IMG/VR virus record: IMGVR_UViG_3300037047_000246 | Origin: a virus | Taxonomy: Duplodnaviria; Caudoviricetes | DNA: 64,000 nt | Direction: 5' to 3' (one strand) | Shown here: in pieces, positions 1 to 64,000 of the stretch | Numbering within the stretch: the first letter of the stretch is position 1 | Layout: each line of letters begins with the position of its first letter | Made by a program: the position numbers and the translations under genes | Notes under the pieces: generated by a model | Database searches by the model: none | The model's input: only the letters and a program-made list of their open reading frames with translations | Told to the model about the DNA's origin: nothing

Positions 1-1076
1 AACGGCGCGTTTCCGCTGACTATCGGCTGCAGCGGCACAACGCCCCCAGGCGGGAAGTCTGACGGAGACACTGGGTACTTGAGCTGACTCAGCTCAAGTA
101 CGTTGCTGGTGTGCCAGTCTTTTGCGTTTTTGCGGCATTTGCCGCAGCTTTTCGTGACTCCGTTGACGACGTTGGAGACTGTGGCTACGATTTCGTTGCC
201 GCATGTGCACACCCATACGGTTTGCTTGACTGAATACTTCTTCAGAGCTGTTGGCTTTTTGACGCGGAGCCTGCCAAATGTTCGTCGCTCAGACTCACCG
301 AGCGTCACTTCGCAGCAGTTTCTGCATCTGCGCGACTTGCTTGACGCGGCGTACTTGACTACGAACAAGTCTCTTTGCCCGCACTTTTCACACACGAAAA
401 ATTTTCTTGCTGAAGACCTGACGGAAGCAGGTTCGTCGTCGTATACGAACCCTCCAGACTTGTCGCCTCTCTTCAGCATGTCGCACTGACCGCACGTCGT
501 GCGTCCTGTTTTGAACGCTGAGAAGGTCATGCTGAACGTCGAACCGCATCTGCACCTGAAGGACGCTTTTAGCCTGGATTTGAGTGACCAGGACTGCGGC
601 AGTCCGTCTTGAAGCAGCTCCGGGACGTCCGCCATCCAGTCTGACGCTGTTCTGACCAGATGCCGTTTTCCGCGCTGTGGTGCTTGCATCTTGTACAAGC
701 AGCCGCAACTGCTCTTTATGCCAGATGCCACGCGGCTGAGAGGCGCATGCGTGGTGTTGCCGCAGTCGCACACCCAAGGCAGCTGTTGTCTGCCCATGTT
801 GACCACTTCATCTGCGCGGCATCCCAAGGTCAGCTTGCCGTACCGAACTATGCCGGACTTTTTCCAAACGTGCAGCGCGCAACTGCCGCATGTGGGCGTT
901 CTGTTCGCGAAAGTGTTCCACCTGACCAAAACCTCGCTCGGATTTCCGCAAGAGCAAACGCACGCGACGAACTTCTTGGAAAAGCGCGATTTTGGCAGTT
1001 TGTCCGGGTTTATCGGCTTTAACATTGTCGCGCTAGGCTCTTTGTCCAATACCGTACAATGGAAACGTCCATACAT
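1..1076 (-). CDS. Cys-rich repeat protein, paralog of the 4757-6553 Hef-like endonuclease (runs off the window's left edge; not in the ORF track)
   Basis: Manual translation: the minus frame is open from ATG 1076 to position 1 (MYGRFHCTVLDKEPS...). It has repeated YGKLT..W.C.CG...SCG units. Its end GVTKSCGKCRKNAKDWH...DFPPGGVVPL aligns with GQKTCGECFNSALDWY...DFPGGGLIPL in the 4757 ORF. Confidence 0.75.
   Translation of the reverse strand, partial: MYGRFHCTVLDKEPSATMLKPINPDKLPKSRFSKKFVACVCSCGNPSEVLVRWNTFANRTPTCGSCALHVWKKSGIVRYGKLTLGCRADEVVNMGRQQLPWVCDCGNTTHAPLSRVASGIKSSCGCLYKMQAPQRGKRHLVRTASDWMADVPELLQDGLPQSWSLKSRLKASFRCRCGSTFSMTFSAFKTGRTTCGQCDMLKRGDKSGGFVYDDEPASVRSSARKFFVCEKCGQRDLFVVKYAASSKSRRCRNCCEVTLGESERRTFGRLRVKKPTALKKYSVKQTVWVCTCGNEIVATVSNVVNGVTKSCGKCRKNAKDWHTSNVLELSQLKYPVSPSDFPPGGVVPLQPIVSGNAP
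75..101. repeat. Perfect 13-bp inverted repeat with 1-nt centre
   Basis: GTACTTGAGCTGA-C-TCAGCTCAAGTAC, inside the minus-strand CDS. Confidence 0.9.
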
Positions 1077-1139
1077 CTGTAATATTCCCAGGTGCGGTCT
1101 GTAAGACTGCTTGGGATAGCTGACGTGGAGCGATCGCAC

Positions 1140-1634
1140 ATGAAATTGTCGACTCAAGATGAAGACCGTGGGCTGGTGCGTACTGCGGCAGCTGACCAAG
1201 ATGCTGAGTGGCAGAGGGTAAACTCCTACATTGCCGATGTCCTTAAGGACTGCTACGTTTTGTTTGCCAAACTCGCCCGGTTGCGCGGGGATTTTGCTGG
1301 GTCGGAGCTAGGGAAGCTCGACGGCATTTCCGGCAAGGTTCGAGATCTTGGTCAAGAGCTCGCTGGCTTCTCCAAGTCCTTTACCGAGGGCGAGTATTCG
1401 ATGGACAAGAAGGAGCAGTTTGGCGACCAGGGCGCCGCTGATGAGTTCGACATGCCTGCTGATTTCGAACCCACTGCTGAAGACTTCGACTTTTCTACAG
1501 AAGATGGCGGGCAAGGCGGGCAAGGCGGGCAAGGCGGTGAAGAAGACTTCGAATCTCCCCCCGAGGACGGCCAGGGTGAAGAGGAAGATTTTGAGTCCCC
1601 GCCTGAGGATGAAAAGTCAGATAAAAAAGACTGA
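1140..1634 (+). CDS. Hypothetical protein with helical N-terminus and acidic/Gly-rich low-complexity tail
   Basis: ORF 1092-1634; ATG 1140 has GGAG upstream. Contains GGQGGQGGQGG and two EEDFESPPED repeats. Confidence 0.65.
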   Translation: MKLSTQDEDRGLVRTAAADQDAEWQRVNSYIADVLKDCYVLFAKLARLRGDFAGSELGKLDGISGKVRDLGQELAGFSKSFTEGEYSMDKKEQFGDQGAADEFDMPADFEPTAEDFDFSTEDGGQGGQGGQGGEEDFESPPEDGQGEEEDFESPPEDEKSDKKD

Positions 1635-1657
1635 TCCCATGTAGTGTAATCTGCCTC

Positions 1658-2485
1658 ATGGCAGAACTCCAGTTTTTCTCAATACCTGACATTTGCCCCG
1701 TTTGTTCAAGTTCCCTGACCATTGAGGGAGACTTTCTGTACTGCCAGGCGAAGTCGTGTCCAGTGCGCTTGTCGGGGGCCATCAAAGTCTGGGTGGATAG
1801 ACTTGGCCTGTTGCATTGGGGAGATGCTCTCATTGGATCGCTGACTGATCCAGAGAAAACTTCGTCAATTCAGTCGGTCGGTGACCTATATAGATTGTCT
1901 GTTGAAGACATCCAAGAACACTGCTCTGGCCCGAAGATGGCCAAAAAGTGCTGGAAAACGCTGCACGACAATACTTCTGTGCCGCTTGAGATAGTTCTTG
2001 CCGGCATGAATATTGCGAACCTCGGCCTCGCTACAGCCACGGACATCGTTAAAGCTGGTCACGATTCCATAGACAAGGTCCTAGCTCTGACGTTGGAACA
2101 GCTCCAAGAGATCCCCAACATCGGCGAGATAACGGCTCTTCAAATTAGAAACGGGCTTGACTCCCGTCGCGACACCTTGCTTGACTTGGCTTCCATACTC
2201 GACATAACGCTGCCAATTTCCGGACCCCTTCGTGGCAAAAAGGTGTGCATCACAGGCGACGTCTGGGCCCCTCGCAAGGCTGTGCAGAAAATGGTGACTG
2301 CCGCTGGCGGTCAGGCGGTCGATAGCGTATCAAAAGACACGAGCTTTCTGGTTTGCGATGACAGCAGCAGCACCAGTTCTAAGGCCAAGCGCGCAGCTTC
2401 CTACGGCATCCCAATCATAAAGGGTGCCGATTTGAAAAACATTTTGGACGGCGTTGCCACTTGTGACGAGATCGCAAAAAGATAG
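1658..2485 (+). CDS. ligA: NAD-dependent DNA ligase C-terminal half (Zn finger, HhH, BRCT); no adenylation or OB domain
   Basis: C4 finger CPVCSS...CQAKSCP; HhH motifs (NLGLATA, IPNIGEITA); BRCT GKKVCITG...VSKDTSFLVC...KAKRAASYGIPII. Confidence 0.85.
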   Translation: MAELQFFSIPDICPVCSSSLTIEGDFLYCQAKSCPVRLSGAIKVWVDRLGLLHWGDALIGSLTDPEKTSSIQSVGDLYRLSVEDIQEHCSGPKMAKKCWKTLHDNTSVPLEIVLAGMNIANLGLATATDIVKAGHDSIDKVLALTLEQLQEIPNIGEITALQIRNGLDSRRDTLLDLASILDITLPISGPLRGKKVCITGDVWAPRKAVQKMVTAAGGQAVDSVSKDTSFLVCDDSSSTSSKAKRAASYGIPIIKGADLKNILDGVATCDEIAKR

Positions 2486-2488
2486 GCC

Positions 2489-4732
2489 ATGGAAGACCTC
2501 ACTTGCAAAGTGACGAACGTCGTGTTTGTCAATCGCCAAACAGGGTTTTTTGTGCTCAGGGGCACCATCGATGGTTCGGCGAAACTCGTTACTGTGCGCG
2601 GAAGCATGCCTGGTTTGAGCATTGACGTTGGGTTGAAGATCCGGTGCAAAGGTCGGTATGAGGACAACCCAACATACGGCAGGCAGTTCAACGCCAATAT
2701 TTGCGACATAGTGCCAGAGAACGGCCGAATCGGCGTCGTGGCGTACCTGACCACGCATGTCAAATCGATAGGGCCGATCACGGCAGCCAGGATGTATGAT
2801 GCCTTGGGCGACGATCTCCTGCGCGTCTTGGATGAAGAGCCAGATCGCATCAAAGAACTCTCGTTTTTGACCAGGCCTCAAGTGGCCGCTGTGCTCGCAG
2901 AATGGCAGACGGCGTCGGCCTCCCGCACTACAGCAATATTTCTCACAGATCTAGGCTTAGGCGCGTACCAGATCAAGTCTGTGCTTACAGTTTTCGGCGT
3001 TGAGGCAAGGAAACAGATAGAGTCCGATCCGTACAAGCTTTGCGCATGCCCAGGAATCGGATTCTCTACGGCTGACCAAGTGGCCCGCAAGTTGGGTATT
3101 GGCGTGGACGACCCGAAGCGTCTTCGGGCGATGATCCTGTTTCTGATGGAAGACATGGCCAGTAGCGATGGCCATGTGTACGTCACGTCCGATAAAATAC
3201 TGGAACACACCCGCAAAGCGTTCAAACGTCACCACATAGAGCCGTTCTCTCATGGAGAGTACCTGGCGGAGTCTCCGTTTTATGCAGAGCTGTGTGCGCT
3301 CAAAGCCAGCGGAGATATCGTTGGCGACGGGCCGAATTTGTACCTGCCTCACCACTGGACGCACGAGTCGCAGTCGGCTGACCAGGTGTCGGCCATCCTG
3401 GCTGCAGGCGGCGTTGACATTGATTTTGCGTCAATGGTCGCTGAGTTCGAGTCCACCAAAAAGCTGACGCTGTCCGATGACCAGAGAGCCGCGATAGAGC
3501 TGCTGCGGCAATCTCGCATTTGTGTGATATCCGGGTATCCAGGCACAGGCAAGACTACGCTGGTGTCTGCTTTCGTGCATATCTTTGAGCACATGAATTT
3601 GGACTACGCTCTTCTGTCGCCCACAGGCATCGCGTCCAAAAGGTTGTCGCAGGTGACCGGGAAACCCGCATACACCATTCACCGAGCTCTCGGGTGCGAC
3701 AGGGATGGTCAATGGGAATTCAACGCTGCAAACAAATATGTGGTGGATGCGGTCATAGTCGACGAGATGAGCATGGTCGACGCAGCAACTTTTTACCATC
3801 TCATCACTGCTTTGCCGCCCACCACCATTGTGGTGCTTGTTGGAGACTCCGCGCAGTTGCCGTCAGTGGGCGCAGGGTACGTGCTGCATGAACTGATGCG
3901 GTGCCCGCATGTGCCGCATATCTCTTTGACCCGCATCTATAGGCAAGAGGGGTTTTCAGACATCATCGGGGTCGCCCATTCGGTGTTGCGGGGCGAGTCC
4001 GTAGACACTTCTTTCAAGAAGGAGTCTGAGTTCGTATTTCTGCCGATGCCGGCCGACTCTGTGATGGGCGAGGTTGGCAAACTCGCGGCGATGATGAAGG
4101 CTAAGTCTAGCCAGCCAGGAGCAGCGCCTCTGACTTTCCAGGTAATTGCCCCGATGTACGACGGCGACATCGGCGTCAACCGTCTGAACATCCACCTCAG
4201 GCAGGTGCTGAATGACGACTTCGTCGCTGGCAGCGCGAGCAAAATAAAGCACGGCGAAACCGACATCTACGAGGGCGACCGCGTGATGATTATCCGCAAC
4301 GATTACGACCGGATGATCTTCAATGGAGACGTGGGCAAGGTGCATCGCATCTCCATTAAGCAGGATGAGGTGGAGGTACGCATCTTCAACTGGTTTGACT
4401 CTGAATCTAGGATCCCGCGGTATATCGACAAAGTCTTCACCTTCAAAATGGAGGAGGCTCGGTCGATGATGAAAGTCGCCTACGCATGCACCGTCCACAA
4501 GGTGCAGGGCCAGGAGTTCGATTACGTCATTCTGCCCATGACCATGAAGTATGGCATTATGTTGTATCGCAATCTGGTGTACACTGCCATCACGCGGGCT
4601 AAAAAGAAAGTGTTCGTGTTCGGAGATCCGATGGCCTTTAGGTACGCGATCAGCAACGACCGGGAAACTATCCGCAACTCGAACTTGTCCGGGCTCGTCG
4701 GCTTCGACGAAGCGCAGGTGGCGACTGGCTGA
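2489..4732 (+). CDS. recD2: RecD2-like SF1B helicase
   Basis: N-terminal OB and HhH (GIGFSTADQVA); Walker A GYPGTGKT; IVDEMSM; LVGDSAQLPSV; LTRIYRQ; AYACTVHKVQGQEF; YTAITRAK. Confidence 0.93.
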   Translation: MEDLTCKVTNVVFVNRQTGFFVLRGTIDGSAKLVTVRGSMPGLSIDVGLKIRCKGRYEDNPTYGRQFNANICDIVPENGRIGVVAYLTTHVKSIGPITAARMYDALGDDLLRVLDEEPDRIKELSFLTRPQVAAVLAEWQTASASRTTAIFLTDLGLGAYQIKSVLTVFGVEARKQIESDPYKLCACPGIGFSTADQVARKLGIGVDDPKRLRAMILFLMEDMASSDGHVYVTSDKILEHTRKAFKRHHIEPFSHGEYLAESPFYAELCALKASGDIVGDGPNLYLPHHWTHESQSADQVSAILAAGGVDIDFASMVAEFESTKKLTLSDDQRAAIELLRQSRICVISGYPGTGKTTLVSAFVHIFEHMNLDYALLSPTGIASKRLSQVTGKPAYTIHRALGCDRDGQWEFNAANKYVVDAVIVDEMSMVDAATFYHLITALPPTTIVVLVGDSAQLPSVGAGYVLHELMRCPHVPHISLTRIYRQEGFSDIIGVAHSVLRGESVDTSFKKESEFVFLPMPADSVMGEVGKLAAMMKAKSSQPGAAPLTFQVIAPMYDGDIGVNRLNIHLRQVLNDDFVAGSASKIKHGETDIYEGDRVMIIRNDYDRMIFNGDVGKVHRISIKQDEVEVRIFNWFDSESRIPRYIDKVFTFKMEEARSMMKVAYACTVHKVQGQEFDYVILPMTMKYGIMLYRNLVYTAITRAKKKVFVFGDPMAFRYAISNDRETIRNSNLSGLVGFDEAQVATG

Positions 4733-4756
4733 ACGCGAGTGTAATGTGGTTTGCCT

Positions 4757-6553
4757 ATGCCTTCCTTCATTTGTGGACAGCAGTTCGGGATTTTCACATA
4801 TGAGGGCGATCAAGTTCATCTGACCAGGCGTCAACTCGGGCAACGGGGTCAGTTCAGGTGTAAATGCGGGGCTTTGTCGACGCTGTCGTTCACGAGCGTG
4901 ATGTACGGCGCCTCGGCTCACTGCAGCAAATGCGCGCACACGCATCTTTTGCCAGGATCGCGTTTCGGACGGCTGACTTACGACGGAGCGTCGAAGAGTG
5001 TCGCTCCTGGTAGCACCGCCAAGGTCGAGTTTGTTTGCGACTGCGGCCGGCGCAAGTCAATAGTACTCAGGAGCGTATTAAGCGGAGCGTCCAAGAGCTG
5101 CGGCGACTGCTCCGCCATCGCTCTTACGAACGGTGCCGCCTACGGCAAGCTCACTTACGTCGGACCTGAGCTGCGTGTCAAACCGAGCTCTCGCCAGCGG
5201 GTCCAGTGGTCGTGCTCTTGCGGACGAAGCGTCAGGCGCACAGTGAAAAGCGTACTGAGCTCTGCTGGCAGCGCCGGACTTAGGGGGTGCGGCAAGTGCA
5301 GCGAAGTTCATTTGGAGCCTGGCGACAAATATAAGTGGTTCGAGTATGCAGGGCCTTCTGCGGACGTGTTGCCCAGCAGCACTCAGTGCTGCCGCTTCAA
5401 GTGCAGGTGCGGAGCAGTCAAAGACTACCAGATTCAGCATATCACTCGCGGCCAAAAGACGTGCGGGGAGTGTTTCAACTCAGCGCTTGACTGGTACTCG
5501 AGAAACCGCGATCTGCTGCGTTCAGCGCAGTCGTTCCTTCGGCAGGATTTTCCTGGCGGCGGACTGATCCCTCTGGCAAACATCGTCAATGCCTCTCAGC
5601 CGTTCGACGCCAAATGTCCACTTTGCGGCTCCACGTACAGGCCGCGACTCAGAGACATAAAACGCGGTGTTTCTTTGTCGTGCGGATGCACAAACTTCGC
5701 CGTATCCAGTTTGAATTTGCAACTGTTGGACTGGCTCAAGTCTATTGGCGTGGACGCGGTGCCTGAGCATTCGGTTGGCGGAAAAAGATTCGACGTGGCT
5801 GTGCCAGCATCGAATTTGCTCATAGAAATAAACGGACTCAGATGGCACTCGATGCCAGGAGCCAAAACCAGGGACCTGTCGAAGCACAGGCATGCCGCGT
5901 CCTTCGGCTTCGAAACCCTTATGTTGTTTGAAGACGAGTGGGTGAACAAACGGCAGATCATGTGCGGCATCATCGCCAACAGGTTGAGGATCAACGAGGC
6001 CCGCTGCGCAAGGGCATCCAAATGCGTGGTGGAACGCGTGCCTGTGGCTGCAGCCGACTTGTTTTACGACAGTCACCACTACATCGGCAAAGCAAAAGCC
6101 GGACTGAACTATGCCGCGTTCCTTGGCGGCGTTCAAGTGGCCTGCATGTCGTTCAAACGCCCCACAAGGCAAACTTCCAGACATGAGTGGGAGCTCGTGC
6201 GCATGGCGTCTTCACGCGAGGTCCGCGTGCACGGGGTGTGGTCGAAGCTCATGCACGCTTTTGTGTTGGACAAAGCTCCGGCGTCCGTTGTATCATTTTC
6301 AGACAATCGTCTTTTTACAGGCGGCGTTTACTCTCGCATCGGATTCACTTTGGATGGCGATGTGCCTCAGGACTATTACTGGACCAAGCAGCGGTCTCGC
6401 TGGCATAAATCTGGGCTCCGAAAAACGGATTCGGAGAAAGCCACGGGTAGCACCGAAACTGCACTCAGGACAGCCCAGGGGTACCGGAAGATCTGGGATC
6501 TAGGCAAAAAACGGTGGGTTTGGAGAGACTCATGTCAGAAATCAGATTTTTAA
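4757..6553 (+). CDS. Hef-like putative homing endonuclease: Cys-rich repeats + DUF559/PD-(D/E)xK-like nuclease + GNAT-like C-terminal domain
   Basis: Repeats RFGRLTY...FVCDCG...SCG; nuclease RFDVAVP..LLIEINGLRWH; C-terminal HHYIG...WELVRM...SKL...VSFSDNRLFTGGVYSRIGF...DYYW. Confidence 0.7.
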   Translation: MPSFICGQQFGIFTYEGDQVHLTRRQLGQRGQFRCKCGALSTLSFTSVMYGASAHCSKCAHTHLLPGSRFGRLTYDGASKSVAPGSTAKVEFVCDCGRRKSIVLRSVLSGASKSCGDCSAIALTNGAAYGKLTYVGPELRVKPSSRQRVQWSCSCGRSVRRTVKSVLSSAGSAGLRGCGKCSEVHLEPGDKYKWFEYAGPSADVLPSSTQCCRFKCRCGAVKDYQIQHITRGQKTCGECFNSALDWYSRNRDLLRSAQSFLRQDFPGGGLIPLANIVNASQPFDAKCPLCGSTYRPRLRDIKRGVSLSCGCTNFAVSSLNLQLLDWLKSIGVDAVPEHSVGGKRFDVAVPASNLLIEINGLRWHSMPGAKTRDLSKHRHAASFGFETLMLFEDEWVNKRQIMCGIIANRLRINEARCARASKCVVERVPVAAADLFYDSHHYIGKAKAGLNYAAFLGGVQVACMSFKRPTRQTSRHEWELVRMASSREVRVHGVWSKLMHAFVLDKAPASVVSFSDNRLFTGGVYSRIGFTLDGDVPQDYYWTKQRSRWHKSGLRKTDSEKATGSTETALRTAQGYRKIWDLGKKRWVWRDSCQKSDF

Positions 6554-7530
6554 CGTCGTCCGACGAGCACTTGTCTGACCAGATTCCTGGCTTTCGCAAG
6601 GACGACTACAGGGCTGCGATCTTGGCAAAGTTGTCTTGGCAGGGGGACGAGGCGAAGAAGTTCAGCGCCGACGCTGTGCTTCGCGGCGGTGATTTCTTTC
6701 ACGCCAAGAAGCCTGGCCGGACCACCAAAGCTACGCTGGTTGAAGCAATGGCCATTCACAAGTCGTACTCCTGTCCGACTTACGCCATAGCTGGCAATCA
6801 CGACGTGGTCTACAGCGACCTGTCGTCACTGCCGCGCCAGCCGCTCGGGGTCATGTACGAGTCTGGCATCTTCAAACGCATGTCGGACGTCGTGTTCGAG
6901 TCAGGCTCCCTCAGCGTGAGAGTGGTCGGGGTGGATTACGACCCTGGCATGACGGCGGAGAAACTGGTCGGGATGGTTGGCAGCAAGGGCCATACGTACA
7001 CCATAGCCGTAGTCCACGCGCTGGCGGAAATGTCTCCGTCTGTGCGCACCCAGTCGTTCTTCAATGAGCAAATTTTGGACTACAGAGACTTGGTGTTCCC
7101 TGGGTGTCCAGACGTTTACGTATTTGGTCACTACCACAAAGACCAATCCGTTCAAAACCACATGGGCGTGCAGTTTGTCAACCTCGGGGCCATCGCCAGA
7201 GGCTCTTTGACCATAGAAAACCTTGAGCGCAAGCCGAAGGTTGCCTTGATCAAATGCAGCAGTTCTGGTGTGTCCATAGATCAGTCGGTTGTGCCGCATT
7301 CTGCCTCAGCAGACGTTTTCGACCTGGAGCGCAAGCAGTCGGCAGAAGTCAGTCAAAAGTCGATGTCCGCATTTTTGGAAAAGCTGAGGTGCAACGCCGC
7401 GATGATTGGCGGAGCAGACGTCAGGCGCCGCATGAGCCAATTCATGGAATCGGACGAGTTTTGCCCGGACGAGAAGAGCGTTGTCAGAGAAGTGTTTGAA
7501 GCCGCAGAGTCCGGCCAGACGGAGCTGTGA
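6532..7530 (+). CDS. sbcD: SbcD/Mre11-like metallophosphoesterase nuclease
   Basis: SDEH, GGDFF, AGNHD, VVHA, FGHYH calcineurin-like motifs; NLGAIARG. Confidence 0.85.
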   Translation: MSEIRFLTSSDEHLSDQIPGFRKDDYRAAILAKLSWQGDEAKKFSADAVLRGGDFFHAKKPGRTTKATLVEAMAIHKSYSCPTYAIAGNHDVVYSDLSSLPRQPLGVMYESGIFKRMSDVVFESGSLSVRVVGVDYDPGMTAEKLVGMVGSKGHTYTIAVVHALAEMSPSVRTQSFFNEQILDYRDLVFPGCPDVYVFGHYHKDQSVQNHMGVQFVNLGAIARGSLTIENLERKPKVALIKCSSSGVSIDQSVVPHSASADVFDLERKQSAEVSQKSMSAFLEKLRCNAAMIGGADVRRRMSQFMESDEFCPDEKSVVREVFEAAESGQTEL

Positions 7531-8366
7531 TGGCGGATTTCTTATATCTAAGCTACACCGGTCGAAAGACGTATCTGACCTGTCCTCGCAAATACTGGTA
7601 CAGGTACGTCAGCCGACAAGCGGCAGTGGACGACGGCAGGAAGGCCTTGTTCGGCTTAGCCATGGGCAAGATCTTCGAGTGGTTCTATAACCGCAAATTT
7701 TGGCTGGAGCCAGATCCTGTGCGCAAATGCTTGTCTGTGTCGGATGCTGCCATAGACGACGCGTGCGACTCCAAAAACATAGATCGTGTGCTGCATCAAA
7801 ATTTCTTGGGCGACCTGCGCAGGGATGTGCGCATGTTTGTTCCGCACGCTGTGGAGACCATACGCACACACAAGTTGCTGACGCCTTGCAGTCGCAGCGA
7901 AGTGGACCTGACTGTGGACCACGTGACAGATGGTTTAAAACTTCGACTCGGCGGCCGTGCTGACTTTGTGCACGGAGTCAACACTGTGTGGGTGGTCGAT
8001 GGCAAAGGCAGCGTCCACAGAGAGAAGTATGTGGACTCGGAGCAGCTAATATGGTATGCGCTTTTGCACTATTTGAAGCACCATATTGCTCCCAGCAGGC
8101 TAGGATTTTTGCATTACAGATTCCCGGACGATCCAATGCAGTGGATCGTGTACGACGAGCAGTCCATGCGGTCGCTCTTCAACAAGACGTTGGCCATAGT
8201 AGACAGCATACTTGGCGGACAGTTTGACCCGACGCCGTCTGGAGACTGCAATCGGTGCGAATTCAAAACTTCGTGTACCGATGGCACTAAGCACCTGGCA
8301 GCGAAGCGCGTAGCCAGCGGAGGTCGAATAGAGTCATCGATCTTTGACCTTGAAAATGTAACATGA
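7527..8366 (+). CDS. Cas4-like / RecB-family PD-(D/E)xK exonuclease with 4-Cys cluster
   Basis: LSYT...CPRKYWY; GRADFV; VVDGK; QLIWYAL; C-terminal CNRCEFKTSC. Confidence 0.8.
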   Translation: MMADFLYLSYTGRKTYLTCPRKYWYRYVSRQAAVDDGRKALFGLAMGKIFEWFYNRKFWLEPDPVRKCLSVSDAAIDDACDSKNIDRVLHQNFLGDLRRDVRMFVPHAVETIRTHKLLTPCSRSEVDLTVDHVTDGLKLRLGGRADFVHGVNTVWVVDGKGSVHREKYVDSEQLIWYALLHYLKHHIAPSRLGFLHYRFPDDPMQWIVYDEQSMRSLFNKTLAIVDSILGGQFDPTPSGDCNRCEFKTSCTDGTKHLAAKRVASGGRIESSIFDLENVT

Positions 8367-8379
8367 CACGGGAGGCATC

Positions 8380-8667
8380 ATGGCAGACAAGATTGAAGAT
8401 CTCGACGAGAAGTATAAGCGTTTGTCGCGCCGCAGGGACTCTCTTCAGCAGGACAAGACTCGGATAGAAGCAGAGTTGGAAGCGCGCAAAAGGGCTCTGA
8501 AGAGTCAGATGGAAGCGGCGAAAAAAGAGGGGTATAACCCGGACAATCTGCAAGAGGACATACGCAAGAACGAGGAAATCCTCGCGCTGAAGCTCGACAA
8601 TTTCGAGGCGGAACTTGCTGACGCCGAACGTGTGATGAAGCCGATGTTGGAAGAGATCAAGGGTTGA
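8380..8667 (+). CDS. Small coiled-coil protein (possible SbcC-associated subunit)
   Basis: GGAGG RBS; heptad-rich charged helix; lies in the sbcD operon. Confidence 0.65.
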   Translation: MADKIEDLDEKYKRLSRRRDSLQQDKTRIEAELEARKRALKSQMEAAKKEGYNPDNLQEDIRKNEEILALKLDNFEAELADAERVMKPMLEEIKG

Positions 8668-8668
8668 C

Positions 8669-9778
8669 ATGACTCACAAGTTCGCGTTTGCAGCACAGAG
8701 TTTGAAGCGCGGGTTGGCCTTGGTGAAATTGGTCAAACCTGCTTCAGGTGACTTTGCGGTACGTTTTGGGACGACCGGAGTGAGTTTCTTTTCAGCCGAC
8801 AAGCGCCGCATGGCCCTTGTGAACGTGGCCGCTCTTGAAACTCCTGAAGTGCCTGGTGGTTGGGTTTCTGACGAGTACTTCATTCCTGTCAGCAAAATGG
8901 TGCTGTTTGACGCGGATTTGGCGGACGTCAGCTTTGTGTTGGGTGAGAACTCCCTGACTGTGCAAGCTACCGGAGGTAAGCACACTAGGAAGGCTACCAT
9001 AAAGCGGCGCGTGGACTCCACGCGCCGCAAGCATATGCCGACTGTGCGTTGGGGCAACTTGGTCATGGTGGACGCCCGTCGGCTCGCAAAGATGTTGCGT
9101 GTCGTCGGGTGCTCGGCTTTAGTGAAAGAAACCAAGACTGAGGAGGAAATGCGCGTCAATCAGGTGCATTTCGACTCAGTGTCGTCCAGCGCTTCGTCAA
9201 ACGCCAGGTTCCACGCGTCTGTGGTTAAGACTGAAGGCATGGACCTGGACGTGTCTATCGTCGGTTCAGACATTCCGACAGTGCGGACGTTTTGTGCAAA
9301 GCTGGAAGGTAAAGTCGGTTTGTGCCAGGACAAGCACAGATTGTACGTCGTCGACCCGCAGTCAGATTCGGCAATAGTCGTGAGCCGGGTCGCATCTGTC
9401 AGCACGAAGTTTGAGGCGCCTACGCTAGAGTTCGCAACTGAAATATTGCTGTCGCGCGAGAATTTGATAGATGGACTCGATTGGGCCTTGGCGGCTCTGG
9501 ATGGCACTCAGCGTTTGACGTGCGAAGCCAGCGGTGAAGAGTTGAAGATGTCCAACAGCGGAGAGATCTTCAACATGCCAGTCACATTCAAGTCGGGTCG
9601 CGAGTTCAAAGCAGATCTGCCCGCCAAGTTCATGCGTACGGTTGCGGACCATTTGGACTCTGACAACATCATGCTTCGGTTTGGCCACGCGCAGCACCCT
9701 ACGCTGATGGAGGTGTCGAACGTTGACGAGCCAGACATTCAGGTCAGGCATTTCATACATACGATGAGGAGCCGATGA
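8669..9778 (+). CDS. DNA polymerase III beta sliding clamp-like protein
   Basis: 369 aa, matching clamp length; alternating helix/strand pattern in three repeats; dnaX nearby. Sequence is divergent. Confidence 0.6.
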   Translation: MTHKFAFAAQSLKRGLALVKLVKPASGDFAVRFGTTGVSFFSADKRRMALVNVAALETPEVPGGWVSDEYFIPVSKMVLFDADLADVSFVLGENSLTVQATGGKHTRKATIKRRVDSTRRKHMPTVRWGNLVMVDARRLAKMLRVVGCSALVKETKTEEEMRVNQVHFDSVSSSASSNARFHASVVKTEGMDLDVSIVGSDIPTVRTFCAKLEGKVGLCQDKHRLYVVDPQSDSAIVVSRVASVSTKFEAPTLEFATEILLSRENLIDGLDWALAALDGTQRLTCEASGEELKMSNSGEIFNMPVTFKSGREFKADLPAKFMRTVADHLDSDNIMLRFGHAQHPTLMEVSNVDEPDIQVRHFIHTMRSR

Positions 9779-10401
9779 ACGACAGACTTGACGCTGTGCG
9801 CGCGGGCGTAGCTCACTTGAGCGCCTACCGAGACGTCATGCTGTCTCAGGTTGCAACTGCTGAGGCGAAAGTGTCAAAGCTGCAACGGCGCTCCGAGCTT
9901 CTGCAAAAAGCATCAGATGTTTTCAAGGAATGGCTTGACGATTCGCTCAAGCAGAACGTCGGCGCCATCGGGGACTTGGTCACAACTGGTTTGCAGCACA
10001 TTGTGCACGACCAGAGTTTGACTTTCAAAATCAAGCAGGAGATGAAGTTCAATCGGTTGTCCATGAGGTTTGCCATAGAAGACGACGGCGTCGAAGGCGA
10101 CCCGATGGCTTCGTTTGGCGGAGGAGCGGTGCTCACAGCCTCTCTTATTTTGCGCCTTGCGATCATGGCGCGTTTGGGCATGGGCAACCTACTTCTGCTG
10201 GACGAGTCCATGCACGCTTTGGCGAACAGGTACGTGCCGGCGGCGGCGGCGTTCATGCGGCAACTTTCTGAACAGACCGGCATCAACATACTTATGGTGA
10301 CGCACAACGAGGAGTTTCTTAACTACGCCCACACCGCATATGAGGGTCGCAAAGAAGGGGCTTTGCGGCTGCATAAGCGCAAAGCGTCAGGTGACCAGTG
10401 A
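9775..10401 (+). CDS. SbcC/Rad50 ABC-ATPase C-terminal half
   Basis: Signature-like SFGGG; Walker B LLLLDES; H-loop ILMVTHN; N-terminal coiled coil; no Walker A. Confidence 0.8.
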   Translation: MNDRLDAVRAGVAHLSAYRDVMLSQVATAEAKVSKLQRRSELLQKASDVFKEWLDDSLKQNVGAIGDLVTTGLQHIVHDQSLTFKIKQEMKFNRLSMRFAIEDDGVEGDPMASFGGGAVLTASLILRLAIMARLGMGNLLLLDESMHALANRYVPAAAAFMRQLSEQTGINILMVTHNEEFLNYAHTAYEGRKEGALRLHKRKASGDQ

Positions 10402-10982
10402 AATCGCAAGAAGATGTAAGGCAGCGATTGGAAAAGCTGCGTCTCAGATATATGAAGCGCCACTGCGCCGAGGTGCTGTCTAGGAAGCCTCAGAACTGCA
10501 TGTTCAATCGTGAGCATACACCCACCCAACTGAAGCCTGACATCTTGACAGAGATGGAACTGGCTCCTCGTATTTCCAAAACGCTGGTTGTGTTTCAGCA
10601 AGACGCTACTATTCGTTTGTGCATGCTTGGATCTGAATCCGTCCAGTTTTGGAGTGGAGATATTTGCGATTCGGAAAACGTGGCCAAGCAGTGCAAATAC
10701 TTCCAGCCAAAGCTGACAGACAAGCAGGCGGCGGACGAATTTTGTGCCAAGATGGCTGACGACGATTTTGTCTATGCGAACTACCAGGACATTGCTGCCT
10801 TGCAGTGGGTGATTGAAGACAGAATATACAAAACGCCACTTTCGTGGTGGGGCAGGTTGCTGCTGTGGTTCCATATTTTGGTCCGCAGAGCTTACCGGCC
10901 CAAAATGCTTCCGCCTGCTTCTGACGAACCGATTCCGGGAGATCTGTGGCAAAATGCTGATGCTGAAGATACTGGAAAATGA
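10398..10982 (+). CDS. Hypothetical Cys-containing protein
   Basis: 194-aa ORF overlapping its neighbours in operon fashion. Confidence 0.55.
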   Translation: MKSQEDVRQRLEKLRLRYMKRHCAEVLSRKPQNCMFNREHTPTQLKPDILTEMELAPRISKTLVVFQQDATIRLCMLGSESVQFWSGDICDSENVAKQCKYFQPKLTDKQAADEFCAKMADDDFVYANYQDIAALQWVIEDRIYKTPLSWWGRLLLWFHILVRRAYRPKMLPPASDEPIPGDLWQNADAEDTGK

Positions 10983-11529
10983 TCTGCATAGGTCAAAGAA
11001 TCAGTCAGCTTTGCCTTTGATTGTGGAAGTGCCGGCCATTCCTGATTTCCTGCCTGCCCTTGTTTCCAACAGCACTGGAAAATTTTTGGTGGCAAGACGG
11101 CTCACCGGGGACAACCGGATCAGAGTTGGCGTCTTCCAACATGACTCAGACAAGATAGACCAGCTGATAGGTCCCATGGTTCAGGCCGCCCTGTCCATGT
11201 CGCACGAGGAGGGGTGGCCGAACGTCTTTGGGGCGAGCGAATTCAAGAAGGCTTTCGACTATATAAAAACGCAGAGCAAGATGCCGGCGCAGCCTCACGT
11301 GTGTTTGGTTCCAGAGTCTTGGCCTCAAGACAAGATCTCCAAACTGTTTGGCACGGACGCGAACATAGCGAAATATCGCAAGTACTGCAGAGTGATTGCG
11401 GCCGGCGTGCCTTGCGTAGTTTTCCTATCCAGACCCGACATGGTGGGTCTTTACACGTATTTTTGTGGCCTCAACACCATCGCCTTGCTGCTTCATAATG
11501 TGAAAAAAGGCATGGCTTTCTGCACATGA
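10954..11529 (+). CDS. Hypothetical protein
   Basis: ORF 10813-11529; first ATG at 10954; stop overlaps the primase start. Confidence 0.55.
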   Translation: MLMLKILENDLHRSKNQSALPLIVEVPAIPDFLPALVSNSTGKFLVARRLTGDNRIRVGVFQHDSDKIDQLIGPMVQAALSMSHEEGWPNVFGASEFKKAFDYIKTQSKMPAQPHVCLVPESWPQDKISKLFGTDANIAKYRKYCRVIAAGVPCVVFLSRPDMVGLYTYFCGLNTIALLLHNVKKGMAFCT

Positions 11530-12335
11530 CTGTGGTCGATCGTTTCGTGGAGTGGGCGCACACCGGACTGATGCAGTCTCAAGAAGCGCAGCAGTATCTG
11601 CTCGGCAGAGGCGTGTCCGAAGAGCAGTGGATTCGACACAGAATGGGGTACGTGATAGGCGATTATTGTCCTGATTCCGGGTCCGATCCAGGCCACAGCG
11701 GGTGTTGCGGGGAGTCTAGCGACTGGAGTCAATGGTGCGATTCGTGCAGAATGATTCGGTGGTCGTCTGCCTGGGAAGATCAGGAGAACGGACCTCGGCG
11801 CGCTGTAGCGGGTCGCAAGATGGCCGGATGTGTGGTGCTTCCTCTGACGTCGTACTCCGGGGCCGTCGTTGGGTTTCAGACGCGCTCCATCCAGGGCAAG
11901 GTATTCGACTCTTTCTCGCTCTCCAGAAGGCCAGAAGGATACTTTTTCGGCGCCGCGTCGAATATGGGTCCCATATGGTCTACCAGAAAAGTGGTGGTGG
12001 TAGAAGGGCCCTTTGATCATTTAGTAATTGAACGCCTGGTCACTAGAAACGTTGTTGCGCTCATCACCAACACCGCCAATCGTGTCCAGACAAAGTTCTT
12101 CCGCCGCTTTGTGGAGTCTGTCGATTTGCTGCTGGACAAAGACGTCGCTGGCCGAGACGGGGCCGAGTCCCTGCAAGCTAAGCTACAAGGCGGTCCATAC
12201 GTTCGGACTGTCAAGTTCGATGTAAAGGATCCGAGCGGGGCCAGATGTAAGGACCCGAACGAGGCATGGAAAGCGATGGGCGACGTTCGCTTTTCCAGAT
12301 ATTTCACTCAGTTGCTTGATGTTGTGCGTTACTAG
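11526..12335 (+). CDS. DnaG-type primase catalytic (TOPRIM) domain, without N-terminal Zn-binding domain
   Basis: YLLGRGV; VVGFQTR; VVVVEGPFD; LLLDKDVAGRDGA; CKDPNE. Confidence 0.8.
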   Translation: MTVVDRFVEWAHTGLMQSQEAQQYLLGRGVSEEQWIRHRMGYVIGDYCPDSGSDPGHSGCCGESSDWSQWCDSCRMIRWSSAWEDQENGPRRAVAGRKMAGCVVLPLTSYSGAVVGFQTRSIQGKVFDSFSLSRRPEGYFFGAASNMGPIWSTRKVVVVEGPFDHLVIERLVTRNVVALITNTANRVQTKFFRRFVESVDLLLDKDVAGRDGAESLQAKLQGGPYVRTVKFDVKDPSGARCKDPNEAWKAMGDVRFSRYFTQLLDVVRY

Positions 12336-12347
12336 GAGAACACATTC

Positions 12348-12809
12348 ATGGAACAGCCCAAGAAGGCCGCCCGTCCGAAGCCTGAGCCGATCATGTACGA
12401 CAAGCACGACTTGTCCAGGGAAATAGCAGAAAAGTTGATTCCCAAGTTTCACGCTGAGCTAGCTTCAGCCAAGTTTGAATACCTGTGCCGCACCAAGTCG
12501 GCGAAGGCTGGCGGCAAGCCTGTGCCAGGCAAAATCTACAAGCCTGGTGGCTGGTCCAAGTTTCTTGTTGGTGTCGACTTCGTGCTGGAAATCGCGCTGG
12601 ACTGTTGGAACCAGTTGGAGCCCAACCAGCGCAGTGCTCTTGTCGACCATCTGTTGAGTCGGTGCGTTGGCACCGAAGACGAGCAAAACGGCGAAATGAA
12701 GTGGAGCCTCAGGCCGCCTGAGGTGCAAGAGTTTCCCGAAGTGGCAGAGCGCCACGGGTGCTGGAACGAGGGGCTTTCTGAATTCAGGCAGTGCTTGGTG
12801 AATAAGTGA
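12348..12809 (+). CDS. Phage metallopeptidase-like protein with degenerate HExxH
   Basis: W.QL...QRSALVDHLLSRC...WSLRPPEVQEFPEVAERHGCW follows the putative phage metallopeptidase pattern; AGGAG RBS. Confidence 0.6.
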   Translation: MEQPKKAARPKPEPIMYDKHDLSREIAEKLIPKFHAELASAKFEYLCRTKSAKAGGKPVPGKIYKPGGWSKFLVGVDFVLEIALDCWNQLEPNQRSALVDHLLSRCVGTEDEQNGEMKWSLRPPEVQEFPEVAERHGCWNEGLSEFRQCLVNK

Positions 12810-12813
12810 AGCC

Positions 12814-13028
12814 ATGGCTCCCAGAAAACGCGCCACGCCGTCCAAGCAGATCGGCGACATCCTTTGGGAGCGGGTCTTCCAGATCAAGTGTAAGTCAAAA
12901 AACGGGCAGACGCTCACAGACGAGGAGCGCGGCTTGATCGAAGAGGCCTTCCAAACCGATCCTAGGCGGTATCGCGATTTGGAGGGAGAAGTTTTCAACG
13001 CGACGGTGCCCTTTGGATCGTCTGCCCG

Positions 13029-13041
<13 letters not shown>
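12814..13041 (+). CDS. Hypothetical protein
   Basis: 75-aa ORF tightly packed in the operon. Confidence 0.5.
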
Positions 13042-14393
<1,352 letters not shown>

Positions 14394-14897
14394 GTGGGTC
14401 GTAGTCGGCCTTTCTGCGGCTGGCGAGCGAGAAACCAACCTTTCTGCAATAGCCAACGCTGTAAAACGGATACTCGGGTGCGACGTAGAAGTGTTTGTGC
14501 CCGCTGTGTCGCAGCAAGCTAGAGACGAGTCTCATACAGCGGTATATATGGACGGATACATATTCGTCAAATACCGCGACAACGTTTCATTCATCAAGCT
14601 CCAAGACACCATGTACTTCGGCCAAGTGTTGTGTTGCAAAGTAAGAGGAGGAGCTGTGGACTACTCGCTTGTGGACGACCGGGTGCTGGACCCTTTGCGC
14701 AAAGGCGTCAAAAACCTCAGCGTGTGCAAGTTTTCTGCTGGCGACTCGGTGCGAGTCACCAGAGGCGAGTTCAAAAACTTGAGAGGCGTAGTCCGCCTGA
14801 TTCACGAAGGTGGCGAAACTGTCTTGGTGGACGTGAGTCAGAGGTCCAAACCGATGCTCATAGACTTTCCTGTAATATACCTTCAGGTGGTGGATCC

Positions 14898-15908
14898 GTG
14901 AGAAAACACATCCTGATCGACGGCGGAAACCTGCTGCACCGGGCGTTTCACGTGTTTGTGGCTCCAGCAGAAGACTCCGGGGCGCGCCAGTTGTGCTCCG
15001 ACTTCGGATATCCGACGGGACTCGTGTATGGCCCTCTCAGCTTCTTAGCTGATTGGATCCCTACGCTCGGGCGGTTTGATGCCGTGCACATGTTCATGGA
15101 CGGTCGGCCGGCTAGGCGCAAGTCCATGGACCAGACGTACAAAGTCAGGGACACGTCTAGGCGGTCCATGTTTAGCGCAGAGCGAAAACCGCTGGAGCTG
15201 CCGAGCGGCTGGATTGCCGCTGACGAAGTGGACGTGCTTTTGCACATCTTGGAGCTGCTTGGTGTCAACGTATATGCGGACCCTGGGGAAGAAGCCGACG
15301 ACCTCATTGCCAGCTTCGTGAAGGCGCATGAGGACGATGTGCATGTTGTCGTGTCGTCCGACAAAGACTTTTTTCAGCTTCTGACCAATCCGCGCGTTGT
15401 GCAGTACAGGCCTGGCGCCAGCGGCCAGCGCCTGGTCGACGCTGAAGCGGCTGAAGCGTACTGGGCTACGCTCAATCGTGGCAATCATCCGCCCGTACCT
15501 TGCGCCCACGTCAGAATGTTCAAGAGCCTGTGCGGTGACGCGTCAGACACCATAGTGGGGGTGCCAAGGCTTCGCAAGAGGACTGCTGCAGCTGTGGCTG
15601 GGTATGCGGATGTGGACTGCATAGCTGCAGCTGGCTGGCCTGGTTTTTCCGAGCTGGAAAAGCAGCGAGCGCAGGAGCTGTTGGATAGACTGAAGCTAAA
15701 CTGGCAATTGGTTGGTTTGATAGATACTCTGCCAGTGGAGCCGTTGCGCAGGGTCGAGCCTAACGCTGGTTTGGCAGCTGTGGTCCTGAAGCATTTGAAC
15801 ATCTGCTTGGACACCACCTTTTTGGTGCCAGGCGCAAGCAGGATGTCCGTAGCCGATGCTCCGGCAAAAGTGGTGAAGCTCGACGACAACTGGCTGGACG
15901 CGCTGTGA
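14898..15908 (+). CDS. 5'-3' exonuclease / flap endonuclease (PolI N-terminal family)
   Basis: ILIDGGNLLHRAF; EADDLIAS; VSSDKDFFQL; LCGDASDTIVGV; GTG start overlaps the NusG stop. Confidence 0.9.
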   Translation: MRKHILIDGGNLLHRAFHVFVAPAEDSGARQLCSDFGYPTGLVYGPLSFLADWIPTLGRFDAVHMFMDGRPARRKSMDQTYKVRDTSRRSMFSAERKPLELPSGWIAADEVDVLLHILELLGVNVYADPGEEADDLIASFVKAHEDDVHVVVSSDKDFFQLLTNPRVVQYRPGASGQRLVDAEAAEAYWATLNRGNHPPVPCAHVRMFKSLCGDASDTIVGVPRLRKRTAAAVAGYADVDCIAAAGWPGFSELEKQRAQELLDRLKLNWQLVGLIDTLPVEPLRRVEPNAGLAAVVLKHLNICLDTTFLVPGASRMSVADAPAKVVKLDDNWLDAL

Positions 15909-15953
15909 AGCAAATGTGCTCGCACGGCGCTGTTCGAGCTCGTTGAAAACTGC

Positions 15954-16388
15954 TCAGGGGATGTTCACCATAACCTCAGAGTGCCACCACTCTGAGATGA
16001 CTTCATGAGCGGAGAAAGGCACCTTTACGGGTGCTGCCAGGCCGCCTCCTGAAATCACGGCATACCCCATGTCCCGGTCTTCAAGGTCAACAGCGTCGAC
16101 CCTGATGGGTTCCATGACAGGATTTTGCGGGTCTTGCTGCTCTTGATTCCCGGACTGCTTACGGGCCGCGGCATCGGCCTGAAACTTGTTCTCAGCGTCG
16201 CATACCATCTGGACTATCGACAAGAGATCTCCGCCTGAGTTCACCACATCCATGAACGTTCCGTTTGCGTCCACGGCGGCGAGCATTCGGCGTAGTTCAG
16301 CGGCCACAAGCACCTTACTGGGCTGCTTGGAATTGGCTACTCGTTGAGCGATTTGATGCAACTTAGCTGCAAATTGGGCCGGGTTCAT
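15954..16388 (-). CDS. Hypothetical protein with N-terminal LHQIAQRVANSKQPS motif
   Basis: ORF 15954-16415; ATG at 16388; motif shared with the 59433 protein. Confidence 0.65.
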   Translation of the reverse strand: MNPAQFAAKLHQIAQRVANSKQPSKVLVAAELRRMLAAVDANGTFMDVVNSGGDLLSIVQMVCDAENKFQADAAARKQSGNQEQQDPQNPVMEPIRVDAVDLEDRDMGYAVISGGGLAAPVKVPFSAHEVISEWWHSEVMVNIP

Positions 16389-16395
16389 GTTCTGG

Positions 16396-16432
16396 CCAGT
16401 CAATAAAACATTCAAGATGCCTTATTGACTGG
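16396..16432. promoter_or_regulatory. 11-bp inverted repeat in a divergent intergenic region (candidate operator)
   Basis: CCAGTCAATAA-N15-TTATTGACTGG; each arm contains an outward-facing TTGACT. Confidence 0.5.
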
Positions 16433-16551
16433 TAGTGTAGTGTAGGCAATTCCTCTTCCTGGGTAATGGCCTGTCGCGATACGCACATCTATACGCAGAC
16501 TTTCCTCCCAAACCGATACGCATACCCACACCACCCAGGCTGGGGTCGGAA

Positions 16552-17331
16552 ATGTCTAACTATGTGATCATTCAGAATCCGAGTGATTTGTCTGCAAGGT
16601 TCAGCAACAGGGATCGTCTCGGATGGGACGGCCAGGAGCTGGACGTAGACGAACTGATAGAGCAGAATCTTGCGCCAGAAGAAGAGGAGGAGATAGACGG
16701 GACATGTCTCCCTGACTTCAGCCTGATCGAGCGATATCTAGACAGGATCCCGGACCGAGAAGCTGACCTGATCACCCTGTACTACAGGGACAGGATGAAG
16801 CAAGAGCAGATAGCAAAGCTGTTTAGGATCACACAAGCCGCAGTGTCATATAGACTTCATAGAGGCATTCGGCGCATTCAGTTTCTGCGAACCATTCCTG
16901 AGCTCATGCGGGACCAGTTCGAGCTTGAGCTCGGTCCGAAGTTCTCTGATCAAGACAGGGAAATTCTGTGGCGCATGTACGAGACGACGTGCCAATCGGA
17001 GATCGCCAAGCAAATGAACCTCACGCAAGGGCGAGTCAGGCACAGGTTCTTCAGATCGCTGGCGAGGGTCAAAGAGCTCATTCGCGAAGAAGTGCGCGAG
17101 GAGCAAGTGAGGATGCAGCTCAAGCACAAGAAAACAGGCCTGGACCCGGAGTCCGATGAAGCCAAGAAGGCAATATCGGACGTGGCCAACGCTGCCATCG
17201 ATTCGTCCAAGTATGCCAAATATTGGACAGTGTTCTTCGCCATTTCAGACAAACACTTCAACATACTTCACGAGGTGTCACTCCCTCAGTTCTTAGACCG
17301 CGGCGACGCTCAGATAATGACTATCAGGTGA
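16552..17331 (+). CDS. Sigma70 region-4-like regulator with two tandem HTH modules
   Basis: LITLYYRDRMKQEQIAKLFRITQAAVSYRLHRG and ILWRMYETTCQSEIAKQMNLTQGRVRHRFFRS; no clear region 2. Confidence 0.7.
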   Translation: MSNYVIIQNPSDLSARFSNRDRLGWDGQELDVDELIEQNLAPEEEEEIDGTCLPDFSLIERYLDRIPDREADLITLYYRDRMKQEQIAKLFRITQAAVSYRLHRGIRRIQFLRTIPELMRDQFELELGPKFSDQDREILWRMYETTCQSEIAKQMNLTQGRVRHRFFRSLARVKELIREEVREEQVRMQLKHKKTGLDPESDEAKKAISDVANAAIDSSKYAKYWTVFFAISDKHFNILHEVSLPQFLDRGDAQIMTIR

Positions 17332-17344
17332 TGTAACTTGGCGC

Positions 17345-19201
17345 ATGGCCAAAGACCTATCAGAACTGGGCATTCCGCAGTCCATAGTTAAAAATCCAGG
17401 ACAGGGCCCATTCAAAGGCAGCACAGTACTGACCGTCGTGTGCGCTTGCGGCGTCGAGATAGAGCTCAAAGTCAGCTCCATTCTTCGCACGATGCGGCGC
17501 GTCGGTCACTACAGGTGTCTGTCCTGCGGGATGCAGGCCAAACACAAAGATCCTGCTTATGCGAGGAAGCAGAGAGCCGGATCTTCCGACTCGTGGTCTC
17601 AAGAGCGCAGATTGCGCCAGTCATTGATATCCAAAAAGATGTGGACCGACGATAACTTCAGACTCCGGTTGACTGAAGCGTCGACCAGCGCTTGGGCAGA
17701 AGATGGTAAAAGGCAAAAGGCTTCCAAATTTGCCATCGGACTATGGCAGGACAGTGAGTACGTCGCCAAGCATGCACTTGCCCGCAGCACCGATGAGGCC
17801 CGAGAAACTCGTTCCAACGCCGCCAAAGCAGTGTGGCGTCGACCTGAATATGCTGAACAGCAGTTGGCAATCAAGGCGTCGGCAGAGCACGTAGGAATCC
17901 AGCGCAGACTCGCGCTGGAGCGGTTTGATAACCCCGAATATCGCCAGCACATTGCCGAATCTTTGCGCACCTACTGGTCGGATCCTGTGCTCAGAGCAGA
18001 AATGTCGGCTCGAGTGCTGTCTTGGTGGGATGACCCGGCGTACCGGGAAAAGCAAGCTCGCGCCGCCGCAAGTCCGGACTTGATCGCAGTTAAGTCCGAA
18101 AATGCAAGAGCGCAGTGGCAGAAGCCTGAGACCAGGCAGGCCATCATTGACGGCATCAAGAAGGTGTGGAGGGACCCGGCCTATAGAGCTCGCGCATCGC
18201 AGATAGTCAAAGCGCTGTGGCAAAATGATGAATTTAAGAAGAAGCAAGCTGTTGGCAGGGCAGATATGCTCGCGAACGGCAAAGACAGCATACTGGAACG
18301 CACCGCCCAGATCTTGCTGGACTCACTGAAGATCCCATACGTGCGTCACCACGTGGTTGGGTATTTTGAATTCGATCTGCTCATTCCGTCGCACAATGTG
18401 CTTGTTGAATGCAACGGCGAGTACTGGCATTCGATGCGTAAGGATCGCGACGCTGCCAAGTTCACATATGTCGACACATACTTCCCTGAGTACAGCGTCT
18501 TGTATCTGTGGGAGCGCGACTTCCTCAACCCGAATCTGATTCGCCATAAGCTTTTGCGTGCGCTGTTTGGCGACGATGGTGGGCACCACGGAGAATGCGC
18601 AGATTTCAGCTTCGAAGACCTGGAAATTAAGCTTATGGACCCGAGAGCCAAAGCAGACAAGTCGTATTACTCCTATGCTGAAGAGTTTCTTCAGTCTTTT
18701 CACTATGCCGGGTTTGGCAGGTCGGCAAAGGCGGCGTACGGCGCGTACCTTGGCGACACTTTGATCGGCGTGTGCAAATTTTGTCCGCCCATAAGGGCAG
18801 AGGTGGCCACTTCGATGGGTATGGCGCAGAGCCAGGTGCTGGAGCTAGACCGGTTCTGCATCCACCCAAGCTACCAGAAGAAGAACTTTGCTTCCTGGCT
18901 CGTTTCCAGATGCGCAAAGCTGGCTTTCTCAGCCCACCCCGGCGCGGCTTGCCTGGTCAGCTTCGCAGACTCCACGTTCGGGCACGTCGGCACCATCTAC
19001 AAAGCGGCAAACTGGAAGCAGGTTCGCATTGTGCCGCCGGACTACCACTATGTTAGCCCGGAGGGCTTCGTCGTGCACAAGAAGACGCTGTACGACCACG
19101 CTTCTCGCGTAGGGCGCAAAGAGGCGGAGTATGCGGCGCAGTTTGGCTACGCGAAAGCGTACGGCAAGTCGAAGACCAAATTCCGATTCGATAGGCCGTA
19201 A
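17345..19201 (+). CDS. Hef-like putative homing endonuclease with W-x-DP-x-YR helical repeats, DUF559-like nuclease and GNAT-like domain
   Basis: About ten W.(D/N)P(A/E)YR repeats; FEFDLLI..HNVLVECNGEYWH; HYAG...LELDRFC...SWL...VSFADSTFGHVGTIYKAANW. Confidence 0.7.
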   Translation: MAKDLSELGIPQSIVKNPGQGPFKGSTVLTVVCACGVEIELKVSSILRTMRRVGHYRCLSCGMQAKHKDPAYARKQRAGSSDSWSQERRLRQSLISKKMWTDDNFRLRLTEASTSAWAEDGKRQKASKFAIGLWQDSEYVAKHALARSTDEARETRSNAAKAVWRRPEYAEQQLAIKASAEHVGIQRRLALERFDNPEYRQHIAESLRTYWSDPVLRAEMSARVLSWWDDPAYREKQARAAASPDLIAVKSENARAQWQKPETRQAIIDGIKKVWRDPAYRARASQIVKALWQNDEFKKKQAVGRADMLANGKDSILERTAQILLDSLKIPYVRHHVVGYFEFDLLIPSHNVLVECNGEYWHSMRKDRDAAKFTYVDTYFPEYSVLYLWERDFLNPNLIRHKLLRALFGDDGGHHGECADFSFEDLEIKLMDPRAKADKSYYSYAEEFLQSFHYAGFGRSAKAAYGAYLGDTLIGVCKFCPPIRAEVATSMGMAQSQVLELDRFCIHPSYQKKNFASWLVSRCAKLAFSAHPGAACLVSFADSTFGHVGTIYKAANWKQVRIVPPDYHYVSPEGFVVHKKTLYDHASRVGRKEAEYAAQFGYAKAYGKSKTKFRFDRP

Positions 19202-19380
19202 GCTTTCTGCGAGCGAGTGTACTTTGCTAGTGACCCGGGGGGATCTCTCGCTACCCGGCTCTGATCTTTCAAAATTGACTCTGCGCACACGGTGCTACAC
19301 CTGTGCAGGGACAACCGGACGACAACCTCTCGCAAAGCGTGCTACGGTGCACGTTCCGGACTTTGTTTGAGAATATGGCT
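19202..19380 (+). promoter_or_regulatory. CRISPR leader
   Basis: Non-coding region next to the conserved end of the array; contains TTGACT at 19275; degenerate repeats are at the opposite end. Confidence 0.65.
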
Positions 19381-20220
19381 ATTGCAACGCCTAAAGATTG
19401 CTCGATACGTCGAGACTTGTCCGAGAGGCTGCAAAAAGTGGAGCCGACTCAGGGATTGCAACGCCTAAAGATTGCTCGATACGTCGAGACTTATACGGCT
19501 GACCGGGCAGACTGCGCCGCGCCACTATTGCAACGCCTAAAGATTGCTCGATACGTCGAGACGCTCCAGTGGGGCGTGGCTCGCCACGTTTCCCATGTAT
19601 TGCAACGCCTAAAGATTGCTCGATACGTCGAGACGCCCTATCGCTCTCTCGTTCACACCCATCCTCCTAATTGCAACGCCTAAAGATTGCTCGATACGTC
19701 GAGACCTTGCTGTGCCGCAGCAGCTGGCGGCAGCTGCGGCCAAATTGCAACGCCTAAAGATTGCTCGATACGTCGAGACATTCCGCAGCCACTTGACTCG
19801 CCTGTCAAGCTCCACTCATTGCAACGCCTAAAGATTGCTCGATACGTCGAGACGATTCCGCGCACAGAGCCCTAGCCTCAGCACGGGTGTAATTGCAACG
19901 CCTAAAGATTGCTCGATACGTCGAGACCCTCCATCACCACAAGCAACATCGCCACTGCCCGCACATTGCAACGCCTAAAGATTGCTCGATACGTCGAGAC
20001 CCTAGCCTGGATTTGAGCATGGCGATCGCCGAACGCGAGATTGCAACGCCTAAAGATTGCTCGATACGTCGAGACATAGCCTCAATCTCTGGCCTATCAT
20101 CGAGCGCAGATACTGCAACGCCTAAAGATTGCTCGATACGTCGAGACAAGCACATGCTACCCCGCTGTAACCGTGCGTCGCAAAATTGAAATACCCAAAG
20201 ATTGCTCGATACGTCGAGAC
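19381..20220 (+). CRISPR. Type V (CasPhi/Cas12j-type) array: 12 repeats, 11 spacers of 35-39 nt
   Basis: 36-nt repeat ATTGCAACGCCTAAAGATTGCTCGATACGTCGAGAC starts at 19381, 19455, 19527, 19599, 19670, 19744, 19818, 19892, 19965, 20040, 20112 (T2>C) and 20185 (5'-degenerate). 3' hairpin CTCGA-TACG-TCGAG. A remnant lies at 20235-20253. Confidence 0.98.
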
Positions 20221-20303
20221 ACGGAACCGAGGACGATCTCGAGATGTCGAGACACGTCGACCAGACCCGCGGAAATTTGACGCGGTCCGTTGTAATGCTA
20301 ATC

Positions 20304-22595
20304 ATGGCAAAAGCGAAGACATTGGCGGCGCTGCTGCGCGAACTTCTCCCTGGCCAGCATTTGGCACCCCATCATAGGTGGGTGGCGAACAAGTTGCTGA
20401 TGACGTCAGGTGATGCCGCGGCTTTTGTGATCGGCAAGAGCGTCTCCGATCCTGTTCGGGGCTCCTTCAGGAAGGACGTGATCACGAAGGCCGGCAGGAT
20501 TTTCAAAAAAGATGGGCCGGACGCCGCCGCCGCCTTTCTGGACGGAAAATGGGAAGACAGGCCGCCGAATTTTCAACCCCCCGCGAAGGCAGCCATCGTG
20601 GCCATCAGCCGCTCTTTCGATGAGTGGCCAATCGTCAAAGTCTCTTGTGCCATTCAGCAGTACCTGTACGCGCTGCCAGTTCAAGAGTTTGAGTCTAGCG
20701 TGCCGGAAGCTAGAGCACAGGCTCACGCGGCGTGGTTTCAAGACACTGGCGTGGACGATTGCAACTTCAAGTCTACGCAGGGCCTGAACGCGATCTTCAA
20801 CCATGGCAAGCGCACTTACGAAGGTGTGTTGAAGAAGGCACAAAACAGGAATGATAAGAAAAACCTCCGCTTGGAGCGCATCAACGCCAAGCGCGCGGAA
20901 GCCGGACAGGCTCCTCTGGTCGCTGGCCCTGATGAGTCTCCTACAGACGATGCCGGGTGTTTGTTGCATCCGCCAGGCATAAATGCAAACATATACTGTT
21001 ATCAGCAGGTTTCCCCGAGGCCTTACGAACAGTCATGCGGCATTCAGCTTCCGCCGGAGTATGCCGGATATAACCGGTTGTCGAATGTTGCGATTCCACC
21101 GATGCCGAATCGCCTGGATATCCCTCAAGGCCAGCCGGGATACGTGCCGGAGCACCACAGGCATGGTATCAAGAAGTTCGGCCGAGTCCGCAAGAGGTAT
21201 GGCGTGGTGCCAGGACGGAACAGAGATGCGGATGGCAAGCGCACGCGCCAGGTTCTAACCGAAGCCGGCGCCGCAGCCAAAGCCAGAGATTCGGTTCTCG
21301 CTGTGATCCGCATCGGTGATGACTGGACAGTAGTCGATTTGCGCGGCTTGCTGAGAAATGCGCAGTGGCGCAAGCTTGTGCCAGATGGCGGCATCACTGT
21401 CCAGGGTCTGCTTGATCTTTTCACTGGCGATCCGGTGATCGATCCTCGGCGCGGCGTGGTGACTTTCATTTACAAGGCTGATTCTGTAGGGATACATTCC
21501 GAGAAGGTTTGTCGTGGTAAACAGTCGAAGAACCTGCTGGAGCGCCTATGTGCAATGCCTGAAAAAAGCTCGACACGTCTAGACTGCGCGAGGCAAGCAG
21601 TGGCTCTAGTGTCTGTGGACTTGGGGCAGCGCAATCCAGTCGCAGCAAGATTTTCCAGAGTTTCCCTCGCAGAGGGGCAACTTCAGGCGCAGCTGGTCAG
21701 TGCGCAGTTCCTTGACGACGCGATGGTGGCAATGATCCGAAGCTATCGCGAGGAGTATGACCGCTTCGAATCGCTCGTGCGAGAGCAAGCAAAAGCGGCT
21801 TTGTCGCCCGAACAACTGAGCGAGATTGTCAGGCATGAAGCGGACTCAGCAGAGTCGGTTAAATCCTGCGTCTGTGCGAAGTTCGGTATCGATCCGGCCG
21901 GACTTTCGTGGGATAAAATGACATCGGGTACATGGCGCATTGCCGATCATGTTCAGGCGGCAGGCGGCGACGTCGAGTGGTTCTTCTTCAAAACTTGCGG
22001 CAAAGGCAAAGAAATCAAAACGGTGCGACGCAGTGATTTCAACGTGGCGAAGCAGTTCCGGCTGAGGCTCTCGCCCGAAACTCGCAAAGACTGGAACGAT
22101 GCCATTTGGGAATTGAAGCGTGGGAACCCTGCGTATGTCAGTTTTTCTAAGCGCAAGTCGGAATTCGCTCGCCGCGTCGTGAATGATTTGGTGCATCGGG
22201 CGCGGCGCGCTGTTCGATGCGACGAGGTCGTCTTTGCAATCGAAGATTTGAATATCTCTTTCTTCCACGGCAAAGGCCAGCGCCAGATGGGGTGGGATGC
22301 CTTTTTTGAAGTGAAACAGGAGAATCGATGGTTTATTCAGGCGCTGCATAAGGCGTTTGTCGAGCGAGCTACGCACAAGGGCGGCTATGTCTTGGAAGTG
22401 GCTCCTGCCAGGACGAGCACGACTTGTCCGGAGTGTAGGCATTGTGATCCGGAGAGCAGGCGTGGTGAGCAGTTCTGTTGTATCAAATGCCGTCACACGT
22501 GCCACGCGGACTTGGAAGTGGCCACATTCAATATCGAGCAGGTGGCGCTTACAGGTGTGTCTTTGCCGAAGCGCCTTTCAAGTACGCTTTTGTAG
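20304..22595 (+). CDS. cas12j: CasPhi (Cas12j) type V effector nuclease, about 763 aa
   Basis: RuvC-I VSVDLGQRNP; RuvC-II FAIEDLN; Zn ribbon CPEC..C/CIKC; RuvC-III ADLEVATFNI. CasPhi-typical segments include PPGIN, RLDIPQGQPGY, DLRGLLRN and KQENRWFIQALHKAF. Adjacent to the array. Confidence 0.93.
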   Translation: MAKAKTLAALLRELLPGQHLAPHHRWVANKLLMTSGDAAAFVIGKSVSDPVRGSFRKDVITKAGRIFKKDGPDAAAAFLDGKWEDRPPNFQPPAKAAIVAISRSFDEWPIVKVSCAIQQYLYALPVQEFESSVPEARAQAHAAWFQDTGVDDCNFKSTQGLNAIFNHGKRTYEGVLKKAQNRNDKKNLRLERINAKRAEAGQAPLVAGPDESPTDDAGCLLHPPGINANIYCYQQVSPRPYEQSCGIQLPPEYAGYNRLSNVAIPPMPNRLDIPQGQPGYVPEHHRHGIKKFGRVRKRYGVVPGRNRDADGKRTRQVLTEAGAAAKARDSVLAVIRIGDDWTVVDLRGLLRNAQWRKLVPDGGITVQGLLDLFTGDPVIDPRRGVVTFIYKADSVGIHSEKVCRGKQSKNLLERLCAMPEKSSTRLDCARQAVALVSVDLGQRNPVAARFSRVSLAEGQLQAQLVSAQFLDDAMVAMIRSYREEYDRFESLVREQAKAALSPEQLSEIVRHEADSAESVKSCVCAKFGIDPAGLSWDKMTSGTWRIADHVQAAGGDVEWFFFKTCGKGKEIKTVRRSDFNVAKQFRLRLSPETRKDWNDAIWELKRGNPAYVSFSKRKSEFARRVVNDLVHRARRAVRCDEVVFAIEDLNISFFHGKGQRQMGWDAFFEVKQENRWFIQALHKAFVERATHKGGYVLEVAPARTSTTCPECRHCDPESRRGEQFCCIKCRHTCHADLEVATFNIEQVALTGVSLPKRLSSTLL

Positions 22596-22637
22596 GTGCG
22601 CATAGAGTGTGAAACCTCCGGACTGAGGACTCTCTAG

Positions 22638-22799
22638 ATGCTTCTGTACTACTATTTGACCCTGGCGCTGTTCGCTGGCGTCGCGCTTGGCGCGGCACTC
22701 ACAAACTTTGCGATGAATGCGCGGATGCGCGAGAACGCGGCCAACGGGCGGCGCATGTGCGCTGGCGGCAGGCTCTACGAAGTCAAAGATGTGATTTGA
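22638..22799 (+). CDS. Small single-pass membrane protein, 53 aa (not in the ORF track)
   Basis: GAGGA RBS 8 nt upstream; MLLYYYLTLALFAGVALGAALTNFAMNARMRENAANGRRMCAGGRLYEVKDVI. Confidence 0.6.
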   Translation: MLLYYYLTLALFAGVALGAALTNFAMNARMRENAANGRRMCAGGRLYEVKDVI

Positions 22800-22857
22800 G
22801 GCTGGCGCTGCCCGCCGCATTTCGCTGCCGCTGAATCGTTAATCTTCTGGCCTGTGC

Positions 22858-23757
22858 ATGGCACTGACAGCTTCAGGCGGCGGATTCACTTTCAGTTTGG
22901 CTTCTGTCGGAGGCGTTTGGAGGTGGACCGTTGTGGCCTCCAGCCTCAACACTCCGAGCCAAAATTACCAAATTCAGGATGTGGCGACCCCCTGGGGTCC
23001 GCTTCACGTTGCGGCGGCTCCGCTTCCAGCTGACGTGGTTGCATCTATGGCTCAGTCCATAATCGAGGTGGGGGACCAAATAAAGCCAGGGATGGCTTTG
23101 GCGTCTTCTTTGACTTCCTTCTCCATCGGCATCACCGAAGGCGACGCCAGAAGGTCCGCGGGAACTGTCCAGGTGAGGAACGATGGGGGATTCGGGTCCT
23201 TCATGTCCGTTGCGGCCACGTCTGACGTGCCATGGCTTTCAGTGCTGACTCCGGCCACCGCCGGCGTGACCAAGGGTCAGACTGCCTCGTTCAGCTTCGA
23301 CGTGGTGCCTGACTCCATGTTGGCGTTGCAGTCGCCCTACGTGGGCCACATCAGGGTGCAAGATTTGAATGACCCGGCTTCGTTCATAATCGCCACAGTG
23401 ACTGTGCTTGTGTTGCCGAGGCCGCAGATTCAAGTCAATACGAACGCCGTTTCTGTTGTTTGGTCGATTAGTACTCAGACGCCGTCTGTAGCCAACCTGG
23501 TCGTTACTAACAGTGGGCCCGCCACCTCTTCGTTGAACTGGTCAGCTACTAAGCTGGCTGGATCCGCATGGCTTTCTGTCTTGCCGTCTTCTGGCGGACC
23601 GCTGGACTCAGGGGCTACGGCCACTTTGGCCGTGTCCGTGGTTGCGGCTTCGGTGCCGCAGTTGGTGGGGAGCTACGTGGAGACTGTCAGAATTGCGTCC
23701 CCCAACGCTTCTAATGGATACGTTGACGTTCTTGTGACCCTGACTGTCGAACCCTAA
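22858..23757 (+). CDS. BACON/Ig-like domain virion protein
   Basis: Two beta-sandwich repeats with ATSDVPWLSV and AGSAWLSV, VTNSG, YVGHIRV and YVETVRI. Confidence 0.7.
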   Translation: MALTASGGGFTFSLASVGGVWRWTVVASSLNTPSQNYQIQDVATPWGPLHVAAAPLPADVVASMAQSIIEVGDQIKPGMALASSLTSFSIGITEGDARRSAGTVQVRNDGGFGSFMSVAATSDVPWLSVLTPATAGVTKGQTASFSFDVVPDSMLALQSPYVGHIRVQDLNDPASFIIATVTVLVLPRPQIQVNTNAVSVVWSISTQTPSVANLVVTNSGPATSSLNWSATKLAGSAWLSVLPSSGGPLDSGATATLAVSVVAASVPQLVGSYVETVRIASPNASNGYVDVLVTLTVEP

Positions 23758-23780
23758 TTTGTTTTTAAACTGGTGAAATC

Positions 23781-24041
23781 ATGAGTACCCTGAAAATCGA
23801 AGACTTTCGATTTTCGTCGAGTTCCATCGACGAATTCTTCGCTGACCTAAAGCCTGCCGCAAGAGTAAGCTCCAGCCGGATCAGAGTCGCAGGACTCCAC
23901 CAGCTCGCAGGTTTCGAAATGCTGTCTGACGACAAACTTGTTAGACTGTCCCAACAAGACTTCTGGAAGCTCGGTCAGGATAATGAAGGATACTTCATCG
24001 AGCGCCTCGTGGACGACGACGCAGGGCCCGTGCGAGGCTAG
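23781..24041 (+). CDS. Hypothetical protein
   Basis: 86-aa ORF in the head module. Confidence 0.6.
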   Translation: MSTLKIEDFRFSSSSIDEFFADLKPAARVSSSRIRVAGLHQLAGFEMLSDDKLVRLSQQDFWKLGQDNEGYFIERLVDDDAGPVRG

Positions 24042-24100
24042 CCTGGCGCGCGTTTGGCGCTGTGCTCCGAAACATAAGCTCATTATGGTGTGTGGCTACC

Positions 24101-25243
24101 ATGGCAGATCGAACACCAATGGATCTTGAGAGAATTGCTCGCAAGCTGTGCGCCTCCGGCGCAGTTCGCACGGCTGGCACCATCGAGTTCGTTAAGGACC
24201 AGGGGCCTGTTCGTCGCGATGTCAGAGTTAAGGGATACAAGTGGTCGTCCGACGCCCTGAGAGACTTGGCCAAGATTTTGTGGGCCAGTCAGCGAGCTCA
24301 TAGCTACGCCATGGCTGCGTTGCGGATTTTTTCCAAAATGCCGTCTTCAGAGTTTAGCCCTGACGGCCTTTTGGGCGGCAGGGGCTACATCCAAAGCGTG
24401 AAGGACATGCGCAGCGGTCTGGCCAACACAGTCGAGCTGATGTCGTCTTTCACAGACACGGTGCATGACGAAATTAATGCTGAGCATTGGTCTTCCGTTG
24501 AAGACAAAGCTGATATCCAGGGGCTCGTAGACGACGCCGCAGAAGTGAAATCTAACCCTGAGGGGTTTGTTGAGGGAGAGTTCGAGGAAGAGGGAGAAGC
24601 GGAGCCGCTGGTGAACCCTGTTGCGGAAAATCCTGTTGTCGAGGGACAGAGCGAAGACGACGAGGACGACGAAGCGCAGGAGCAACCGGGGTCGCAAATG
24701 CCGCCTGACTACCCCAGAGTGTCTTCTGGCGTCGATTACGACAGGTACGCCGTTGCTTTTGACAAGATGATTCGCCACAAGCGTGTAGCCTCCAGGCAGG
24801 CGGGAGGAGCGCTTGACGAACTCCCTTTTCAGGGTGGTGAGCCGCTGATCACTGAGGTCGATTTGCCTGGACCGAGAGCTTACAAAATCGGCCCTGCCGT
24901 GAATCCGGACCTGGACGTGGAGGCTCAGATTCTGGACGGAGCAGCTCCCCAGAATCCTTGCGACGAGCAAGAGCTGCTCATCAACAACGGCTTGGCGCTG
25001 CCCGATCAGGCGTACCCCACGGACGGCGACGATTATCGTTTGTCTTTCGCCGCCAATCCGGAGAGTTACTCCTGGCTGCCCGGAGCCGACAACGACAAGC
25101 CTATGCCTTGGTACGGGCTAGGGATTACAGACGCGGACACCAAGTGGATGGAAGAAAACTGTCGGCCGAACATGCCTCCGGGCATTCTGCCGGAGGCGCT
25201 GGAGCCTGACATGGTGTCGCTCTGGGACGGAGTGAAGTCCTGA
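24101..25243 (+). CDS. Hypothetical acidic protein (putative virion/head)
   Basis: ORF 24062-25243; ATG at 24101; N-terminal DLERIARKL. Confidence 0.65.
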   Translation: MADRTPMDLERIARKLCASGAVRTAGTIEFVKDQGPVRRDVRVKGYKWSSDALRDLAKILWASQRAHSYAMAALRIFSKMPSSEFSPDGLLGGRGYIQSVKDMRSGLANTVELMSSFTDTVHDEINAEHWSSVEDKADIQGLVDDAAEVKSNPEGFVEGEFEEEGEAEPLVNPVAENPVVEGQSEDDEDDEAQEQPGSQMPPDYPRVSSGVDYDRYAVAFDKMIRHKRVASRQAGGALDELPFQGGEPLITEVDLPGPRAYKIGPAVNPDLDVEAQILDGAAPQNPCDEQELLINNGLALPDQAYPTDGDDYRLSFAANPESYSWLPGADNDKPMPWYGLGITDADTKWMEENCRPNMPPGILPEALEPDMVSLWDGVKS

Positions 25244-26235
25244 TGCCCGCGCAGTTGCCCACCACAGACACACTGAACCGCCAGGTAAACACGTTCGGCA
25301 TTGGCACATACGACCAGTCTCCTGGTGGAGACGCAAGAGAAGAAGGCGACAGCGAAGTTCGAGGCGAGTCTCTTCCGGCCACCAAGAATTTTGTCGATGG
25401 CAAATCTGCGGACTCTCCTGACGATGGCAGTCAGTATTCTCCGCTGTCTGAGTTTGGTCGAAACGGGTCTGCCGGGTTGCCTGGCGATTTGGACCGGCCT
25501 TCGCAGTCGAGACGACGTCCTGAAAGCAGCGTGATCCAGCCAGTGGTGCAGTCTGTGGCGGAGTCAGCGCTGCCTAGCGACGAAAACAATCCGCCAGCCC
25601 GTGCTGACTACTACGACAAGACTAAGGTTGGAGAAACTAGGTTGCCGGGTCAGCCAAAGAATGACCAGACTCTGGAAAGGTTCCTTGGCGCTTTCGGAAA
25701 CATGTGGTCGGGTTGGGAGTGCGACGATGTGGCACAACCCACTTCGTTCCCAGGCAACGACAGGCCCCCAGAGGAAGCAGACAAATACGTGAGCGTTCCT
25801 GTTGGCTCGTCCAGACGAGCTGGGCGCCCTGAGGAGAGCGGCATCATGCAAAAACTAGCCACGAACTTGGACCTTGTCGGCACGCTCGCCGCAGACTTCT
25901 TGAAGAAGCGCGACAAAAAAGGCATCACGCGCCGCCACGTCATGTCTTTTCTGCAAGAGGCCGGATATCACCAGTATCTGGCGTCTGACGTGATTCGATG
26001 CCTGCAGCAGAGGCACAACGTGCACGTGGCTGATGTGCTGGATCAGTTTCCTGTTGCGACCTCCAAGGTTGCCGCCAGCGTGTCTGCCGCCAGAGAGCTC
26101 GTCAATCTGGCTGGCCGCATGGCTTCTGCAAAGTCCGAGAACCGGTTTGCCGCAGCAGTGCTGGGGAAGCTTTCCAGTACTGCTGTGAGCGACGCTTCGG
26201 CGATGTTTCAGCACATTTCTGCCGAAACTGAGTAA
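25243..26235 (+). CDS. Hypothetical protein
   Basis: 330-aa ORF coupled to the upstream stop (TGATG). Confidence 0.65.
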   Translation: MPAQLPTTDTLNRQVNTFGIGTYDQSPGGDAREEGDSEVRGESLPATKNFVDGKSADSPDDGSQYSPLSEFGRNGSAGLPGDLDRPSQSRRRPESSVIQPVVQSVAESALPSDENNPPARADYYDKTKVGETRLPGQPKNDQTLERFLGAFGNMWSGWECDDVAQPTSFPGNDRPPEEADKYVSVPVGSSRRAGRPEESGIMQKLATNLDLVGTLAADFLKKRDKKGITRRHVMSFLQEAGYHQYLASDVIRCLQQRHNVHVADVLDQFPVATSKVAASVSAARELVNLAGRMASAKSENRFAAAVLGKLSSTAVSDASAMFQHISAETE

Positions 26236-26343
26236 AGTCCTGTCGATTTTGACGCCTGACTTCGACGCGCTCGAATTCGCTGCACAAGCGGTTGTTCGAG
26301 CCAGTCAAGCTTGAATAGCCCTATGATGGATGAGTAAGCGGAA

Positions 26344-28290
26344 ATGGCGCGAAAAATTCCTGATATTGGGTCGACCGGAGTCGGAGACATCAGCGCGGTA
26401 ATGCAGGACCGTGGCTTGTCGGATTTGTCATGGCTGGATGTGGACCCTGAAGACTACAGGGCCAAAGAGGCGCTGCCGAAGCAGAACCTGGACATCATAC
26501 CGGAGCTTCAAAGAGCCCTGACGTACGACGACAGCGGGGTGCCGGCTTTGATTCCGCTGCGTCCTCACACTCTGGTCAACACCAATCCTCTTGATGCGCC
26601 CAGTGCTGTAAGCAAGACGTCCTCCGCCGAAGTTGCGAACAAAGTGGCTCGCCATCTCATGTCTGGAAGCGCACCCAGACAAGTAGGCGAAAAACTCATG
26701 CTTGAGTTTTCACCAGGGCAGATCAGGCATGCGTCAGCAAGCATTTCTTCGGTGTTGTCTGAGCGCGGCCTCATAGGCAATGTGTATGTGGACTCCAAGC
26801 ATTTTCCAAGGTGTTCTCAAAACAGCGACGACAAGAAGTTCGTTGCCACTCGTGCTGCCGGGGCCAAGTTCGTGCTCTCGAAGAGCGAGTGCTCAGGCTG
26901 CCTCCACAATCGAGGCGGGATGTGTGCCAATTTGCACAAGCAAATCGTGCATAGCGTACCTTATGACAAAAAGACGTTCGCCCATTACGCAGTACAGCTT
27001 TCGTCAGAGGGTAGGTTGGACAGTGCAGGGCTCGATGCGGCACTGACCGGGTCTGACTTCGACAGGCGAAGAGTGCTCAAGTCCAGCTTCAGCACGCCCG
27101 CTCTCCAAGCCAAAGCGGACTCCAGCGGACTTTATTTGAGGCATCAGGCCAAAGTGGCCAAGCCTGCAGTGACAGACGAGCAAGCCGATGCGTACTTGGC
27201 GCGGCCTCGTAGCGATCAGCCTGTGCTTGGCAGAGGGTTCACTGCCGCCGTAAAGCATCTCATGCTTGGAGGCTCCCCGGACCCTCTGCACGGGTCGCTG
27301 GACGACAGCGTCAGGCGCGTTGCATCGGAGCACGGCCTTCTCGGTCACACGTATTTGGATATGGACGCGCTCGGCGGGTGCGGCGTCACCCTGAGTTTCC
27401 TGTCTCGCATGGACTACATGCCTGACTTCATCGTTCGCAGGTCGTCTTGCTGCGAAGAATGCAAAGGGGCGTCGGACGGCGCCTGCGCGCAAATCCAGAA
27501 AATTTGCCACATCAGCGATCGCTCTGATATTGGCAAAGAAAACTTTGTTGCTGCTTTGCTCAGAGCAGCAGACCGAGGTGCGATAGATATTGAGCAAGCC
27601 AGGCATGCAGCGTCTAAGGCGCCAGCAAAGTCCAACTGGCGCCGGCTGACTGCTCAAGCCAACTTCCTGCAGCCAGTCGAGGGCAAAGCTACCTACTCCG
27701 GTGCTCGAGTGTCGGCACACTACGGCGCTATCGTTCCTGCCAAGGAAATGACGCCGTCTAAGCCTATGGACGCCGAAGAAGTGCGCCGCAGCATTTCCCA
27801 TATGATGAACACAGGACTGCGCGGCAAGGCTTTGGCGGCTGCTATCTTGCAAAGGTACGCTCGCAGCGATTTGGCCCGGGTGCCGCGCGTTGGCGCCAGT
27901 CTCGCTGGCAACGACGGCGTCCAAGGCACATACTTTATAGATCCCACAGCGTACTCTGACTACGGCAGGGGTTGTGTGATCGGGGCCAAGAAGTTTCGCA
28001 AGATTGGTGCTGAAAACGTGTTCGCAGGAGAATCTTGCATTGGATGCGCCATGCAGACGGCACCGGGTTGGTGCGCCAAGTATGCCAAGTCTTTGATCCG
28101 TAGCGTTCCTGCCTCGGTTGCGGCAGCTGCCGCTGAGGCAAAGCGCAGGCCTGTCGCATGCAGCGATGCTCCTGTGGACAATCCGGTGGACAGCTACCAG
28201 TTGTCCGCCAGCATTACTGTGGAGCCTGACAAGAGCCGGGTTTTGCCTTCTGTGCAGTTCGCCGATTCTGATGCTCTAGACGCTGTCTGA
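26344..28290 (+). CDS. Hypothetical protein with three repeated Cys-rich (CxxC...C) modules
   Basis: Each module has a G(N/H/T)xY(V/L/I)D segment followed by CSGC, CEEC or CIGC and a further C. Confidence 0.7.
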   Translation: MARKIPDIGSTGVGDISAVMQDRGLSDLSWLDVDPEDYRAKEALPKQNLDIIPELQRALTYDDSGVPALIPLRPHTLVNTNPLDAPSAVSKTSSAEVANKVARHLMSGSAPRQVGEKLMLEFSPGQIRHASASISSVLSERGLIGNVYVDSKHFPRCSQNSDDKKFVATRAAGAKFVLSKSECSGCLHNRGGMCANLHKQIVHSVPYDKKTFAHYAVQLSSEGRLDSAGLDAALTGSDFDRRRVLKSSFSTPALQAKADSSGLYLRHQAKVAKPAVTDEQADAYLARPRSDQPVLGRGFTAAVKHLMLGGSPDPLHGSLDDSVRRVASEHGLLGHTYLDMDALGGCGVTLSFLSRMDYMPDFIVRRSSCCEECKGASDGACAQIQKICHISDRSDIGKENFVAALLRAADRGAIDIEQARHAASKAPAKSNWRRLTAQANFLQPVEGKATYSGARVSAHYGAIVPAKEMTPSKPMDAEEVRRSISHMMNTGLRGKALAAAILQRYARSDLARVPRVGASLAGNDGVQGTYFIDPTAYSDYGRGCVIGAKKFRKIGAENVFAGESCIGCAMQTAPGWCAKYAKSLIRSVPASVAAAAAEAKRRPVACSDAPVDNPVDSYQLSASITVEPDKSRVLPSVQFADSDALDAV

Positions 28291-28340
28291 CGCAGGTTGC
28301 TTCCGGATGCGATGCATCGCTCAGTACGGTTTACATACCT

Positions 28341-28931
28341 ATGAGCGATGACAAAGGTCCTTCCGACAATGGCGGAAGCGACGACAAAAACGACAATCTG
28401 ATACTCTTTCCTGGCGGCAAAGCTGTGGACCCTGCGGACGTAGGTCCCGGGTTTGTGGTTGGCAGCTCAGGTCAAGTTCCTACCGGAGAGCTGCTGGATC
28501 CGGCCGATATCAAGAGGGACCTTAGGGACCGCGTTGCTTACGTCAAGGACCAGCCTTTGGTCAAGGTCATGGCCGAGAGCTCTGCTCAGGCCATGGACGT
28601 GCTTCTCGTCGAGATAGCCGAGGAAATATCGCATCTCAAATGGGAGAGGCGCAAGGCGGCCAAGGACGGCAAAAACACAGCTCAATACACGGTGGCCCGC
28701 ATCAACGGCTTGCGCTCTTTGGCGGAGGCCTTGATACGCCGCAAGGAAGCTGCCAGGGCCGAGCACCTAGATTTGAAGTCCCCCCGCTTGCAAAAGATTT
28801 TCAAAATTTGGATGCAGCTGTTCTACGAGGCCATGGAGAAGTCCGGCGTGTCCTCTCAGGACATCAACGTCGTCTTTCAGCAGATGAAAGCTGATCTTGT
28901 TGGTTGGGAGCAGCGCATGGAGAGCGAATGA
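28341..28931 (+). CDS. Hypothetical helical protein; candidate terminase small subunit
   Basis: Helical 196-aa protein just upstream of terL; the assignment is positional only. Confidence 0.4.
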   Translation: MSDDKGPSDNGGSDDKNDNLILFPGGKAVDPADVGPGFVVGSSGQVPTGELLDPADIKRDLRDRVAYVKDQPLVKVMAESSAQAMDVLLVEIAEEISHLKWERRKAAKDGKNTAQYTVARINGLRSLAEALIRRKEAARAEHLDLKSPRLQKIFKIWMQLFYEAMEKSGVSSQDINVVFQQMKADLVGWEQRMESE

Positions 28932-29134
28932 GCTGCACCATCATGGATCGTATGATTGCCAATGCTGTCCGGCAGATCCAGGAGCATGAAGACGCCCGCA
29001 TCATTGAAGCCATAAGTAACATGACGTGCTGTTACGATGGCGACGGCACAGGCATTTGCGACAGGTGCGGCCTTCCTGTTGCGGCAGACGGGGTATGCCC
29101 AGTGTGGGAAGTGTCTCAGATCATGGATTCATGA
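28928..29134 (+). CDS. Small Zn-finger-like protein ending CPVWEVSQIMDS
   Basis: Start overlaps the upstream stop; CDRC...CPV. Confidence 0.6.
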   Translation: MSCTIMDRMIANAVRQIQEHEDARIIEAISNMTCCYDGDGTGICDRCGLPVAADGVCPVWEVSQIMDS

Positions 29135-29346
29135 ACCACACGAGCGTATCGCATCAGGCTCGTTGCGACATCGTTAGACAATGCGACGAGGAAGCTTTCT
29201 CGCAGCTCCCGGGTGAGCCGTGGCGCTACGAGCAAGACGGCCGAACATGTTCGGCCTGTGGTCAGGCGGTTTGCCGCGTGTGCGGTGCACACGCCGAGGA
29301 ACCGTGCCCTGTGTTCCCCGGAATAGCGCAAATCATGGAATCGTGA
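29131..29346 (+). CDS. Small Zn-finger-like protein ending CPVFPGIAQIMES
   Basis: ATGA coupling; CSAC...CRVC...CPV. Confidence 0.6.
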   Translation: MNHTSVSHQARCDIVRQCDEEAFSQLPGEPWRYEQDGRTCSACGQAVCRVCGAHAEEPCPVFPGIAQIMES

Positions 29347-29347
29347 C

Positions 29348-32300
29348 ATGCCGAGCACGGAGAAGAAGCAGCAAAGCGAGCTAGTCAGCGTAGTTGACAG
29401 CTTTCTGGATGAAAAGAACGTCGGCAAAGATGGCGAAGGCATTGAGTTCCTTACCATCATCGAGTTCATAGACAGGTTCAAGCTTCTGCCGAACGGGCTT
29501 TTTCCCGTGCAGAAGTTCATTCTGAAGCTGTACTACAACATCCCGCTGGACGATAAAGACAAAGTCATAAAGATCACTGACAGATTCAACACCAGAGTCA
29601 TTCATGAGATGACAGAGGTGCAGTATCTGAAGTATTTGTATGATCAGGGCAGATGCAACATAGCAGCGCAGGACGGCAACGTACGGCATGAGCTCGTGCT
29701 GGTGCTTGGACGAAGAAGTGGCAAATGCGGAGATATAGAGTCTCGCGTTGTCACCACATCCGGACTCAGAACTCTTGATGAGCTTTTGCGCGATAGCGGA
29801 GCAGATCGGACTAAGACCGGCTGGCATAAGCTGCAGGTCGGGATAGTACAACAGGGCGGTAGGATGGCCGTAACTGACGCTATCTATTACGGCGGCAGAC
29901 AAGCTGTGCGGCGCATTTCTACGTATTGCGGGTACGGGCATGCGATTACGCCAGAGCACCGGCTGAAAGTGATGGAGGACTCCGGGAACATTGTTTGGAA
30001 ATATGGACACGAGCTGCGCGAGGGAGATTTTGTTGGCGTCAATAGGTCATGCCAACTATGGCCCGATTCTTATGTGGACATCTCTGGTTTTGTTCCCAAG
30101 TACACTCGGGTAGCCGACATCAATCGTAAGTCGCACATCAGAACGGGGCGCGTTGTTCGTCCAAGGTCCAGCTGGGGCATTCGTTTGGACGAGTCTTTGG
30201 GCGAGTTCCTTGGCATACTTACTGGCGACGGAACGTGGTCGTGCGGCAAATACAAAGGCTTGATCGCAGTCACAGGAGGCTGTGAGCAGTTTAGGCCTCA
30301 TGTTGAGGGACTGTTCTCCAAATTTTTGGGGGGTTTTCATCTCAAGCGCATCAAAAAAGACAAAACCACCTGCGAAGTCAGTCCGTGGACTGTTTACTTC
30401 GGAAGTGTCAAAGACCGAGCGTTTCTTGACTCCATTGGCTTCAGGTTGTCGGTCACCAAAGCGACGAAATCGGTGCCGTGGCCGGTATTTCAATCGCCAA
30501 AGAGCGTGGTTGCCGCTTACTTGCGGGGCTTGTTTGAAACTGATGGCGGAATAGAAAAAGGCACGTCGATCACGATGTGCTCACATTCCAAGCAGCTGTG
30601 CCGAGACGTCCAAGATTTGCTGCTGAATTTCGGAATCGTGTGTCGAGTCAAACCGAAATATAACAAAAAGTTCAAGTCCACCAATTACGTCTTGAATCTT
30701 CTTGGGAGTATTTCCAAGAAGATATTCGCTACGGACATAGGGTTCATTACCCCGCGCAAAAACGCTGCGTTGGCAAGGTCTTTAGTGAACGCTTCATCTG
30801 GATGCTCAGACACCGAGTCGGTGCCGCATCTGCGCGGCAAGCTCAGGCAGCTTCGAGATAGTATCCCCAAATCCACAAACAACATGCCTGGTCGATGTTT
30901 TCGACCGCGTTCTGAGATCAAGGAGCTCATGGGGGACGCGGCGAAGCCGGGAAGCGCGGAAGCGCTGTCATACAGCCGGTTGCAACATATTCTGGATTTT
31001 TCTGCCAAGTGGGGCGCATCTCTGGAGTTGCGACGCGAACTGCAAGACGTCGTGGATTCCAATTACTTCTGGGACCCCATTGTGTCGGTGCAGGACGACG
31101 AAGTCGAGGTGGCCGATCTTAGTGTGCCCGACGGCGAGTCGTATGTCGCCGCCGGCATGACCAACCATAACAGCACAATATCAGCAATAGTCGCCTCGTA
31201 CGAGCTGTATAAGCTGCTGCGTCGTCGAAACCCGCAGCTGCACTACGGCATTCCGGCCAACAGCGAAATTCGCGTGCTGTGCATAGCCAACGACAAGGAG
31301 CAGGCATCGATCGTGTTCGGTGACATGTCTGGATATGTCGACAACGTCGATTATTTCAAGACTTCGCGCACCAATCAGACCCAGACGTTCATGCGGTTCC
31401 AGACGGATAACGACAGGCAGCGGTACGGGACCAGCAAAGGCGCCAGATCCACAATCACGGCCACGTTCAAGAGCTCCATCGCGAAGGGCCTCCGCGGCCG
31501 CGGCATTATTTGCTACATATTGGACGAAGTTGCCTTCTTCGTTGATAACGGTAAATGTGAACGGCTGTTCAGTATAGTCCAGACTGATTCTGGTCCGGTT
31601 AGCTTGGAGCAGATTCTCGCCGAGAACGATATCGACAAATCCCGGATTGGCTGGACTGACATTCGCCCATTTGAGGTAGCGCAAGAATGCGGTCGCAGGG
31701 CCTGGGCTACGCGCATTTACTACGGCGGGATACAGAAGACTCGCTACATCACCACTAAGAGTCGTTACTCTATCGAGCCCACTCCAGAACATCGTCTGAA
31801 GGTGATGTCCCTGAATGGGAACATTGAGTGGAAGTACGTCCGGGATATTGCTCCTGGTGATTTTGTCGGTATCAATCGTGAGACCAGGTTATGGCCATTA
31901 CAGGAGTTCGATTGTTCTCGCGAGTCGATCGGAATAGCTCCTACGCGCCTCCATAGGGTCCCGTTTCCCTCGTTCATAGACCCCGGTTTTGGCGAGTTCC
32001 TAGGCATTCTGGTGGGCGGTGGAACTTGGAGTGCTGGGAAAGACAAGTCATTGGTCCAGGTAACTGGAGGGTGCGAACAGTTTCTCCCGCATGTTGAATC
32101 TCATTTTCTCAGATACGTCGGTGGCTGCTCCGTTAGGCGGAAGACGGCACATGAGCACAGCACTTGTGAAGTTTCTACTTGGTCAGCAGTAAAGCACTCT
32201 CTCCCGTTTCGGACTTTCCTCGATCGCTTAGGCTACAGACTAGACGCGAAGAAATCGACTAAATCCGTCCCGTGGGTAATTTTTAAGAGTTCAAAGCCAG

Positions 32301-34129
32301 TCGTAGCCGCATTCTTGCGCGGTCTGTTTGAGACTGGTGGCAGGCTAGAGCATGGGGGAAGCGCTATTTCGTTTGCGACTGCCAGCAGTAAGCTGGCCAC
32401 GGAAGTCCAGCTTCTTCTTTTGAACTTTGGCATTACCTCGAGCGTACACGTCAAAACCAACAAGAATTATCCTGGTCGGAACTATTACTGCTTGCGTGTC
32501 ATCGGTCATGAATCCCGCAAGATCTTTGCCCGAGAGATTCGTTTCATTACCGAACGCAAGAACACTGACCTGGACCATGGGGCGGGATCGGGTCGTGATG
32601 CTTCCAATGTCATCCCGAATCAGTATGCGCGGCTTCGACGAATTCTCGAGTCTGTGCCGCATGGCTCGACTCAGAAGAAAGGCGATGGCCCCAGGATTCG
32701 CATAACCAAGCTGATTTCCAGCTCTGCTGATCCTGAACGACGAAGCGCCATTTCGTACGATTCGGCCAGGCGTCTGGTTAGTCTTGGACGTGAGCTTGGT
32801 GCAGATGTCGTCGCACTCGACGAACTGGACGCCATCTGTCGGGCTAATTACTTCTGGGACTCAGTAGTTTCGGTCAAGGAGAGCGAGGGTGAAGTAGCGG
32901 ATTTGTTAGTGCCGAATGGGCATGAATACGTCGCGCAGGGCATGACGAATCATAACTCGTCAGCAGATCAGGTTTATCGCGCTGTCAATCCGTCTATCGC
33001 CCAGTTCTCCCCCAAGGACCCGAAGAACAAGCATAGGGCCACCGGCCCATCAGATGGCCGCGCCATCATGATTTCGTCTCCAGATGCAAGAGACGGGTTT
33101 TTCTACCATCAGTACCAGCTAGCGCTCAGCGGCGGAGTTGCTGCCAAAAACATGCTGATGTTGCAGGCGCCAACTTGGGAAGTCAATCCGACGCTTGACA
33201 AGAGCTACTACGAAGTCGAGTTCAACAAAGATCCTCGGTCGTTCATGACCGAGCATGGCGCCGAGTTTTCTGACCGCGTGCGAGGCTGGATCGAAGACTC
33301 CAGGGACTTGATCGAATGCGTGCGCCCTGGGCTCAGGCCTCTGGTGCGAGGAGCGCCAAGGGAGCTGTTTTGGGCTGGTGTGGACTTCGGGATTGTGCGC
33401 GACGGCACCGCCATTGCTTTGATACACTTTGTCAACGGCAGACTGGAGCTGGCATATCATGAAGTGTGGTATGCCGGCAAGAGTTGGAAGACTGCTAATC
33501 CGCATTTGTCTGTGCCGCCTACGGAGTACGCCAAGAACTTGGAAGGCGTATCTCGCCTCGATGTGGCAGAGATCGCTGAGTGGTTCCGCATTCTGTCGTC
33601 AAGGTTCTACATAGACAAAGGGGTGTTCGATCAGTGGGCAGGGCCGATCTTTGAGCAGGAGCTGCACAAGCGAGGTCTTAAGCAGTTTGAAATGAGAAAT
33701 TTTTCTGTGACAGACTCGTCGCATGCGTACCACATAGCCAAAATGTGCATGTTTGGACGACAACTGAGCTTGTATGACTACCCTCTGCCGCAGCAGATGG
33801 AGTCAGATTCAACAATGATGAAGCACTCCCCGCTCATATCTGAAATGCTGGAGCTTCAGGCTACGTCAGGTGGCAAAAACATAACTGTAGTGGAAGCTCC
33901 CAAAGTTGCAGGCAAACATGATGACCAGTCCGACGCCTTGGTCCGCGGTGTTCTGCTGGCTGCAGAGTATATCAAAGCCCATCCTGGCGTTTTGGAAATA
34001 AGCGCCAACCACATCACGTCGCCTGTTCAGCAGGTTGCTGCCCCATCCAGTTACCACAGGTACCACAGCATGCGAGCTCGCATGCACGGCGGTCCGGACA
34101 AGCACAGGACGGTCACTGCTCGAAGATAG
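29348..34129 (+). CDS. terL: Terminase large subunit with two inteins (mature protein about 644 aa)
   Basis: Walker A LGRRSGK|S; Walker B ILDEVAFF; MISSP; nuclease AGVDFG and HDDQSDA. Confidence 0.92.
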   Translation: MPSTEKKQQSELVSVVDSFLDEKNVGKDGEGIEFLTIIEFIDRFKLLPNGLFPVQKFILKLYYNIPLDDKDKVIKITDRFNTRVIHEMTEVQYLKYLYDQGRCNIAAQDGNVRHELVLVLGRRSGKCGDIESRVVTTSGLRTLDELLRDSGADRTKTGWHKLQVGIVQQGGRMAVTDAIYYGGRQAVRRISTYCGYGHAITPEHRLKVMEDSGNIVWKYGHELREGDFVGVNRSCQLWPDSYVDISGFVPKYTRVADINRKSHIRTGRVVRPRSSWGIRLDESLGEFLGILTGDGTWSCGKYKGLIAVTGGCEQFRPHVEGLFSKFLGGFHLKRIKKDKTTCEVSPWTVYFGSVKDRAFLDSIGFRLSVTKATKSVPWPVFQSPKSVVAAYLRGLFETDGGIEKGTSITMCSHSKQLCRDVQDLLLNFGIVCRVKPKYNKKFKSTNYVLNLLGSISKKIFATDIGFITPRKNAALARSLVNASSGCSDTESVPHLRGKLRQLRDSIPKSTNNMPGRCFRPRSEIKELMGDAAKPGSAEALSYSRLQHILDFSAKWGASLELRRELQDVVDSNYFWDPIVSVQDDEVEVADLSVPDGESYVAAGMTNHNSTISAIVASYELYKLLRRRNPQLHYGIPANSEIRVLCIANDKEQASIVFGDMSGYVDNVDYFKTSRTNQTQTFMRFQTDNDRQRYGTSKGARSTITATFKSSIAKGLRGRGIICYILDEVAFFVDNGKCERLFSIVQTDSGPVSLEQILAENDIDKSRIGWTDIRPFEVAQECGRRAWATRIYYGGIQKTRYITTKSRYSIEPTPEHRLKVMSLNGNIEWKYVRDIAPGDFVGINRETRLWPLQEFDCSRESIGIAPTRLHRVPFPSFIDPGFGEFLGILVGGGTWSAGKDKSLVQVTGGCEQFLPHVESHFLRYVGGCSVRRKTAHEHSTCEVSTWSAVKHSLPFRTFLDRLGYRLDAKKSTKSVPWVIFKSSKPVVAAFLRGLFETGGRLEHGGSAISFATASSKLATEVQLLLLNFGITSSVHVKTNKNYPGRNYYCLRVIGHESRKIFAREIRFITERKNTDLDHGAGSGRDASNVIPNQYARLRRILESVPHGSTQKKGDGPRIRITKLISSSADPERRSAISYDSARRLVSLGRELGADVVALDELDAICRANYFWDSVVSVKESEGEVADLLVPNGHEYVAQGMTNHNSSADQVYRAVNPSIAQFSPKDPKNKHRATGPSDGRAIMISSPDARDGFFYHQYQLALSGGVAAKNMLMLQAPTWEVNPTLDKSYYEVEFNKDPRSFMTEHGAEFSDRVRGWIEDSRDLIECVRPGLRPLVRGAPRELFWAGVDFGIVRDGTAIALIHFVNGRLELAYHEVWYAGKSWKTANPHLSVPPTEYAKNLEGVSRLDVAEIAEWFRILSSRFYIDKGVFDQWAGPIFEQELHKRGLKQFEMRNFSVTDSSHAYHIAKMCMFGRQLSLYDYPLPQQMESDSTMMKHSPLISEMLELQATSGGKNITVVEAPKVAGKHDDQSDALVRGVLLAAEYIKAHPGVLEISANHITSPVQQVAAPSSYHRYHSMRARMHGGPDKHRTVTARR
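29726..31171 (+). mobile_element. Intein TerL-1 (482 aa) with LAGLIDADG homing endonuclease
   Basis: Starts C(GDIESR), ends HN|S; motifs GILTGDG and GLFETDG; inserted in Walker A. Confidence 0.92.
31556..32956 (+). mobile_element. Intein TerL-2 (467 aa), paralog of TerL-1 with degenerate LAGLIDADG motifs
   Basis: Starts C(ERLFS), ends HN|S; motifs GILVGGG and GLFETGG lack the acidic residues. Confidence 0.9.
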
Positions 34130-34152
34130 CCCTGTTATCGAGCACACACCGC

Positions 34153-34410
34153 GTGAATGCTGGAATACGAGACACCGCTGCCTGGCAAATAATCGAACAG
34201 CTGCTTGAGCACGTGTGGGGTAAGGACGATATGACAGACAGTCAAATACTGTCTGTCAGCCTCATGTTCCACAAAGCCGGAGGCTCATGGAAGCGTCTTA
34301 TGGAAGGCGAAAGAGACCAGATAGGCATTTTGGAGGAATGTGTGGGAAATGTGCTGCAAGCAGAAAAGCTTGAGAGGATAGCGGCTTCGGTGTCTGGCAA
34401 GCTGGGGTAA
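34153..34410 (+). CDS. Hypothetical protein
   Basis: 85-aa ORF between terL and portal. Confidence 0.55.
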   Translation: MNAGIRDTAAWQIIEQLLEHVWGKDDMTDSQILSVSLMFHKAGGSWKRLMEGERDQIGILEECVGNVLQAEKLERIAASVSGKLG

Positions 34411-34415
34411 CGTTC

Positions 34416-34760
34416 TTGATGTCAGCCTCCAAGCCGATTTCTGCCAAAAAAGACTTCGACCGAGTTCCGGTCGACAACATCTTCGATAAGTACTTAGCCA
34501 TATCGAAGAAGCTGTCTGACGTGTCTGTGGCCATCGGTCAAGTTGTTGAAGAGATAATTTCACTGGACCGAGAGATACGTCAGTGCGATCCCGCCAACAA
34601 GCTCATGATGTCGCAGAAGCTCCGAATGAAGGTATTGATTGGAGCTATCTTTCCAGTCCGTCAACACATCGACAGGCTCACGACCAGAATGAACGCTTGT
34701 GCGGCTTTCCGGGAAGCTGTTGTGACAGACGCGTCGCGTGCTGATCCTGCTTTTGAATGA
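34416..34760 (+). CDS. Hypothetical coiled-coil protein
   Basis: 114-aa ORF overlapping the portal start. Confidence 0.55.
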   Translation: MMSASKPISAKKDFDRVPVDNIFDKYLAISKKLSDVSVAIGQVVEEIISLDREIRQCDPANKLMMSQKLRMKVLIGAIFPVRQHIDRLTTRMNACAAFREAVVTDASRADPAFE

Positions 34761-37651
34761 GTAAGACAATGGGCAAAAAAGTTGGCGTGCGGCCTGGTGG
34801 TGCAGTCGGCAAGTCTGTCGCTCGTGTCGACAGTCAGCAGGCAATGAAAAAGCCGCTGACCAAACTTGAACGCCAAGCTCGCAGAGAGGCCAAAAGTCAG
34901 TCAATAAGGGTAGCGGCGTACTACGGCGACATGGGTAACTCAAGTTCCATGGCCATCGGACACGCCGAACAGAATTTTTACAGCCCTCAGCTGTCTTCAG
35001 ATTTCTTGGAGCTGCCTCAGGCAGAGCGAGAAAAGAGAGAGCTGTTCAGGTTCTGGTATACTTCGCATCCAATAGTCGGCGCGTCCATCGACTTCCACTG
35101 CTTTCCGCCCGGGGCCCCGGTAATGATGAAAGACGCCACGGTCAGTCCCGTGGAATCTCTGAAAGTTGGTGATGAGGTCGTCAACGGGTTCGGGGAACCA
35201 ACTAAGGTTGTTCAGACTTTCAAACACCATGTATGCGGGCCTATCACTAGGTTCAAAGTGCGCGGCGTGCAATCGCATATCGATTGCACCGAAAACCACC
35301 CGTTCCTTGTCTATCGCTCTTCCCAGATAGACTGCAAACACAGGAAATGCGCCAGTTCTGACCCTGGAAAGCCACGATTTGTGTTTGCAAGAGATCTGCA
35401 GGTGGGCGACTATATCTGTTCACCTTCTCTGGTCAGTGCCAAGCCTGCGTTCAATAAGCGTCAGTTGCGCTTGCTTGGGTACTATGCGGCTGAAGGGTCG
35501 ATATCATACACGAAGTATCTCAAACTTGATAGAGTTGTGTTCACACTCGGTGCTAGCGAGTTCAATACCATTGCCGATGAAATCGCTGAAGCGTTCAGCG
35601 CCGAGTATGCGCACCCGGCGCGAAAACGTGTTAGGAAAGATTCCAGCGCATGCGAGGTCAGGTGCTACAAGAAAGACTTCGCCGAGTTTTGTCACAAGCA
35701 CGTGGGAAGCGGCTCCCACAACAAACAACTTAGTCTAGACATAATAGACTCCCCCAGGGAAGATATACTTGAATTTTTGGGCGCATATTGGAATGGTGAC
35801 GGGAGCCTCACGAAGAACGGGTACGTCGCCACCACGATATCCAAACAGTTGGCTCATCAAATATTCGCTTTGGCTCTAAAAGTTGGGTGGGCGCCCACAT
35901 TGCACGTGGTGAAGCCAAAACGCCGCGCTAGCGGTTTTAAGCCTAAGGGGGACGTATATAGGGTCATCGTCCCGTACCGTGTGCACTCCGAATTTGCCAA
36001 GTACGCCAACTTTGTGCAAGACGGGTACACCGCCAAGTCCACTCGCGAGTATCAGGTCCGAGTTGACTCCAGCGTGCTAAGGCGGGTCGAAGAAGTCGAG
36101 ACTGTTCAATATGATGGTTTTGTTTACAATATCGAAGTTGATGGCGAAGGAGACCGCAAAAGTTACGTCGCATATGGGTTGGCTACCCACAACACCGATG
36201 TGCCTATGTCCAAGATTCGTCTTGCGGCTCCGAAGGGCAAGGACATAAAGCGCAACAAGCAGATTTTGCACTTCTACGAAAACATGTGCAGGCGTTTGCG
36301 CCTATTCCAAACGCTTTACGACGTGACGCATGAATACTGGCTTCACGGCAACGTGTTCATATTTTGCGAAGATCACGACCTGTCCGACGAGCTGCCAGAA
36401 GAGCTCATGGGAAACGGGTCCGGCGAGGATATGGACGCAGTGGGCGAGATTACTGCAGACGGCGTAGCTGTGCTGAAGCAGGAGCCCAGCGAAGCCCAAG
36501 ACAAGTCCAAGCTGATTCAAAAGTTCGTGCAGGACAAATATGAGGGATGGCACCGTCTGCAAATTTTGCCGCCCGAACAAGTGAAGCTGGAAATCTTCCA
36601 GTACACCAATCGCGTGCAGATGGAGCTGGTACCTAGCGAGAAAGATCGCCTGGCTGTCACTAAAGCTCAAGAGCAAAACGATCCGGAAGCAAAAAGAATC
36701 GCTGACGACATTCCTGATCAAATCAAGGACAACTTGCTAAGCGGCCAGCCGATTCCGCTCAACGCGAGCCCGTACGACGATTTCCTGTGCTCGTCGTTCT
36801 GTTACCATCTGGCGCACAAGCGCTCGCCTTACGACGACCGCGGCGTCTCCATCCTGGAAAGGTGCCTCAGGTCGCTGCTGTATCAGGATAAGCTTCGCCA
36901 GGCCCAGACCTCCATCGCTTCTCGCGCGATGACGCCCAAGCGCATCATTTGGGGCGACAAAATGTCGCAACCCGATGTTGATGACCTCAGAGACCAAATA
37001 GATCAGGCACTAATCGACCCTGACTTCACCATCATCACCAACTTTGAGGTTCATTGGGACGAGATTGGGGCTAGAGACAGGCTGTTGGATCTCAATACGG
37101 AGTATGAGATCACCAACAAGATGCTGTTCATTGGCTTGCGCATCACCGAATCGATGCTGACTGGCGAGTCCACTTACTCGGGCGAGCGCATCCATCTGGA
37201 TGTCATGAACACCATGTACCTGCTCTACCGAGAGACGCTCACCGAATTTGTGGAGCAGCAGCTGTTTGCTCCAGTGGCGGAGAAAAAGGGCTTCTGGGAG
37301 GAAGACGAGTTCGGCAACAGGCAGCTTTTGTATCCTAGGCTCCAGTTCACTCGTTTGGCCCTGCGCGACAACACAGAGATGCAGGACTTCATGTTCAATC
37401 TGTATGGGAAGGGGTCCATGCCGATTGACTACATTTACGATTTGTTGAACATCGATTCTGAAAACGCGCACGAGCTGCTCAAGAGAGATATGTTCGGTCC
37501 GAAGGACGCGACGTTCAACGAGGTATTGAGGTCCATGTACCCGAAGATAGGCGAGAAACTTGCTGAAGACAGCAACGCTACAGGCAAGGTGGCTGGCAAC
37601 ATCGGGCTGACTGTCTCCGACAAGGAGGGAGACAGGTTCGGCAAAGAGTAG
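34757..37651 (+). CDS. Portal protein with one intein (mature protein about 599 aa)
   Basis: Position after terL; HPIVGASIDFH|TDVP; YWLHGNVF; RGVSILERCL; helical HK97-type portal pattern. Confidence 0.8.
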   Translation: MSKTMGKKVGVRPGGAVGKSVARVDSQQAMKKPLTKLERQARREAKSQSIRVAAYYGDMGNSSSMAIGHAEQNFYSPQLSSDFLELPQAEREKRELFRFWYTSHPIVGASIDFHCFPPGAPVMMKDATVSPVESLKVGDEVVNGFGEPTKVVQTFKHHVCGPITRFKVRGVQSHIDCTENHPFLVYRSSQIDCKHRKCASSDPGKPRFVFARDLQVGDYICSPSLVSAKPAFNKRQLRLLGYYAAEGSISYTKYLKLDRVVFTLGASEFNTIADEIAEAFSAEYAHPARKRVRKDSSACEVRCYKKDFAEFCHKHVGSGSHNKQLSLDIIDSPREDILEFLGAYWNGDGSLTKNGYVATTISKQLAHQIFALALKVGWAPTLHVVKPKRRASGFKPKGDVYRVIVPYRVHSEFAKYANFVQDGYTAKSTREYQVRVDSSVLRRVEEVETVQYDGFVYNIEVDGEGDRKSYVAYGLATHNTDVPMSKIRLAAPKGKDIKRNKQILHFYENMCRRLRLFQTLYDVTHEYWLHGNVFIFCEDHDLSDELPEELMGNGSGEDMDAVGEITADGVAVLKQEPSEAQDKSKLIQKFVQDKYEGWHRLQILPPEQVKLEIFQYTNRVQMELVPSEKDRLAVTKAQEQNDPEAKRIADDIPDQIKDNLLSGQPIPLNASPYDDFLCSSFCYHLAHKRSPYDDRGVSILERCLRSLLYQDKLRQAQTSIASRAMTPKRIIWGDKMSQPDVDDLRDQIDQALIDPDFTIITNFEVHWDEIGARDRLLDLNTEYEITNKMLFIGLRITESMLTGESTYSGERIHLDVMNTMYLLYRETLTEFVEQQLFAPVAEKKGFWEEDEFGNRQLLYPRLQFTRLALRDNTEMQDFMFNLYGKGSMPIDYIYDLLNIDSENAHELLKRDMFGPKDATFNEVLRSMYPKIGEKLAEDSNATGKVAGNIGLTVSDKEGDRFGKE
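35099..36193 (+). mobile_element. Portal intein (365 aa) with LAGLIDADG homing endonuclease
   Basis: Starts CFPPGAPV; CTENHPF; LGYYAAEG; GAYWNGDG; ends VYNIEV...THN|T. Confidence 0.92.
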
Positions 37652-37653
37652 AC

Positions 37654-37674
37654 CCCCGTTGCCGGGGTTTGTTT
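37654..37674 (+). terminator. Putative intrinsic terminator after portal
   Basis: CCCCG-TTGC-CGGGG followed by TTTGTTT. Confidence 0.55.
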
Positions 37675-37737
37675 GCATGCCGGCTCGGTCTTCGCCGTCC
37701 ACCATGGCAGTTCTGCCCTTTTGATGCCTGAGCTGCC

Positions 37738-40314
37738 ATGATGGACGACTACGGACTATTTCTGTTGCGCACTGGCGGCGGCAAGACTGTAAGCGAAAAA
37801 GAGGAAGCCGACACTGAAGAACAGTGCTCCGGTCACAGAGACAGGCCGCACAGCCGCGACAAGGCGGGCGTTGGCGCTCCGAAGCATGACAATAGAAGAA
37901 AGCGCATTATGGACTTCGCAGATCCTGATCTGCAGGAGCCGGCGGAGCGCGACGTGGACTTGTCCAAAAACTACAAATCTGCGGCCAATCCTGCGCTCAA
38001 TCCTGCGCTCAAGTCTCAGCCTGAAGAGTCAGCGGACTTCAAAGGGATGCCAGGATTCGTATCTCGCCCTTTGCAGTCTCTCGCTCGAAGGGTGAACAGC
38101 ATCAGTCCTGCCTTCCAGGAGGAGATGAGCGAACAGCAGCATAAGATTCTTGCGCCCTACAGAAGAGCTGTGGAGCAGTCCAAATCGATGTCCAGGGACG
38201 ACAGGAAAGCCTACGTGACTCGGGCCGCCAGGAAGGTGGCCAACGAGGTGGAGATAGCCGTCAACCATTTCGACAAGGCTTCAACGATGACGTTCGGCAA
38301 CCCCAAGACTGCTGCAGAGGACATCGCCGAAGCTTGGGGCATTGAAGGCAATTTCTTTGCTCGCGCCGGGATAGTCGAGGCGCTCAAGGAAGCTGCCATG
38401 AAGTCCGATCTGCCTGCGTCGGTGAAAGTGCCGGTGATGAGCGGCGCCGGCGGCAGGATAGCTAAGCCCGAAGCCGTAAAGGCTTTGCTCAAGAAAGACG
38501 AAAAGAAAACGCATGCTAGCGAAGACGATGTCAAGCGATTTGTCGCCATAGTGACCGCCCACGGGATTTTGCGCAAAAACCCGAGCATGGTCAAGGCTAA
38601 AGACCTGGTGGATCCAAAGCAGCTCACAAAGATCATGGCTCAAGTCAGCGCTGTGCAAGATTTGAACAAGGTCATGAGCTCTTGGCACGACATGGTGAGT
38701 CGTTTCAAGCCAGGCAACAGCGACATAATCGACGTGTCCAGGGGAGAATGGGACGCAGTGTTGAGCAAGCTCAACAGCTTCATGCGAGGCTCCAAGGCTT
38801 TGCAAGTGGACCCTAGTCAGGTGATGTCTGTTGTGGCTGAAGACTACGCAAAAGTGCACGGCAAAGTCCCGAGCGAGTTGAGAGCTGTGTTGGAAGGGTT
38901 CGGCGTACCTCCTAAAAGTTTCGGCGATTCGGAGAAGTCGAGTCGTGGCGAAAGCAAAGGCGGCGGGGGAGTCGGCCAAGAGCTCGGAATTGATTTCGAA
39001 GAGATGTCTGTGGACGACGCGTTCATGGACAGCGTCACTGCCAAGCTGGAGGCGATTCGCAAAGACGAAAAAAGCAGAGAGGACCGCGCGAAGCCGGTTC
39101 CCAGCCCAGCTAAGGGAGCTCGCGGCTTGGATGCCGACCTGGATCGTGATGACGACAACAAGGACTCTCGGCGCCCAATGGTCCGCGGTTTGAGCACGTC
39201 AACTTCTTATGGGGACTCCAGTCACAGCATGATCAAGACATCGACTTACCACGGAGTTGTCAACCAAGGACACCCGACCGACTCTGCCGGAACGTCGTCA
39301 TACAATTATGACAAGCGTTATTTCGGCAAAGAGCACTATGACTCCATCATAGCTGCAGCCAAAAAACTGCTGGATGAAGACTGGTTGAAGTACGGATGGG
39401 GTGAGTCTAGCGACGTTCCTGTGCGCGCGGCTTTGGACCTCGCCGTTTGCACAGCCGACGGCGGATTGTATCAATCCAGGATTGATGCCAACGTTTACAA
39501 CATGCTTCTCAATCGCTTGGCAGGTTGGGACTATGACATGTTCAGTGAGACTATTCTATCGGGTCAGAAGACCAGAAAGGCCGCGTCCATGGCCACCTCC
39601 CCCGCTCGTGCAATTTTGAAGATCGCCGACGACCTGCGCGCGACTCGGCCTGACATGGCTGTGCAAATCATCAAGAACCTGCACGAGCTGGTGCGCGTAT
39701 CGACTGGTGCTCCTGGCGCGTCGGCTGCGGCTCCGGAGCCTGCCCATGGTCATGGCCAGGGACAGTCCACGGATTTCGAGAAGGGCGTGGCTGAAGAGGA
39801 GCGCAAGCTGATCGAACAGATGGTGAACCAGGTGGCGGATCAGTATGCCAAAGAGGGCAGGGACGTCTCCGATGATCAGAAGAGGAGCATGGTTGAAAAG
39901 ATCAGGTCCATGCTCGAACAAGGTCTGGACCCCAAGACTGGCGACGTGAAGTTTGCCAGTCTGATCGGAGAAGCCAGGGCTCTGCTGGCCTTGGCCCGCA
40001 TCGCCAGCATCATTCCTCGGTACAAGGGTCAGCTTCCTGCGATTCTTGCGGCTGCCAATAAGCTCAAGGACAAGAAGAGCGCCGGCAAGGGCAAGGATGG
40101 CAAGAAGCCTGCCAAGGGCAAGGATGACAAGAAGCCTGCCAAGAAGCCTGCCAAGAAGGAAGACAAAGAAGAGGCGCCCAAGCCTGCGATTCCTTCCAAG
40201 AAGGTAAAGGACAGCAAAGTCAAGGGCAGCGGAAAAAAGGTAGACACATCCTGCAATTCGAAGTCCAAGCGCAAGGCGTCTGTCGTCTTGTCTCTTGATG
40301 ATGTCAACTGGTGA
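37738..40314 (+). CDS. Large hypothetical head-module protein with Lys-rich C-terminus
   Basis: 858-aa ORF with KKPAK repeats. Confidence 0.7.
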   Translation: MMDDYGLFLLRTGGGKTVSEKEEADTEEQCSGHRDRPHSRDKAGVGAPKHDNRRKRIMDFADPDLQEPAERDVDLSKNYKSAANPALNPALKSQPEESADFKGMPGFVSRPLQSLARRVNSISPAFQEEMSEQQHKILAPYRRAVEQSKSMSRDDRKAYVTRAARKVANEVEIAVNHFDKASTMTFGNPKTAAEDIAEAWGIEGNFFARAGIVEALKEAAMKSDLPASVKVPVMSGAGGRIAKPEAVKALLKKDEKKTHASEDDVKRFVAIVTAHGILRKNPSMVKAKDLVDPKQLTKIMAQVSAVQDLNKVMSSWHDMVSRFKPGNSDIIDVSRGEWDAVLSKLNSFMRGSKALQVDPSQVMSVVAEDYAKVHGKVPSELRAVLEGFGVPPKSFGDSEKSSRGESKGGGGVGQELGIDFEEMSVDDAFMDSVTAKLEAIRKDEKSREDRAKPVPSPAKGARGLDADLDRDDDNKDSRRPMVRGLSTSTSYGDSSHSMIKTSTYHGVVNQGHPTDSAGTSSYNYDKRYFGKEHYDSIIAAAKKLLDEDWLKYGWGESSDVPVRAALDLAVCTADGGLYQSRIDANVYNMLLNRLAGWDYDMFSETILSGQKTRKAASMATSPARAILKIADDLRATRPDMAVQIIKNLHELVRVSTGAPGASAAAPEPAHGHGQGQSTDFEKGVAEEERKLIEQMVNQVADQYAKEGRDVSDDQKRSMVEKIRSMLEQGLDPKTGDVKFASLIGEARALLALARIASIIPRYKGQLPAILAAANKLKDKKSAGKGKDGKKPAKGKDDKKPAKKPAKKEDKEEAPKPAIPSKKVKDSKVKGSGKKVDTSCNSKSKRKASVVLSLDDVNW

Positions 40315-40357
40315 TACGTCTTCTATGCGAATGTTTCTGGAAGACTTGGAGATGAAC

Positions 40358-40852
40358 ATGAACAAGCGCCTCGCCAATCAGATCCTGACGAATTTGGAAC
40401 ATGCTGCGACTGAGGTCGAGCAGTTGGCCGAGAACGGCCACATCGATGCCAAGACTGCGTCTGAACTCGTGTCGGCCATCGACGGGTTTTCGGATCGCTT
40501 CGAAGTCGCTGCCTTCGGCGCCGACTCGTTCCGTCGTCGTCAGGCCCGCGTGCTGCAGTCCGACAAGGACGAGCCGTACATGTCCACGTTTGACAATCCG
40601 AACAGTGTGCTGCAGTCCGACAAGGACGAGCCGTACATGCACGGAGTGTCTGAAAGCTTCAACAGCAAGGCCATCGGCACGTTCGACGTGGACCGCAGCA
40701 GCACGGTCACTGATCGTGACGAGTACCAGGTGCGCGACCTCAACCCGCACGCCGGCGGCACCAAGAAGCAGCCTTCGTGGACCAAGGGCCCGGCCGGCAA
40801 GAGCACGAAGCTCGGCTCGAATACCAAGCCCGTCAAGACTTGGGCTCCCTGA
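40358..40852 (+). CDS. Hypothetical protein with duplicated VLQSDKDEPYM
   Basis: GGAG RBS before ATG 40358; exact 33-bp direct repeat at 40550-40582 and 40607-40639. Confidence 0.7.
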   Translation: MNKRLANQILTNLEHAATEVEQLAENGHIDAKTASELVSAIDGFSDRFEVAAFGADSFRRRQARVLQSDKDEPYMSTFDNPNSVLQSDKDEPYMHGVSESFNSKAIGTFDVDRSSTVTDRDEYQVRDLNPHAGGTKKQPSWTKGPAGKSTKLGSNTKPVKTWAP

Positions 40853-40893
40853 ACTGACGCGGATTTGTGCAAGAGTCAGCTCAGGAGGCCAAG

Positions 40894-41580
40894 ATGCGTC
40901 CGGTAATGGCATTCGTAGATGAAAGAGCTCTAGCCCAGCATTTCAAGACCGGGGACACTGTCCAGAAAGCTAGCTTGAGGGACTTCACCCCGGCCCCATA
41001 CTACGGCCGTGTCTTGTATGCCAACCCTGAAACTGGAGTGGTCGTTGTTCAGTGGCCATGGGGCGCGGAGCAGGAGTATCCCTCCACTCTCAATCGCGTC
41101 ATGGTCGGAGAGGCCGGCAGTCCCACTCCAGACTTCAATCAGTGGTACGAAAATTGGGACGCAGCCAGACACGGAGACGATGCCGACACTGGGTACTCCG
41201 CCATGTCTGCTAAAATCGCGTCCGAATTTGAGCTCAAAACGATGCCGTTGTGGAAGGCTGCTTGCAAGCTCATGCACCACGGCGCTGACGAAGTGGCAGC
41301 GTTTCGCAGTCTTAGCGCCGAATTCGGGGACGAGTTCGGCGCAGACACCATACGGCGCACTGCTGCCAATTTGTACGAAACTTCAAGGCGCATGGCTGTG
41401 TACTGGCACGATTCTAAACGCCGGTACAGGGTGACTCGCCGCGAGCGGGACTCCAAGGTCTATACCTGTCCTCGGTGCAAGTCCATCCTCAAGCCTCGCG
41501 TCTTTAGGCAGAACCAAAAAGTTTTTGCCTGCAGAGGCTGCGGGTTCACAATCCATCCTGAAGACTTGTTGATTGGGTGA
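40894..41580 (+). CDS. Hypothetical protein with C-terminal Zn ribbon
   Basis: AGGAGG RBS; CPRC...CRGC. Confidence 0.7.
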   Translation: MRPVMAFVDERALAQHFKTGDTVQKASLRDFTPAPYYGRVLYANPETGVVVVQWPWGAEQEYPSTLNRVMVGEAGSPTPDFNQWYENWDAARHGDDADTGYSAMSAKIASEFELKTMPLWKAACKLMHHGADEVAAFRSLSAEFGDEFGADTIRRTAANLYETSRRMAVYWHDSKRRYRVTRRERDSKVYTCPRCKSILKPRVFRQNQKVFACRGCGFTIHPEDLLIG

Positions 41581-41636
41581 TTTGGATTGGTGGAGTTTAG
41601 TCCACGAGTTTTGCCTAATCCGCCTTTGCTGCTGCG

Positions 41637-42329
41637 TTGAATTCGGTCTTCGCTGCGTCGGCTCTTGGTTCAAGACGCGTCGTTAGCCTTGTTTTGCGCA
41701 GATCTGGCATGATTGCACAAATCAATGCTCTGTACAGGATCGCCACGGCTCTAGAGAGCATCGACCCGCTGGCGTCTTACGAACTCAGTTCCAATTTGCG
41801 CAAGATGATCGCTGGCGAAGTCAGATTCTTGCTTGAGCTTACGCCGATGAGCAAGAAGCTTTCTCATCCAAATGATCAGTTGGAAATTTCAAAGAGCGCG
41901 GACGGTTGGCACACCACGCACACCAACGTGGATGGTAACTGGACGAGGGAGACCACTGGTTGGCGCCTCACTCCTGCAGATGTGCTCAAAGTGATCAAAA
42001 ACGAAGTTGTGCCTGGTCCGGCCACTGATGAAGCTGTGGCGGTGCTAGAGCAAGACATTTCTTCAGGGAATGCGGTCGGCATTCCTCGCGGCGACGAAAT
42101 GGGCGGCGGCTCAGTGTCTTTGCCCGAGGCTTCCCAAGCCGAGTCGGGCGGCATCATGGACCCTGACGAAGGCACGTGGAGCGCCCAAAGGTACATGAAT
42201 CCGGAGTCAATCTGGGACGTGGCCTCGGTCAACACCGTCAAGCGTGCAATCGCAGCTGCCAAGTTCAACCCGGCACTTCGGGCCAAACTTGCGCCGATGT
42301 TCAAGAAGATCTTGTCGGCCAAGCGCTGA
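41637..42329 (+). CDS. Hypothetical protein (start uncertain)
   Basis: 230-aa ORF in the head module. Confidence 0.55.
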   Translation: MNSVFAASALGSRRVVSLVLRRSGMIAQINALYRIATALESIDPLASYELSSNLRKMIAGEVRFLLELTPMSKKLSHPNDQLEISKSADGWHTTHTNVDGNWTRETTGWRLTPADVLKVIKNEVVPGPATDEAVAVLEQDISSGNAVGIPRGDEMGGGSVSLPEASQAESGGIMDPDEGTWSAQRYMNPESIWDVASVNTVKRAIAAAKFNPALRAKLAPMFKKILSAKR

Positions 42330-42379
42330 CAGCTGAACCCACAGTTCTTTCAGGTTTCTATGCCATGTGACTAGCAGAC

Positions 42380-45300
42380 ATGGCTACTCGACGCTACGCC
42401 AAAGCACTGGTGTCCAATAAAGACATCAAATTTGATCGATGGATGGATGAGATTCGCGCGCAAAATGAAGGCGCGGTCCCCAAGAACCACATCCATCGCG
42501 TCGCTAACGTCATTCTCAGGAAAGCTGATCCGAAGCAGTACCTGCTGAGCCACGCGACGATTGTGGCATCGGTGGACACGTATGCGCCGAAGAATGTGAA
42601 GCTTGGTAGGCAGACCAACCGCGGCGTCCAGATTGACGTCAGGTATCCAGACTTTCGGATTAAGCCTCAAAACCACAGCCTCATTAACAACAACTGCTGT
42701 CCGCCAGACACTATGATTTTGATGCAGGACGGCACAGAGAAGCCGATTCAGAATGTTGTTGTCGGCGACATGGTCATCTCCCACACGGGACACGCTCGCA
42801 AAGTGACGCAGGTCTTTGTCCATCCTCACAAGGGATTCGTTTACTCGGTAAGGCGCCGCGGCGACTCCCGTCGACTCGTGGTGACCGGTGAGCATCCTGT
42901 GCATACGAATAGGCCGACGCGTGTCGGGGCGAGAACATGCTTCAATCCTGCTGCCCCTTTCGAATTCGTATCTGCGGGGCTGCTCAAAAAATTCGACCTG
43001 CTGCATACGCCGAAGCTTCAGTCCTCTTCAGGATTTGAAGTGTCTCCAGGAAAGGCCAAACTCATCGGGTACTTCTTGGCTGAAGGATATTTTTACAAGC
43101 AGTCTCCGAATCGAGTCAGCAGTCTCTTTCGAGACGCGTTTCCTGGCCTGGCCAGCATTCCGTGCAGCTTGGAATTTTCTCTGTGCAAGGACGAATCTGA
43201 TACAATCGCTGCAACGATTGTCAGGCTCCTTAGAGATGAATTCGGTCTCGATGCGGTGGTGAAGCCTTCGCGCACAACTCCGAACGGGATCGTTGTTTCA
43301 AGTTCTCGTTCTCTAGAAGCGGTGCAGTTTTTTCTACATCATTGCGGAGAGGGTGCTGCCACCAAGCGCGTTTCCTTGGACGTGATGGGTATGGATCCAA
43401 CACTGCAGCTTCTAGTGCTGCAGGGTTGGCTGGAAGGTGACGGCACAGTCAAAAAGACTCTCACCGGTTGGCTTTCTGCTTCCAGCTCTTCAAAAGATCT
43501 GGCCTCACAATTGATCCACATTGCTCATCGATGCGGCATCGTGGCTTCACGTTTTTCAATTGTGAGATCTGGCAGAAGGCGCGTGAAGCTAGCTAACGGT
43601 TTCTACTCCACTGTTCAAGATGCTTCGAAAGTTTGTTATTCGAACGTCATCACGATCAATTCTTTGGACGCTGAAGCAGCTGTCCGCGGATCGTGGTTGG
43701 AAGAAGCCCACCGCACAGCCGCTTCCAATTTGAAGAAGCATTCGTTCCTGCAGTTTAGAGTTCAACCCGACAAGATCATCACTCAGATCTTGGACGTTCG
43801 CCGCGAAGATTACGTGGGGACGGTGTACAACTTTGAAACTGAGGTGGACCACAGTTACGTCGCCAATGGTGTCGCTGTGCACAACTCTGACGCGTGGGAG
43901 AGGTCGTTGCTACTCTCCACCTACAGAACGTTCATCGGCGCGCCAAATTACCTCGAGCACATTCAGCTGCCTGAATTGTCCAAGGGCTTCATCATTGACG
44001 CCATCTCGCGGGATCTTGGTCAGACCTGCTACATCGACATCCTAGTTGGCACCGATCGCAAACATGGCAAGCTCGTGTCCGACATCCTGTCCGGCGAGCT
44101 GGCAGCCCTCAGCATGGGCTGCCATTTGCCTGGAACGCGAGTCACGCTCGCTGATGGCACTATCATCCCGATCGAGGACATTCGTCCAAATATGTACGTG
44201 GTGTCCCAGAAGGGCAATCCTTGCCGCGTTGATAACTTGCAAGTCAGGCAAAACCGGTGGTCGATCCGGCGCATTAAGGCGTCGGGGTTGCCCGCGTTGC
44301 TGTCGACAGACAACCACAAATACTATGTGGTGCCCCGCCAAGATCTGAAAACCGAGAAACGGTACGGCCGCAATATTCTTTTGCCTGCGCCATATCGATT
44401 GGAGCACATGGAAGCTGGCGACATCCGAAAAGGAGACGTCGTCGCCACGCCAATCCCCACTGCTGTTGCCGCGCCGACAGTGTCTTTGCAAGAGGCCCGA
44501 CTGCTTGGTCTGTGGATAGGCGATGGATGGAAATGGGAAAACAAGCACGATTCGACTGTTGGCATTGGTGTTTGCTGCGACGCTGCAGACATTGAACTGT
44601 CGAGCGAGATCGAGCAAACGATCAACCAAATCTCCTGGAGCGCAGGAGAAATGCGGCTCGCAGTTGGCGGGCAAACGCCCAAGCGTGTGTCCGTGTCCAC
44701 GCGTCGCAACGCGCGCTATTTGGTGTCATCCAGCCGCGCCGCGCGGCGCATTATTGATGCGCACACCACTGGCAGGAAAGCTCTAGACAAATCCATCGGA
44801 CAAGATGTCATGTCGTGGCCGCAGGCGCATCAATTGGCATTTCTGTCGGGAGTTGTCGACTCTGACGGCTGTGTCAGCACGACCCGTCGCGGCACCAAGC
44901 AAGTATTCATATCGACCCGCAATGAAAACCTGGCCAACCAGTATTTTTTGATGCTCGCCCGATGTGGAATTGTTTCCACGGTGTCGGCTATCAAGCGGGG
45001 CGGCACGCGAATGCTGCCCGGGGCTTCCGGCACAGACTACCAGATACGGATTCGCAATGATCAGGTGACGCAGATTCCGGCGCTCAAGATCCGCCGCCAC
45101 GCTGCCGACATCCGGTACATACCTGGCAACTCCGATCGATGGATTGCAGGCGAATATCTGTTCTCGCGTGTGAAGCAAGTGGATAAGCTTGAGCATTCTG
45201 GATTTGTCTACGACATGGAAGTGGACGACGACCACTCCTATGTGGCAAATGGCGTGGGGGTGTCCAACTGCATCTCTCTGTTCACTATCTGCACCAAGTG

Positions 45301-46420
45301 CGGCAACATTGCAGCCGACGACGCGCAACTTTGCCCGTGCGTGCAATATGAGGGCAAAGGCACTCCGTACGCGGACGAAGACGGCGTTCAGCACCCGATT
45401 TCAGAGTTGATCGGGCATGTGACTGTGCCAAATTCCAATCAGTTCATCGAGGCCTCGTGGGTGAAAAACCCGGCATTTAAGGGTGCCGTGCGGCGGAACT
45501 TCTTGAATGCCGATACCGTGGCCATTGCTTCAAAGCTCGGCGAAGCTGCGCGAGTTTACGAACTCAAGCAAACGGAGTCACATCCTGACGAGCTCAAGCG
45601 CGCAGCATCCACGCTGAGGCGAGCTCAGGGACAAGACGAAGAGATTCCTGTAGACGACTCCGCTGCTGGTCAGGGGCAAAGCACCGATCAGGGGCAAAGC
45701 ACTGACGGCGGACAGAGCGATTTGGACGACCTCAGTCAGAGCGGAGATCTTGGCGGCGACCAAGGCGGAGATCTTAGCGATCTTGGCGGCATGCCTGGGC
45801 CGAGCGGCGGACCCGGTGGACCCGGTGGCGGATCCGGTGGCGGATCCGGTTTAGGTGGCCAAAGCCAAAGCGGACAAGGTCAGGGTCAAGGTCAGGCAGA
45901 CAGCAAAGGTGGCATAGAAGAGATGCTTGAACAAGCTCAACGCATGCTTGTTGAGAATCTTGTCAAAGCTCTCGGAGAAAAGCTCGCCCCCAAGCCTGAA
46001 GACGTGGAGAGCGTTGTGTCGTCTCCTGACTGGGAAGTTGCTGGAGGCAACGACAATTTGGTGCATGCGTCCACGGATTTTTCGGCTAAGCTTCGCAAAA
46101 AGTTTAGCAACAAGAAGCTGATCCGTTGGGCTGAAAACGTCCACCGCATTGTGCATGAAGGCGGACAAAAGGCAATTGCAGCGCACAGGATCAGTACTCG
46201 CGATCTAATAGTCCTTTCATGGATTGAAGATCGCATGAACGGTCGCAGTTATTCGTCAAATCTTTACAAGATAGCGATGAATGTTGGCGCACCGTCTTCG
46301 TACCCCAGCATGAAGTCTTTTGTGGCTGCATGCGACATGAAGCTTGGAAGAGCTTCTACGGACTCAGAGCGAGAGTTTTTCATTCGGAAAGGCAAGATTG
46401 CCTCTCTGGTTGAGTTTTAA
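42380..46420 (+). CDS. Prohead (capsid maturation) protease, assemblin/HK97-like, with two inteins (mature protein about 566 aa)
   Basis: NNN|SDAW...YRTF.G..N..EH...KGFIIDA; ALSMG|C; FIEASWVKNPAF; lies upstream of scaffold and MCP. Confidence 0.8.
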   Translation: MATRRYAKALVSNKDIKFDRWMDEIRAQNEGAVPKNHIHRVANVILRKADPKQYLLSHATIVASVDTYAPKNVKLGRQTNRGVQIDVRYPDFRIKPQNHSLINNNCCPPDTMILMQDGTEKPIQNVVVGDMVISHTGHARKVTQVFVHPHKGFVYSVRRRGDSRRLVVTGEHPVHTNRPTRVGARTCFNPAAPFEFVSAGLLKKFDLLHTPKLQSSSGFEVSPGKAKLIGYFLAEGYFYKQSPNRVSSLFRDAFPGLASIPCSLEFSLCKDESDTIAATIVRLLRDEFGLDAVVKPSRTTPNGIVVSSSRSLEAVQFFLHHCGEGAATKRVSLDVMGMDPTLQLLVLQGWLEGDGTVKKTLTGWLSASSSSKDLASQLIHIAHRCGIVASRFSIVRSGRRRVKLANGFYSTVQDASKVCYSNVITINSLDAEAAVRGSWLEEAHRTAASNLKKHSFLQFRVQPDKIITQILDVRREDYVGTVYNFETEVDHSYVANGVAVHNSDAWERSLLLSTYRTFIGAPNYLEHIQLPELSKGFIIDAISRDLGQTCYIDILVGTDRKHGKLVSDILSGELAALSMGCHLPGTRVTLADGTIIPIEDIRPNMYVVSQKGNPCRVDNLQVRQNRWSIRRIKASGLPALLSTDNHKYYVVPRQDLKTEKRYGRNILLPAPYRLEHMEAGDIRKGDVVATPIPTAVAAPTVSLQEARLLGLWIGDGWKWENKHDSTVGIGVCCDAADIELSSEIEQTINQISWSAGEMRLAVGGQTPKRVSVSTRRNARYLVSSSRAARRIIDAHTTGRKALDKSIGQDVMSWPQAHQLAFLSGVVDSDGCVSTTRRGTKQVFISTRNENLANQYFLMLARCGIVSTVSAIKRGGTRMLPGASGTDYQIRIRNDQVTQIPALKIRRHAADIRYIPGNSDRWIAGEYLFSRVKQVDKLEHSGFVYDMEVDDDHSYVANGVGVSNCISLFTICTKCGNIAADDAQLCPCVQYEGKGTPYADEDGVQHPISELIGHVTVPNSNQFIEASWVKNPAFKGAVRRNFLNADTVAIASKLGEAARVYELKQTESHPDELKRAASTLRRAQGQDEEIPVDDSAAGQGQSTDQGQSTDGGQSDLDDLSQSGDLGGDQGGDLSDLGGMPGPSGGPGGPGGGSGGGSGLGGQSQSGQGQGQGQADSKGGIEEMLEQAQRMLVENLVKALGEKLAPKPEDVESVVSSPDWEVAGGNDNLVHASTDFSAKLRKKFSNKKLIRWAENVHRIVHEGGQKAIAAHRISTRDLIVLSWIEDRMNGRSYSSNLYKIAMNVGAPSSYPSMKSFVAACDMKLGRASTDSEREFFIRKGKIASLVEF
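42695..43885 (+). mobile_element. Protease intein A (397 aa) with LAGLIDADG homing endonuclease
   Basis: Starts CCPPDT; VTGEHP; IGYFLAEG; GWLEGDG; ends VYNFET...VHN|S. Confidence 0.92.
44120..45268 (+). mobile_element. Protease intein B (383 aa) with LAGLIDADG homing endonuclease; penultimate Ser instead of His
   Basis: Starts CHLPGTRV; STDNH; GLWIGDG; GVVDSDG; ends VYDMEV...GVSN|C. Confidence 0.9.
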
Positions 46421-46462
46421 AGCATTGATGAGGAAAGTCCCCAATAGGAGGCATTTCAGGCC

Positions 46463-47632
<1,170 letters not shown>

Positions 47633-47642
47633 TGCAAGGTTT

Positions 47643-47674
47643 GAGGAGCCCAGTACTGCTGGGCTGGGCTCCTC
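47643..47674 (+). terminator. 11-bp stem-loop after the scaffold gene (no U-tract)
   Basis: GAGGAGCCCAG-N10-CTGGGCTCCTC. Confidence 0.45.
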
Positions 47675-47849
47675 GGAGACATACGCAAACAGGATACGCA
47701 GACGAGTTAACAGTTACTGAGGTTTGGTCAAAAAGCTGATTGACGACAATCTAATGGGGCAACGGTTTCGCGGCAACGGACTGAAACCACTCCAGAAGTG
47801 AAGCGTCGGACATGACCCGTAGACCAGGCTGAAGGAAGCTGGAGGAACA

Positions 47850-48518
47850 ATGGGAAGCATCGGTGGTCTCGCATCAGGCGACTTTCGCCTCAGCCAAGGG
47901 GCTCTGCGGATCCTGTATCACATTGCGAAGGACAACATTCCGGTCCTGGCAAGTGACGGGTTCACTCAGAACAACCCCAACGTGGTGGTCAACCCGCTCG
48001 CAGTGTCTACTACTCTTCCAACGAACGTGAAGAGGGGCGCTCTTGGCGGATCGGTCGCCTTCACTCGACCCGACGTCGGGTCCAATACCGTAGGCGGCGC
48101 CGTTCTCGTGAACGCGGCTTACGTGGTCAACACTCGGCCTCTCGGTCTCTTCATCAACGATGCGCTCGGCAATTCGTTCGAGAACACGCCCGGCGTGGCC
48201 TCGGGCAAGGGCCCGTTCGTCCGCGGCGGCGCGGCTGGCATCAAGATCTACGAGACCCAGCAGCAGACTCTCGTCGGCGGCGGCGCTGTTGGCGACCCGC
48301 TGGCAGCGTACGGCAATGGACAGAAGCTGTATGCGTCGGTGAATGGCTACCTGACCAATCGTTGGCAGGACTCGTACGAGGCGCAGTGGCTTACCGCGGC
48401 TGTTCTCGGATCTGGCGGCGGCGGCGTTGCCATCGAGCCGGACGTGACCTGTATGGGCATCGTCCTTTCACCCCCTGACGCAACGAGCGCCGAGCTCTTC
48501 GCCGAGCTCAAGTACTGA
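47850..48518 (+). CDS. Putative capsid decoration / head protein
   Basis: GGAGG RBS; Gly-rich beta protein directly upstream of MCP; strongly biased codon usage. Confidence 0.6.
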   Translation: MGSIGGLASGDFRLSQGALRILYHIAKDNIPVLASDGFTQNNPNVVVNPLAVSTTLPTNVKRGALGGSVAFTRPDVGSNTVGGAVLVNAAYVVNTRPLGLFINDALGNSFENTPGVASGKGPFVRGGAAGIKIYETQQQTLVGGGAVGDPLAAYGNGQKLYASVNGYLTNRWQDSYEAQWLTAAVLGSGGGGVAIEPDVTCMGIVLSPPDATSAELFAELKY

Positions 48519-48532
48519 GAGGAGAAGAAGCC

Positions 48533-49420
48533 ATGGCATTCGGCGTACAGGTAGTTGACAACACCATCAAAGAGCAAGTGATCGACAGGTACATCGGTAC
48601 CTCTCAGGGTCGCAAGCGCATCGCTTCGTCGATGATTCAGTCGCTGCGCGAGCGCCGCGACTATAGCTCCGTCGGCCGCAAGACGTTCCTCGTCGAGCAG
48701 CTTCCCGACGGCGCTCTTCCGATCTACGACAAGGACCCTGATGTGGTCGCGTACGTGATCGGCGAGGAAGGCGAGAGTATCACCGCCGTGGCCAAGCCGC
48801 GCCGCGTGATCTTCCCGCTGTTCGAGATCGCGGCTCTGCCCAAGTCCCCGCTGACGCAGGTCAAGGAGCGTCGGTACGACCTCCTGAAGCGCATGCAGGA
48901 CCTCGGCAAGGCCCAGATCCAGGCCGCTGAAGACGACCGCGTCTTCTCGATCATGGACGCCATCGCGATCAACGGTTTCGACTCGCTTCCGGGCGGGACG
49001 AACCCCGACATCCCCGTGGTTGCCCCGATTTCCCCGGCCGTTCTCGCGGACGCCTTCTCGGAGATCGAGCGTCACGACCTGCGCGTCGCTCGCGTTTACA
49101 TGAACGCGACTGACTACGCTGACATCCGCAAGTTCGGCCGCGACGTGCTCGACATCGAGTCGCAGGCGACCCTGTGGAAGACCGGCATGATGGCCACGGG
49201 CTGGAACGCCCAGTTTGTCGTGTCGCGTCTCGTGCCGGCCGGCGTTGTGTACATCTGCTGCGAGCCCGAGCAGTTCGGCCGCATCCCGGTGCGCACTGAG
49301 CTGACCGTGCTGTCGGCGGACAACCCGGAAGAGCGCACGATTGGCTTCAGCATGTTCGAGAACATTGGCATTGGCGCATATAACCCGCGCGGCCTTGTTC
49401 GTCTCATCGTTCAGCGCTGA
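48533..49420 (+). CDS. Major capsid protein (HK97-type)
   Basis: RRDYSSVGRKTFLVEQLPDGALPIYD; VIFPLFEIAALP; QAAEDDRVF; GFSMFENIGIGAYNPRG; highly biased codons. Confidence 0.85.
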   Translation: MAFGVQVVDNTIKEQVIDRYIGTSQGRKRIASSMIQSLRERRDYSSVGRKTFLVEQLPDGALPIYDKDPDVVAYVIGEEGESITAVAKPRRVIFPLFEIAALPKSPLTQVKERRYDLLKRMQDLGKAQIQAAEDDRVFSIMDAIAINGFDSLPGGTNPDIPVVAPISPAVLADAFSEIERHDLRVARVYMNATDYADIRKFGRDVLDIESQATLWKTGMMATGWNAQFVVSRLVPAGVVYICCEPEQFGRIPVRTELTVLSADNPEERTIGFSMFENIGIGAYNPRGLVRLIVQR

Positions 49421-49438
49421 GAATCGGTTCTGAGGCTT

Positions 49439-49477
49439 TCTTGAGGCCATCCACATAATATGTGGATGGCCTCAAGA
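49439..49477. terminator. Perfect 19-bp inverted repeat after MCP
   Basis: TCTTGAGGCCATCCACATA-A-TATGTGGATGGCCTCAAGA. Confidence 0.65.
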
Positions 49478-49526
49478 CTATTTGCCATTCTCGAACAAAC
49501 TTATTTCTTTTATTGTAAGTTCGAGA

Positions 49527-51146
49527 ATGGACTCTTGCTCCATATGTGGCAAATCAGAACCTGAGGTGGCTTTTTATTTCCGGAAAGCCAAAAACGACAA
49601 ATCCTACGCGTCTCCATACTGCAAGGAATGCGAGCGGAAGAAAGCCCGTGAGGCTAAAAAGCTCAGATATCACGACCCAGTTAAGGGTCAAAATATGAAA
49701 GCACGGGCAGCTGAGAGAGCGTCGCAGCCTGAATATCGGGAGGCAGTCAATTCTGCATTTAGGATCAAGTATTCAACTGACCCACAGTATAGGCAATCGG
49801 TGCTTGACCGTATGCGGGACAACAGGGCAGACGACGTCAAAAACCGGGTAATCAGGAGTAGGGCCGCTGCTTATTACCAGCGCAACCGCAAGCGCATAGT
49901 GGCGCAGAATACTAAGAGGGCGGCGGAAAATCCAAGGATCAGAATTCGCGGCTTCATGCGCGGGAGAATAAGCGAGGCGCTATCCAGTCATGGGAAATTG
50001 AAAGGTGGAGTTGCATCTTTGCAGTATTTGAATTATTCTTGGGAGGATCTATATCGCCACCTGGAGTCTCAATTTGCGGACTGGATGAATTTTTCGAATT
50101 ATGGGTCTGGGCCCGGCACGTGGCAAGTTGACCACATAATCCCGCAGGTTTTCTTTCCGTATGATGACATGGACTCGGAGTTATTTAGGTGGTGCTGGGA
50201 CCTGAAGAATTTGCGCCCACACCCATCAGATCTCAACGCTCAAGAAGACGATAGACGGCATTTACTGGGTGATCCAAGGGACATCCGACTCTTGTTTCAA
50301 GAGTTGCGGTTACCTCGAGTGGAGTTGAAGGAAAATCAGCAGGATGTGCTATGTGCTGCTGCTAGAATCCAGCCAGTGGCTGGAGCCTGCTCAATGTCTA
50401 TGGTTGGTCTGAACTTCCTTGATTCAATATTCACTACCCGATTCGGGTCCAGTACTGCACGATTCCCATCTCTGGAGAAAGCGCTGCTCAACGACCAGAT
50501 GCTGTACGAGGCTGTCATATGTCTAATCAAACGAGAGGAAAGAGTGACCCCAGGGGCAGTCCACTCGGCCATCAGGTACAGAGTTAGGACTCCTGGTCAT
50601 TTCTTTCCGATGGCTGCAGTGTCCGTGCTCAAACGATACGGGATGGGCATGCACGTGTTCGACCCGTTTCTCGGATGGGGCGGTCGATGTATGGCTGCCC
50701 TATGTACGGATGTCTCGAGTTATACCGGGTGTGATTTACAGTCAGAGGTCGTAAACGGGTGTTCGACTCTCGCTCACGCTTTCGGTTCACCACGGCCTGT
50801 AACTGTGCTGCATGTCGATGCGCTGGAGTTTCTGAAATCTACGAGTCAAAAATTTGGGTTGATATTCACAAGTCCCCCGTACATGGACACTGAGGACTAC
50901 GGGATAGAGTCGGATGCTATGCGTGCCGGGTGGTTAGACTCATTTGTTTTCCCGCTAGTGGAACAGTTTAGTACTCACTTGGAACACGGAGGTCGGGTTG
51001 CGCTACACTTGAAAGATGTTAAGGGTGCACCAACTTTTACTGCATATCACGCAGCGATGAAGGCTTATGGGTTTGTCCAAACAGGCAGACACAAGTACGG
51101 CAGAACATGGACGCAATCCGTGTATGTTTATGAACGTCCTTCATGA
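49527..51146 (+). CDS. Zn finger + HNH-like endonuclease + amino-type DNA methyltransferase fusion
   Basis: CSIC...CKEC; HLESQF...NYG...WQVDHIIP...WDLKNLRP; MTase FDPFLGWGG and IFTSPPY; visibly AT-richer than flanks. Confidence 0.8.
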   Translation: MDSCSICGKSEPEVAFYFRKAKNDKSYASPYCKECERKKAREAKKLRYHDPVKGQNMKARAAERASQPEYREAVNSAFRIKYSTDPQYRQSVLDRMRDNRADDVKNRVIRSRAAAYYQRNRKRIVAQNTKRAAENPRIRIRGFMRGRISEALSSHGKLKGGVASLQYLNYSWEDLYRHLESQFADWMNFSNYGSGPGTWQVDHIIPQVFFPYDDMDSELFRWCWDLKNLRPHPSDLNAQEDDRRHLLGDPRDIRLLFQELRLPRVELKENQQDVLCAAARIQPVAGACSMSMVGLNFLDSIFTTRFGSSTARFPSLEKALLNDQMLYEAVICLIKREERVTPGAVHSAIRYRVRTPGHFFPMAAVSVLKRYGMGMHVFDPFLGWGGRCMAALCTDVSSYTGCDLQSEVVNGCSTLAHAFGSPRPVTVLHVDALEFLKSTSQKFGLIFTSPPYMDTEDYGIESDAMRAGWLDSFVFPLVEQFSTHLEHGGRVALHLKDVKGAPTFTAYHAAMKAYGFVQTGRHKYGRTWTQSVYVYERPS

Positions 51147-51192
51147 TATTTGTTCTGTAATTGGCGGACACCTCGCCTTGTAAAGTGACTAC

Positions 51193-51492
51193 ATGAGTCG
51201 CCGCCAGTCTCCTTTTCCCAAGTGTGGCCCTGGCAGACCCGAGTTGAGCGCGGCCGAGAAACGGCATCGAGACAAATGCAAGCGCTTGGCGGACAAGCTC
51301 AGACGCACGGGCGTTGACGCCGCATACTACGTGGTTAGCGAATCCGGAAAGCTTTGGGGAGCGTTCGCGGAATTTTCCGGATGGAGCGGCGCAAAGCGGG
51401 CGCTTGACCTGTCCAGTCTGCCGGTCGGTTCTGTGGTCCTTCGGTCAGACGGCGTGGAGCTGGCGAGGCGCCACGCAAAAATTCCCTGCTGA
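51193..51492 (+). CDS. Hypothetical protein
   Basis: 99-aa ORF; TAAAGT lies 6 nt before the ATG (possible leaderless promoter). Confidence 0.5.
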   Translation: MSRRQSPFPKCGPGRPELSAAEKRHRDKCKRLADKLRRTGVDAAYYVVSESGKLWGAFAEFSGWSGAKRALDLSSLPVGSVVLRSDGVELARRHAKIPC

Positions 51493-51515
51493 CCCGCTGG
51501 CATGCCATCGACGTT

Positions 51516-51782
51516 TTGTCGGCAGGCTGTGCGATGCCTGCAAATCGCAAGTCTTCCGTGGCCAAGCGGAGCCCCGGCCCCATCGGGCGCTACCTTGACT
51601 TGATCAGGCGCCGCAAGGTGCGCTCCTTGCTGGTGCTGTGCAGGTTGAGAAAACACATCTCCGCAGCAGAGTTCAGCTCCGCGTGCAAGGAGGAGCTGGA
51701 GTGCGCGTTCGCCCTGGCTGCCACCTTCTTTGCTCTCGGATTGGTTGCGGGAGCAGCGGCTGCGCTGCTCGCCTGGCGGTGA
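51516..51782 (+). CDS. Hypothetical protein with C-terminal hydrophobic helix
   Basis: FALAATFFALGLVAGAAAALLAWR. Confidence 0.45.
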   Translation: MSAGCAMPANRKSSVAKRSPGPIGRYLDLIRRRKVRSLLVLCRLRKHISAAEFSSACKEELECAFALAATFFALGLVAGAAAALLAWR

Positions 51783-51806
51783 ACGTCCTGGAAAGTCCTG
51801 CCCGGA

Positions 51807-52406
51807 TCAGTCGCTTATTGTGACCCTCAGCAGCTGGCCGCCTACAAGCGGCACTTGGATTCCGTCTTTGATCTGCATGAACGTCTTCTTGACGTCCATC
51901 TTGACGTCCAGGGCGTCCAGCACGCCTTTCACCTGCGTCCAGCTGATGGACGCCGTGCGGCTCGCTCCACCCGCGGATGCGATCCGGTCAGAGCTCTTCT
52001 TTATAGCTCTCAGCACATCTGCCGGAGACTCGAACAACCCCATGTCCCTGTCCATCGAGCCGCCAAGTTGGGTGACGTCGTACCCCTCCTTGTACCGGCT
52101 TATGCCGAACATGGCATGTGCGCCGCTCGGTGTGACTCTGAGAATGTTGAACACCCCGTGGTTCAAATTCGGCAGATATACGCTCAGAAGCTCCTTCTCA
52201 GGCACTTCAGTCGCCTTTTCCGGGCTCCAGATGTCGCTGACCAATTTCCAGCTGCCGGCGGCAGGTGCGCTGGGGTCTTTGCCGGTGCCGTTGCAGCGCA
52301 GGCAGTCCTCCAGCGTTCTTGCATCAAACCCGCTGCCTCTGCACTGACTGCACTGCTCCGGACCGCGCACGGCGGCTACTCTTGCGGCGATGGCGAAGAC
52401 GTTCAT
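51807..52406 (-). CDS. Hypothetical protein with DnaJ-type CxxCxGxG zinc finger and N-terminal IAARVA
   Basis: CSQCRGSG...CLRCNGTG. Confidence 0.7.
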   Translation of the reverse strand: MNVFAIAARVAAVRGPEQCSQCRGSGFDARTLEDCLRCNGTGKDPSAPAAGSWKLVSDIWSPEKATEVPEKELLSVYLPNLNHGVFNILRVTPSGAHAMFGISRYKEGYDVTQLGGSMDRDMGLFESPADVLRAIKKSSDRIASAGGASRTASISWTQVKGVLDALDVKMDVKKTFMQIKDGIQVPLVGGQLLRVTISD

Positions 52407-52412
52407 GACCGA

Positions 52413-52438
52413 GTCTGCCGATTAAAAATTCGGCAGAC
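52413..52438. promoter_or_regulatory. 9-bp inverted repeat in a divergent intergenic region
   Basis: GTCTGCCGA-TTAAAAAT-TCGGCAGAC. Confidence 0.45.
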
Positions 52439-52508
52439 GAATTGGCGCTAAGTTTTGCCGGGGCTACGTTCGGTATGGTTCGTACTGAAACCCATACTGG
52501 AGACCCAC

Positions 52509-54863
52509 ATGGCGCCCATAAGTTACAAAATCGCAGAAAATCTGTACCTCGTCGAGCAGGTAGTTTGCAACAAAGCCCCTCAGGCAAAGCCAGCAGACGT
52601 TCCGACCAATCACATCGTCGTCATCGACTGCTCCGGGAGCATGTCCGGGGACTTGCCCAAGATCAGGGAGCAGCTCAAGCGCAAGATGCCCAAGCTGCTT
52701 GGCGAAAAGGACACACTGTCTGTGGTCTGGTTCTCCGGCCGAGGTCAGTTCGGCACTCTGCTGGAGGCCGAGCCAGTTTCGACTCTTGCCGACCTGCAGC
52801 AGGTCAATCAAGCAATCGACAGGTGGCTGAGGCCTGTGTGTCTCACCGGCTTCAAAGAGCCCTTGGAAGAGGTATCCCGGCTTGTCGAGAGGATCGCTAA
52901 GAAGCACCCTGGCGCTTTCTCCATGTTCTTTATGTCCGATGGGTGCGACAACTGCTGGTCGCGCCAAGACATCATGCAAGCGGCGCAGCAGGCCGCCGGC
53001 GGTCTGGCTGCTGCCACCTTTGTCGAGTACGGATATTATGCGGACCGGCCGCTGCTGGCTGCCATGGCGGAGAAGTCTTCCGGCGCGCTGATATTTTCGG
53101 AGGATTTTGACCGGTACGCGCCGCAGTTCGAGTCGGCCATGCAGAAGCGCCCGATTGGTGCCAAGCGCATCGAGGTGGCGGTGGCCGGAAATCCTGTCGG
53201 AGGGTTTGCGTTCGCTTTGTCTGGCGCAGACCTTCTCACTTTCGCAGTCGAAGACGGCAAAGCGTCGGTGCCCGAGGGCACGAGCACTGTCGCGTACCTG
53301 TCCTCCTCCGGTGTCGGAGTGGTGGCCAAGGACCAGCTGACCATGTCGGCGAAGGATGCCGCCCGTGGCGACAAAGGCGACGGCACGCTGGCACTAGCTT
53401 ACGCGGCCGCGTCGCTTTATGCTGTGCGCATGCGTGCCGACGTGGTGCTCCCAGTGCTCAAGAGCTTGGGCGACGTCGCATTCATCGAGCAGTTCGCCAA
53501 CTGCTTCGGTCGCCAAAAGTATTCGGAGTTCACGGATGCGACCAAAGCGGCGGCGGCGGAAAAAGATCGGCGCTGGACTCTGGGTTACGATCCGGACCGC
53601 GTGCCGCCGGAAAATGCCTTCACGGTGCTTGATCTGCTGCAGATGCTGCAGTCGGACGAGGGCAACCGGGTGCTGATGGAGCATCCGAGCTTCAAGTACA
53701 GCGCCATCGGCCGAGGCCGCATCGACGCCTCCGAGCAGCTGACGCCTGAAGAGCAAGCCGAGGTGGAGCGGCTCACCGCGCAAATCGCTGCAGCTGGCAA
53801 GAACACCAAAAAGGTGGCGGAGCTCACAGCCAGGATAGCATCTATTGCTGCCAACAAGCCGAAGGCTTTGGAGTTTGAGGCCGATCCGGCTCCGGACGGT
53901 TACCCTATTTCGAGTCTGACGTTCAACGAGGACCGACCCAACGTCTCCATTCTGGTTAGAAAGCCTGGGACTGTGGATTTGTCGAGTCGCGTGGCTGAAG
54001 AGCTGGACGGGCAGTTCCCGGGCCATTTCCCAACGTTTATCTGGCGCAACTACGCCATCATCAAAGACGGCTTGGTGAACGTCGACGAGCTGCCAGTGCG
54101 CGTGACGTACAGCACCGAAAAAATTTTGCAACAGTACGAGTCCGATGGCACTCTGCCGCGCGCCGCTTTCGACGACATCGGTTGCGGCGTAGTTGTGTTC
54201 CACCTGCGCAAGCTGCCGGTCGTCAACCGCCAGATGGTGCGATCGGTGTCGGCGGCAAAGTTTTTTGCCACAAAGTACGAGCTCGTCCAGGCCCAGGCTG
54301 CCCAAAAGGTGTTCAACGGCTTCACCAAGGAGCTGCTGCTTGCCAAGAAGGCAGAAGGCATCGCAGCGCAGTACGGAGACGAGGCCGCCGCTTGGCTCAA
54401 GGAGCAGGGCATCAGCGACGGCGGATTCTCGCCCAAGACGGTGCAGGCAGAAGCGACTGACTTTTATATGGGCAAATGCCTGAAGGTGTCTCTCAAAGGC
54501 TTGTCTAGCTTGCCTTCGCTCAAGGACCTGCGCGAGCAAATCAAGAAGGGCAAACTCAACGCGGCCGGCAAGCTCATGAAGCCGCATTTCGACCGGGTTG
54601 AGGCTTTCTTGGCCAGCGACATCTCCCAGTCAGCAAACAGGGACGCGGTGCTCGAAACGTGGCTTGAAGTGCAGGCCAACGCAGCCCGGGACAGGGCCCG
54701 GGGTCTGATCTACCAGATCGCGCAGACCACGTTCTGCTTGGTGGTGGGGCAAGTCTGGTTTTCAGAATTCTCGTCGCTCGACGAGAACTCCATGGCCATC
54801 GACACCGATGAAGGGCGCGTCGAATGCAAGGCGGAGCTTTTGGAAACGCGCATCAAGTTGTGA
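52509..54863 (+). CDS. von Willebrand factor A (VWA) domain protein
   Basis: MIDAS IVVIDCSGSM; FFMSDG; ATFVEYGYY. Confidence 0.8.
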   Translation: MAPISYKIAENLYLVEQVVCNKAPQAKPADVPTNHIVVIDCSGSMSGDLPKIREQLKRKMPKLLGEKDTLSVVWFSGRGQFGTLLEAEPVSTLADLQQVNQAIDRWLRPVCLTGFKEPLEEVSRLVERIAKKHPGAFSMFFMSDGCDNCWSRQDIMQAAQQAAGGLAAATFVEYGYYADRPLLAAMAEKSSGALIFSEDFDRYAPQFESAMQKRPIGAKRIEVAVAGNPVGGFAFALSGADLLTFAVEDGKASVPEGTSTVAYLSSSGVGVVAKDQLTMSAKDAARGDKGDGTLALAYAAASLYAVRMRADVVLPVLKSLGDVAFIEQFANCFGRQKYSEFTDATKAAAAEKDRRWTLGYDPDRVPPENAFTVLDLLQMLQSDEGNRVLMEHPSFKYSAIGRGRIDASEQLTPEEQAEVERLTAQIAAAGKNTKKVAELTARIASIAANKPKALEFEADPAPDGYPISSLTFNEDRPNVSILVRKPGTVDLSSRVAEELDGQFPGHFPTFIWRNYAIIKDGLVNVDELPVRVTYSTEKILQQYESDGTLPRAAFDDIGCGVVVFHLRKLPVVNRQMVRSVSAAKFFATKYELVQAQAAQKVFNGFTKELLLAKKAEGIAAQYGDEAAAWLKEQGISDGGFSPKTVQAEATDFYMGKCLKVSLKGLSSLPSLKDLREQIKKGKLNAAGKLMKPHFDRVEAFLASDISQSANRDAVLETWLEVQANAARDRARGLIYQIAQTTFCLVVGQVWFSEFSSLDENSMAIDTDEGRVECKAELLETRIKL

Positions 54864-55123
54864 TGCAACTTGTAGTGCCTCACCACATAGAGTTTCAACA
54901 GCATCCGGACGTGCTTGACATTCGCGTAATCAGGTACAGAGTTTTGTGCCGCAGGTGCGGATGCTGTTGTGAAGCTTCCCTGGACACATATTCGTACCTC
55001 AGCACTGGTGCGGGCGACAACAGGATACTGAGGCAGCTCATGCAGGAGTGGGAGATCGCGTTCCCCGCAGATTGCGACGAAGCTGCCTCTCTGAACCTAA
55101 TCAGGTCTGTGCAAGAAACCTAA
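54863..55123 (+). CDS. Small Zn-finger-like protein ending CDEAASLNLIRSVQET
   Basis: TGATG coupling; CRRCG; paralog of the next gene. Confidence 0.6.
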   Translation: MQLVVPHHIEFQQHPDVLDIRVIRYRVLCRRCGCCCEASLDTYSYLSTGAGDNRILRQLMQEWEIAFPADCDEAASLNLIRSVQET

Positions 55124-55137
55124 GGGTCCGGCCAAGC

Positions 55138-55398
55138 ATGACTGCTCACCAAGTCCAGTTCCACGCCTCGTCGGATGTTGCGACGAGCTTGCGGATGGGA
55201 TATGCTCTGCGGTGCCGCAGATGCGGCTCCAACGTCGCGGCATGGCTCGACATGAGGCATTTCAGGAACGTTCTCGGCACCAAAAGTCTCGAAGAGCGGA
55301 TGCACGTCAAGCTCGAGCTGGAGTGGACGCACCAAGTGCCTCATGACTGCGACGAAGCCATGGCGATCAACACGGTGCGCATGGTGCAAGAGTCGTGA
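55138..55398 (+). CDS. Small Zn-finger-like protein ending CDEAMAINTVRMVQES
   Basis: CRRCG...W..Q.PHDCDEA. Confidence 0.6.
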   Translation: MTAHQVQFHASSDVATSLRMGYALRCRRCGSNVAAWLDMRHFRNVLGTKSLEERMHVKLELEWTHQVPHDCDEAMAINTVRMVQES

Positions 55399-55441
55399 GT
55401 CTCGCGCATTTTGTGGTTCGAATTCCGGCGCTTGGGCTACC

Positions 55442-55470
55442 TTGACTCGACCCGGACGAAGTGTTATTTT
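55442..55470 (+). promoter_or_regulatory. Putative sigma70 promoter
   Basis: TTGACT-17 nt-TATTTT with an extended TG. Confidence 0.5.
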
Positions 55471-55587
55471 TGAATTATGCACTCGCTTAGATCTGACTGG
55501 AACTGCCACTTGTAACTACCTCGCGGTCCCCCGTCGCCGTCGCTGCTACCAACACCAGAGCAAGTGACGATTGAGACGGAGGACATC

Positions 55588-55953
55588 ATGAAGCAGTCAG
55601 TTGTAAGCATCAAGCATTGGATTAAGGCCAGCATGGCCGAATCGCTCGAGATCCGCAAGCAGATACGCGCATCTGAGGGCGACGAACGCTCCCGCCTCTG
55701 GGGATGTAAGCGCAGCCTTGGTGACGACACTCGCCATATGCTGCTTGCCTACGCGTTTCTGCGCGGCAGGCTGTACTCGGCGACAGAGTGGAAGTGCGCC
55801 CCCAATAACAAACCCCGCCCCTCCTTCGTGCAGCATTTCCTTGAGGTCTCTTTGCCCAAGGGAGAGCCTTTGCCGGCCGAGTGGGATAAAGATAGCATCA
55901 AGGCGTGGCTGGCCCGCCCGATGGCCTCCGAGGCCAAGGAGCAGGCAGCATGA
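55588..55953 (+). CDS. Hypothetical protein
   Basis: GGAGG RBS; RHMLLAYAFLRGR. Confidence 0.7.
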   Translation: MKQSVVSIKHWIKASMAESLEIRKQIRASEGDERSRLWGCKRSLGDDTRHMLLAYAFLRGRLYSATEWKCAPNNKPRPSFVQHFLEVSLPKGEPLPAEWDKDSIKAWLARPMASEAKEQAA

Positions 55954-56396
55954 GGACGATTGTCAAGACCGAGCTTGTGCCAGCCGAGGAGGTCACTTAC
56001 ACGACGTACGGCTGCGACCTGTGCGACTTCACGTCGGACGATGAAGACAACATCAAGCTGCACCACGGCAAGGAGCATGCGTGCAAGCGCAAGATGGAAG
56101 TGGACGGTGTCGAACTGTATTGGTTCGACACGGAGGAGGATGCCCAGACCTGGATCGAGCAGGATGAGTACGGCGCCGATGAGCGCAAGGTGCGTTGGTC
56201 TGACCCCGGATGGTACACCGCCTCGTGGTCGACCGGGCCGTGCAGGCGCGGCTGCTGTACGCGAAGCTGCCGATCGCTCGAATCTGTGGGCTCCTACCTG
56301 TCTGAACTGGAGTACGCGGCCGAGCAGGCCGAACAGCAGGCTGACAAGAAGCGCCGCCTGGCTCAGGCGATTCGCCAGGAGGTTGGCGATGGCTGA
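55950..56396 (+). CDS. Hypothetical protein with C2H2-like finger
   Basis: CDLCDF...HHGKEH; ATGA coupling. Confidence 0.65.
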   Translation: MRTIVKTELVPAEEVTYTTYGCDLCDFTSDDEDNIKLHHGKEHACKRKMEVDGVELYWFDTEEDAQTWIEQDEYGADERKVRWSDPGWYTASWSTGPCRRGCCTRSCRSLESVGSYLSELEYAAEQAEQQADKKRRLAQAIRQEVGDG

Positions 56397-56715
56397 GAAG
56401 CTCTTTCTGGTCACTCGCGCAGATCTGCGGCCGGGTCAGCAGGCGGTTCAGGCTGCCCACGCAGCACACCAGTTTTGTGTCGATTTCCCAACTGAGTTCG
56501 CGGCCTGGTTTGAACGTTCCAACACTTTGGCAATGCTCACTGTGCCCGACGAACAGGCGCTGCGGCAGTTGGCTGACCTGGCAGATGACTGGGACTTGAA
56601 GTTGTCGATGTTTCGCGAGCCTGACCTTGGCAACGCTTTGACTGCTTTGGCGCTCGAGCCAGGTTCAGGCACCAGAAGGCTGTGCCGCAATCTGCCGCTA
56701 GCTCTCGGCGGCTGA
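56389..56715 (+). CDS. Peptidyl-tRNA hydrolase PTH2-like protein
   Basis: LVTRADL..GQQAVQAAHA; FREPDLGNALTALAL; LPL. Confidence 0.8.
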   Translation: MAEKLFLVTRADLRPGQQAVQAAHAAHQFCVDFPTEFAAWFERSNTLAMLTVPDEQALRQLADLADDWDLKLSMFREPDLGNALTALALEPGSGTRRLCRNLPLALGG

Positions 56716-56788
56716 CTACCTCGGAAATTTAGCTGCCTGGAGCGTAGCGGCGGCCAGTGGAAGCCATCCGCGCGAAAGGTATCAAGAA

Positions 56789-57022
56789 GTGACATTCCCG
56801 GTGACCGAATCAGACCTGTGGAGCGTATACCCACGGGCGACCCACTGCTGGAGGCTCGTATCCACTGACGCGGACCGGGTCGAAGTGTACGAATGCGATC
56901 GGTGCTCGGCCAGGAAGTTCATCTACAACGACGTGAACGTTCAAGTGTATGACGCGGCTGGCCGAGAAGCGTCCATGGTCGAGTGCGAATACTACGGGAT
57001 AGCGAACGTTATGGAAGAGTGA
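56789..57022 (+). CDS. Small Zn-finger-like protein ending CEYYGIANVMEE
   Basis: HCW...CDRC; shares the C-terminal tag. Confidence 0.55.
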   Translation: MTFPVTESDLWSVYPRATHCWRLVSTDADRVEVYECDRCSARKFIYNDVNVQVYDAAGREASMVECEYYGIANVMEE

Positions 57023-57069
57023 CTCTCGGCGCATTTGTCGCGCAGTTTGCGAACAAGGATAGCACACAA

Positions 57070-57159
57070 GCCCTCGTAGCCCAGCGGTCGAAGGCAGGCG
57101 GCTTTAAACCGTCCACGAGCGAGAGCTCGTCACCGGGGGTTCGACTCCCTCCGAGGGCA
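57070..57159 (+). tRNA. tRNA with UUA anticodon (ochre suppressor), long variable arm, Tyr-like
   Basis: Acceptor GCCCTCG/CGAGGGC with discriminator A; anticodon stem GGCGG/CCGTC, loop CT-TTA-AA; variable stem ACGAGC-GAGA-GCTCGT; T arm GGGGG-TTCGACT-CCCTC; CCA not encoded. Confidence 0.9.
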
Positions 57160-57160
57160 C

Positions 57161-57721
57161 TTACTGCGATCGTGACAGCTTGGCAGCTATTTTTTCGAGC
57201 TGAAGCTGGAAATTTTGCAAAACAAACGGCAGCGCTATGGAAACCCTGCCGTCTCCACGGTCCGCGCCGTATATTGTCAGATCGAACGCTCCCCAAGACA
57301 CTGGCGCAGGCAGCGGTCCTGCCGTTTTGGCACCAGGCATGTACGACAGCGTCACGTGCGGCTTGAACTCAGGCCATTTGGCGCTGTACGACACTCCTGA
57401 GAGGTCGAGCTCCTCTTTCAGGTCTCGCTCCAACTGCATGAGCTCAGGGGACTGCACCGGCAGGATAACTGGGGTGCCGTGGTGGCCCGGGTCGAACGAA
57501 GCCACTTCGCTGCATGTTAGCGTGAACGGCGACGTTCGGCGCGTGACCTTGTGGCAAGCCACCATTGCAGCCGCAAGCTGCTCCATCGATGCTCCGTCGC
57601 CGAGGTACACCACAGTCACGTGCATTTCAGACGCTGCTTGAACGTCGCCCGGCAGCGCGCCTGACATTTGCGCCAGAAGTCTGCCGACTTCCTGCGGGAC
57701 TCGCAGAGCTATCATGGCCAT
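57161..57721 (-). CDS. 2H phosphoesterase (LigT / 2'-5' RNA ligase / Acb1-like fold)
   Basis: Two HxT motifs, MHVTV and PHVTL. Confidence 0.85.
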   Translation of the reverse strand: MAMIALRVPQEVGRLLAQMSGALPGDVQAASEMHVTVVYLGDGASMEQLAAAMVACHKVTRRTSPFTLTCSEVASFDPGHHGTPVILPVQSPELMQLERDLKEELDLSGVSYSAKWPEFKPHVTLSYMPGAKTAGPLPAPVSWGAFDLTIYGADRGDGRVSIALPFVLQNFQLQLEKIAAKLSRSQ

Positions 57722-57753
57722 AAGGCCTGCAATCGACAAAACGTTTATCGAGC

Positions 57754-58650
57754 ATGCAGCGTGTGAACGATTTGTATTTGGGCCGCAACGCGCTTGGGCA
57801 CGCCGCATATGCCGGGCGCAATTTCGCTGTCGGAGACCTCGTGGCGCAGTTCTCTGGCGACATCTGCTCAGCTGAGGATCTGCCGGAAATATCGTCCCCG
57901 GAGGACGACAGGTACATGCAGGTGGGCAGAAGCGTCTACATGGGCCCTTCTGGCTGGTTCGACGATTACTGCAACCACTCGTGCGATCCGAACGCCGGCG
58001 TGGCGGACGTCGACGGGTCCATGTGGCTGATTGCCATTCGGCCGATTGAGGCCGGAGATGAAATCGTGTGGGACTACTCCACCACGATGGACGAAGACGA
58101 CTGGGAGATGGATTGCCGGTGCGGCAGCCCTGCGTGCAGAGGCCGAATCCGAGACTTCAAGCACCTGGAGCTCGGCTTGCAGCTCAAGTACGTCAGCCTA
58201 GGCATAGTGCCGGACTTTGTCCTGCAATCAGTGTCGCCTGACCTGCTGTCCTCGGCTCTCCGGTTCATGTCCGGGCAAGAGCCGGACGCGCCTTTGCTGG
58301 AGAAGCTTGCGCTGTCCATAGACGGCCCAAGCAAAAAGAAAAGCAAGGGCAAAGGGGGCAAGTCGCCTCCGACTGTGACTCTGCTCGACGTTGAAATGAC
58401 CGAGGACGGCGGCGTCAAACAGAGCTGGGGCGTGTACGCTGAGGGGCAGAAAGTTGGCGTACACTCGGTGACCGACGCCGAGGGGGACACGAAGATACTG
58501 GGCAACGATCTGGACCTTGGCGAAGGCGGATTGACCGCGCAGCAAGCAGTTGCCCACATCCTGCAGGGTGCCCATCCGAGGTACTATCCGAAGCCTGGGA
58601 AAACTGTGGTGCTGGACAGCGCATTCGTGCACAGCGCCTCTCGGAGCTGA
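57754..58650 (+). CDS. SET-domain protein lysine methyltransferase fused to an unknown C-terminal domain (possible start GTG 57763)
   Basis: YCNHSCDPN; AIRPIEAGDEIVWDY; post-SET CRCGSPACRG. Confidence 0.88.
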   Translation: MQRVNDLYLGRNALGHAAYAGRNFAVGDLVAQFSGDICSAEDLPEISSPEDDRYMQVGRSVYMGPSGWFDDYCNHSCDPNAGVADVDGSMWLIAIRPIEAGDEIVWDYSTTMDEDDWEMDCRCGSPACRGRIRDFKHLELGLQLKYVSLGIVPDFVLQSVSPDLLSSALRFMSGQEPDAPLLEKLALSIDGPSKKKSKGKGGKSPPTVTLLDVEMTEDGGVKQSWGVYAEGQKVGVHSVTDAEGDTKILGNDLDLGEGGLTAQQAVAHILQGAHPRYYPKPGKTVVLDSAFVHSASRS

Positions 58651-58699
58651 GCCGGCGCGTGCGCTTCGCTGGACCTGGAGAACGTTTGAGAGGGGGGTT

Positions 58700-58927
58700 T
58701 TACTGCTTGGCCCAGCGGCCGCCGGCTGCCTTCTTGTAGACCCACCTGCCGCTGCATGCGCCGTCGACGTTGATGGAGTAGAACGCAACCTTGGTGTTGC
58801 CGGGCGACGAATCGTAGTTCTGGAGGCAGATGCGGCGGCCCGCGTTGTCCATATGGCCGGGGATCACTTGCGGTTCGCTCTTGCCGGCCACGATCACGGT
58901 GATCTTCTGCATGCTTTTCTTATTCAT
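58700..58927 (-). CDS. Hypothetical protein
   Basis: ATG at 58927 within ORF 58700-58978; purine-rich upstream sequence. Confidence 0.45.
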   Translation of the reverse strand: MNKKSMQKITVIVAGKSEPQVIPGHMDNAGRRICLQNYDSSPGNTKVAFYSINVDGACSGRWVYKKAAGGRWAKQ

Positions 58928-58992
58928 GATTTGCCTTCTTTGCCGTTGTGCCCCCATGCAGAACATTACAACTTGCATGGTCCGTCCGTGAC

Positions 58993-59409
58993 ATGGACAA
59001 CATGACTCGGCGACAGCGGTCCAGGCACATGTCTCAGATCAAGGTGTCTGGCACCAGACCTGAACGGGTGCTCAGGCAAATGCTGAAGCAGCTCACCGAG
59101 TCCAGGATGCTGTACAACGTGCGCGGCATGCCCGGCAAGCCAGACGTCGTGGTACCTGCCCTCAAGCTTGCCGTGTTTGTCGACGGATGCTTTTGGCACG
59201 GATGTCCGGAGCACGGCAAAATGCCTAAAAGCCACAAAGAGTACTGGGTGCCTAAAATAGTCGGCAACATGATAAGAGACGAGGACAACGTTGTGGAGTT
59301 GGAAGGCCTTGGATGGACCGTATGGAGGGTATGGGAGCACGACTTGCAGCCCGGCTCTGCATTCAACACCAAGCGCAGGTTGGCTCGCAGGTTGGCTCGA
59401 CTGATTTGA
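58993..59409 (+). CDS. vsr: Very short patch repair endonuclease
   Basis: QRSRHMSQIK...TRPE; LPGKPD-like MPGKPDVV; FVDGCFWHGC; YWVPKI..N..RD; GWTVWRVWE. Confidence 0.92.
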   Translation: MDNMTRRQRSRHMSQIKVSGTRPERVLRQMLKQLTESRMLYNVRGMPGKPDVVVPALKLAVFVDGCFWHGCPEHGKMPKSHKEYWVPKIVGNMIRDEDNVVELEGLGWTVWRVWEHDLQPGSAFNTKRRLARRLARLI

Positions 59410-59432
59410 ATTTTGATGCTGCTCGCTCGAAT

Positions 59433-60461
59433 ATGGATCTTGCTCAAAGAGTAGCTGCGCTGTACTGGGAGCTGAACAAAAAGACGTCGTGCGGAGACAG
59501 TTCTCTGGCCGAGTGCCCACAAGGCGCCGAGCCGGCCGACGTCGACCCCAGCAGCGCAGCCCAGCAGCTCAGAGACATTGCGGACCGGATCGACAACTCA
59601 TCGGCGCCATCGCTGATGCTAGTGACCGGGTCTTTGGCCAGGCTTGCTCGCCGCATCAGGCAAGCCGACGCCAACTCGCTCGCCAAGAGCATTCAAGAGC
59701 GCATCTGGCAGGAGCTGATCTCATTGATGCCTGACGGCACTTGGGACTTTTCGGTGGGCCGCGGCTCTTCGGGCGGCTTGTACGACACCAGCTGGTCCGG
59801 CAAGGGATGGAGAGACGGGTACGTGTCTTTTGGGGCCAAGCCCGCCGCATGGTCCAATGCAGCGCTCATAGGCGGCATTCTGTTCAGGTTCAGGTACCAG
59901 TCAGAAGGGGTCATTCCGGCGAAGGGCACTCCGGAGCACAGCCAGTGGCTGCAGAACCGGGATCTCGGCTTCGAGGGGAATGTGGCCGAGAACGGCGTGC
60001 TCAGCGGCGGATACTACAACCACCAGCCCGGCGGCACGGTCGACACGTTTTCTGCCGGGTCCTCTCCCTCCGGCAGCACAGGGCTGCCGAAGTTGCAAGA
60101 CACTTGGTTCGGCGACGCCGTGTTCGAAGTAGCCAGAGACGAGTCAGTTCTGAGCTGGAACTGGAGCGACCCCTCAGGCACCAGGCGAAGCATCCAAGAA
60201 GTGATAGACAGCATTGCTGCCCACCCTCCTGTCGGGGCGATGTCCAAGAATAAGCAGACTCTGCTGAAGATGAACCCCTACACCAGCGTGCGCAAGTTCG
60301 TCAACCAGTTGGTGAAAGAGCGCAGGAATCAGTTCTACACTGACGAGGCCGCGATGGTGGCTCAAGCCGAGGGCACGGTCGTCAATTCTGTCGTGGAGTC
60401 TCTGAAGAAGAAGGGCTTCGAGTACGTGGTCGGCAAGTCGCCACATCTCGCCAAAGTCTAG
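59433..60461 (+). CDS. Hypothetical protein with LAQRVA and LRDIADRIDNSSAPS motifs
   Basis: ORF 59313-60461; ATG at 59433. Confidence 0.65.
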   Translation: MDLAQRVAALYWELNKKTSCGDSSLAECPQGAEPADVDPSSAAQQLRDIADRIDNSSAPSLMLVTGSLARLARRIRQADANSLAKSIQERIWQELISLMPDGTWDFSVGRGSSGGLYDTSWSGKGWRDGYVSFGAKPAAWSNAALIGGILFRFRYQSEGVIPAKGTPEHSQWLQNRDLGFEGNVAENGVLSGGYYNHQPGGTVDTFSAGSSPSGSTGLPKLQDTWFGDAVFEVARDESVLSWNWSDPSGTRRSIQEVIDSIAAHPPVGAMSKNKQTLLKMNPYTSVRKFVNQLVKERRNQFYTDEAAMVAQAEGTVVNSVVESLKKKGFEYVVGKSPHLAKV

Positions 60462-60513
60462 CCCGGCGTGCGTGCGACTGGCAGGTCTTTGCCCGCAATG
60501 CTCGCGCCGCGCG

Positions 60514-60813
60514 CTAGACGTCCATCACCTGCCTGACCGCCACCCATTTGCGAAGCTCCGACACGGCGCACCCAAATCTCCCTTTAACTCGCCGACTCCG
60601 GCCGTAGTCGGTCAAGAAAACGAACACTCCGGTATCCGACATATGTCCGAAAAGTCGCGTATGGAATCCTGCGCGCACAGCCACAGCGTACGTCCTTCTC
60701 GGTCTGCCCGAATACGGTTCCATGACGGCCAAGACAATCAGGTCTGCGCCGGCGCCTACCGGGTGGGACCACATGACGGGCGGAATTTGTATCGGCGCTT
60801 TGGCCAGCTTCAT
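60514..60813 (-). CDS. Hypothetical protein ending WVAVRQVMDV
   Basis: ATG at 60813 overlaps the stop of the upstream minus-strand gene. Confidence 0.55.
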   Translation of the reverse strand: MKLAKAPIQIPPVMWSHPVGAGADLIVLAVMEPYSGRPRRTYAVAVRAGFHTRLFGHMSDTGVFVFLTDYGRSRRVKGRFGCAVSELRKWVAVRQVMDV

Positions 60814-60950
60814 TTTTCCATCATTTCCTGCAGCAGATGCTGATCGCACCCGAGCGCTAGCGCACGCGATTGAGTGCGCATCCCGCACACGTGCGTCGCG
60901 ACCTCGCCGCAGACGGCAGCAGTTTCCCGGACAAACGTCCACTGGTGCAT
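60810..60950 (-). CDS. Small Cys protein ending CDQHLLQEMMEK
   Basis: ATG at 60950 within ORF 60810-60995; coupled to the next gene. Confidence 0.45.
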   Translation of the reverse strand: MHQWTFVRETAAVCGEVATHVCGMRTQSRALALGCDQHLLQEMMEK

Positions 60951-60979
60951 AGCCCCGGATACGTCTGCCGAGTCCGAAT

Positions 60980-62824
60980 TTACTCGGTCGTCCATTCAGA
61001 AGCGTCCAGTTCGCCCACGCCAGACTCTGGGCTGCCCAGCACCAGGTCTTCCTCTTTCGCCATTCTGCATTCCTCGTCTGTGATGGACCCGCGCCGAAGC
61101 ATCAGGTCCAGGATCAGGTTGACGTGGTTGCGCTTGGCTTCATGCATTTTGCCTGATGCGCCAAAGTAGGAGGCTCTCGGCCTGGGCAGAATAGACGCCA
61201 GGAACACTGACTGGGCAAGAGACAGTCGAGAAGGGTCTGTGCCGAAGTAGTGATTGGCCGCTTGCCCGATGCCCCAGATATCTGGGCCGAACTCCACGGC
61301 GCTCAGGTACGCTTCCAGTATCCTGTCCTTGGTCATGCGCTGCTCTATCGCCATGACCAGAAAGAACTCTTGGACTTTGCGAGACGCTGTTTTGTCCCTG
61401 CTCAAGAACATGTTTTTGGCCAGCTGCATGGTGATCGTGCTGGCCCCACGAACGAACTTTCTGTCTTTGACATTATCCCGGATGGAGTTTCGCACAGCTT
61501 CCACGTCGATGCCTTTGTGGCCCCAGAATCCGGGGTCTTCTGTGGTCACCACGGCTTTCGCCATGTACGGGGAGACGTCGGCCAAAGACACTTTGGCTGG
61601 CCATCCGGCAGCGGCTGACTTGCCTGTGCGGCGGCCTGTGGAGGAGTAGATCGTGCGCGCAAAAGGTTTGCCGGACAGGGCTGCAGACACTTTGTCCGGC
61701 AGCTCCAGCACCTTGCATTTGTTGACGAGCTCGAAGAAAGCCTCAGGCGTTTTTCCGCTTTGCTCGCTCACTTTCGCCGCGCTTCGCATCTCCCCTCCCA
61801 GGCGCATGCCTACAAGCTCTTGCTTCATCGAGTCCGGCACAGCTTGCAGCACGTCTGAACACGGCGTCCAGCCCATGCTGGCTTCCAGCTTCCAGCTCTC
61901 TGCGTCTCTCGACGCCAGCATTTTCAGCGGCACCTGCCCCGCAGTCACGTCTGCCGACCACGACCAGCGGCGGGCAGACTGCACCAGCATCTCTCCGCTC
62001 ACGCAGGTCTCAGGCAGCGTCACAGAGTCTTCTGCCACGGCCCCGTGCTGGCCTGTGGCAGACTTGAACTGGGCCTGGACCGAGATTCGGGCGCCGCCTT
62101 CGCCGGGCGCCGCCGTCACCGCTGCCTGCGCGCCGGCTACGGACAGACCCCAAGGCAAGTCTGCTCTGGCCGCCGCAGCCGAGAACGACACCGAGCCGCC
62201 TTGAGACTGCACGTCCATCACCTCGAGTTCGTGCAGCCGGATGCTGTGGCCCCGGGCAAACAAAATGACTTCTGGCGACTTGGCTTCAGTCTTCCCTGAG
62301 CCTTTGATCACGCGCATGGAGTGGCTCTTTGCCTGACCCCATTTGGACTGCACGATCAGACCCTCCAGCAGCACTTCGACCGAGGTGTCCAGGTTCGCGG
62401 TCACGCAGTCCGCTTCCACCTTTGTGCCGCTGCCGTCGATATCCTCCCACAGCAGCGGCACATTCTTTATTCGAATGCGCATTGATCGGCCAGACGCCCC
62501 AGCCTCGCTCTTGGCTTTCGGCCACCGGCCGCTCATGGTGATTTTGCCGCCTTCAGCGGTCACCTGCTTCGGGGAGAGCTTGTAGTCGAGTTCGATCAAA
62601 GCGAAGCTCAGCACAACGTGCCGAGCCTTGTCTTTGGACGTCATGTCGAGACCGCTCAGCCGAACCCCGCTTCTGGTCAAGGACACCTGTTGCACGGCGG
62701 CGTCCCATCCCCTGGCCTCGAGCTCGCCAATCAGCGCTCTCTTCGCCAAGACAGGAGCGGACAGGTATGCTGCCGCCCCGAGTGCAAAGACAGACAGGGC
62801 GGCCGCTTTTGCGCGTTTTCGCAT
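60980..62824 (-). CDS. Membrane-anchored peptidoglycan transglycosylase (GT51) without transpeptidase
   Basis: N-terminal TM helix; EDPGFWGHKG; GASTITMQLAKN; RKVQE; KDRILEAYL. Confidence 0.88.
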   Translation of the reverse strand: MRKRAKAAALSVFALGAAAYLSAPVLAKRALIGELEARGWDAAVQQVSLTRSGVRLSGLDMTSKDKARHVVLSFALIELDYKLSPKQVTAEGGKITMSGRWPKAKSEAGASGRSMRIRIKNVPLLWEDIDGSGTKVEADCVTANLDTSVEVLLEGLIVQSKWGQAKSHSMRVIKGSGKTEAKSPEVILFARGHSIRLHELEVMDVQSQGGSVSFSAAAARADLPWGLSVAGAQAAVTAAPGEGGARISVQAQFKSATGQHGAVAEDSVTLPETCVSGEMLVQSARRWSWSADVTAGQVPLKMLASRDAESWKLEASMGWTPCSDVLQAVPDSMKQELVGMRLGGEMRSAAKVSEQSGKTPEAFFELVNKCKVLELPDKVSAALSGKPFARTIYSSTGRRTGKSAAAGWPAKVSLADVSPYMAKAVVTTEDPGFWGHKGIDVEAVRNSIRDNVKDRKFVRGASTITMQLAKNMFLSRDKTASRKVQEFFLVMAIEQRMTKDRILEAYLSAVEFGPDIWGIGQAANHYFGTDPSRLSLAQSVFLASILPRPRASYFGASGKMHEAKRNHVNLILDLMLRRGSITDEECRMAKEEDLVLGSPESGVGELDASEWTTE

Positions 62825-62864
62825 CACAGATCTGACATTTGAGTTTTGATTACTTTCGTGCTGC

Positions 62865-63074
62865 ATGGCAATTAAATTCTTCAACATAGCTGCCCGCGTG
62901 GCGTGCTTGGCGCAGCCGCTGTCCGATCGTCCGGACTACGGTTCAAACACCAACCCGGCTCTGCCCCGCGGCGGCGAATGCGGATGCGGCGGGGAGTGCA
63001 AATGCGGGGGCGGAGAGTGCGAAGGCGGGTGCAAATGCTGCGCCAGCAAGACTTCGAAACCGCTGCCTACTTAA
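62865..63074 (+). CDS. Small protein with N-terminal IAARVA and metallothionein-like Cys/Gly cluster
   Basis: ECGCGGECKCGGGECEGGCKCC. Confidence 0.55.
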   Translation: MAIKFFNIAARVACLAQPLSDRPDYGSNTNPALPRGGECGCGGECKCGGGECEGGCKCCASKTSKPLPT

Positions 63075-63666
63075 TCGTGGCTCTGGCTCTGGCTTTGGCT
63101 CTGGCTCTGGCTCTGGCTGGAATTTCTTCTCGCCATTTCCCGAATAATCCGAGCTTGCTGGCATGATATACCGCCGGTGCTAGGTACACCCATGCATCCC
63201 ATGGCATATCTGATTTGAGAGTGTTGCACCTCCAGCAGCATGGAACTACATTACTTTTCAAGTATCCGATGCTGCTATCCTTTCGATCCAAAGTAATTTC
63301 CGAATCTCTACTTCTACAATAGTAGCACGGGCATCCTAGCAGCATTCGTATATCTGATAATTTCAGGTTGCTTTTTTGCCCCTTGTTTCGTACTTTGTTC
63401 CAGTATCCGCACGCTCTTCTATATGCATCGTCGTGTGCCTTTGCCGTGGCTACATTCTTGACATTCTTCTGACTATCGCATTTTTTACAGGTTGTCCTGA
63501 AAGACACGAAAAGATATTCCATGTGTTTTATGACATGACCACTGAACATGGTTAAGAGTTTTTCAGTTTTGCAAACCACACAAACTCTCTTTTCTGTCTG
63601 CTGTCGCTTTTCTAGATGGACAATGGCCTCACCCATCTTGTTTGACTCAAATTTATTGTTAGTCAT
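63067..63666 (-). CDS. HNH homing endonuclease-like protein
   Basis: CVVC...CKKC; CYYC...LDRKDSSIGY..SNVVPCCWRCNTLK; AT-rich; (RA)n tail. Confidence 0.8.
   Translation of the reverse strand: MTNNKFESNKMGEAIVHLEKRQQTEKRVCVVCKTEKLLTMFSGHVIKHMEYLFVSFRTTCKKCDSQKNVKNVATAKAHDDAYRRACGYWNKVRNKGQKSNLKLSDIRMLLGCPCYYCRSRDSEITLDRKDSSIGYLKSNVVPCCWRCNTLKSDMPWDAWVYLAPAVYHASKLGLFGKWREEIPARARARAKARARATIK
63078..63118. repeat. (TGGCTC)n microsatellite encoding the ARARARAKARARA tail
   Basis: About 6.7 copies, one with a substitution. Confidence 0.85.
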
Positions 63667-63769
63667 GTGCTGGTAACGTCATAAACGTTTTATGGGAAGT
63701 ATTAGCACAATGACCTTGTCACCATTTGTGCAGGTAAAGTCTCATGTGTCAACTGCACAGGAGACTTTC

Positions 63770-64000
63770 ATGGAAATCAAGTGGCAGCGCGGCAAGTTCC
63801 ATACTTTCTTCGCAAAGATGAAGATTCGGATCGGCGGCAAAGACAACACCGTCGATGTGATCCACCAGAACGACGAATTCGAGTACGACGGGTCGATCCT
63901 GAAGTACGCTGGCGCTGAAGTGCCGTCCACACACCTGCGCGGAGCTATCGAGAGCGGATGGGCCAGCCAGGTGCAGTACGACGAGACGCCGGTGGACAGG
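63770..64000 (+). CDS. Hypothetical protein, truncated by the window edge
   Basis: AGGAG RBS; open frame MEIKWQRGKFHTFFAKMKIRIGG... to the end of the window. Confidence 0.6.
   Translation, partial: MEIKWQRGKFHTFFAKMKIRIGGKDNTVDVIHQNDEFEYDGSILKYAGAEVPSTHLRGAIESGWASQVQYDETPVDR

Follow-up and report, generated by a model that had tools for sequence, protein, structure and literature searches.

The window analysed here, a stretch of 64,000 nucleotides from a tailed phage (IMG/VR record IMGVR_UViG_3300037047_000246), carries on its plus strand a CRISPR array and, downstream of it, a single cas gene. The array (19381-20220) consists of 12 repeats of 36 nt (ATTGCAACGCCTAAAGATTGCTCGATACGTCGAGAC) and 11 unique spacers. 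The gene, cas12j or casPhi (20304-22595), runs from ATG to TAG on the same strand and encodes a protein of 763 aa. Upstream of the array lie 179 nt of non-coding DNA (19202-19380), which extend from the stop codon of a Mom-like gene (19201) to the first repeat, and a gap of 83 nt (20221-20303), the probable 5' UTR of cas12j, separates the last repeat from the start codon. The leader, the 12-repeat array and the 763-aa effector that had been described in the original prediction are indeed all present where it had placed them.

A closer inspection of the array showed that repeats 1 to 10 are identical, that repeat 11 differs by one change and repeat 12 by four, all of the latter within its 5' half, and that the sequence GATTGCTCGATACGTCGAGAC forms the 3' end of all 12 repeats. 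The spacers are distinct throughout and 35-39 nt long. Such an array cannot have arisen by chance. It is the only one that was found across the 362.5-kb genome. The leader end of a CRISPR array is usually located opposite from the degenerate repeats. Because the degenerate repeats sit at the opposite, cas-proximal end, we take the stretch 19202-19380 to be the leader. Its sequence is identical in an independent assembly, and no sigma-70-like promoter was found within it.

The phage genome itself is complete (362.5 kb, with direct terminal repeats), and the genes that flank the locus on both sides are those of a phage, including a clamp loader, a 5'-3' exonuclease, a sigma factor, a terminase and a portal. 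The locus had been proposed to sit exactly between the replication and head modules. Its position is better described as near this boundary: cas12j and the terminase gene are separated by five ORFs of unknown function. A second assembly (SRR13051708) contains the same locus at 99.99-100% identity and with the same flanks. The array is collapsed there to repeat 1, spacer 11 and repeat 12, which is most likely an assembly artefact, and the array of that assembly therefore says nothing on the turnover of spacers. The absence of cas1, cas2 and an anti-repeat that had been noticed in the window holds for the complete genome: no match to Cas1, Cas2 or Cas4 was detected in its 362.5 kb, in a search in which the control genomes scored.

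The start codon of cas12j was placed at 20304. Other gene callers prefer position 20244, which would yield a protein of 783 aa. The start at 20304 is supported because the protein of the nearest relative (L010, ENA contig ERZ27313107 k141_1044100) also begins with MAK and shares the N-terminal extension. A recognisable Shine-Dalgarno sequence is lacking in front of this ATG. The open reading frame of 763 codons is uninterrupted, and the length of its product falls within the 700-800 aa that were reported for the hypercompact Cas12j proteins (PMC8298400). The three residues of the RuvC site, D439, E647 and D736 (motifs I, II and III), are located in columns that are invariant across 63 family members, in line with the earlier description of a RuvC effector with all its catalytic motifs. 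The same invariance was found for the four cysteines of the zinc ribbon inserted in RuvC (C708, C711, C726 and C729), and the protein matches Pfam PF07282 (Cas12f1-like_TNB) with a score of 34.1 bits, above the cut-off of 26.3.

The assignment of the protein to a family was straightforward. CasPhi-2 (7LYS) was matched over nearly the full length (residues 54-757) with an E-value of 7.6e-189 and about 45% identity, and the same residues matched Cas12j-SF05 (8IEW, E 2.7e-172) and CasPhi-3 (7ODF, E 1e-151). In the family tree, the protein nests inside the Cas12j family, for which about 112 clusters at 50% identity were collected from public data (E <= 1e-30). Moreover, the AlphaFold2 model (pLDDT 89.4, pTM 0.85) retrieved only CasPhi/Cas12j structures at Foldseek ranks 1 to 15, with 7LYT as the best (TM 0.77/0.82) and 7ODF with TM 0.74/0.80, whereas other Cas12 types reached a TM of 0.3 or less against this predicted model. 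The agreement between sequence, predicted fold, repeat anatomy and locus content supports the placement in Cas12j/CasPhi (type V-J) that had been proposed from the sequence, and sets the protein apart from TnpB, Cas12f and the other V-U clades.

Compared with CasPhi-2, the N-terminus of the protein is about 31 aa longer. The extra residues immediately precede the first, PAM-side helix and were modelled with low confidence. The idea that the N-terminal helix was duplicated in tandem is not supported: BLASTP returned nothing, the local alignment was matched by 130 of 2000 shuffles and a signal at the DNA level was lacking. The residues K26, K30, Q123 and Q197, which contact the PAM in Cas12j3, align to T61, R65, Q159 and Q234. 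The two glutamines are thereby unchanged, and R65 in place of K30 is a conservative replacement. The residue K26 is not conserved (T61), with a lysine in the adjacent position (K62).

The repeat folds into a hairpin of five base pairs (CUCGA/UCGAG) that is closed by the tetraloop UACG and has AC on its 3' side, and this hairpin is retained in four related loci with compensatory changes at three of the five pairs. For Cas12j, the published description is that of a repeat of about 36 nt with ATTGC in its centre, a stem of 5 nt, a tetraloop and GAC at the 3' end (PMC9917002). The repeat described here carries all four of the latter features. It shares 23 of 36 positions with the repeat of Cas12j-2. 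Its 5' half, which had been considered divergent, is not especially so, with 12 of 18 positions identical to Cas12j-2. Anti-repeats of more than 12 nt are absent genome-wide, and a match of 12 nt is at chance level (E 0.44). Likewise, an opposite-strand copy of the repeat handle was not found in the genome, orphan guide handles are lacking apart from a remnant at 20238, and Rfam yielded no match. Judged from these searches the system appears to lack a tracrRNA, as is characteristic of Cas12j. The 20-nt handle had no match in IMG/VR and one exact match in the GTDB genomes, on a contig of a Terriglobia metagenome-assembled genome (MAG), where about one would be expected by chance. This MAG was considered as a pointer to a host or adaptation partner and rejected: it has neither Cas12j nor a second copy of the handle, its contig has no genes in common with the phage, and the match was treated as uninformative.

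Among the closest known systems is that of CasPhi-2 (Cas12j-2; 7LYS, 7LYT and 7M5O) of Biggievirus Mos11, with 45% identity to its cluster. The two proteins (757 aa in CasPhi-2 versus 763 aa here) agree in domain order and fold (TM 0.77/0.82) and in the residues of the RuvC D/E/D and of CxxC...CxxC. The CasPhi-2 repeat shares with the present one the length of 36 nt, the ATTGC, the 5-bp stem, the tetraloop and the 3' GAC, and its system likewise resides on a huge phage and lacks a tracrRNA and adaptation genes. The protein described here differs by the roughly 31 extra N-terminal residues and by the missing basic C-terminal tail, and the sequence of the repeat stem differs through compensatory changes. 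Among the related loci L001 to L004 the array is found downstream of the gene, whereas it lies upstream here. The repeat of L001 (45% protein identity) ends in GATTGCTCGGTACGCCGAGAC, two bases from the present one. The nearest relative, L010, is partial: it shows 58-60% identity over residues 11-540, is a sister in the tree with full support and has the N-terminal extension in common. Its contig of only 2.5 kb has no full array upstream, the C-terminus runs off the contig, and an apparent frameshift is present near position 1385.

The closest full-length relatives share 46-48% identity with the protein. With the single protein as query, no close relatives were recovered from IMG/VR, and a tblastn search of cultured-phage records gave no match. 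Like the present locus, Cas12j-11 to -18 stem from huge-phage contigs of IMG/VR (e.g. Cas12j-12 from IMGVR_UViG_3300035182_002586), and they were reported with 36-bp repeats, 35-38-bp spacers and 40-50% identity to reference Cas12j (bioRxiv 10.1101/2025.09.16.676532). The peptide and repeat strings of the present locus are absent from the sequence supplement of that study, they occur in no searchable paper, and identity of 100% to any solved CasPhi was not found. The question whether the protein would match an already catalogued variant was thereby answered in the negative for the solved CasPhi proteins and for Cas12j-11 to -18. The protein adds a new and divergent member to a well-described family, and the kind of system is not new. 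The locus leaves the knowledge of the family unchanged. The value of the CasPhi/Cas12j nucleases lies in their use as very small genome editors, and engineering gains further material with every divergent natural ortholog. The protein is at most 48% identical to any full-length relative. Since it naturally lacks the tail and carries an additional N-terminal segment beside the PAM-reading helix, its PAM preference or its activity could be different. In addition, the locus provides a clean example of a minimal system in a complete phage genome, with a single array, a single gene and adaptation genes absent from all 362 kb, and that absence sharpens the question how such phages obtain their spacers.

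Taken as a whole, we consider it probable (about 0.85) that the locus is an intact type V-J CRISPR-Cas12j (CasPhi) system on a complete 362.5-kb tailed phage. In such a system the array would be transcribed on the plus strand from the leader side, probably together with cas12j. Co-transcription is probable since there is no terminator between array and gene; indeed, terminator-like sites are absent from the whole of 19000-23000. The 763-aa protein would then bind to every repeat at its 3' hairpin, and the pre-crRNA would be trimmed by the single RuvC site without the involvement of a tracrRNA. The resulting crRNA, composed of the repeat handle and about 18-20 nt of spacer, would guide the protein to double-stranded DNA adjacent to a T-rich PAM, where the same RuvC site would cut. 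We infer the processing by RuvC, the PAM, the cleavage of DNA, the joint transcription of array and gene and the kind of targets by analogy to the characterised members of the family, which lack a tracrRNA, process their pre-crRNA with the RuvC site and recognize a T-rich PAM (PMC8298400).

Having neither Cas1 nor Cas2, the phage presumably cannot add spacers alone. The targets would most likely be rival phages, or other mobile DNA that shares the host, and not the phage itself. None of the spacers matched the phage's own genome over more than 15 nt. Searches against the INPHARED phages and the PLSDB plasmids gave nothing better than an E-value of about 0.2-0.9, and nothing significant was found in four other Cas12j-carrying phage records. 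An exact-match search of IMG/VR, in which spacers were paired as IUPAC-merged patterns, yielded no exact full-length match for spacers 1 and 3-10. The JGI metagenome contigs and the GTDB genomes contained no exact match to spacers 1, 2, 5 and 7, and spacer 11 was searched in the local collections only. Unmatched spacers are the norm for the arrays of environmental phages.

The array decays into the 5' UTR of cas12j. A remnant of the repeat (CTCGAGATGTCGAGAC, 20238-20253, plus strand) has retained the 5-bp stem and the 3' GAC; its loop is new and the ATTGC motif is missing. Its start lies 33 nt past the repeat 12 hairpin, and 50 nt separate its end from the ATG. Besides acting in defence, Cas12j might regulate itself, in that array and gene would form one transcript and Cas12j, by binding to or cutting the decayed last repeat and the 5' UTR remnant, would set the level of its own mRNA. 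The position of the array, upstream on the same strand and with no terminator-like site ahead of the gene, would suit such a role, as would the perfect stem and the 3' GAC of the remnant so close to the start codon. Moreover, L010, the only close relative, also has two copies of ...TCGTCGAGAC, which are 33 nt apart and located 62 nt before its start codon, at a similar distance to the ATG, while the remaining intergenic DNA has diverged around these elements, and L004 carries five truncated handles immediately upstream of cas12j. Nevertheless, we regard this form of control as unlikely. The elements in L010 lack the 5' arm of the hairpin, L001 to L003 have no handle in front of the gene, and the fold of the 5' UTR is no better than that of shuffled sequence (z -0.67). 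The pseudo-guides that follow repeat 12 and the remnant have no partial target in the genome, and ordinary decay of the old end of the array can account for the pattern. It is similarly doubtful that the stretch 20185-20253 is a conserved site where Cas12j binds or cuts in the control of its own mRNA, and that the N-terminal extension and the missing tail are hallmarks of a sub-lineage whose PAM or activity has changed.

An intact defence system might also be questioned on account of the PAM-contact position that is not conserved (K26 of Cas12j3), of the missing Shine-Dalgarno sequence, of the leader devoid of promoter-like sites and of the C-terminus. The basic tail, which is common in the family but does not define it, is absent: eight residues follow P755, the last conserved proline, versus a family median of 40.5, only two of 62 relatives have shorter tails, and a tail-like coding remnant was not found downstream in any frame. 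In Cas12j3, deletion of the last 39 residues lowered the activity (PMC8298400). The protein could accordingly be a weakened or repurposed CasPhi, tail-less and with a frozen array, which would only bind DNA or RNA or would be decaying, and would not be a cutting defence. The lack of a detectable target for any spacer, the decay of the cas-proximal repeats and the apparent frameshift in the L010 gene would be in line with such a fate. However, the catalytic and zinc residues are all intact, the 763 codons are unbroken and ten of the repeats are identical. At least two other family members have very short tails, which suggests a natural variant, environmental phage arrays usually have unmatched spacers and the frameshift in L010 may be an assembly error. 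We therefore hold a loss of the cutting function to be quite improbable and retain the reading of an intact system.

The possibility that the gene is a TnpB/Cas12f-like or other V-U nuclease beside an array, or bacterial DNA misassembled into the phage contig, is already refuted by the sequence and model comparisons: the weak matches to Cas12f2, TnpB and Cas12e models and to Cas12f structures score 13-28 bits where cut-offs of 100-450 apply, and they are limited to residues ~616-749 (e.g. NCBIfam guided_TnpB with 28.4 bits versus 100 and Cas12f2 with 28 versus 450, both at the C-terminus only), whereas full-length and fold matches are to CasPhi only, the same junctions recur in the independent assembly and the genome is complete with terminal repeats. 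The matches reflect a common C-terminal core of RuvC and zinc ribbon (PF07282). The E-values of about 1e-5 for Cas12f/TnpB are confined to the C-terminal zinc ribbon, i.e. the last ~70 residues, and similarity does not extend beyond the last ~130. Cas12f itself acts as a dimer with a long guide that contains a tracrRNA (PMC8298400).

The protein encoded by the 763-codon cas12j gene (20304-22595, + strand; ATG at 20304, TAG stop at 22593-22595) is clearly a member of the CasPhi family. A sequence search of all PDB entries returned CasPhi-2 (7LYS, E 7.6e-189), Cas12j-SF05 (8IEW, 2.7e-172) and CasPhi-3 (7ODF, 1e-151), the CasPhi matches spanning residues 54-757, whereas the next-best matches were to Cas12f (E 4e-5 or worse) and were confined to residues 675-740. 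The only Pfam domain match was the Cas12f1-like TNB zinc ribbon; the NCBIfam models for TnpB, Cas12f2 and Cas12e gave 13-28 bits against cut-offs of 100-450. The residues of the RuvC triad (D439, E647 and D736) and of the zinc ribbon (C708, C711, C726 and C729) are all present, in columns that are invariant across 63 family members. An AlphaFold2 model built on the alignment of these 63 members (mean pLDDT 89.4, pTM 0.85) was compared with the PDB using Foldseek, and for this predicted structure the top 15 matches were all CasPhi/Cas12j chains (7LYT, TM 0.77/0.82; 7ODF, 0.74/0.80), with other Cas12 types at a TM of 0.3 or less. In a maximum-likelihood tree the protein lies within the family radiation and pairs at full support with L010, its nearest relative, encoded on a partial ENA contig (ERZ27313107 k141_1044100). 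Thus, the observation behind the original prediction, a RuvC effector of about 763 residues next to 12 repeats, was real and its interpretation as Cas12j/CasPhi correct, the closest matches being Cas12j and not TnpB or V-U proteins. Other gene callers pick an alternative start (ATG 20244, 783 aa). ATG 20304 is judged the better one, since the family members align from there and L010 opens with the same MAK and the same N-terminal segment.

The CRISPR array (19381-20220, + strand) consists of 12 copies of a 36-nt direct repeat, ATTGCAACGCCTAAAGATTGCTCGATACGTCGAGAC, at a spacing of 71-75 nt, and contains 11 spacers of 35-39 nt, no two of which are alike. The first ten repeats do not differ from one another; repeat 11 departs from them at one position and repeat 12 at four, all in its 5' half. 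Decayed repeats are usually found at the end opposite the leader; as they are gene-proximal here, the putative leader is placed in the 179-nt non-coding stretch (19202-19380) that runs from the upstream gene's stop codon to the array. In Cas12j-type systems the repeat handle is located 5' of the guide, so that the array should be read on the + strand, the strand of cas12j. No terminator-like sites were found between array and gene, and a single array-cas12j transcript is therefore plausible. The fold of the repeat is a hairpin whose 5-bp stem (CUCGA/UCGAG) is closed by a UACG tetraloop and trailed by AC. All four features of the Cas12j repeats compared in PMC9917002 (a central ATTGC, a 5-nt stem, a tetraloop and a 3' GAC) are present, and all five stem pairs are kept in the repeats of four related IMG/VR phage loci with Cas12j (L001-L004), with both-sided changes at three pairs. 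Ungapped comparison with the Cas12j-2 scaffold printed in PMC11048056 yielded 23 identical positions out of 36; 12 of the 18 in the 5' half match, so that the divergence claimed for that half is only partly right.

The lack of cas1, cas2 and a tracrRNA-like anti-repeat first noted for the window extends to the whole genome: Cas1, Cas2 and Cas4 were absent, while control genomes did score, and there was no anti-repeat longer than 12 nt, a length at chance level. Neither a second array nor scattered handle copies were found genome-wide, and the locus had no Rfam matches. Characterised Cas12j members trim pre-crRNA with the RuvC site without a tracrRNA and cut PAM-flanked dsDNA with the same site (PMC8298400). 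By analogy, the protein would bind the repeat hairpin and trim the pre-crRNA tracrRNA-free at its RuvC site, after which the crRNAs would guide it to PAM-flanked double-stranded DNA to be cut by that site. The phage would be unable to acquire spacers alone, and the targets of the array are probably competing mobile elements. The spacers did not match the phage's own genome, cultured phages, plasmids or four other Cas12j phages, and searches for exact matches, run with a subset of the spacers in each of IMG/VR, JGI metagenomes and GTDB genomes, returned nothing. Regarding the PAM-contact residues of Cas12j3 (K26, K30, Q123 and Q197; PMC8298400), alignment showed that both glutamines are kept (Q159 and Q234), with R65 in place of K30 and T61 in place of K26; a T-rich PAM is likely. 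The 20-nt repeat handle ATTGCTCGATACGTCGAGAC had a lone exact copy on a Terriglobia MAG contig (JAIQEW010000026.1; L011:5054-5073, - strand); chance alone would yield about one such match in the 596 Gb searched. This copy is flanked by a 7-nt inverted repeat, with a gene start 14 nt further; the MAG has no Cas12j and no genes in common with the phage.

A repeat remnant, CTCGAGATGTCGAGAC (20238-20253, + strand), is located 17 bases past repeat 12, with ATG 20304 50 bases on. The stem and the 3' GAC are kept, the loop is new and ATTGC is gone. Its counterpart in L010 is a pair of AATTCGTCGAGAC elements (...TCGTCGAGAC; L010:742-787), 62 nt ahead of the cas12j start and 33 nt apart, the spacing also seen at the remnant; the contig upstream of them contains no array. 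In L004, five truncated repeat copies that retain just the 3' hairpin half, 45-59 nt apart (L004:4590-4828), directly precede cas12j, and an ordinary 8-repeat array follows it. The pattern in the three loci may reflect simple decay of the array's old end, and the five truncated handles of L004 could form a small array of shortened repeats. That the 5'-UTR remnant is a site where Cas12j acts on its own mRNA seems unlikely.

The Cas12j family, with some 112 clusters at 50% identity, is already large and well described, and the present gene is one further ortholog that shows a few unusual features. Loci of this kind were mined from IMG/VR in a 2025 preprint (bioRxiv 10.1101/2025.09.16.676532) that named Cas12j-11 to -18; L001 sits on its Cas12j-12 contig. 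Peptide and repeat strings of the present locus occur neither in the sequence supplement of that preprint nor in the main text of any searchable paper. The exact protein is recorded solely from JGI/IMG, together with a Logan variant extended at its start. Among 1.84 billion cluster representatives, no other full-length protein shares its 50%-identity cluster; its best full-length relatives reach 46-48% identity, and the relative encoded on the 2.5-kb L010 contig, by a gene with an apparent frameshift near 1385, about 60%. Ahead of the first conserved helix the protein has 53 residues, modelled with low confidence, where the family median is 22. Only 8 residues follow its last conserved proline (median 40.5), and it hence misses the basic tail, removal of which lowered the activity of Cas12j3 (PMC8298400). 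Finally, the array lies upstream of cas12j, whereas it lies downstream in L001-L004.

The window comes from one IMG/VR virus record of 362,524 bp, which has direct terminal repeats and is rated complete. The upstream genes encode a RecD/Dda-like helicase, a clamp loader, a 5'-3' exonuclease, a sigma factor and, adjoining the leader, a Mom-type GNAT protein of 618 aa (17345-19201, + strand; C-terminal domain PF25680, E 1e-21). A paralog-like protein of 600 aa (4751-6553, + strand) matches the same PHROGs (559, 3339). This points to DNA modification genes beside the phage's own nuclease; a protective role of such modification against Cas12j is speculative. Downstream of cas12j, five ORFs without family match precede the genes for the terminase large subunit (1593 aa, 29348-34129, + strand) and the portal protein (964 aa, 34757-37651, + strand). 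The latter contains intein/LAGLIDADG domains, and both genes appear to be intein-interrupted. A 53-aa ORF (22638-22799, + strand) with a hydrophobic N-terminal half and a GAGGA ribosome-binding site lies in the cas12j reading frame past two TAG codons (22593 and 22635). A 91-nt suppressor tRNA (57070-57160, + strand; anticodon UUA) reads UAA and should leave cas12j, with its TAG stop, unaffected. An independent Logan assembly of the same phage (L005, SRR13051708) contains this locus as well, 99.99-100% identical and flanked in the same way, and the 53-aa ORF was called there too. In L005:5271-5379 repeat 1 is joined straight to spacer 11 and repeat 12, with 10 repeat-spacer units missing, and this one-spacer array is probably an assembler repeat collapse rather than a natural deletion.

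Follow-up and report, generated by a model that had tools for sequence, protein, structure and literature searches.

A UAA-reading tRNA in a groundwater phage and a candidate target for it in the leader of its own operon

Stop-reading tRNAs have been noted for years in phages that keep the standard genetic code, without a target to go with them. One such tRNA, with the anticodon UUA, lies at positions 57070–57159 on the plus strand of the 64,000-nucleotide stretch analyzed here (the window), which belongs to the circular, 362,524-bp genome of a groundwater phage (G000). The explanation that we favor, with somewhat better than even confidence, is that this tRNA belongs to a widespread phage cassette, here in its ochre form, and may act in trans as the key to its own stop-gated operon. 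A gene of the PTH2 type would travel with a stop-reading tRNA, and the message of the cassette itself would carry the matching stop codon as a gate. Across PTH2-linked cassettes the gate stop and the anticodon co-vary, with the stop in cis shifting along with the anticodon in all three stop flavors. The cassette's own message is a concrete, testable candidate for what such a tRNA reads.

The tRNA gene is genuine, and its structure is under selection. The only tRNA that ARAGORN calls in the window is tRNA-Stop(tta), at 57070–57160, and the Rfam model RF00005 (gathering score 29) matches 57070–57159 over the full model, positions 1–71, with 50.6 bits and an E value of 6.8e-8. These results bear out the cloverleaf with a UUA anticodon (57104–57106) proposed in the initial annotation. 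According to the sequence and the structure drawn by ARAGORN, the acceptor stem has 7 bp with a G1-C72 pair and the discriminator base A73 at 57159. The long variable arm noted earlier is also confirmed: a variable region of 21 nt that forms a 6-bp stem with a GAGA loop. The D stem has 3 bp, and the anticodon and T stems have 5 bp each, including one G-U pair in either case. The anticodon loop (57102–57108, CTTTAAA) is of the standard 7 nt with U33 and a purine at position 37, and the T loop reads TTCGACT. No CCA is encoded in the tRNA gene.

One base separates UUA from sense anticodons, which is what an assembly error or a decaying pseudo-tRNA would have going for it; we give this reading almost no credence. 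A G-to-T error had been suspected at 57104, and the T is supported at the level of assembled contigs rather than raw reads. Run X4, whose sample is not flagged as the source, yielded a contig of 1000 bp that spans 56251–57250 with zero differences, and the contigs of run X1, a possible source, agree at 57104 at a depth of ~39. Further evidence against error or decay comes from the complete 376.7-kb relative G001, only 31% of whose DNA is alignable, at ~69% identity. It carries a syntenic tRNA(UUA) ortholog with an identical 7-nt anticodon loop. Among the 26 stem pairs, 15 are the same in the two tRNAs. Another 7 differ in both bases and still pair, 3 differ in one base only, and a single pair is broken. 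The co-variation of the anticodon with the leader stop, described below, also speaks against a pseudogene. As one part of the same favored explanation, and with the same degree of confidence, the tRNA would function as a decoder of UAA, and it probably reads UAG as well by wobble.

Nucleotide searches with the locus and with the tRNA against 50,697 phage records gave no match, and when viral contigs were scanned for the anticodon arm, leaving the anticodon free, the only matches were chance ones and unrelated tRNAs for Asn, Lys, and Met. When loci were anchored on the capsid, the tRNA was seen in G001 alone, because the cassette of the other relatives sits in a tRNA array. Metatranscriptome contigs, which may derive from DNA, touch the operon, with none over the leader or the tRNA.

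The amino acid carried by the tRNA is a separate matter. The initial annotation had placed its anticodon loop one base from that of tRNA-Tyr and assigned it to the bacterial Tyr or Leu type II tRNAs. The loop is also one base from that of tRNA-Lys. A73 is a major identity element for both tRNA-Tyr and tRNA-Leu. The discriminator is, however, G73 in the syntenic G001 ortholog, and likewise in L262, a third PTH2-linked UUA tRNA. The short-armed class I shape is found in L262 and in the UUA tRNA elsewhere in G011, and relatives are mostly short-armed; long GNRA-capped variable arms also occur on the Gly and Arg tRNAs of the clade. The closest backbones are those of phage Arg(UCU/UCG), Asn, and Lys tRNAs and of other suppressors, and none of the clade's Tyr, Leu, or Ser tRNAs is among the top matches. 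The G73 of the ortholog, the short-armed relatives, and the nearest backbones, those of phage tRNA-Arg, leave the Tyr/Leu type II assignment unsupported. A search for four aminoacyl-tRNA synthetase families (PF00587, PF00749, PF00579, and PF00152) found none in the phage.

The tRNA gene is the last element of an operon on the plus strand, which runs from a 12-codon leader and its TAA through the segment LPRGPP, gene A, gene B, a PTH2 hydrolase, and a small gene to the tRNA. A consensus scan of 54800–58000 predicts one promoter-like site only, at 55442–55470 on the plus strand (TTGACT, 17 nt, TATTTT, with TG), directly upstream of the leader; a terminator-like hairpin at 55394–55406 lies ahead of it. 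Because the tRNA gene stands at the 3' end of the operon, the tRNA is probably made from the operon's transcript.

The leader is a mini-ORF at 55477–55515 consisting of an ATG and 11 codons (MHSLRSDWNCHL) and ending in TAA at 55513–55515, the proposed target in cis. Behind the stop, the segment at 55516–55535 encodes LPRGPP(S), with RGPP at 55522–55533 and, from the fold, a putative anti-Shine–Dalgarno stretch at 55526–55535. The Shine–Dalgarno region of gene A follows (GACGGAGGAC, 55575–55584), with the ATG at 55588–55590, and RGPP is separated from the start of a gene on the same strand by 55 nt. Gene A (55588–55953, 121 aa) is in frame with the leader and is kept behind it in at least 12 loci, according to tblastn and alignment A4. 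It has no assigned function, no Pfam match, and no usable Atlas match. Its AlphaFold model (pLDDT 91.6) is a long helical hairpin with no Foldseek match at E ≤ 0.001, and a wide structure search brought up only generic helical hairpins with Z < 8. The tRNA-binding arms of SerRS and FemA/FemX are among these non-significant fold matches (Z < 8).

Gene B (55905–56396, 163 aa), known from the gene model, overlaps both gene A and the PTH2 gene and likewise has no assigned function; it gave no family match and no tblastn homolog in the other PTH2-anchored loci. The PTH2-family peptidyl-tRNA hydrolase-like gene (56389–56715, 108 aa) scores 31.2 bits with the Pfam model PF01981 (cut-off 23) and is 71% identical to the G001 gene. 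Its reading frame is uninterrupted in this genome, where the gate stop is found only in the leader, and the tRNA lies 355 nt downstream on the same strand. Between them, the gene model places a small gene (56789–57022, 77 aa) whose tail (…GIANVMEE) resembles the C-terminal tag of the clade and which has a homolog of 46% identity in G001. On the other side of the tRNA, a convergent gene on the minus strand (57161–57721) encodes a LigT/Acb1-like 2H phosphoesterase, recognized through Pfam PF13563, PF02834, and PF23474 and PHROG RNA ligase families. Its TAA stop is 1 nt from the 3' end of the tRNA, and the two are adjacent in G001 too. In other relatives the 2H gene sits elsewhere without the operon, and its membership in the cassette is uncertain.

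Among arrest motifs, RGPP has been described as the strongest and the one that depends least on context, and proteomes strongly avoid it (PMC12992588). A TAA followed by RGPP is found at a single site in the whole G000 genome, the leader; in G006, chance matches to a stop followed by RGPP are mostly TGA (23 TGA, 5 TAG, and 1 TAA). Across loci the RGPP is kept with synonymous codons that differ from locus to locus, which indicates selection on the peptide behind the stop. In the minimum-energy fold, 55526–55535 pairs with 55575–55584, and the predicted pairing of the Gly-Pro-Pro codons with the Shine–Dalgarno sequence of the next gene is the same in the TAA, TAG, and TGA versions. Compared with shuffled sequences, the leader fold is more stable in L229 (z −3.15) and L232 (z −3.86) and not more stable in this window (z −0.88) and L263 (z −0.30). 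Because the fold in the window is no more stable than its shuffles, it is the repeated occurrence of this pairing, and not energy, that speaks for masking of the Shine–Dalgarno sequence.

These features suggest how the gate might work. The 12-codon mini-ORF ends at UAA, with the same frame running on as Leu-Pro-Arg-Gly-Pro-Pro. When the tRNA is lacking, ribosomes would terminate at the UAA, and the Gly-Pro-Pro codons would remain paired to the Shine–Dalgarno sequence of the next gene. Once charged tRNA(UUA) is present, some ribosomes would read through, arrest on RGPP, cover the anti-Shine–Dalgarno stretch, and release the Shine–Dalgarno sequence. This would allow translation of gene A and probably of the overlapping downstream genes as well, including PTH2. 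The arrest on RGPP is putative and would take place on a nascent chain of ~19 residues. The tRNA would then serve its own operon as a key, timer, or sensor rather than recode the genome. We infer aminoacylation, read-through, arrest, unmasking of the Shine–Dalgarno sequence, co-transcription, and a benefit to the phage from sequence. Among the three roles offered in the initial annotation, which also included disturbance of host termination and a decoy function, regulated read-through is the one that has acquired a conserved candidate target, the leader TAA at 55513–55515.

The co-variation was established in a set of 80 related loci found with PTH2 as the anchor, 81 dereplicated loci entering the counts; a search with a single PTH2 sequence returned no loci, and alignments were needed to find them. 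A stop-reading tRNA lies within 1.5 kb of PTH2 in 53 of the 81 loci, with the anticodon CUA in 49, UUA in 3, and UCA in 1, and CUA makes up 64 of the 246 tRNAs in the PTH2-anchored loci. Leaders were defined as a stop, no more than nine codons, and then RGPP, at most 1.3 kb upstream of PTH2. This strict tally leaves out 'RAPP' and far-upstream regular-expression matches that were judged to be due to chance (L235/236, L272, L285, L291, L308, L320, and L322). The leader stop matches the tRNA in all 15 informative loci, or 16 of 16 when G004 is included, and the 16 matched leaders comprise 2 TAA/UUA, 2 TGA/UCA, and 12 TAG/CUA pairs. The leader that would belong to L262 is outside its record, which is linear and begins at PTH2.

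A second form of the gate is found inside the PTH2 gene itself. An early in-frame stop is present in 42 distinct PTH2 genes, and all 40 informative cases match without a mismatch: 38 TAG with CUA, 1 TGA with UCA, and 1 TAA with UUA, the remaining 2 being TAG genes with no tRNA in the locus. In the AT-rich, 675-kb genome with the TAA-gated PTH2, the fetched tRNA regions yielded 40 tRNA calls, of which a UUA tRNA is the only stop-reader. Related phages contribute to the covariation counts, which contain about five independent departures from CUA: two in clades (G000/G001 and G002/G004) and one each in G011, L314, and L320.

A broader interpretation goes beyond this genome, and we offer it tentatively, at less than even confidence. 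The cassette may be a self-contained lock-and-key switch made of a dedicated tRNA and its cognate stop, one that would report termination capacity and tune peptidyl-tRNA recycling through a regulatory principle so far undescribed. The stop would sit either at the start of the PTH2-like gene or before an RGPP peptide that unmasks the ribosome-binding site of the next gene, and the switch would occur in many large phages, from 675-kb phages of 25% GC to cultured mycobacteriophages. Because read-through competes with release factors, such a switch would report the termination capacity of the infected cell, with the capacity that is sensed depending on the stop: RF1 plus RF2 for UAA, RF1 for UAG, and RF2 for UGA. 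Natural, mutually orthogonal pairs of tRNA and stop gate could also serve as genetic switches.

The genome as a whole uses the standard code. The gene model comprises 462 genes at 90.5% coding density, and its stops are TGA in 312, TAG in 84, and TAA in 66, so that the use of all three stops reported earlier holds for the whole genome. Suppressor tRNAs in phages usually come with recoding (Borges et al. preprint), and TAA could be in the process of becoming an amino acid codon in a subset of genes, such as the late genes, in the manner of TAG or TGA in recoded gut phages. We regard such incipient or partial recoding as very improbable and largely refuted. Code 11 gives the highest coding density and summed coding score in G000, G001, and G006, the last of which has two CUA tRNAs. 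Treating TAA as a sense codon lowers the density of G000 from 0.905 to 0.895 along with the summed coding score. A six-frame tblastn comparison of G000 with G001, filtered to remove off-frame alignments, found no in-frame TAA inside conserved genes, and TAA is still a common terminator (66 of 462 genes). TAA-recoded jumbo phages are also absent from surveys (PMC13037316). The initial judgment that the genome is not globally recoded is upheld on these grounds.

The favored reading places the read-through in the leader, and the same data bear on how much suppression occurs elsewhere. In-frame extensions behind TAA exceed those behind TAG or TGA neither in length nor in their resemblance to coding sequence, and neither depletion of TAA nor tandem back-up stops are seen in the phage genes. 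A UAA reader should extend the 66 TAA-ended phage genes as well as host genes, yet there is no depletion and there are no back-up stops, so suppression must be weak or brief. Toggling of the clade's C-terminal tag by read-through was considered and rejected, with TAA ending 4 of 39 genes that have the tag and 62 of 423 that lack it (p = 0.63).

A general, low-level suppressor is the alternative that we take most seriously, although we think it unlikely to be the better account. The main task of the tRNA would be to decode UAA and UAG throughout the messages of the host or the phage, with the gated leader and PTH2 being only a sensor and safety partner. It might lengthen proteins, interfere with termination in the host, or free ribosomes that wait at stops when release factors are limiting, and the share of PTH2 would be to scale peptidyl-tRNA recycling to the level of suppression. 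In 53 of 81 loci PTH2 is linked to a stop-reading tRNA, and because most of these loci are without an RGPP leader, the leader cannot be the sole reason for keeping the two together. Ribosomes that pass a stop and then drop off call for a peptidyl-tRNA hydrolase, which is an established role of Pth (PMC5852040). The phage also encodes a release factor of the RF1 type, and one G000 gene (335966–336407) has a TAG, which UUA could read by wobble, where G001 has Trp. Against a general suppressor, no conserved read-through extension and no in-frame TAA were found, the C-terminally tagged genes have no stop-codon bias, the RF-like gene is missing from G001 and G004, and the authors who described XacN1 saw nothing behind its 18 amber stops (PMC5852040). 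General suppression is compatible with the operon-specific key rather than opposed to it, and a circuit whose sole output is its own operon leaves the phage's need for the circuit unexplained.

The neighborhood of the tRNA also brings to mind defense against the host, for which we see only a slight chance. Together with the 2H phosphoesterase and PTH2, the tRNA would replace or decoy the targets of host anticodon nucleases, the 2H enzyme healing 2',3'-cyclic ends or destroying immune signals in the manner of Acb1. The 2H gene does adjoin the tRNA in both G000 and G001 and matches LigT, 2'-5' RNA ligase, and Acb1 families. However, a UUA anticodon substitutes for no sense tRNA, the 2H gene is unlinked to the cassette in other relatives, and a decoy role leaves the matching stop codons in cis unexplained.

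The RF1-type factor has the PPT and GGQ motifs. As a constant partner of the cassette it was rejected, the gene being present in G000, G002, and G009 and absent from G001, G004, and G006.

The operon-gating explanation for tRNA(UUA) has parallels in several known systems. The laboratory ochre suppressors of E. coli with a UUA anticodon are supC/supM (tRNA-Tyr), supG (tRNA-Lys), and supB (tRNA-Gln). Like them, the phage tRNA should decode both UAA and UAG and would be tolerable only as a weak suppressor. The laboratory suppressors are single-step mutants of sense tRNAs, whereas the phage tRNA is a natural, conserved gene whose nearest kin are phage suppressors and phage tRNA-Arg and not a sense tRNA one base away. 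Autoregulation of prfB, where an in-frame UGA and a +1 frameshift sense RF2, is similar in that the decoding of an early stop sets the level of expression, but the cassette would use a dedicated tRNA and in-frame read-through in place of a frameshift. In stop-recoded phages, including the crAss-like, Lak, Agate, and Jade phages, TAG is read as Gln ('code 15') or TGA as Trp ('code 4') (Borges et al. 2021 preprint). There too a phage tRNA overrides a stop and may time gene expression. In contrast, G000 is unrecoded, its TAA is undepleted, and the only gated message found is that of the cassette.

The closest likeness for the leader is with the RAPP/RGPP regulatory arrest peptides ApdA, ApdP, and ApcA, which follow SecM-type logic (PMC7897499, PMC10951233, PMC12992588). 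The shared features are an RGPP in a short upstream ORF, a gene on the same strand, and a Shine–Dalgarno sequence in a predicted helix that a stalled ribosome would open. In the phage, however, the motif is behind an in-frame stop, and reaching it would require a suppressor tRNA. The 12-codon leader also differs in having no signal peptide or hydrophobic segment, and the downstream genes, gene A and PTH2, are not protein-localization factors, with no Sec or YidC gene among them. In the literature searched, neither a PTH2-linked, stop-gated suppressor cassette nor the combination of a suppressor tRNA with an RGPP arrest peptide was found, and within that literature this appears to be the first case of a UAA-reading tRNA tied to a specific UAA.

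Stop-reading tRNAs have been seen together with peptidyl-tRNA hydrolases before. The Xanthomonas jumbo phage XacN1 has two CUA tRNAs and a peptidyl-tRNA hydrolase, and its authors' search behind 18 amber stops found nothing (PMC5852040). In the cultured Bixzunavirus Mycobacterium phage Dandelion (NC_023696.1), a gene annotated as 'peptidyl-tRNA hydrolase' is followed by 'tRNA-Sup (cta)'; the RGPP leader is absent from Dandelion. Both phages resemble G000 in combining a stop-reading tRNA and a peptidyl-tRNA hydrolase gene with continued use of the cognate stop as a terminator. They differ in that their tRNAs are CUA readers without an identified target, whereas the tRNA described here is a UUA reader with a long variable arm and has a TAA followed by RGPP in cis. 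Because cultured mycobacteriophages carry the amber form, testing at the bench is feasible.

The window tRNA is a rare ochre member of a widespread phage cassette, and most likely it acts as the key to a matching stop codon, or gate, in the cassette's own message. It is the single tRNA of the window, called by ARAGORN as tRNA-Stop(tta) at 57070-57160, and the Rfam tRNA model aligns over its full length to 57070-57159, scoring 50.6 bits where the gathering score is 29. The sequence and drawn cloverleaf give a 7-bp acceptor stem with G1-C72 and discriminator A73, a 3-bp D stem, a 5-bp anticodon stem, an anticodon loop of C-U-UUA-A-A (anticodon 57104-57106), a 21-nt variable region with a 6-bp stem and GAGA cap, and a 5-bp T stem; CCA is not encoded. 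The coordinates and description in the initial annotation, which had proposed an ochre suppressor here, are correct.

That the anticodon is a sequence error is ruled out by matching contigs and more strongly by an ortholog. Positions 56251-57250 are matched without difference by a 1000-bp contig whose run is not flagged as the source, and a possible source run (depth about 39) agrees with the window here, both checks being made on assemblies rather than raw reads. A syntenic tRNA(UUA) is present in G001, a complete 376.7-kb relative of 51% GC; in the comparison with the window's genome (G000), only 31% of the DNA aligns, with identity near 69%. Between the two tRNAs, 25 of 90 positions differ. 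Among the 26 stem pairs, 15 are unchanged, 3 have a change on one side, 7 have changes on both sides that preserve the pairing, and 1 is disrupted, and all seven bases of the anticodon loop are the same. Such a pattern marks selection on the tRNA, anticodon included. The tRNA is real and conserved.

The proposal that this is a Tyr- or Leu-type tRNA finds no support. The anticodon loop is one base from tRNA-Tyr and equally one base from tRNA-Lys, and position 73, A in the window, is G in the G001 ortholog. The long, GNRA-capped variable arms of this clade are also found on Gly(GCC), Gly(UCC), and Arg(CCU) tRNAs (G001:C1:139641-139722 and 151019-151102; L222:17396-17477 in the related genome G004), there with GAAA-type tetraloop caps; long arms on tRNAs with class I anticodons are unusual. 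Short arms occur on the UUA tRNA of locus L262, which is linked to the peptidyl-tRNA hydrolase-like gene PTH2, and on the UUA tRNA of the distant phage G011. Variable-arm length is therefore no indicator of isotype in this clade. An arm-by-arm comparison places phage tRNA-Arg, Asn, and Lys and other phage suppressors closest in backbone; the clade's Tyr, Leu, and Ser tRNAs are not among these. The genome encodes no synthetase among the four families searched.

The window's contig, 362,524 bp with a 29-bp end overlap and 57% GC, carries four tRNAs (Leu-CAG, Gln-UUG, Met-CAU, and tRNA(UUA)), and contigs holding this stretch originate from groundwater and coal metagenomes. The genome encodes a major head protein; the capsid protein of an uncultured 485-kb phage shares 75% identity with it, that of Tunturiibacter phage Tunturi_5 45%, and that of Bacillus phage G 36%. 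In relatives at about 75% capsid identity, a tmRNA gene (tag ANDNSYASAAIAA) lies about 2 kb downstream of the capsid gene (L185:11998-12405; L190:4040-4451; L191:6255-6666; L193:4772-5182).

A stop-reading tRNA could serve a recoded genome, an explanation that is rejected because code 11 fits best and conserved genes hold no in-frame TAA. Under code 11, a simple codon-usage gene caller finds 462 genes in G000 at 90.5% density, ending in TGA (312), TAG (84), and TAA (66). In G000, G001, and G006, density and summed coding score both fall when TAA, TAG, or TGA is treated as sense; G006 is a 407-kb relative with two CUA tRNAs in which TAG still terminates 117 of 461 genes. A six-frame protein comparison of G000 with G001, limited to the true coding frame, found no TAA inside conserved genes; where an alignment spans TAA, the cause is a gene boundary, an off-frame artefact, or the anticodon of the tRNA itself read from the opposite strand. 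In-frame extensions past TAA in G000 are neither longer nor more coding-like than those past TAG or TGA. Stop counts, gene model, and six-frame comparison thus bear out the initial annotation's view that genes end in all three stops without global recoding. The recoding literature accounts for TAG and TGA suppressors only, and published surveys include no TAA-recoded jumbo phages (PMC13037316). With so many TAA and TAG terminators, a reader of UAA and UAG should be costly. Because G000 shows neither depletion of these terminators nor back-up stops, suppression must be weak or brief. Outside the window, a small gene (G000:C1:335966-336407) has an in-frame TAG at a Trp (TGG) of its intact single-ORF homolog in G001, with both halves conserved; this may reflect a nonsense mutation of recent date, an error in the base, or dependence of the gene on tRNA(UUA) reading UAG by wobble.

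The tRNA is the final element of a same-strand unit. Downstream of a terminator-like hairpin, the plus strand carries a promoter-like site (55442-55470), a 12-codon leader mini-ORF (ATG at 55477, TAA at 55513-55515) whose post-stop frame continues LPRGPPS…, gene A (55588-55953), gene B (55905-56396), the PTH2-family gene (56389-56715; PF01981, 31.2 bits, cut-off 23), and a gene of 77 aa (56789-57022). Between the operon genes and the tRNA, neither a terminator nor a further promoter is predicted, and the tRNA probably shares their transcript. RNA-library contigs, which may derive from DNA, cover operon part 56673-56898 and the neighboring phosphoesterase gene, not the tRNA. Gene A, conserved across at least 12 loci, has a confident structure prediction in which a long hairpin of helices is joined by a small helical domain; no significant structural relative was found.

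With PTH2 as the sole anchor (alignments A2 and A3), viral contigs yielded 86 loci, or 81 after crude dereplication. A stop-reading tRNA lies within 1.5 kb of PTH2 in 53 of the 81 (49 CUA, 3 UUA, and 1 UCA), and 64 of the 246 tRNAs of PTH2 loci carry a CUA anticodon. About 200 cultured mycobacteriophages have a PTH2 homolog, and the GenBank annotation of Dandelion lists 'peptidyl-tRNA hydrolase' followed by 'tRNA-Sup (cta)'.

The stop codon of the gate follows the anticodon. Strict leaders (a stop, at most nine codons, and RGPP, within 1.3 kb upstream of PTH2) were found in 17 loci, and the stop is cognate in all 15 that hold a stop-reading tRNA: TAA/UUA in the window phage and G001, TGA/UCA in the related genome G002, and TAG/CUA in 12 loci. 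G004, fetched separately, supplies a second TGA/UCA leader. Since chance occurrences of a stop followed by RGPP are mostly TGA, the leaders do not follow the background stop distribution. In a second architecture, the gate lies directly in PTH2 (start codon, one to nine codons, in-frame stop, and conserved first strand). Among 42 distinct genes, TAG is accompanied by a CUA tRNA at the same locus in 38 and by no tRNA in the fetched stretch in two; one gene has TGA with UCA, and one has TAA. The TAA-gated gene (L265:3989-4003) belongs to G011, a 675,678-bp phage of IMG/VR class provirus with about 25% GC in the locus. Its UUA tRNA (L339:255-328), about 19 kb away, is the sole stop-reader among 40 ARAGORN tRNAs in the fetched tRNA-bearing regions, and TAA is probably the commonest terminator of this AT-rich genome. 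This pair is a new, distant case of the match, and no mismatch was seen in either architecture. Raw match counts overstate the statistical weight because there were only about five independent switches away from CUA.

Every leader retains RGPP, with varying synonymous codons (CGC/CGT/CGG, GGT/GGA/GGC, and CCN), which is expected only under selection on the peptide behind the stop. No arrest motif is reported to be more robust or less dependent on context than RGPP, and no four-residue sequence to be avoided more strongly in bacterial proteomes (PMC12992588). In the minimum-energy fold of the window's leader, 55526-55535 (the G-P-P codons) pairs with 55575-55584 (GACGGAGGAC, the gene A Shine-Dalgarno). 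Like pairing occurs with each of the three stops: in one TAG leader (z -3.86), in one TGA leader, and in the TAA leader that G001 carries (z -3.15). Against shuffled sequence, the fold of the leader in the window shows no excess stability (z -0.88), so the masking argument rests on the recurring pairing, not on energy. The post-stop frame enters gene A in three of six leaders examined and not in the other three, so an N-terminal extension of gene A is not the point.

A plausible gating mechanism follows the layout of the leader. Without charged tRNA(UUA), ribosomes would terminate at the leader UAA and the gene A Shine-Dalgarno would stay masked. With it, a fraction would pass UAA and arrest on RGPP over the anti-Shine-Dalgarno, freeing the Shine-Dalgarno for translation of gene A and probably also of the overlapping genes to PTH2. 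Possible reasons for coupling PTH2 to a suppressor include recycling of peptidyl-tRNA after read-through or arrest, a timer, or a release-factor gauge. Among published systems, the nearest are orphan CUA suppressors in phages with the standard code; in XacN1, which also encodes a peptidyl-tRNA hydrolase, read-through of 18 amber stops gave nothing (PMC5852040). Recoded gut phages use suppressors differently, and RAPP/RGPP arrest peptides form the second half of the proposed device. Neither a stop-gated arrest leader nor the PTH2/suppressor pairing is described in the literature searched.

A convergent 2H phosphoesterase gene (57161-57721, minus strand; LigT, 2'-5' RNA ligase, and Acb1 families) stops 1 nt short of the tRNA 3' end and adjoins the tRNA in G001 too. 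This link may be coincidental because in other relatives the gene lies elsewhere, without the operon. A 181-aa release-factor-like gene (G000:C1:159997-160542, equal to L228:1450-1995, minus strand on L228) has RF1-type PPT and GGQ motifs and is missing the N-terminal domain. It is present in G000 and the compared genomes G002 and G009 and absent from G001, G004, and G006; its absence from G001 and G004 means that it is not an obligatory partner of the cassette. Just downstream of the cassette are genes unusual in a phage: a SET-domain protein (PF00856; 57754-58650, plus strand), a Vsr-type mismatch endonuclease (PF03852; 58993-59409, plus strand), and a 635-aa protein with a GT51 peptidoglycan transglycosylase domain (PF00912; 60980-62887, minus strand).

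In Dandelion (NC_023696.1), a two-codon mini-ORF, ATG TTT TAG, with a Shine-Dalgarno (L335:2090-2135) sits just upstream of gene 163, which precedes the hydrolase and suppressor genes. Its stop matches the suppressor, as a single case, and the layout resembles lambda bar minigenes. Beside PTH2, where other phages carry the suppressor, some have short class I-shaped tRNAs of 74-76 nt that are called as Leu(UAA) and whose anticodon stems are irregular (L235:4796-4869; L236:4795-4868; and L268, 13 nt after PTH2). Another tRNA (L224:1332-1406; LR745208.1) has an 8-nt anticodon loop that ARAGORN interprets as a four-base anticodon (ttta), which could denote either Lys or Stop.
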